Part shown: positions 1 to 8,873 of the stretch, piece after piece | Layout of the letters: every line of letters starts with the position of its first letter | Position numbering within the stretch: the first letter of the stretch is position 1 | Origin: a virus | Lineage: Duplodnaviria; Heunggongvirae; Uroviricota; Caudoviricetes | Virus record (IMG/VR): IMGVR_UViG_2740892232_000008 | Location: 1-8,873 of that record | DNA: 8,873 nucleotides | Reading direction: 5' to 3' (one strand) | Translations under genes and position numbers: made by a program | Notes under the pieces: generated by a model | What the model was told of the DNA's origin: nothing | The model's input: only the letters and a program-made list of their open reading frames with translations | The model's database searches: none

Positions 1-552
1 GCCACTGCCGGAGCCTTCATAAGCAATATCAATGGCCACGGATTCGGTCGGGTTAAACTGCACGCCAGCTCCCCACGCCAGAGACGTGTTGCTGTGGCGA
101 CCGTCATCACTTCCGGTCAGCACGTCGTGCGTTTTCCCCTTGTTGTCAGTTACGCGGAGATAATCCCCGGAGAAAGTCGACACACGGCTGTAAGCCATAC
201 CCGCCATCGCATACGCGCTGAACCATTCATTCACGCGCACAGACGGCCCCGCCATCACGCTGAACCAGCGATTACGCACGGAATCCTCATGCCAGCGGGT
301 ATCGCTGTAATGCGTTTTTTGCTCATCTTCAGCGTTGGCATAACTGAATGACGTAATCAGCCCCAGCGTGTCCGTAAACTCATAACGGTATTTCACGTTA
401 ATCCCGTTCAGATTTTCGCTGCCGGGAGCGTTCGTACGGGCATGAAGATACCCTGCGCTCAGTGTGGCCTGCTGCTCAGACGCCCATGCAGGCGCACCGG
501 ATACGGCCAGACAGATGGCTGCGGACAAAATGGCTGCACAAACTTTACGCAT
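1..552 (-). CDS. lom: Lom outer-membrane beta-barrel protein (Ail/Lom/OmpX family); 3' end runs off the window edge (about 184 codons present)
   Basis: Reverse complement of 481-552 translates MRKVCAAILSAAICLAVSGAPAWA (signal peptide), continuing ...TLSAGYLHARTNAPGSENLNGINVKYRYEFTDTLGL...NRWFSVMAGPSVRVNEWFSAYAMAGMAYSRV..., which matches my recollection of phage lambda Lom. ATG is the complement of 550-552, with a GAGAGG Shine-Dalgarno (complement of about 557-563). It lies directly downstream of J on the same strand, as in lambda. Confidence 0.85.
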   Translation of the reverse strand, partial: MRKVCAAILSAAICLAVSGAPAWASEQQATLSAGYLHARTNAPGSENLNGINVKYRYEFTDTLGLITSFSYANAEDEQKTHYSDTRWHEDSVRNRWFSVMAGPSVRVNEWFSAYAMAGMAYSRVSTFSGDYLRVTDNKGKTHDVLTGSDDGRHSNTSLAWGAGVQFNPTESVAIDIAYEGSGSG

Positions 553-573
553 AATTACCTCTCGCTTTTCTGC

Positions 574-600
574 AATAAAAAAGGCGCCATTTCTGGCGCC
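574..600 (-). terminator. Putative rho-independent terminator between J and lom (read on the minus strand)
   Basis: Self-complementary GGCGCC (583-588) and GGCGCC (595-600) with a 6-nt loop, followed on the minus strand by a T-run (complement of the A-run at 574-582). It sits 20 nt downstream of the J stop codon. Confidence 0.45.
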
Positions 601-619
601 CGTATATGGGTTATAAAAT

Positions 620-3008
620 TCAGCTGATACTGATGCCTGCGGTGGCTTTCTTCATCACCACAACCAGCAAATCGCTGATACTTGCTGTGGGATACCAGTC
701 ATTTACCAGCCATGCTGACACCGAAAACTCCAGCGTCATGTGGCCGTGACCAGCTGGCATATCAATAACACCACTGTAAATCAGCGTATTATCCAGCGCG
801 GTACGGTTATAAATTTCAGCACCATTTTTCTTCACTATCAGGCGGCATGAGGAGTAAATATCAGTATGCTCTCTCTCATGTTTAGCACCGCTGAATGCCA
901 CCGCCGGAATAACAATCTGCCGGTCAAACGGCTGATCGTCATAAATCCTGACGGTAATGGTCCCTGATGGCCACCGCTCCGGTGCCCGGGAGTCCCGCGG
1001 GAAAGCCTTACCCACTGTTTTGACAATATCGCCTTCAATCTGGTTGGCTGACAGTTTCCCTTTAATCTGACAGTTCTCATTTATCGTAACGTTGTTGAGC
1101 GTCCCGGCGTTCGCATTCACACTGCCACTGATATCTGCATTTTTAGCGGTCAGCTTTCCGTCCGGTGTCATGGAAAATGCAGGAGGATTACCGCCGCTGG
1201 TAATGGTGGGAGCCGTCAGATATTTCAGGAACACTTCATTCATGAATATCTGATCACCCTGACCAACAAACATCGGTTTTGTGTTGCCATTTGCAGGATT
1301 AATCATCGCAATCCTGTCTGCCGCCAGCAGCACCTGACTCTGCATGCCGTCGGGGGTGTTCTCAATACCGACACCGATACCCGCAATATAAAGGCGTCCG
1401 TCCTGCATCTGCTGCAGCTTCACAGCCCACATGCTGTTCAGATTATTATTTGTATCAACCTGAACCTTCTGTATCTGCTGAATTGCCGCACTCTGGTCTT
1501 CCAGTTTCTTATTGACGGTCTGCGTGATTTCATTGCTGACATCCTTAATGGACGTCCTGATTTCAGCCAGGTCAGGCGCAAGCTGACCGTTATCAATCTG
1601 CGTCCACAGCTCCTGAGCCAGATGGGTTTTCCCTATCTCGCCTTTGAAAAAATCCAGATAGCCGGATGCATCATCACTCGGCTGACCAACAGCCTCCACG
1701 AATGCCGATTTGCCAACGGTGTTCACACTGCGAACGTAAAAATAATAATCATAGCCCGGCCTGATATTGATACTGGCGGCTATCCAGTACAGCCCCGTGC
1801 CAAGGTAGCGGGCTGTGGTTTCAACCTGCCTGATATCGGTAATCCGCTTTTCCGAGAACCAGAACTCAAACTGTACCGTCGGGTCATAAACGGCAAGATG
1901 CGGCGTGGCGGTTATCTGAAAATAGCCCGGCGTCAGCTCAATCCTCGACGGTGCTGCCGGTGCGGCAATCCGGAACGATACCGACGCCGGATCTCCCTGC
2001 TGCCCCCACGCATTTACCGCCCGGACTGTCAGCCTGTAGTTCCCCAGCGCCAGTTGCGTGAAGCGGTATGTGGTTTCCGTCGTCCGGGCCGTGCTGACCA
2101 GCCGCTCACTGCCGTCGTCCGCTGTTACGGTCAGACGGAGCAGGAAGCTCACGCCCTTCACCACCTTCGGTGTGTCCCAGCGCGCCAGCACCTGATATTC
2201 CCCGCTGTCTGCAGTGACTTCTGCGGTCAGGTGCTGCACCGCTGGCGGCGTGACACCGTTCACCGTGCCACTCTGTTCGCCGTCAAAGTGCGCCCCGTTA
2301 TCCACGATGGCCTCTTTTTCCGGCACATGCTGCACGGCGGTGATGGCATACGTACCGTCATCGTTCTCACGGATACTCACACAGCGGAACAGGCGCTGGC
2401 GCAGCGTCGGCAGCTTCAGCCCCCACACGCTGTATTCGGCAACGCCGTCAGGAACACGGCTCACTTTCACCTTAAGTCCGTCGGTGACGGACTGAACCTC
2501 CACGCTGACCGGATTACCACTTCCGTCAACCAGGCTTATCAGCGTGGTACCGGAGGATGGCAGCGTGATTTCACGGTCGAGCGTCAGCGTCCGGGTCTGG
2601 CTGTTCACCGCCAGCACGCGACCACCGGTGCTGATACCGGCATAGTCATCATCGCAGATTTCAATGACATCGCCCGGTACATGGCGAAGCCCTTCAGCAC
2701 CCACGCTGAAATCCACGGTCTGCGTCTCCAGCAGTTCCGTTTTAATCAGCCACAGCCCGGCGCGGTGTGCCTGCCCCCGGCTGGTACAGCCAAAGGCATC
2801 CATCTTCGTGACATTACGACCGTAACGGGCAATGGCCTGCGTATCTTCAACAAGCTCTGTCGCCGTCTCCCAGCCGTTGTCCGGGTCAATCCAGTTCACC
2901 TCAACGGCATTATGGCGGTCCTTCAGGGCGCTGAAGCTGTAGCGGAACGGCGCGCCATCATCCGGCATCACCACATTACTGCGGTTATAGGTCCACACCT
3001 TATCCGAC
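620..3008 (-). CDS. J: Tail tip host-specificity protein J (lambda gpJ family), C-terminal ~800 codons; 5' end lost at the N10 gap
   Basis: The 807-aa minus-strand ORF reads through the N-run (XXXX in the translation). Sequence such as ...[39 protein letters not shown]...[63 protein letters not shown]... matches lambda J from about residue 330 onward as I recall it. Stop codon TGA is the complement of 620-622. lom follows immediately, as in lambda. Confidence 0.9.
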
Positions 3009-3018
3009 NNNNNNNNNN
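3009..3018. other. Assembly gap or contig-join spacer (10 N)
   Basis: Run of exactly 10 n. Both flanking genes (J on minus, stf on plus) are 5'-truncated at it and face head-to-head. Confidence 0.95.
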
Positions 3019-5069
3019 AAATGGTGGAAGAAGCGGCACGCAACGCTGAAGCCGCCTCTCAGAGCGCAGCGGCGGCAAAGAAATCCGAAACTGCAGCGGC
3101 ATCATCGAAGAACGCGGCGAAAACCTCAGAAACGAATGCAGCTAACAGCGCACAGGCGGCAGCGACCTCACAGACTGCATCGGCAAACTCCGCGACAGCA
3201 GCCAAAAAATCAGAAACCAACGCGAAAAACAGTGAGACAGCCGCAAAGACGAGCGAAACCAACGCAAAGTCCAGCCAGACGGCAGCGAAAACCAGCGAAA
3301 CGAATGCTAAAGCCAGTGAAACTGCGGCAAAAAACAGCCAGGTTGCAGCAGCCCAAAGCGAGAGCGCGGCAGCCGGTTCTGCGACTTCAGCAGCTGGATC
3401 AGCAACTGCTGCGGCTAACAGCCAGAAAGCTGCGAAGACGAGTGAAACTAACGCAAAGTCCAGCCAGACGGCAGCGAAGACCAGCGAAACGAATGCCAAA
3501 GCCAGTGAAACTGCGGCGAAAAGCAGTCAGGATGCAGCGGCCCAAAGCGAGAGTGCCGCAGCCAGTTCTGCAAGCGCGGCGGCTGCTTCTGCCACTGCAT
3601 CAGCTAACAGTCAAAAAGCAGCAAAAACCAGTGAAACCAACGCAAAGGTGAGCGAAACAGCGGCTGCGAACTCAGCGAAAGCATCGGCAGCAAGCCAGAC
3701 GGCAGCTAAAGCAAGCGAAGATGCAGCCAGAGAGTACGCAAGCCAGGCTGCGGAGCCGTATAAATATGTCTTACAGCCGCTGCCTGATGTGTGGATACCA
3801 TTTAACGATTCGCTGGATATGATTACGGGCTTTTCGCCATCATATAAAAAAATTGTTATTGGTGACGATGAAATAACGATGCCTGGCGACAAGATTGTTA
3901 AGTTTAAACGTGCATCGAAAGCAACCTATATTAACAAATCTGGTGTGCTGACAGAGGCTGCCATTGACGAGCCACGATTTGAACGTGATGGCCTGCTTAT
4001 TGAGGGGCAAAGAACAAACTACATGCTCAATTCGGAAAGCCCTGCCAGTTGGGGGCGATCGTCAAATATGGATGTGCCCGAAACAGGGACGGATAATTTT
4101 GGTTTTACCTATGGAAAGTTTGTCTGCAACGATTCTCTGATTGGGCAAACCTCAGCCATTAATATGGCATCAATTGCTGCAACAAAGTCAGTTGATGTCT
4201 CAGGCGATAATAAACACGTGACAACCTCATGTCGTTTTAAAACAGAACTGCAGGTAAGGTTGCGTATCCGGTTTGATAAATATGACGGTAGCGCAACAAC
4301 TTTTCTTGGTGATGCGTATATTGATACACAAACGCTTGAAATTAATATGACAGGCGGTGCTGCCTCAAGGATTACAGCGAGAGTCAGAAAGGACGAAGCT
4401 ACCGGATGGATTTTTGCAGAGGCAACAATTCAGGCAATTGATGGGGAGTTAAAAATAGGCTCTCAGATACAGTATTCTCCTAAGCAGAGCGGGGCAACCG
4501 TATCTGGTGACTATATTTATCTGGCCACCCCACAAGTAGAAGATGGGCCTTGTGTATCATCTTTTATTATATCAGGAGCGACGGCGGCGACCCGCGCAAG
4601 CGATATAGTTACAGTTCCAATTAAGAATAATCTTTATAATCTTCCTTTTACGGTTCTTTGTGAGGTACATAAGAACTGGTATAAAACGCCAAATGCAGCG
4701 CCACGTGTTTTTGATACCGGCGGTCATCAAACCGGAGCGGCTATTATTCTTGGCTTCGGTCGTTCAACAGATTACGACGGATTTCCTTATTGCGATATTG
4801 GAGGAGCTAACAGACGGGTAAACGAAAACGCATCGCTTGAAAAAATGGTTATGGGGATGCGTGTAAAGTCAGAGCAGTCTACGTGCTCAGTAAGTAACGG
4901 GCATATATCCAGCGAAACAAAAACCACATGGTCCTGTATTCAGAACACCGCAATTATCCGTATTGGAGGCCAGACTACAGCCGGGTTACGTCATTTATTT
5001 GGTCATGTCAGGAATTTCAGAATATGGCACAAGGCATTGACTGATGCTCAGGTGGGGGAGTCAATCTAA
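3019..5069 (+). CDS. stf: Side tail fibre protein (lambda Stf-like repeat shaft plus a distinct distal domain); 5' end lost at the gap
   Basis: The frame is open right up to the N-run, so the ATG at 3021 is internal. LMVEEAARNA...AAKKSETAAASS...AAKTSETNAK repeats resemble the lambda Stf region around MVEEVARNAS...AAKTSETNA as I recall it. The distal ~430 aa are non-repetitive and end ...IRIGGQTTAGLRHLFGHVRNFRIWHKALTDAQVGESI. Stop TAA at 5067-5069. Confidence 0.85.
3261..3638 (+). repeat. Two full 189-bp (63-codon) in-frame tandem repeat units inside stf, with degenerate partial copies on both sides (about 3070-3700)
   Basis: The string aacgcaaagtccagccagacggcagcgaa starts at 3261 and again at 3450 (offset 189). 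The units encode NAKSSQTAAKTSETNAKASETAAK(N/S)SQ(V/D)AAAQSESAAA...ANSQKAAKTSET with only a few substitutions. Confidence 0.85.
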
Positions 5070-5350
5070 TGAAAGATTTAACACTCAAATTTGAAGACAG
5101 GGCCGACTTTTCGGCCTTTATGGATAGCACTGGCTATTATGATGACGAGTCGATGCAGGATGATATTCTTATCGACGTGATAGGTAACGTGTACAAAGAA
5201 ACCGGAGAACTGACTGAAGATGGCGAACCGGTATGTGTTAAGGAAGACGGATATTTTGTAAACGTGCGCATCATTAATGATTCGCAAATATCGTCATTAT
5301 TCGATGAATACGTGGTTGCTGTTGAGCATCAACTTCGTGGCTGGATGTGA
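5069..5350 (+). CDS. Small acidic cytoplasmic protein (93 aa), translationally coupled to stf; function unknown, candidate fibre-tip assembly partner
   Basis: ATG at 5069 overlaps the stf stop (TAATG) and follows a GGGGAG Shine-Dalgarno. The product is Asp/Glu-rich. A paralog sits at the equivalent position after the second fibre-tip copy (7202-7480), sharing DGEP and EGYFVN(V/I)R motifs. Confidence 0.6.
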   Translation: MKDLTLKFEDRADFSAFMDSTGYYDDESMQDDILIDVIGNVYKETGELTEDGEPVCVKEDGYFVNVRIINDSQISSLFDEYVVAVEHQLRGWM

Positions 5351-5359
5351 GGAAGAAAA

Positions 5360-6400
5360 ATGGCTACATCGACAGTAATTCCTGATGACATCAAAACGCT
5401 AAAATCCGACGTTAGCAAATTAAAAAACGATCAAGGAAGCTACGCAACAAAATTATATGTAGACAGCAAAGATGAAATCGTTGGTGACTGGTCTGCTTCA
5501 TGGTATCAGCAGGTATTGCCAACTAGCGGAGCTATATTTGGGAGAAAACTCCGCTCAACTCACAGGACGGCAGGTGTTGAGGATGCGTATTGCGAACTAT
5601 ACCTCAAAAAATGGATAGACAGTCCAGGTAACGCAATGGCGCGCCTTAACCTGAACGATAACGGGACAAACATTTGCTGGGACTTTACCAACCTTTATGG
5701 CGGTACGATGATTTTTCCCGGTGACAGCGGATACCTCAAAATGGGTAACTGCCTTATGTCATACAGCAAGCGTGGAAGTAACGCGCTTATTAAATTTGAT
5801 TACACCGACACATTACAGATCAAATATGCCAATCATGGGTCAACCATGACATTAAACACACAGGGAACCGCTTATGCTGGTGTTACTGCTCAATTGTGGG
5901 GCAACTCCAGCCGTCCTGTTGTTTATGAAGTCGGTGTTGATGGTGGCGCTTATATGTTCTATGCGCAGAAAAATACCGATAACACCTATATGTTAAGCGT
6001 TAATGGTGCATGTCATGCCACCGCATTTAACCAGCATTCCGACCGGGATCTGAAAGACAACATTCAGGTGATCGATAATGCAACCGACCGCATCCGTAAA
6101 ATGAACGGCTATACATACACGCTTAAAGAAAACGGTATGCCCTATGCTGGTGTCATTGCACAGGAAGCTCTGGAAGCAATCCCAGAAGTTGTAGGTTCCG
6201 CAATGAAATATCAGGACGGTGCGAGCGGATCGGAAGGTGAAGAAGGTGAACGTTATTACACAGTAGATTATTCTGGTGTTACTGGCTTGCTTGTTCAGGT
6301 AGCCAGAGAGTCAGACGACAGAATAACAGCACTGGAAGAAGAAAACGCAGAATTAAGACAAAGATTATCTGCAATTGAGGCGGCGCTTGCGTCTAAATAA
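5360..6400 (+). CDS. Short tail-fibre or tail-spike-like protein with a C-terminal intramolecular chaperone (peptidase S74-type) autoprocessing domain
   Basis: AGGAAG Shine-Dalgarno 9 nt after the upstream stop. The C-terminal ~120 aa read HS-DRDLKDNIQVID...GVIAQEALEAIPEVV...YTVDYSGVTGLLVQVARE...ITALEEENAELRQRL, matching the SD(R)xLKxNI / IAQE..E..PE.V / VDYS...LL / coiled-coil pattern of endosialidase and T5 pb1-type chaperone domains. Stop TAA at 6398-6400. Confidence 0.75.
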   Translation: MATSTVIPDDIKTLKSDVSKLKNDQGSYATKLYVDSKDEIVGDWSASWYQQVLPTSGAIFGRKLRSTHRTAGVEDAYCELYLKKWIDSPGNAMARLNLNDNGTNICWDFTNLYGGTMIFPGDSGYLKMGNCLMSYSKRGSNALIKFDYTDTLQIKYANHGSTMTLNTQGTAYAGVTAQLWGNSSRPVVYEVGVDGGAYMFYAQKNTDNTYMLSVNGACHATAFNQHSDRDLKDNIQVIDNATDRIRKMNGYTYTLKENGMPYAGVIAQEALEAIPEVVGSAMKYQDGASGSEGEEGERYYTVDYSGVTGLLVQVARESDDRITALEEENAELRQRLSAIEAALASK

Positions 6401-6406
6401 TATTAA

Positions 6407-6429
6407 GGGGCCGAGCGCCCCGTTTTATT
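6407..6429 (+). terminator. Putative rho-independent terminator after the S74-domain gene
   Basis: GGGGC (6407-6411), loop CGAGC, GCCCC (6417-6421), followed by GTTTTATT. Confidence 0.5.
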
Positions 6430-6442
6430 GGGTAGGATGAAA

Positions 6443-6736
6443 ATGGATATAACACCTTTCCTTCATGCGCTTTGTGCTGTGGCTGCGCAGCTACTGATTG
6501 GTCTTTTTACCGGGAACTGGGCTTACGGGGCGATAGCCGGTTGTACGTTCTTCATTGCGCGTGAACACACCCAGGCAGAATATCGCTGGATCGAAATGTT
6601 CGGGCATGGCAAGCGAATGAATATGCCGTGGTGGGGCGGTTTTGATACACGTGCATGGGATGTGGCAAGCCTGATGGATTTTGCTGTGCCGGTGGTGGCG
6701 TGTCTGCTGGTCTGGCTGTTGGTTAATCGTGGGTGA
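6443..6736 (+). CDS. Small integral membrane protein (~97 aa, two predicted transmembrane helices); function unknown
   Basis: The ORF track starts at a TTG (6428). I prefer the ATG at 6443, which has an AGGA Shine-Dalgarno and aligns with the start of the paralog at 7490 (MDITP...). Hydrophobic N- and C-terminal segments flank a conserved loop AREHTQAEYRWI...MPWWGGFD...AWDVASLMDF.VPVVAC shared by both copies. Confidence 0.6.
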   Translation: MDITPFLHALCAVAAQLLIGLFTGNWAYGAIAGCTFFIAREHTQAEYRWIEMFGHGKRMNMPWWGGFDTRAWDVASLMDFAVPVVACLLVWLLVNRG

Positions 6737-6746
6737 AAAAAGGTGA

Positions 6747-6875
6747 GCTGTATATGCAACGGAGGAAGAAACCCCGTTGCTGGAAGCCTGGAAAAAGTAT
6801 CGGATGCTGCTGAACCGTGTTGATACATCAACTGCACCTGATATTGAGTGGCCTACGAACCCTGTCAGGGAGTAA
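6747..6875 (+). pseudogene. tfa: 3'-terminal remnant of a tail fibre assembly (tfa) gene with no start codon or N-terminal part
   Basis: The frame opens at 6747 after an in-frame TGA and encodes ...[37 protein letters not shown], the conserved C-terminal signature of lambda, Mu and P2-type Tfa/U chaperones as I recall it. There is no ATG or Shine-Dalgarno in frame upstream. Confidence 0.55.
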
Positions 6876-6879
6876 TCAT

Positions 6880-6889
6880 NNNNNNNNNN
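6880..6889. other. Assembly gap or contig-join spacer (10 N)
   Basis: Run of exactly 10 n. The downstream ORF is open to the gap, so it is 5'-truncated. Confidence 0.95.
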
Positions 6890-6890
6890 A

Positions 6891-7205
6891 TCTTCGGCAG
6901 ATGGGCCAGACGGATTTCCTTATTGCGATATTGGTGGATCAAATAGGCGTGTTAACGAAAACGCATCGTTGAAAAAAATGGTTATGGGGATGCGTGTAAA
7001 GTCAGATCAGTCTACATGTGCAGTAAGTAACGGGCGTATATCCAGCGAAACAAAAACCACATGGGAATATATCCGGAGTACAGCAACCATTCGCATTGGT
7101 GGACAAACTACAGCAGGATTACGCCATTTATTTGGGCATGTGAGGAATTTTCGTCTCTGGCATAAAGAGCTAACAGATGCGCAGCTTGGGGAGGTTGTGG
7201 AGTGA
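6891..7205 (+). CDS. stf: Second, diverged copy of the side-tail-fibre C-terminal (LamG-like) tip; 5' end lost at the gap
   Basis: In-frame translation from 6891 reads SSADGPDGFPYCDIGGSNRRVNENASLKKMVMGMRVKSDQSTCAVSNGRISSETKTTW...IRIGGQTTAGLRHLFGHVRNFRLWHKELTDAQLGEVVE*. By eye it is roughly 80 percent identical in protein to 4780-5069. The 78-aa ORF at 6969-7205 in the track is only its tail. Confidence 0.75.
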   Translation, partial: SSADGPDGFPYCDIGGSNRRVNENASLKKMVMGMRVKSDQSTCAVSNGRISSETKTTWEYIRSTATIRIGGQTTAGLRHLFGHVRNFRLWHKELTDAQLGEVVE

Positions 7206-7480
7206 GAGATTTCACGTTGCGTTTCAGTGATAAAGCAGATTTCAGGGCATTTCTCAGGAAACTTAACTGGGAAGAGGACGAAGAGCTGCAGAATGCCGTT
7301 CTGGTTGATGAGATTGGTTTTACGTTCAGTGAGTCAGGTGTTTCTGCTGACGGGGAGCCTGAATACACGCGAGACGAAGGGTACTTTGTTAATATTCGTC
7401 TTCTTGACGATGGCTTTGATGAATCCGTGTTCCGTGAGTGGGTGGTTACACCAGAGCGCCCGCTCAGGGAGTGGTTTTAA
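7202..7480 (+). CDS. Small acidic protein (92 aa), paralog of the 5069-5350 product
   Basis: GTG start overlaps the fibre stop (GTGA at 7202-7205) after a GGGGAG Shine-Dalgarno, the same coupling geometry as the first copy. It shares D(R/K)ADF, DGEP and EGYFVN(I/V)R motifs with the first copy. Confidence 0.6.
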   Translation: MRDFTLRFSDKADFRAFLRKLNWEEDEELQNAVLVDEIGFTFSESGVSADGEPEYTRDEGYFVNIRLLDDGFDESVFREWVVTPERPLREWF

Positions 7481-7489
7481 GGGGAGCAG

Positions 7490-8873: not shown

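Follow-up and report, generated by a model that had tools for sequence, protein, structure and literature searches.

The window analyzed here, a stretch of 8,873 nt of DNA, shows a gene order across its two runs of Ns that is an assembly artifact, not biology. The runs, at positions 3009–3018 and 6880–6889, are the only non-ACGT characters in the window and divide it into three blocks, at 1–3008, 3019–6879, and 6890–8873. In no finished genome do the sequences on the two sides of a run adjoin, and the contigs end within repeats. The contigs broke at repeated DNA and were joined by placeholders; therefore, the order read across the Ns is artifactual. The window is almost certainly part of a draft or concatenated record from Escherichia coli, or a very close relative, with at least two lambdoid prophages, in which contigs broken by repeats were joined by 10-N placeholders.

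Layout of the window and its gaps

Each N-run is exactly 10 nt long, a point in the original prediction that is borne out by direct reading of the window. This is a fixed, conventional length and not a measured gap size, as in an assembly gap, and some bacterial assemblers insert an artificial gap of 10 Ns. Literature on '10 Ns' conventions provided general examples (splitting of sequence at >10 Ns; 10 Ns placed after unresolved cycles, by another assembler), none specific to this record. Both runs are 10-N placeholder gaps, and neither junction is biological.

Block 1 (1–3008, minus strand) contains lom (1–552, minus strand), which is cut by the window edge, and the 3′ 2,389 nt of the tail-tip gene J (620–3008, minus strand), the 5′ end of which (nt 1–1091) is missing at the gap. 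The truncation of J is apparent in its Pfam Phage-tail_3 match, which begins at profile position 36, and the Ig_J, Ig_J_second, Phage_Tail_Tip, and Ig_GpJ_C domains are found in the part that is present. Open reading frame (ORF) callers can run through Ns, and ORF calling through the Ns here gives an 807-amino-acid 'J' frame at 620–3043, the first codons of which come from block 2 and are followed by four X residues.

Block 2 (3019–6879, plus strand) is complete between the gaps. It starts with stf, without the first 325 nt of the gene (3019–5069; PHROG 1419 profile positions 109–793 of 793), and continues on the same strand with a 93-amino-acid gene (5069–5350), a 346-amino-acid fiber gene with a Peptidase_S74 chaperone domain (5360–6400), a 102-amino-acid gene (6428–6736), and a tfa remnant of 39 codons (6756–6875) with a TAA stop at 6873–6875. 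The block ends 4 nt past this stop, and finished genomes annotate the 39-codon remnant as the same N-terminally truncated pseudogene. Block 3 (6890–8873, plus strand) carries a second stf of which the final 104 codons are present (6891–7205, plus strand), two small genes of 92 and 98 amino acids (7202–7480 and 7490–7786, both plus strand), a ykgJ-family gene (7801–8235, minus strand), and a VapA/VapB-family gene (8421–8873, plus strand). The second fiber tip has 82 of 97 residues identical to residues 586–682 of the stf product in block 2.

The original prediction described J (minus strand) and stf (plus strand) as meeting head-to-head at 3009–3018 with both 5′ ends missing, and a second fiber tip as starting mid-gene after 6880–6889. 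Both descriptions hold: J is present from nt 1092 to 3480 and stf from nt 326, and the second tip amounts to 104 codons at PHROG 1419 positions 691–793. The broader claim that both N-runs interrupt genes is correct for the two sides of the first run and the right side of the second, and incorrect for the left side of the second. By comparison with finished genomes, the sequence missing at the first gap comprises at least 1,091 nt on the J side and at least 325 nt on the stf side.

Counterparts of the blocks in finished genomes

Each block has an uninterrupted, near-identical counterpart in a finished genome, and beyond the block ends the sequence of that genome differs from the window. The counterparts sit at three chromosomal loci: near ompT/nfrA, near sitABCD, and near ompW/trp. 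Across all 3,008 nt, block 1 matches E. coli EC28 (NZ_CP049101.1), along with four further complete genomes, at 100% identity. In EC28, the sequence passes from the equivalent of window position 3008 into more J (15009 onward), not stf, and J runs on upstream into tail genes beyond the block 1 end. Block 2 is 99.95% identical over 3,861 nt to KK19-02 (NZ_CM144238.1), in which stf nt 1–325, lom, and J precede the counterpart of the block on the same strand and sitDCBA comes after it. Past window position 6879, KK19-02 reads TGGGATTATGCC... and then sitD, with no stf tip. Block 3 is 97.5–100% identical to CEA106S and 97.9% identical to CE10, genomes in which its counterpart belongs to prophages at the ompW/trp locus; over its first 500 nt, it matches the stf tip of EC28 at 98.4% identity.

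These continuations bear directly on whether the N-runs could be 10-base masks, arising from database masking or low-quality base calls, that cover continuous sequence with a real gene order. Some collections do mask short stretches as N, but masking predicts that the flanks should lie 10 nt apart in close relatives. The genome identical to block 1 and the genome nearly identical to block 2 both continue into other sequence at the Ns, refuting the masking explanation, to which we assign next to no probability.

The arrangement in the window was also sought in 5,426 complete E. coli genomes. No place in these genomes covers ≥80% of the window, none of the 5,426 has both 500-nt flanks of junction 1 together, and none has both 100-nt flanks of junction 2 within 600 nt; a pattern spanning gap 1 had no match in genome contigs. 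When 500-nt flanks were used for junction 2, 253 genomes appeared to match. Local BLAST showed these matches to be circularly permuted, with the left flank lying downstream of the right one, and the normal order behind them is stf tip, small genes, and then the tfa remnant. The flanks are not adjacent in finished close relatives, as is expected for an assembly gap.

All of the finished contexts inspected have J, lom, and stf running in one direction, as the original prediction stated for lambda. The co-directional and contiguous J, lom, and stf of a lambdoid locus are found in the finished genomes and not in the window. Because the genes are co-directional in finished genomes and not in the window, it is the layout of the window that is the anomaly.

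The opposite orientations of J and stf at junction 1, along with the presence in the window of two alternative fiber-tip cassettes and a tfa fragment, could instead be explained if block 2 were a site-specific invertible tail-fiber segment of the Mu G, P1 C, or e14 P kind (Gin/Cin/Pin). This explanation, which we rejected and which has a vanishingly small probability, is already contradicted by several features. The two stf tips share an orientation (plus strand), whereas those of an invertible segment would be opposed. No inverted repeats flank block 2, with the longest pairs in the window being 16–20 nt at 80–89% identity and the 20-nt pair at 80%. Neither an ORF nor a Pfam match in the window corresponds to the recombinase or serine invertase expected with an invertible segment, and in KK19-02 the entire block 2 is collinear with J, lom, and the 5′ end of stf. 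Further, inversion of a segment would not delete the 5′ 1,091 nt of J.

Repeated sequence at the block ends

The DNA just beyond the block ends is multi-copy within single genomes, with medians of 2–3 places and up to 14. The 500 nt just past the block 1 end are found at a median of 3 places per genome (maximum 14), and the junction-2 flanks at a median of 2 places per genome. As at assembly gaps, repeated sequence is present where the contigs end, with the start of block 2 lacking an exact-run signature. The final 129 nt of block 1 (2880–3008, minus strand) are part of an exact run of 194–206 nt (J nt 1015/1027–1220) that is common to the J alleles of different prophages: the J gene of EC28 is identical to that of KK19-02 over nt 1015–1220 and to that of CEA106S over nt 1027–1220, and block 1 ends at J nt 1092. 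At the end of block 2, positions 6809–6879 (plus strand) lie within a run of ~87 nt in the tfa remnant that is shared by several prophages. In an alignment of KK19-02, the two EC28 copies, and AF14, this run continues 16 nt beyond the block 2 end (TGGGATTATGCCGCAG) and then diverges. Five loci, none of which has Ns, match the final 34 nt of block 2. At the block 2 start (stf nt 326), comparison with the available alleles revealed a divergent triplet and no exact-repeat boundary.

In each of three independent finished genomes, a 140-nt exact repeat ends immediately before the base at which block 3 begins. The copy of this repeat in the stf of block 2 (4620–4759, plus strand) is identical to the DNA directly before the block-3-type fiber tip in finished genomes, and is therefore the repeat where contig 3 broke. 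Among the exact matches of block 2 to the stf genes of EC28 and AF14, it is the longest (stf nt 1606–1745), with block 3 starting at nt 1746, and in CEA106S the same 140-mer at 7861–8000 adjoins the match to block 3, which begins at 8001. Outside this island of perfect identity, the stf genes are 75–82% identical. The island may mark a conserved crossover at which co-resident prophages exchange receptor-binding fiber tips and the partner genes of PHROG 1361 and PHROG 1443 that accompany them, a milder proposal that is more likely than a real breakpoint at one of the junctions.

Terminal overlaps between the blocks were looked for and none were found. The length of repeat retained at contig ends was considered as an indicator of k-mer size, but block 1 keeps 129 nt of repeat and block 3 keeps 0 nt; these values disagree and therefore point to no particular assembler. 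Together, the finished-genome contexts, the absence of the junctions from complete genomes, and the repeats at contig ends support the original proposal that contigs broke in repeated prophage tail genes and were then joined.

The shared stretches also raise the question of whether one or both junctions could be a real rearrangement, an inversion or deletion caused by recombination between co-resident prophages, with the Ns standing for a short unsequenceable stretch. E. coli genomes undergo prophage-mediated inversions, and where lambdoid prophages reside together, their tail genes have long stretches of exact identity in common (140 nt in stf and about 200 nt in J) that could support recombination. 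However, homologous recombination would pair J with J or stf with stf in register, whereas junction 1 connects the middle of J (nt 1092) head-to-head with stf nt 326, with no homology between its flanks, and junction 2 connects the base 4 nt past the tfa stop with a point inside an stf codon series. Either rearranged junction would destroy the genes involved, both are absent from the 5,426 complete genomes, and the end positions match repeat boundaries, as assembly breaks should. The probability of such a rearrangement is very slight. That one junction is a real breakpoint from illegitimate recombination between two resident lambdoid prophages, with the Ns hiding a short stretch, has a slight probability.

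Contig joining, consequences, and known systems

In the assembly artifact that we favor, stretches that are identical between the J, stf, and tfa tail genes of different prophages would have been impassable to the assembler, presumably one of the short-read type, which would therefore have produced separate contigs ending at or inside repeats. The three contigs would then have been linked by fixed 10-N placeholders, with the Ns representing neither real bases nor an estimate of gap size. We infer the real arrangement in the source strain from its relatives, with no complete genome matching all three blocks at 100%. The true neighbor of block 1 would be the 5′ 1,091 nt of J, followed by tail genes. 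Block 2 would have stf nt 1–325, lom, and J ahead of it on the same strand and a prophage/chromosome boundary after it (sitD in KK19-02). Block 3 would be preceded by the 5′ ~1.7 kb of the second stf, the last 140 nt of which would be identical to window positions 4620–4759. All three blocks are pieces of tail-fiber regions, and blocks 2 and 3 have the same orientation, so the contigs may have been put in an order that is not entirely arbitrary, perhaps by a scaffolder or through reference-guided ordering.

The importance of the artifact is for quality control only. Gene order, operon structure, and prophage boundaries cannot be read across 3009–3018 or 6880–6889, and the window provides no evidence for a head-to-head arrangement of J and stf, or for two tandem fiber-tip cassettes in one prophage. 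Counts of prophages or tail-fiber genes from the record are unreliable because shared segments are collapsed.

The window resembles the gaps that scaffolding or concatenation leaves in draft bacterial assemblies, with the same fixed N length, non-contiguous flanks, and contig ends at or inside prophage repeats, and it differs from them in nothing of kind. All three blocks are pieces of the lambdoid J-lom-stf-tfa region known from phage lambda and E. coli cryptic prophages. In contrast to that region, stf in these prophages is followed by small genes of PHROG 1361 and PHROG 1443 and a 39-codon tfa remnant without a full tfa, and block 2 has an extra Peptidase_S74 fiber gene. The likeness to the invertible segments of Mu (G), P1 (C), and e14 (P) consists of alternative fiber C termini and tfa-related sequence close together; in contrast to those systems, the window has no invertase and no flanking inverted repeats, its tips are co-oriented, and its finished counterpart is collinear.

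Three blocks and their finished relatives

The window contains two N-runs, each exactly 10 nt long, at 3009-3018 (gap 1) and 6880-6889 (gap 2); the original prediction had described them in this way, and direct reading bears it out. Its 8,873 nt include no other ambiguous character. The runs delimit block 1 (1-3008, G+C 54.9%), block 2 (3019-6879, 47.3%) and block 3 (6890-8873, 44.4%). On the minus strand, block 1 encodes lom, truncated at the window edge, and nucleotides 1092-3480 only of the tail-tip gene J, with the Pfam domains Ig_J, Ig_J_second, Phage_Tail_Tip and Ig_GpJ_C and an N-terminally truncated Phage-tail_3 domain. On the plus strand, block 2 carries the side tail fibre gene stf without its first 325 nt (PHROG 1419 profile positions 109-793 of 793), a 93-aa gene (5069-5350, PHROG 1361), a 346-aa tail-fibre gene with a C-terminal Peptidase_S74 intramolecular-chaperone domain (5360-6400, PHROG 4563), a 102-aa gene (6428-6736, PHROG 1443) and what is left of the tail-fibre assembly gene tfa, 39 codons that match positions 95-130 of the 131 in the Caudo_TAP profile. 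Block 3 starts with the 3'-terminal 104 codons of another stf gene (PHROG 1419 positions 691-793; identical at 82/97 positions to residues 586-682 of the stf protein in block 2), followed by a 92-aa paralogue of the 93-aa gene (7202-7480, PHROG 1361), a 98-aa paralogue of the 102-aa gene (7490-7786, PHROG 1443), a minus-strand YkgJ-family gene encoding a CxxCxxCC protein (7801-8235) and a plus-strand Rhodococcus equi Vap-family gene (8421-8873; Pfam R_equi_Vir, E = 5e-34).

J and stf do meet head-to-head at gap 1, both lacking their 5' ends, and a second fibre tip does begin mid-gene to the right of gap 2, as had been predicted. The further claim that both N-runs interrupt genes holds at gap 1 and to the right of gap 2, but not to its left, where the tfa remnant has its TAA stop at 6873-6875 and block 2 runs on for only 4 nt more; no gene is cut there, because finished genomes carry the remnant in the same truncated form. 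Mechanical ORF calling yielded a chimeric 807-aa J ORF at 620-3043 (-), with a TTG start inside block 2 and four X residues, and a spurious antisense ORF of 475 aa at 1622-3049 (+) that crosses gap 1.

Block 1 is 100% identical over 3,008 nt to Escherichia coli EC28 (NZ_CP049101.1) and four other complete genomes. The EC28 prophage lies near ompT/nfrA and continues beyond the block with 1,091 nt more of J upstream and then tail genes I, K, L, M and H. Block 2 matches KK19-02 (NZ_CM144238.1) at 99.95% over 3,861 nt; there it is preceded by stf nucleotides 1-325, lom and J, all co-directional, and followed after ~200 nt by sitDCBA. Block 3 matches CEA106S (97.5-100%) and CE10 (97.9%), in prophages that adjoin ompW/trp and carry the stf body, lom and J before it, again co-directional. 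In their best-matching finished genomes, the three blocks thus occupy three different prophage contexts. In 5/5 finished contexts inspected, J, lom and stf are co-directional.

Fibre-tip cassettes and downstream genes

Two small genes without a known function follow each stf tip, one from PHROG 1361 (39/92 residues identical between the two paralogues) and one, hydrophobic-looking, from PHROG 1443 (65/87 identical). The Peptidase_S74 fibre gene sits between the two small genes in block 2 only, and is missing from the block 3-type cassette. The only tfa sequence beside these cassettes is the 39-codon remnant, and the small genes may stand in for tfa as partner or chaperone of the fibre.

The YkgJ-family and Vap-family genes, the latter annotated as VapA/VapB family in CE10 and CEA106S, come just after the tail-fibre genes of block 3, on the prophage's ompW side. 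Neither has a PHROG match, and their position suggests that they are prophage cargo. In CEA106S (locus L010, 9452-10371), an IS1 element and an M20-family hydrolase gene fragment separate the two; this insertion is absent from the window (~8285-8420) and from CE10.

Junctions in complete genomes

Among 5,426 complete E. coli genomes, none has a single place covering 80% of the window, and none matches both 500-nt flanks of gap 1 together. With 500 nt from each side of gap 2, 253 genomes matched, but local BLAST placed the right flank upstream of the left in these records (6001-6500 before 6591-7037 in locus L004, from a further finished genome; 10143-9644 before 9553-9108 in L002, the EC28 locus), and we rejected them as support. 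The order behind these circularly permuted matches is the normal one, in which the stf tip is followed by the small genes and then by the tfa remnant. With 100 nt from each side and the Ns removed, both flanks of gap 2 lay within 600 nt of each other in 0/5,426 genomes.

A real rearrangement in the source strain is unlikely: neither junction occurs in any finished genome, either would wreck genes, and recombination between prophages would join homologues in register, whereas these flanks share no homology. The possibility that a 10-base mask was laid on continuous sequence is refuted, since the sequence that follows each end in the 100% and 99.95% identical relatives is a different one. A Gin/Cin/Pin-type invertible fibre segment is contradicted by the shared orientation of both fibre tips and the collinear finished counterpart, and neither an invertase nor a flanking inverted repeat was found.

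Repeats at contig ends and the likely assembly history

The window is almost certainly three draft-assembly contigs from a strain of E. coli, or a very near relative, that carries two or more lambdoid prophages; the contigs broke at sequence shared between the prophages' tail genes and were joined by fixed 10-N placeholders. Block 2 shares no exact run longer than 140 nt with the EC28-type/AF14-type stf; this run spans window 4620-4759 (stf nucleotides 1606-1745). Block 3 begins at nucleotide 1746 of that stf, the first base of divergence between the two genes. CEA106S carries the same 140-mer at L010 7861-8000, with its block 3 match running from 8001. The stf gene owning block 3 therefore has a perfect 140-nt repeat in common with block 2; this repeat is what broke the assembly, and the block 3 start is a base-precise repeat-fork signature. 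The island (also L002 10283-10144 and L004 5861-6000) sits just before the variable C-terminal tip in stf genes otherwise ~75-82% identical, and resembles a conserved crossover point at which prophages might exchange fibre tips.

Block 1 ends at J nucleotide 1092, within an exact run common to the EC28-type J and the J upstream of block 2-type and block 3-type fibres (1015-1220 against KK19-02, 1027-1220 against CEA106S). Block 2 ends within a ~87-nt run common to the tfa remnants of several prophages, which goes 16 nt beyond the block before diverging. At the block 2 start (stf nucleotide 326), the alleles compared gave no repeat signature, only a divergent triplet, GAGGAAATG versus GAGCTGATG. 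Per genome, sequence just beyond block 1 occurs at a median of 3 places and that just before block 2 at a median of 2, each with a maximum of 14. The Ala/Ser/Thr-rich N-terminal stf shaft holds a 189-nt tandem repeat at 3228-3647 (+) (2.2 copies, 83% matches; sub-periods of 42 and 21 nt with KTSETNAK-type motifs), a further source of assembly ambiguity.

The comparisons thus show directly that the flanks are non-contiguous and that the contig ends bear repeat signatures, in agreement with the original prediction of contigs broken in repeated prophage tail genes and then joined. The type of assembler and the contig-ordering rule we infer. Because all three pieces derive from tail-fibre regions and the orientation is the same in blocks 2 and 3, their placement may reflect read-pair links through the shared repeat, reference-guided ordering or concatenation of similar-sized small contigs. 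The gene order across both gaps is a matter of quality control and not a biological feature; it was correctly flagged. No gene order should be inferred through the Ns, and ORF callers can fuse genes through them. J, lom, stf body, 140-nt repeat and block 3 is a plausible true arrangement: EC28 matches block 1 at 100% identity, and the first 500 nt of block 3 share 98.4% identity with the stf tip lying downstream of its lom.

Follow-up and report, generated by a model that had tools for sequence, protein, structure and literature searches.

A Probable Lectin-Type Receptor-Binding Cassette, Co-Inherited with a Small Acidic Protein Gene, on the Side Tail Fibre of a Tritos-like Lambdoid Prophage

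The distal part of the side tail fibre encoded at positions 3753–5066 of the window (the whole 8873-base stretch of DNA that was analysed) is probably a horizontally exchanged, lectin-type receptor-binding cassette of about 438 residues, which is carried on the Stf-type shaft of a Tritos-like lambdoid prophage and co-inherited with the gene of a 93-aa protein. Side-fibre tips determine the first step of host recognition, and they are the parts that are swapped when phages or phage-derived delivery particles are retargeted. The module described here is common, spanning siphovirus and myovirus backbones via a precise junction, and the homology of one of its domains to a capsule-binding GTA head-spike fibre provides a testable hypothesis for its ligand.

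Make-Up of the Window and the Truncated Fibre Gene

The window is not contiguous DNA, but three contigs joined by N10 linkers, a concatenation that had gone unnoticed in an earlier, sequence-only reading of this DNA. The joins and the first part of the fibre gene are the following:

3009..3018, no strand: N10 linker (run of N), a contig join across which adjacency is not biological
6880..6889, no strand: second N10 linker (run of N), a contig join
3019..3752, + strand: shaft of a probable lambda-Stf-type side tail fibre, rich in Ala/Ser/Thr repeats and 5'-truncated by the contig end

Piece 1 (1–3008) carries, on the minus strand, lom together with J, of which the 3' two-thirds are present; it derives from another prophage, and its sequence is found identical in many E. 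coli prophages. Piece 2 (3019–6879) shows 99.2% identity to prophage Tritos of E. coli LF82, and begins at codon 108 of the 790-aa fibre gene of Tritos/LF82. In the intact Tritos/LF82 locus, J is followed by this fibre gene, a 93-aa ORF, a 346-aa fibre, a 97-aa membrane protein, a tfa fragment, and the pin invertase. Piece 3 (6890–8873) is the right end of a different prophage that is matched in strain CE10, where the order is J–lom–fibre (687 aa)–92 aa–98 aa, followed by ykgJ and a VapA-family gene (vapA).

The ORF at 3021–5069 consists of Ala/Ser/Thr repeats, which include a 189-nt tandem repeat at 3228–3647, followed by a distinct distal part. As a contig boundary lies at its 5' end, marked by the N10 linker, the ORF is cut there, and since piece 2 enters the gene downstream of its start according to the protein alignment, the ATG at 3021 is an internal Met of the 790-aa protein. 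Stf-type fibres are recognised by the N-terminal domain PF08400 and by their position after J. The N-terminus is absent from the window, where the contig ends; the full-length relatives of this fibre, however, are proteins of 790 aa with a PF08400 N-terminal domain, this domain is carried by near-identical full-length database proteins, and in LF82/Tritos, which is 99.2% identical over piece 2, J is immediately followed by the full-length gene.

A Module Junction Revealed by Shared Homology

The sequence-only reading had noticed a shift towards AT at about 3740–3780 and had taken it for a mosaic junction. The drop in GC content is real (0.568 in 3021–3752 and 0.442 in 3753–5066, a difference of 0.126; chi-square p=6e-8), and so, as judged by comparison with other fibres, is the junction; the compositional argument that connected the two does not hold. 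GC2 falls from 0.68 in the shaft to 0.46 in the distal part and GC3 from 0.49 to 0.38. When synonymous codons were permuted within the ORF with the protein kept, the expected GC difference was already 0.111 ± 0.011 against the observed 0.126 (p=0.084), and a Mantel-Haenszel test of GC3 stratified by amino acid gave p=0.14. The shift thus failed correction for amino-acid bias, the outcome that the earlier reading itself had set against its compositional argument. The GC drop is mostly an amino-acid effect, and composition, discarded as a proof of foreign origin by both the codon permutation and the stratified GC3, gives no sign of such an origin.

A recent import of the distal part from a donor of lower GC content, for which the raw drop of 12.6 points and the difference in GC3 (0.49 versus 0.38) could be invoked, is accordingly improbable, and as far as composition goes it is largely refuted: 11.1 ± 1.1 points are expected from amino-acid composition alone, and the GC3 of the shaft itself (~0.5) is far below that of J (~0.7). 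In the contiguous LF82 locus, the largest change at synonymous sites (GC3 from ~0.7 to ~0.45) is located inside the 3' end of J and not within the fibre.

What places the junction is the point at which nucleotide homology to other fibres begins:

3732..3774, + strand: module junction (recombination boundary) between variable shafts and a conserved distal cassette, placed by nucleotide homology starts and protein alignment

Homology starts at 3774 for the fibre of the P2-like prophage L007, a myovirus, with 92.7% identity through 5106, and at the very same base for the fibre of Seuratvirus VogelGryff (81%). The fibre of Warwickvirus tinuso starts to match at 3732, and that of Lambda_4C10 at 3748, so that the homology onsets of four unrelated fibre backbones all fall inside a 43-base interval. 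At the protein level, N-terminal domains and repeat content differ upstream of AEPY..QPLPDVWIPFNDSL, while everything downstream aligns. The fusion point (LPDVWIPFNDSL, window 3774) offers a recipe for fibre engineering, in which the 93-aa partner, and not a Tfa, would probably have to accompany the module.

Two ConA-like Domains in the Distal Module

Downstream of the junction, the module is predicted to consist of a neck and two successive beta-sandwich domains:

3753..3899, + strand: conserved neck, module residues 1–49 (AEPY..LPDVWIPFNDSL..), from cross-fibre identity and the model
3900..4622, + strand: domain 1, a ConA-like beta-sandwich, approximately module residues 50–290, from NF048003, homology to Rcc01080, and the model
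4623..5066, + strand: domain 2, a Laminin_G_3-type ConA-like beta-sandwich, module residues 291–438, ending in the motif pointed out by the sequence-only reading

The neck is 73–96% identical across lambdoid, Seuratvirus, Warwickvirus, and P2-like fibres, and is modelled as short beta strands, with pLDDT values of 81–95 past residue 10.

Domain 1 matches NCBIfam NF048003 (phage head spike fiber domain) with 50.9 bits against a cut-off of 36 (E=2.5e-13), in an alignment of ORF residues 326–526 to profile positions 1–181 of 182. It is also homologous to Rcc01080, the head-spike fibre of the Rhodobacter capsulatus gene transfer agent (RcGTA) in PDB 6tb9_F3, with E=1e-7 for the single sequence (phmmer) and E=5e-38 for the family profile. 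The same family profile matches Pa193 gp46, E217 gp45, and the C-terminal appendage of the Dit protein of Shigella phage Sf11, all at about 1e-14. The sequence-only reading had caught just the second of the two ConA-like domains, and missed this RcGTA-homologous one.

With regard to domain 2, the LamG-like signature that had been proposed for the C-terminus turned out to be a true LamG closing strand, corresponding to the last third of Laminin_G_3 (PF13385): module residues 382–434 align to profile positions 98–150 of 151 (E=0.006). The score of 17.2 bits, obtained over that last third only, does not reach the gathering threshold of 27.6 bits. Because the window protein stays below the threshold while 33 of 50 relatives match the profile at E<=0.01 (best 1.9e-11), membership in Laminin_G_3 is assigned through the relatives. 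A paralogous copy at 6969–7205 matches at E=0.051, and the family profile reaches C-reactive protein at E=0.006 over module residues 291–438.

An AlphaFold2 model of the module, built on an alignment of 50 diverse relatives, has a mean pLDDT of 91.5 and a pTM of 0.89, and is all beta except for a terminal helix. The lectin-like jelly roll anticipated by the earlier reading is indeed what is predicted: a two-sheet jelly-roll beta-sandwich that superposes on known members of the ConA-like lectin/glucanase superfamily, to which the module belongs at the fold level. Structural comparison of the model gave these values:

GH43 arabinanase AbnA, domain 4: 20.0
Botulinum neurotoxin, lectin-like HCN: 17.9
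Pa193 gp46: 17.8
Trans-sialidase lectin domain: 16.8
CBM40: 15.8
Pentraxins: 14.7
Laminin LG and neurexin LNS: about 11–12

In Foldseek, the top ranks were held by PB1-like baseplate wedge proteins (Pa193, E217), with E values of ~1e-6.

Spread, Alleles, and the Variable Core of Domain 1

At least 80% of the segment 3740–5350 is held by 403 out of 5426 complete E. coli genomes, and Tritos is 99.8% identical to the window over the same segment. The module family comprises 2063 representatives at 50% clustering, many of which align over module residues 8–434 with identities of 25–40%. In the protein database, the distal part is joined to N-termini of either the lambda type (PF08400) or the P2 gpH type (PF12571/PF03406); the same module is also found on Seuratvirus and Warwickvirus fibre N-termini and, in more distant relatives, on adaptors of the TSP1/Gp66 type. 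The literature searched, on Tritos as well as on lambdoid fibres, offered no experimental account of the module.

Conservation within the module was assessed by pairwise identities per domain, as per-column entropy over close homologues was uninformative, the sample being dominated by near-identical sequences. Whenever a divergent allele is compared, the core of domain 1 (module residues 95–250) comes out as the part with the lowest conservation: the identity is 46% in this core versus 80% in domain 2 for the CE10 allele, and 63% versus 85% for that of VogelGryff, and with two distant loci it is 19% in the core versus 26–28%. In the tinuso and P2-like alleles, which are close to that of the window, the core is not the least conserved part. 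Such a divergence fits a specificity-determining surface. A breakpoint at 4578, internal to the module and seen with many lambda-like phages, was rejected as a clean boundary: a more sensitive search extends the homology of Lambda_4C10 to 4716, beyond which domain 2 of this allele is divergent and interrupted by an IS insertion.

The Acidic Partner and a Presumably Displaced Tfa

The genes that follow the fibre in pieces 2 and 3 are:

5069..5350, + strand: acidic partner protein of 93 aa (phrog_1361), whose gene is translationally coupled to that of the fibre
5360..6400, + strand: second, short tail fibre of 346 aa with a C-terminal Peptidase_S74 intramolecular chaperone domain (PF13884, phrog_4563)
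6428..6736, + strand: 102-aa predicted membrane protein (phrog_1443, from a PHROG match), which closes the cassette
6747..6875, + strand: 3' remnant of tfa, 42 codons plus stop, from its translation and the LF82 annotation
6891..7205, + strand: 3' end of a paralogous fibre gene, cut by the contig boundary and encoding domain 2 from another allele, judged by its open frame and the CE10 gene
7202..7480, + strand: paralogous 92-aa acidic partner, 43% identical to the first, with a GTGA overlap with the fibre stop
7490..7786, + strand: paralogous 98-aa membrane protein (phrog_1443)

In agreement with the sequence-only reading, what comes after the fibre gene is a small acidic ORF and not tfa. The encoded protein has a pI of 4.05, with 22 D+E against 7 K+R, and its start codon overlaps the stop codon of the fibre as TAATG. 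It matches the phrog_1361 HMM over its full length (E=7.6e-46, residues 1–93, 92 profile positions), the paralogue gives E=2.5e-39 with this HMM, and the gene next to the fibre on its 3' side does not match Tfa/Caudo_TAP (PF02413). That the fibre would be without a partner is, on the other hand, contradicted by the family HMM: among related viral loci with enough sequence, it finds the acidic ORF directly 3' of the module every time (72 of 72). It is also present in the P2-like prophage, VogelGryff, and tinuso, and in two distant loci whose fibres are only ~30% identical, the small ORFs share GYxVNxR ... PxRxWA motifs with it. Judged by this gene order, the acidic ORF is the cognate, strictly co-inherited partner of the module. 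A scan of genome contigs for the small ORF returned 3 Escherichia-type loci only, adding no taxonomic breadth; a fold search with the 93-aa protein yielded no informative match, and a PADLOC scan of the small and membrane proteins gave no matches.

One tentative proposal, somewhat less likely to be right than wrong, is that the phrog_1361 protein represents an unrecognised class of fibre-tip accessory factors, specific to lectin-type tips (GTA head spike plus LamG) and replacing Tfa functionally. It may act as a dedicated chaperone, or as an adaptor borne by the virion, through which a second fibre could be attached to the lectin head. If this were true, the two-gene unit would be what is actually exchanged as a host-range cassette among lambdoid, P2-like, T1-like, Queuovirinae, and T5-like phages.

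The 346-aa fibre exceeds the cut-off of Peptidase_S74 by far (52.8 bits versus 22, residues 227–278), and matches phrog_4563, 'tail fiber protein'. Of the related loci that extend far enough downstream (35 loci), 24 contain its N-terminal part and 33 the 102-aa membrane gene. Farther downstream, the tfa remnant that had been suspected was recovered as the 42-codon 3' fragment. RefSeq lists the same fragment in LF82 as a pseudogene ('tail fiber assembly protein, missing N-terminus') with the pinQ recombinase next downstream, and in both LF82 and Tritos it adjoins a pin-family invertase. By analogy with the invertible systems of Mu Gin and e14 Pin, this fragment can be read as the scar of an older Stf-Tfa invertible-segment cassette displaced by the present one.

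The fibre C-terminus at 6969–7205 was considered as a decayed duplicate or pseudogene, and this was rejected, as the sequence is cut by the contig linker and CE10 has the gene intact at its full length of 687 aa. In the window, the reading frame is open right from the base after the linker, which makes this C-terminus a contig-cut paralogue.

Proposed Function of the Tip

The proposal is that the module works as a lectin and has no enzymatic activity. A globular head, presumably in a monomeric arrangement, would sit at the tip of every fibre chain and attach reversibly to a polysaccharide of the cell surface (O-antigen, capsule, or LPS core), providing a first hold on the cell before the tip protein J engages the terminal receptor. 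Specificity is likely to be determined by the variable core of domain 1, whereas the 93-aa protein, located in the position of lambda's tfa, would most likely be a dedicated assembly or folding factor or a stoichiometric subunit of the tip. Together, module and 93-aa gene would have displaced an older Stf-Tfa cassette, leaving the tfa fragment behind.

Carbohydrate recognition is plausible by analogy with characterized systems. The head-spike fibre of RcGTA has one flexible subunit per spike, of which only the first ten residues are resolved (PMC7296036), and the fluorescently tagged protein bound capsulated cells far better than capsule-less ones (PMC10218006). For the side fibres of small siphoviruses, the general view is that O-antigen or other glycans serve as a first receptor, one that is dispensable (PMC8594841, PMC11990801). 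Tritos, a plaque-forming siphovirus (PMC9928086), carries the cassette, which must therefore be compatible with a working virion. Two points argue in the opposite direction: the fold is also found in purely structural phage parts, such as the wedge proteins Pa193 gp46 and E217 gp45, with their fibre-docking loop, and the Dit appendage of Sf11, and the window protein remains under the Pfam threshold of Laminin_G_3.

A different role, which is unlikely, if the least so among the alternatives, would be that of a branching hub. According to this model, the tandem beta-sandwich head would mainly dock the short fibre encoded at 5360–6400, with the 93-aa protein as an adaptor, resulting in a branched side fibre with two receptor-binding tips; such a role is compatible with lectin activity. 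In most contexts, the acidic ORF has a second fibre gene behind it, of the Peptidase_S74 type here, while the P2-like prophage has a Gp34_trimer protein and a Caudo_TAP protein at this place, and larger ORFs lie 3' of the acidic ORF in VogelGryff and tinuso. Moreover, the domain-1 homologue in Pa193 gp46 belongs to a protein whose loop docks a trimeric fibre, and branched lateral fibres are known in T5-like phages (PMC4728585, PMC10713586). However, CE10-type prophages hold module and acidic ORF without any second fibre, and 9 of the 35 related loci have only the membrane gene downstream, which indicates that the pair works without a second fibre. In addition, the RcGTA homologue binds polysaccharide directly.

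Still less probable is the recognition of an outer-membrane protein instead of a glycan. LamG and pentraxin folds also make protein–protein contacts (laminin–integrin, neurexin), and lambda Stf has been reported to use OmpC. In support of a protein receptor, Tritos and several virulent carriers of the module plate on K-12, which has no O-antigen (PMC9928086); nevertheless, plating on rough K-12 would be no surprise if this host can be infected without side fibres (PMC8594841), the only homologue tested so far binds capsule (PMC10218006), and the allelic diversity fits the diversity of glycans. Finally, an enzymatic tip, in which the ConA-like domains would act as a hydrolase or lyase degrading O-antigen or capsule in the manner of a tailspike, is very improbable, given that the best structural matches are binding domains and that no hydrolase or lyase family was matched.

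Comparison with Known Systems

One of the systems closest to the tip is the Laminin_G_3/ConA-like superfamily, which includes pentraxins, CBM40, clostridial neurotoxin HCN, and domain 4 of AbnA, although the sequence similarity of the window protein is marginal (17.2 versus 27.6 bits). The closest solved phage proteins are Pa193 gp46, E217 gp45, and the Dit (gp17) C-terminal appendage of Sf11 (Foldseek E=1e-6, profile E ~1e-14), in which the same type of domain 1 has been added to a virion component. These, however, are baseplate or Dit proteins and not fibre tips, and Pa193 gp46 carries in addition a fibre-docking loop.

Regarding gene order, the locus is similar to that of LtfA/LtfB in the T5-like phage DT57C, a siphovirus side-fibre locus with two successive fibre genes, and relatives of the acidic ORF occur on contigs or phages of T5-like size (about 110–118 kb).

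With lambda Stf/Tfa (as well as Mu S-U, P2 H-G, and the Stf-Tfa-Pin sets of e14, Rac, and Qin), the fibre has in common the position after J and the PF08400 attachment domain, both as seen in its full-length relatives, the Ala/Ser/Thr-rich shaft, the proposed role of an accessory side fibre for primary adsorption, and the presence of a tfa fragment and pin downstream in intact relatives. Unlike in those systems, its distal receptor-binding part is unrelated to the Stf tip, and the position of an intact Tfa (Caudo_TAP) gene is occupied by that of an unrelated 93-aa acidic protein.

The homology with Rcc01080 (GhsB) of RcGTA is found in the sequence of domain 1 (E=5e-38, family profile), where the strands RAS.ATY..G / EPRF..GLL.E..TN and PQ.E.G..SS.IPT...TRA.D are common to both proteins. 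Both would be peripheral, flexible adhesion modules, and the RcGTA protein binds capsular polysaccharide. However, Rcc01080 is a single subunit of 325 aa that is held on the capsid pentons by a 10-residue N-terminus, and the profile match stops at residue 282 of its chain, leaving ~40 residues, too few for a LamG domain. In the window protein, by contrast, a long tail-fibre shaft leads up to domain 1, a LamG domain comes after it, and a small partner gene accompanies it.

Contig joins and fibre shaft repeats

Three separate contigs make up the window, as shown by the two runs of N that join them:

3009-3018, N10 linker
6880-6889, N10 linker

The joined pieces are, in order, a reversed J/lom segment, a fibre cassette resembling that of Tritos (a prophage of E. 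coli LF82), and a prophage end resembling that of strain CE10. Since the linkers stand between separate contigs, the neighbourhood across either of them is not biological, and readings built on gene order spanning 3009-3018 or 6880-6889 need to be revisited.

The shaft of the main fibre contains a tandem repeat, with nested 42- and 21-nt periodicities:

3228-3647, tandem repeat of 189 nt (63 codons), 2.2 copies, 83% identity

In the fibre protein alignment, alleles differ in shaft length by whole repeat blocks, and this repeat probably also accounts for the assembly breaks in its region.

Composition of J and of the prophage end

In the LF82 locus, the GC3 of the tail-tip gene J falls from ~0.7 to 0.40-0.50 over the last ~140 codons (4480-4897 of that locus). 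This 3' end represents the strongest synonymous-site composition boundary of the tail-tip region, and probably marks the boundary of the host-range module of J.

Just outside the prophage end lies a very AT-rich island, which holds the second of these two neighbouring genes:

7801-8235, minus strand, YkgJ-type CxxCxxCC gene
8421-8873 (to the window end), plus strand, ORF with a match to PF05526, the family of Rhodococcus equi virulence-associated proteins (E=5e-34)

The latter, which in RefSeq bears the name "VapA/VapB family", is located inside a stretch of 28-39% GC starting at ~8200.

Variation at the 3' end of the fibre cassette

In both prophages, as well as in 33 of the 35 related loci, the last gene of the fibre cassette encodes a predicted membrane protein:

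6428-6736 and 7490-7786, plus strand, predicted membrane protein of ~100 aa (phrog_1443)

This protein, for which no match was found in PADLOC, is a candidate moron, which might act in superinfection exclusion or receptor masking, for example.

In Lambda_4C10 (5247-7663 of its locus), the fibre is shortened, with a divergent domain 2 (the Laminin_G_3-type domain of the distal module) that ends early, and mobile-element (IS) genes directly 3' of the fibre gene split it from its small partner ORF. Equally truncated matches (query 37-839) are found in the lambda-like phages 4A7, mEp460_4F5, D2, 1W, 3W, and Perceval; the IS was observed for Lambda_4C10.

In a distant metagenomic phage contig (L009, 4001-8251), two successive genes of 759 and 554 aa stand on either side of an ORF homologous to the small acidic one, and both match Laminin_G_3, one faintly and one weakly. 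Judging from these matches and the intervening homologue, this locus seems to code for a pair of lectin-type tips.

The window holds a second fibre gene, located two genes downstream of the main one:

5360-6400, plus strand, short tail fibre that carries an intramolecular chaperone domain of the Peptidase_S74 type

The corresponding slot of a P2-like prophage (L007, 7610-9052) is occupied by a Gp34_trimer fibre and a Caudo_TAP chaperone, and these differing fibres suggest either exchangeable second tips or branched fibres.

Follow-up and report, generated by a model that had tools for sequence, protein, structure and literature searches.

A gene of 346 codons lying between the end of a side-fibre gene (stf) and a membrane-protein gene raises the question of what its product does for the phage: whether it is a subunit of the side fibre, a separate adhesin, a folding aid, or a remnant. 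The window, which is the whole stretch of DNA that was analysed (8,873 nt), had been described from its letters in an earlier sequence-only reading, where the gene was taken for a separate short fibre ending in a self-cleaving chaperone domain. The open reading frame proved real, intact, and equipped with a ribosome-binding site, and the position given for it was confirmed, with the Stf C-terminus and a 93-aa reading frame upstream, and a 97-aa hydrophobic protein downstream. The genes concerned are laid out as follows.

3021..5069, plus strand: Stf gene without about its first 108 codons (PHROG 1419 positions 109-793), proposed carrier of the short fibre
3021-3780 and 3781-5069, plus strand: Ala-rich repeats and conserved C-terminal domain of Stf, respectively
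5069..5350, plus strand: gene for a 93-aa protein of the function-unassigned PHROG 1361, always found between Stf and the short fibre
5349..5355, plus strand: Shine-Dalgarno-like GAGGAAG, overlapping the stop codon of the 93-aa gene, sequence read directly
5360..6400, plus strand: short tail-fibre gene, 346 codons, 38.1 kDa precursor
6443..6736, plus strand: gene for a 97-aa hydrophobic protein (PHROG 1443), common in lambdoid phages, GC 53.4%

The sequence AGGAAG stands just 5' of the short-fibre ATG, and 9 nt separate this ATG from the stop codon of the 93-aa gene, a spacing repeated in 78 of 78 related loci with downstream sequence, which suggests translational coupling of the two genes. 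Residues 1-346 of the product were aligned with profile positions 1-346 of 346 of PHROG 4563 ("tail fiber protein", E 9.9e-221), a 346-aa tail-fibre protein of enterobacterial siphoviruses, and at least 30 other tail-fibre PHROGs were matched as well. The reading as a fibre with a chaperone was upheld: the product is a tail-fibre protein, and an S74 intramolecular chaperone with a Ser-x4-Lys dyad makes up its last 120 residues.

The novelty implied by that reading was not borne out, the gene being already annotated and common (PHROG 4563, named phages, E. coli prophages). A 1.8-kb segment of the locus was 98.7-99.3% identical to phages Tritos, PhiR63_1, HannyBb, and 2G7b, and the short-fibre gene was 99% identical at the DNA level to annotated genes of these four phages. 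In the virulent Nonagvirus ESCO3, whose copy of the gene is annotated "endosialidase chaperone", about three-quarters of the segment was matched at 93% identity. Of 5426 complete E. coli genomes, 518 contained the segment (at least 80% query coverage), with the gene annotated "tail fiber domain-containing protein", and the nearest protein cluster, 99% identical, held 2132 member sequences. Outside E. coli, the contig scan returned a single close relative, in Escherichia ruysiae, at 97% identity over the gene region. The gene is a known, ordinary, catalogued gene of lambda-like E. coli prophages; literature searches for experimental work on this protein family, including virion proteomics or genetics, returned none.

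The chaperone assignment carries most of what can be said about maturation, and was located on the gene as follows.

6038..6400, plus strand: S74 intramolecular chaperone, aa 227-346 (13.2 kDa), placed by PF13884, the S16 gp37 match, and T5 pb1 alignment
6038-6040 and 6053-6055, plus strand: codons of Ser227 and Lys232, the S74 dyad
6035..6040, plus strand: codons of His226-Ser227, predicted scissile bond, from T5 pb1 alignment and the T5/K1F precedent

The HMM search against Peptidase_S74 (PF13884), which the sequence-only reading had proposed as a check, matched aa 227-278 to profile positions 1-57 of 58 (E 4.8e-14, 52.8 bits, with a Pfam gathering score of 22 bits). The protein contains the motif HSDRDLKDNI, and direct alignment placed S227 and K232 on S1264 and K1269 of T5 pb1, with the final T5 pb1 helix (RLSAIE) common to the C-terminal helix of the short fibre (about aa 304-345). 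Each of S227 and K232 was at least 90% conserved in 65 relatives, and per-segment identities showed the S74 domain to be the most conserved part of the family. Among PDB sequences, the S16 gp37 intramolecular chaperone (6f45) was matched at E 1.3e-3 by the single sequence and at E 4.3e-7 by the family profile; endoNF and T5 pb1 were not reached at E <= 0.01 in either PDB-sequence search, and the link to T5 pb1 consists of the Pfam match and the direct alignment. The S74 active site is completed by an Arg from the neighbouring chain (T5 Arg1250, endoNF Arg897); in the alignment no Arg stood at the position of T5 Arg1250, the nearest invariant Arg being R185.

Cleavage had been placed at Ser227/Asp228 in the sequence-only reading, a position that had to be revised. 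The structure-solved S74 domains cited here are self-cleaving C-terminal parts of their own fibre or spike (PMC4690869, PMC8326128), with the endoNF dyad at S911/K916 (PMC8326128). [quoted passage not shown] By homology to T5 pb1 and K1F, the cut is expected before Ser227, making His226|Ser227 the most likely scissile bond, and, since the catalytic Ser leaves with the chaperone in both precedents, the predicted products are residues 1-226 (24.9 kDa) and 227-346 (13.2 kDa).

Upstream of the predicted cut, the mature part was divided into four segments, with conservation taken from an alignment of 16 full-length relatives at 38-87% identity.

5360..5404, plus strand: N-terminal peptide, aa 1-15, MATSTVIPDDIKTLK, conserved family-wide, proposed docking peptide
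5405..5479, plus strand: heptad-like helical stalk, aa 16-40, from alignment indels and an AF2 helix at aa 10-30
5480..5866, plus strand: variable body, aa 41-169, candidate specificity region, from per-segment identities
5867..6037, plus strand: beta-rich trimerisation-type domain, aa 170-226, related to the T4 gp34 C-terminal region, end of the mature protein

The first 15 residues follow the nearly invariant pattern M-x-T-x-T-x-I-P-x-D-I-x-x-L-K, in which M1, T5, I7, D10, I11, and L14 never vary and conservation of P8 and K15 reaches at least 90%, and the same peptide was found in JK16, tonn, JenP1, KurtStettler, and HMD-P4. The stalk that follows carries 0 to about 5 additional LKSDVST-type repeats in relatives, yielding coiled-coil Pfam noise hits. 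Per-segment identities fell to 39-41% in block 41-125 while 126-346 held 75-98%, and on these values the block is exchanged independently of the remaining protein. For the beta domain, in which W180, G181, and R185 are invariant across the family, the family profile matched PDB 5nxh/5nxf/4uxe (T4 gp34 C-terminal region) at E 1.2e-9 to 1.5e-9, and Foldseek gave 4uxg/4uxe at probability 0.96-0.98, with E for gp34 only 0.1. AF2 modelled the 346-aa protein poorly as a monomer (pLDDT 65, pTM 0.31), and a Foldseek search with this model against the PDB returned nothing at E <= 0.001; a poor monomer model and fold match are expected of an intertwined trimer. Catalytic and core residues were invariant across the members at 38-87% identity. 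Taken from the alignments, the pattern of an invariant N-terminal peptide, variable heptads, mosaic body, and conserved chaperone looks like that of an anchored receptor-binding protein.

The composition of the window, which bears on the surroundings of the gene, is given by the following features.

3009..3018, unstranded: 10-N run joining piece A (J gene, flipped) and piece B
6880..6889, unstranded: 10-N run joining piece B and piece C
6969..7786, plus strand: cassette 2, consisting of the C-terminal 78 codons of an Stf, a 92-aa gene (7202-7480), and a 98-aa membrane gene (7490-7786)

Piece A holds the C-terminal two-thirds of tail-tip gene J on the minus strand, piece B begins inside stf (about codon 109 by the PHROG 1419 alignment) and ends shortly past the 97-aa membrane-protein gene, and piece C begins within the last part of a different stf. 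J and stf share one strand in related phages and genomes, and the related Escherichia ruysiae locus aligned to piece A in reverse orientation. An interpretation of the N runs as masks in contiguous sequence was ruled out, as piece A runs opposite to the natural order of J followed by stf. The counterpart of cassette 1 is a prophage beside sitABCD in E. coli KK19-02, and that of cassette 2 a prophage beside ompW/yciE/trp in E. coli CE10; since the pieces match separate prophages across assembly gaps, the cassettes amount to two prophages compared, not a tandem locus. Cassette 2 was 81% identical to cassette 1 in the Stf end, 42% in the ~92-aa protein, and 67% in the membrane protein. It has no short fibre, in agreement with the observation that the gene occurs in one of the two cassettes, which must now be read as a comparison of separate prophages instead of neighbours.

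Within the window, GC content was 44.1% in the Stf C-domain, 41.8% in the 93-aa gene, and 44.6% in the fibre gene, and 53-56% in J, the Stf N-terminal part, and the membrane gene, so that the 97-aa membrane gene lies outside the fibre module by composition. The gene had been seen as an inserted accessory module, and its presence or absence between otherwise similar side-fibre cassettes agrees with this; it is no lone insertion, because it shares its low GC with the Stf C-domain and the 93-aa gene and travels with them, as the third gene of a low-GC three-gene module. The order of a large fibre, a ~92-aa gene, and a short S74 protein with the same N-terminal peptide was found in eight annotated phages of four siphovirus lineages (lambdoids, Queuovirinae, Drexlerviridae, and one T5-like phage), and the window has this gene order, the 9-nt spacing, and the characteristic peptide at the start. 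The module was seen in the lambdoids Tritos, PhiR47_1, and PhiR11_1, in Nonagvirus (ESCO3, JenP1), Seuratvirus (KurtStettler), and Warwickvirus (JK16, tonn), and in the T5-like Salmonella phage HMD-P4, behind the gene for the collar by which L-shaped fibres are attached (LTF collar). The Stf C-domain was 53-57% identical to the large fibres of JK16 and JenP1, and NCBIfam NF048003 (GTA_spike_fiber) was matched by Stf aa 326-526. The ~92-aa proteins were 25-58% identical between lineages; a good model was obtained for the 93-aa protein, yet it gave no informative structural match.

Linkage within the module was counted in IMG/VR. There were 78 loci at which a 93-aa gene of the cassette-1 type had sequence downstream of it, and at every one a gene with the anchor peptide followed after 9 nt; 40 of these were complete members of the 346-aa class, 25 belonged to a class of 227-241 aa, 7 ran off the contig end, and 6 were truncated. 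The 227-241-aa class also has PF13884, together with about 115 non-chaperone residues. All 45 loci with a cassette-2-type 92-aa gene ran straight to the membrane gene, none having a short fibre. This association of 78 against 0 was obtained from closely related prophages and may reflect linkage alone. The ~92-aa protein of cassette 2 is no more divergent than other ~92-aa proteins, which argues that it serves Stf and not just the short fibre, and since Stf and the ~92-aa gene persist intact without the fibre, the fibre is dispensable and the 92-aa protein is not solely its adaptor. As a separate observation, a candidate docking strand in Stf reads KKIVIGDDEITMPGDKIVKFKRAS, against KKVKIGDNVVQVASDKQVNFSRAS in the fibre-less CE10 prophage, a comparison with a single fibre-less lineage.

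Downstream of the short-fibre stop, one further feature had been proposed as the gene's own terminator.

6407..6427, plus strand: GC hairpin GGGGC-CGAGC-GCCCC followed by GTTTTATT, possible weak intrinsic terminator, from a consensus scan

The stem-loop (6407-6421) and the T-tract behind it fit the terminator consensus, and to this extent the proposal stands; the fold is no better than that of shuffled sequences, with an energy of -11.7 kcal/mol inside the shuffle distribution (z = -0.66), and in the shorter 227-241-aa allele class the hairpin and its spacer are absent, the membrane gene beginning 10 nt past the stop. The hairpin was identical in 42 related loci, offering no variation for covariation. 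It is a weak candidate for a terminator of the short-fibre gene.

The short fibre is probably a receptor-binding subunit that is folded by its S74 domain, cleaves itself, and is docked on Stf as a distal or branch subunit with a second specificity. What the analysis shows is the gene with its S74 domain, how the dyad aligns, which parts of the family are conserved, and that the module is linked and mobile; for trimerisation, cleavage, docking partner, and receptor we infer the following course. Three chains would assemble from the C-terminus, where the last 120 residues (the S74 chaperone) would trimerise and act as a template on which the gp34-like beta domain and variable body fold. Each chain would then be cut by the Ser227/Lys232 dyad, most likely at His226|Ser227, releasing the 13-kDa chaperone and leaving a stable trimer of roughly 25 kDa per chain, with the conserved 15-residue peptide at its N-terminus, a short stalk of coiled coil behind it, and a variable head. 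The N-terminal peptide would dock this trimer on Stf, directly or with the adjacent 93-aa protein, so that it would form the distal or branch subunit in a lateral fibre made of two proteins, and a second surface specificity, probably for a glycan, would thereby be added to the phage.

It is unlikely that the trimer is instead an independent adhesin, attached through its N-terminal peptide to J or another protein of the tail tip or baseplate-like region. In favour of this are the separate cistron and ribosome-binding site of the gene, the working of Stf without it in other prophages, and the small size of the mature part, with about 226 aa here and about 115 aa in the second allele class. Against it, four siphovirus groups that are classified apart have nearly the same anchor peptide, what these groups have in common is an Stf-type C-domain and the ~92-aa protein, and the short-fibre gene directly follows the Stf-type and ~92-aa genes in every phage examined. 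A trans-acting "lateral tail fibre chaperone", helping Stf to fold and binding no host, is considered very improbable: homologues are annotated "putative lateral tail fiber chaperone" or "endosialidase chaperone", but such annotation merely echoes the Pfam name; and although the gene sits where lambda has tfa, and only about 115 residues lie outside the chaperone in the short allele class, the structure-solved S74 domains cited fold and leave their own fibre or spike (PMC4690869, PMC8326128), a gp34-like fibre domain and a mosaic variable region typical of receptor binders lie upstream, and the same type of Stf occurs without the short-fibre gene. That the gene is a decaying remnant or non-structural cargo of a defective prophage, with no present function, is hardly credible, since despite premature stops in 6 of 71 complete related copies (which do indicate decay in some prophages), N-terminally truncated 254-aa annotations, and a location near the prophage end, where cargo genes accumulate, the copy in the window is intact, 99% DNA identity is kept in the plaque-forming isolates Tritos, 2G7b, HannyBb, and PhiR63_1, and 93% in virulent ESCO3, and the catalytic and core residues are invariant even among divergent members.

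With the Stf-docked receptor-binding subunit as the preferred reading, a wider proposal can be made tentatively, as a possibility short of the probable: a mobile plug-in system may exist in which a 15-residue peptide and a variable heptad stalk dock interchangeable S74-matured heads on a conserved side-fibre head domain, through an interface unrelated to LtfB/gp15 or T4gp10-type branching, and common to lambdoid, T1-like, 9g-like, and T5-like siphoviruses. The heads meant here include the 346-aa and 227-241-aa classes among others, and the head domain is the GTA-spike-fibre-like one. The gene is likely a host-range determinant in about a tenth of complete E. coli genomes, with modest practical value, and lambda-like particles could be retargeted by use of its modular build, with a fixed anchor, a variable head, and a self-removing chaperone. 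The S74 domain and its chemistry were already established, as was the concept of lateral fibres built from two proteins; what this analysis contributes is the predicted placing of the scissile bond, the recognition that the window is composite, and the assignment of the gene to a mobile three-gene module with a docking-type peptide.

Compared with known systems, the short fibre resembles T5 pb1 (PDB 4UW7/4UW8; MEROPS/Pfam S74) in having a C-terminal S74 domain with the motif (T/H)-S-D-x-x-L-K, and both would be siphovirus lateral fibres, the role of the short fibre being read from its sequence; in T5-like HMD-P4 the module occupies the place of pb1. The two differ in that pb1 is a single fibre of 1396 aa, held by its own N-terminus and a collar, whereas the short fibre has 226 predicted mature residues, another N-terminus, and a gp34-like, not pb1-like, domain before the cut. 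K1F endoNF, the founding Peptidase_S74 member, belongs to the same Pfam family and has the same Ser-x4-Lys dyad, but the short fibre is without its sialidase or beta-helix catalytic domain. A lambda-type side fibre of Stf and Tfa was rejected, the 93-aa and 346-aa proteins having no Tfa hit in Pfam or NCBIfam. With T4 gp34 (PDB 4UXE/5NXF/5NXH), the profile match covers WG..R..V.E.G...FY.Q just ahead of the cut site; T4 gp34 and S16 gp37 (6F45) are parts of long myovirus fibres, and only the module of about 60 residues and the chaperone are common to them and the short fibre.

In the two-protein lateral fibres of DT57C and DT571/2 (LtfA/LtfB) and of phiEco32 (gp14/gp15), a shorter S74-terminated protein is thought to be borne by the first, adding a second O-antigen specificity and being dispensable on rough hosts (PMC4728585, PMC10713586). 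Membership in the LtfB / phiEco32 gp15 type was rejected, the N-termini being unrelated, including the 45-aa anchor of LtfB: no BLASTP alignment to DT57C LtfB was better than E 0.57, and the N-terminal peptide showed no similarity to the LtfB/phiEco32 gp15 anchor. Since sequence similarity is lacking, the likeness is an analogy of architecture and not family membership, and unlike LtfA the carrier here ends in a GTA-spike-fibre-like domain without S74, with a ~92-aa gene between the two fibre genes. No T4gp10-like branching domain was found by Pfam in the Stf of the window. For Klebsiella podophages of the KP32/K11/KP34 type, a short conserved N-terminal peptide of RBP2 is described that plugs into a branching domain of RBP1 (PMC13352976); the likeness lies in the docking concept, and the phage morphotype is different.

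At 42–45% GC, window positions 3781–6400 form a low-GC block made up of the Stf C-terminal domain together with the 93-aa and short-fibre genes, whereas J, the membrane gene and the N-terminal repeats of Stf have 53–56%. The three members of the block look like one imported unit. The C-terminal domain of Stf (gene 3021–5069) matched NCBIfam NF048003 (GTA head spike fibre domain, E 2.5e-13), and its end reads RIGGQTT.G.RHLFGH.RNFR.WHKALTD. By eye alone, this end resembles those of LamG/concanavalin-like domains. The Stf shaft (window 3021–3780) was made of long imperfect repeats rich in Ala, Ser and Thr (KTSETNAK...), and two ORFs overlapping them are likely by-products of these repeats:

3059..3499, (-), overlapping ORF in the Stf repeats
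3136..3651, (+), overlapping ORF in the Stf repeats

The window consists of three mutually unrelated assembly pieces, joined through both of its 10-N runs:

3009–3018, 10-N run, assembly join
6880–6889, 10-N run, assembly join

The natural order is J followed by stf, and piece A, which extends to the first run and carries J, was inverted relative to it. ORFs 620..3043(-) and 1622..3049(+), which read through the N run, are artefacts.

Past the fibre genes, the following features were recorded:

6443–6736 and 7490–7786, 97/98-aa hydrophobic protein genes (PHROG 1443), after the fibre genes in both cassettes
7801–8235, (-), YkgJ-family Cys-cluster gene (PF03692), just past cassette 2
8421–8873, (+), VapA/VapB-family gene (PF05526, Rhodococcus equi virulence-associated protein family), E 5.3e-34, incomplete and continuing past the window end

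The PHROG 1443 proteins of cassettes 1 and 2 were 67% identical, and many lambdoid phages, phage 21 among them, carry the gene with about 95% identical DNA. Position just past cassette 2 suggests that the YkgJ-family and VapA/VapB-family genes are cargo at the prophage edge.

The short-fibre slot also holds a second allele class of 227–241 aa (L066:4292-4996, L082, L062, L077 and about 20 further IMG/VR loci), with the same N-terminal peptide as the 346-aa short fibre. Its PF13884 domain lies at aa 116–172, so that the predicted mature part, mostly coiled coil, would be only about 115 residues; 10 nt separate the gene from the membrane gene, with no hairpin between them. Premature stops occurred in six of the 71 related distal-fibre genes that are complete (L021, L034, L036, L080, L085, L088), giving products of 90–323 aa, and many database annotations of the gene are N-terminally truncated forms of 254 aa. 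In some prophages the gene decays.

Relatives in other phages include:

L135:4426-5958, bas22_0024 of KurtStettler (Seuratvirus), 510-aa short-fibre homologue
L134:2254-5885, three-gene module of Salmonella phage HMD-P4 (Tequintavirus, T5-like)

In bas22_0024 the chaperone sequence stops at about aa 295 and runs on into a 215-residue tail, first Gly-rich and then Cys-rich, for which no match was found among the proteins compared in this analysis; a gene fusion or a frameshift may account for this. In HMD-P4, the same three-gene module as in the window stands immediately after the collar gene, in the position that a single fibre gene, pb1, occupies in T5.

Follow-up and report, generated by a model that had tools for sequence, protein, structure and literature searches.

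A probable 3′ remnant of a lambda-type tail-fibre assembly gene at the edge of an exchanged tail-fibre tip cassette

The sequence at positions 6756-6875 (plus strand) of the 8,873-nucleotide stretch of viral DNA analysed here, referred to as the window, is with a probability of about 0.87 a non-functional 3′ fragment, or pseudogene remnant, of a lambda-type tail-fibre assembly gene (tfa), left as a by-product of a swap of the tail-fibre tip cassette. It consists of 39 codons homologous to Tfa residues ~155-194 followed by the TAA stop, an assignment obtained from translation, blastn, Pfam, alignment and a match to the Mu U protein. The fragment is ordinary and of a kind already known: RefSeq annotation holds it, and the mechanism of exchange has been established experimentally (PMC3945230).

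The open frame extends over 42 codons (6747-6875). It is bounded upstream by an in-frame TGA at 6744-6746 and ends with the TAA at 6873-6875, and its last 39 codons (6756-6872) correspond to the C-terminal end of Tfa. The 42-aa frame matched Pfam PF02413 (Caudo_TAP) at profile positions 95-130/131 with 60.9 bits (E 1.9e-16), above the curated cut-off of 22.1 bits for the family, and the PHROG matches of the remnant were to the tail-fibre-assembly families 105, 188 and 136. Residues 142-174 of Mu U, a solved protein of 175 residues (5yvq_B), matched with E 1.6e-4. In blastn, window positions 6755-6877 aligned with nucleotides 22437-22559 of lambda tfa at 91% identity (E 3e-41), and intact tfa genes of other E. 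coli phages were ~97% identical to the remnant DNA. These matches bear out the preliminary description, in which about 40 codons had been taken as the conserved Tfa C-terminus. Alignment with intact tfa genes, the check proposed there, showed that the homology sets in sharply at 6755/6756, with GCAACG at 6756, corresponding to tfa codon 155 of 194. Upstream of 6756 the window sequence in the alignment tracks the lineage of the neighbouring membrane gene and not tfa. The frame had been described as opening 15 nt after the membrane gene; as that gene stops at 6734-6736, the distance is 10 nt, and the tfa homology follows 19-20 nt after it.

No in-frame ATG or GTG was found in the remnant, and the sole in-frame start is a TTG at 6777 which gives 32 aa. 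Together with the upstream TGA, this agrees with the earlier statement that the frame lacks an N-terminal domain and a proper start. A GGAGG motif (6761-6765) is located 11 nt before the TTG, so the 32-aa peptide may be translated now and then. A simple scan returned no promoter-like site in 6300-6879. The earlier term 'promoterless' carries little meaning inside a late operon, since late-operon genes are mostly without promoters of their own.

A full-length Tfa domain is ~175-195 aa. When the frame was compared with what is expected of a functional Tfa, it was found to be neither full length nor provided with its own start, intact relatives having ~176-180 codons beyond codon 15. It does not lie directly after a cognate fibre gene; the membrane gene precedes it, and stf is two or three genes away. 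The family profile is matched, though at positions 95-130/131 only, and the conserved residues do not have the pattern of residues under purifying selection. The features of a gene remnant are present, namely partial homology, truncation and disabling changes that segregate among copies. Elsewhere, the same stretch carries the RefSeq/PGAP label pseudo, 'tail fiber assembly protein; incomplete; partial in the middle of a contig; missing N-terminus'.

The window is made up of three contigs, from at least two prophages, joined by N10 spacers at 3009-3018 and 6880-6889. Contig 1 (1-3008, minus strand) holds the C-terminal part of the lambda J gene together with lom. Contig 2 (3019-6879, plus strand) holds the stf cassette and is 98.4% identical to phage 2G7b over its whole length, and contig 3 (6890-8873) is the end of a different prophage type. 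Contig 2 begins ~325 nt into stf (codon ~109), so the true stf start is not the ATG at 3021. The run of 10 N at 6880-6889 is a scaffold or concatenation gap and not sequence, its flanks being non-collinear in all complete genomes. In no complete E. coli genome was the remnant found directly followed by the sequence from 6890 onward. The genomes with high-coverage matches were all non-collinear, the two halves being either order-reversed in one prophage or placed in different prophages, and in strain AF14 the equivalents of contigs 2 and 3 lie 172 kb apart in different prophages. Judging from these alignments, the apparent neighbour of the remnant from 6890 on belongs to another prophage, and the adjacency across 6880-6889 is not to be interpreted. 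The homology with lambda and 2G7b continues past the tfa stop into the last 4 nt of contig 2 (TCAT, 6876-6879, plus strand). With the contig ending 4 nt past the stop codon, the history of this particular prophage is not readable here. The remnant marks a contig end because it is a repeat present in many copies in the genome. The contig breaks coincide with the start of the conserved stf 5′ region and with the tfa 3′ region, as multi-copy repeats predict.

The tip cassette on contig 2 occupies 3019-6436 (plus strand) ahead of the membrane gene, all of it within the stretch 98.4% identical to 2G7b. It comprises stf from codon ~109 (ending at 5069), a 93-aa protein of PHROG 1361 (5069-5350) and a 346-aa fibre with an S74 intramolecular-chaperone domain (5360-6400), all on the plus strand. 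The small membrane-protein gene (6437-6736, plus strand; PHROG 1443) is the constant left neighbour of the remnant, as seen from the ORF list, the upstream identity and the PHROG match. A terminator-like GC hairpin with a T run (6407-6421) separates the S74 fibre gene from the membrane gene, so that the latter and the remnant are placed beyond a possible terminator. The S74 fibre is an optional and variable insert: it is absent from AF14 and ev243, has 234 aa in PhiR49_1 and FDAARGOS_497 and 346 aa here and in 2G7b. The stf shaft (3100-3720) has a 21-nt (7-aa) periodic repeat with Ala/Ser/Thr-rich, KTSETNA-like units, and also a 189-nt tandem duplication (3189-3377 and 3378-3566, 82% identical).

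Contig 3 carries a member of the same cassette family, with a stf tip 80% identical (4776-5075 against 6909-7208 for the stf C-terminus), a 92-aa protein and a membrane gene 74-81% identical. At 7490-7811 (plus strand) the paralogous membrane gene runs directly into the terminator of a convergent ykgJ-like gene, and a tfa remnant is lacking. The same cassette ending at the ykgJ terminator without a remnant was found in 98 complete genomes as well as in contig 3 of the window. This comparator shows where the cassette proper ends. The 92-93-aa protein (5069-5350; 7202-7480) and the ~98-aa membrane protein (6437-6736; 7490-7786) always accompany this stf tip type. The latter has apparently three hydrophobic segments, judged by eye, and no Pfam match was obtained for either protein; possible roles for the two are those of a fibre chaperone and of an envelope or exclusion factor. 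A protein of the VapA/VapB family, the virulence-associated protein family of Rhodococcus equi, is encoded at 8421-8873 (plus strand; Pfam R_equi_Vir, E 5e-34), and adjoining it at 7801-8235 (minus strand) is a YkgJ-family Cys-cluster protein. The pair directly follows a lambdoid prophage tail-fibre cassette and is kept in about 98 complete E. coli genomes, e.g. CE10; the two proteins look like prophage cargo.

The junction zone (6744-6755, plus strand) consists of the in-frame TGA at 6744-6746 and then GCTGTATAT, as delimited by alignments with lambda, PhiR26_1 and contig 3 of the window. The cassette lineages of contigs 2 and 3 diverge a few bases before the onset of the tfa homology, which places the non-homologous joint within 6745-6755. 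The whole junction (membrane gene, 19-nt spacer and tfa fragment) was recovered at 97-98.6% identity in the complete phages 2G7b, PhiR49_1 and PhiR49_2, and at 87% identity to the window in ev243. It was present in 1,035 of the 5,426 complete E. coli genomes, two of which (H68 and H69) are 100% identical to the window over 240 nt, and in at least 84 IMG/VR contigs. A shared breakpoint in related prophages, which the preliminary description had proposed to look for, is thus present in phages, viral contigs and bacterial genomes alike. Upstream of the junction, nearly all copies retain 91-100% identity to the membrane-gene side. One viral contig (L034, minus strand, about position 7023) has an IS element that ends exactly at the cassette/remnant junction and replaces the membrane gene; it was considered as a second upstream context and rejected, the IS element having been inserted at the junction. 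Phage Ayreon was likewise rejected as a case of the same junction. Its tfa was truncated independently, at a point ~26 nt further upstream, and the fragment comes straight after a different stf. Among the matches listed from viral contigs, tfa 3′ ends have at least five distinct left breakpoints.

The extent of the exchanged segment was mapped from pairs of related genomes. PhiR26_1 has the order J-lom-stf-tfa(intact)-ybcY, and PhiR49_1 the order J-lom-stf′-93 aa-fibre-membrane-remnant-ybcY. The two are 95.8% identical in the left flank (up to stf codon ~118) and 99.5% identical in the right flank (from tfa codon 155, i.e. window position 6756), and they differ only between these two points. 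The earlier proposal that a stf-tfa tip had been replaced by the present cassette is upheld by this comparison. A literature search found no published paper on the PhiR26/PhiR49 phage series. The same boundaries were obtained with lambda and 2G7b, where the right-hand homology comprises the last 120 nt of tfa and ~50 nt downstream. Conserved flanks around alternative inserts in near-identical genomes are therefore seen in both pairs, PhiR26_1/PhiR49_1 and 2G7b/lambda. Within the ~50 nt downstream, outside the window, a hairpin follows the tfa stop (2G7b, L003 6152-6186; lambda, L004 3673-3709) with a fold z of -3.5. Between lambda and 2G7b both arms of its stem carry changes, and by eye the pairing is kept. 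The conserved block seems to end with the hairpin, which may act as a terminator separating the late operon from cargo genes in convergent orientation. A hairpin-like sequence opens many of the downstream contexts of the remnant.

The second property of a mosaic boundary, a single junction combined with different downstream DNA and hybrid alleles, was also seen. One clustering placed the identical left junction ahead of 12 downstream clusters, not counting the window copy, which runs into the gap; a second method gave 9. At least 5 of these contexts also occur behind intact tfa, with matching downstream DNA and C-terminal tail allele; PTNPVRE, TAQDIEWPALP, PVIPEV and other tail alleles are common to remnants and local intact tfa. 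A single joint found in many backgrounds with local tail alleles is as expected of crossovers inside a ~120-nt patch. Among the matches listed, conserved tfa 3′ ends were orphaned in 84 of 152 cases and 5′ ends in 3 of 109 (Fisher p 5e-22, the copies being non-independent). The asymmetry is predicted by replacement entering from the stf side and does not require selection. Phage lambda is known to pick up Rac and Qin DNA through homologous crossovers in stf and tfa, one third of the right-hand events falling in a region of tfa with 95% identity (PMC3945230).

To follow the fate of the peptide, tfa 3′ ends from viral contigs were sorted, among the matches listed, into 113 intact copies and 77 remnants with the exact junction, with the A of ATEEE as residue 1. 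The proportions and p-values serve as indications only, the copies being phylogenetically non-independent and the IMG/VR counts being among the matches listed. Remnants and intact genes could not be told apart by a tally of synonymous and non-synonymous variants. The tally was uninformative because most of the diversity among remnants has been imported from intact alleles by recombination, and it was replaced by a count at residues invariant in intact genes. L9, W12, V17, W32 and P33 are invariant in the 113 intact copies, and the 77 junction remnants carry 46 changes at these five residues (L9R, W12R, W12L, W12*, V17M, W32R, P33L). At a wider set of core residues, any change was present in 37/77 remnants against 13/113 intact copies (Fisher p 3e-8, for copies that are not independent). 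The window copy itself carries V17M (ATG at 6804-6806), and elsewhere among the remnants the frame is shifted, stopped early or cut again at about codon 22. On these comparisons the remnant peptide is decaying and not under selection.

Four other explanations were weighed against the cassette swap. That an intact tfa was cut by mis-assembly or a scaffold gap is brought to mind by the construction of the window, three contigs joined by N10, and by the place of the remnant at a contig end, where a repeat of ~125 nt is typical of a de Bruijn graph break. The truncation is, however, on the 5′ side and inside the contig, in sequence that is 100% identical over 240 nt to the closed genomes H68 and H69, while the gap touches only what lies past the stop codon. 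An assembly artefact is refuted by the presence of the junction in complete phage genomes and closed E. coli genomes and is extremely improbable; assembly error had been named in the preliminary description as a reason to doubt the truncation, which is real. Equally hard to credit is a tail-fibre switch, in the form of an invertible segment (as in Mu G, P1 C and e14 P) or a shufflon-like array, in which 6890-7786 would be the other tip. Two paralogous tip cassettes do occur in one window, with stf C-termini 80% and membrane genes 74-81% identical, but 3019-8873 contains no inverted repeats of at least 20 nt, and the cassettes are on the same strand and on different contigs, 172 kb apart in different prophages of AF14. 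No recombinase, and no invertase-like ORF of the Gin/Cin/Pin type, was seen in the ORF list or in the Pfam scan of ten window proteins, the remaining small ORFs being outside that scan. The invertible-segment reading was rejected for the lack of inverted repeats and for same-strand tips on different contigs. In situ deletion of the 5′ part of a resident tfa, without any module exchange, has precedents such as tfaD of the K-12 prophage DLP12, fused to a terminase fragment, and independent truncations of this kind do exist. It would not account for a junction identical to the base in more than 1,000 genomes with at least 9 downstream contexts, nor for PhiR26_1 and PhiR49_1, which share both flanks and differ by a whole module; moreover, the upstream stf tip type occurs elsewhere without tfa. 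Such local decay is very unlikely here.

An unlikely explanation, though less remote than these three, is that the fragment has been kept for a function: as the 3′ end of the late tail operon together with the hairpin (terminator or stabiliser), as a recombination 'linker', or as the source of the 32-aa peptide from the TTG at 6777. The far more frequent orphaning of tfa 3′ ends than of 5′ ends could be read in this way, as could the retention of the 3′ end at all of at least 5 different left breakpoints, the strong structure of the hairpin after the stop (z -3.5) with hairpin-like starts in many downstream contexts, and the GGAGG 11 nt before the TTG. Replacement of stf-tfa from the left gives the same asymmetry without selection, however, and the remnant is dispensable: prophages of the contig 3 type are without it, some copies have been recut at codon ~22, and in L034 an IS lies at the junction. 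The peptide is interrupted by stops and frameshifts and altered by radical changes, and the hairpin lies outside both the remnant and the window. A functional RNA was rejected, as the window contains no Rfam family and the fold of the remnant RNA is no better than that of shuffled sequences (z -1.08).

The swap of the tip cassette, as the preferred reading, may have begun with the joining of a cassette without its own tfa into a lambda-like stf-tfa phage. The incoming cassette would have brought the distal part of stf, the 93-aa protein, the optional S74-type fibre and the small membrane protein. On the left, the join would have been a homologous crossover in the shared N-terminal region of stf; on the right, the cassette would have been joined to the interior of tfa without homology, at about codon 152-155. 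The preliminary description had placed the recombination inside the conserved tfa 3′ end. Such recombination explains the later spread, but it cannot have truncated the gene, since a homologous crossover in a conserved end does not shorten it; the truncating joint is thus a separate, non-homologous event. By genome comparison, this single old joint has since been inherited and has spread with the cassette. Because the remnant is nearly identical to the intact tfa of other prophages, it acts passively as a homology arm, and the surviving ~120 nt of tfa, with the downstream hairpin in related genomes, would have served as the right-hand arm. Crossovers in the remnant, together with left-hand crossovers in stf, J or lom, could carry the cassette into new prophage backgrounds and next to new downstream cargo. 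The account of the spread draws on genome comparison, with the order of events reconstructed from present-day sequences.

The closest described relatives of the remnant are the tfaD and tfaX pseudogenes flanking ybcY in the cryptic prophage DLP12 of K-12, which are also N-terminally truncated tfa genes with a conserved 3′ end. The K-12 region runs tfa partial, ybcY methyltransferase (minus strand), second tfa partial, appY, ompT. Behind the remnant in 2G7b, PhiR49_1 and ev243 the right-hand context is this same stretch, starting at the tfa end, passing ybcY and the second remnant and reaching ompT; that of AF14 matches K-12 as far as the second remnant. Over the 3′ 124 nt, K-12 and the window agree at 96% identity (H92). 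Each has its own left breakpoint: tfaD has ~146 codons and a terminase fragment, tfaX starts near codon 136, and the window has 39 codons joined to the membrane-gene cassette. A further tfa 3′ remnant, oriented like the first, was observed after a minus-strand ybcY-like methyltransferase at L001 8906-9079, L003 6919-7217 and L195 4491-4658, so that ybcY has a direct tfa fragment on either side, the arrangement of tfaD/ybcY/tfaX in K-12. Such a double bracket may reflect successive insertions of cassettes or cargo via the same homology.

Among intact genes, lambda tfa (orf-194), Mu U and P2 G, all with Caudo_TAP, are homologous to the remnant over their last ~36 residues, including the EWP motif. 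Compared with these, the window copy lacks the first ~155 codons, the start codon and an adjacent cognate fibre tip, and its conserved residues are mutating. The mosaicism between lambdoid phages and defective prophages described by De Paepe et al. (2014, PMC3945230) involves the same stf-tfa region and crossovers in short, highly similar stretches. Those were experimental crossovers of lambda with Rac and Qin, whereas here the events are deduced by comparing natural genomes, and an orphan fragment takes the place of a whole gene as homology arm. The invertible segments Mu G, P1 C and e14 P likewise exchange stf C-terminal and tfa modules and thereby change host range, but they do so by Gin, Cin or Pin inversion at inverted crossover sites between opposed alternative gene sets, none of which were found here.

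A stronger proposal, which we consider doubtful, is that the last ~120 nt of tfa and the hairpin are a portable right-hand homology arm, common to most lambdoid E. coli prophages and preferentially retained. If so, the arm would be maintained as it lets tip cassettes on the left and cargo on the right (ybcY, sitABCD, effectors) shuffle between co-resident prophages. Among the matches listed, more than half of the sampled tfa 3′ copies are orphan fragments. The small ORF-like frame is explained by the cassette swap and is not to be annotated as a gene. Current understanding is unchanged by the remnant. It provides a clean natural example of the swapping of tail-fibre tips, and hence of host range, among lambdoid prophages, in which one old illegitimate joint would have made the cassette-plus-remnant unit, and homologous crossovers in a 120-nt patch would have carried this unit into about a fifth of sequenced E. 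coli genomes and many downstream contexts.
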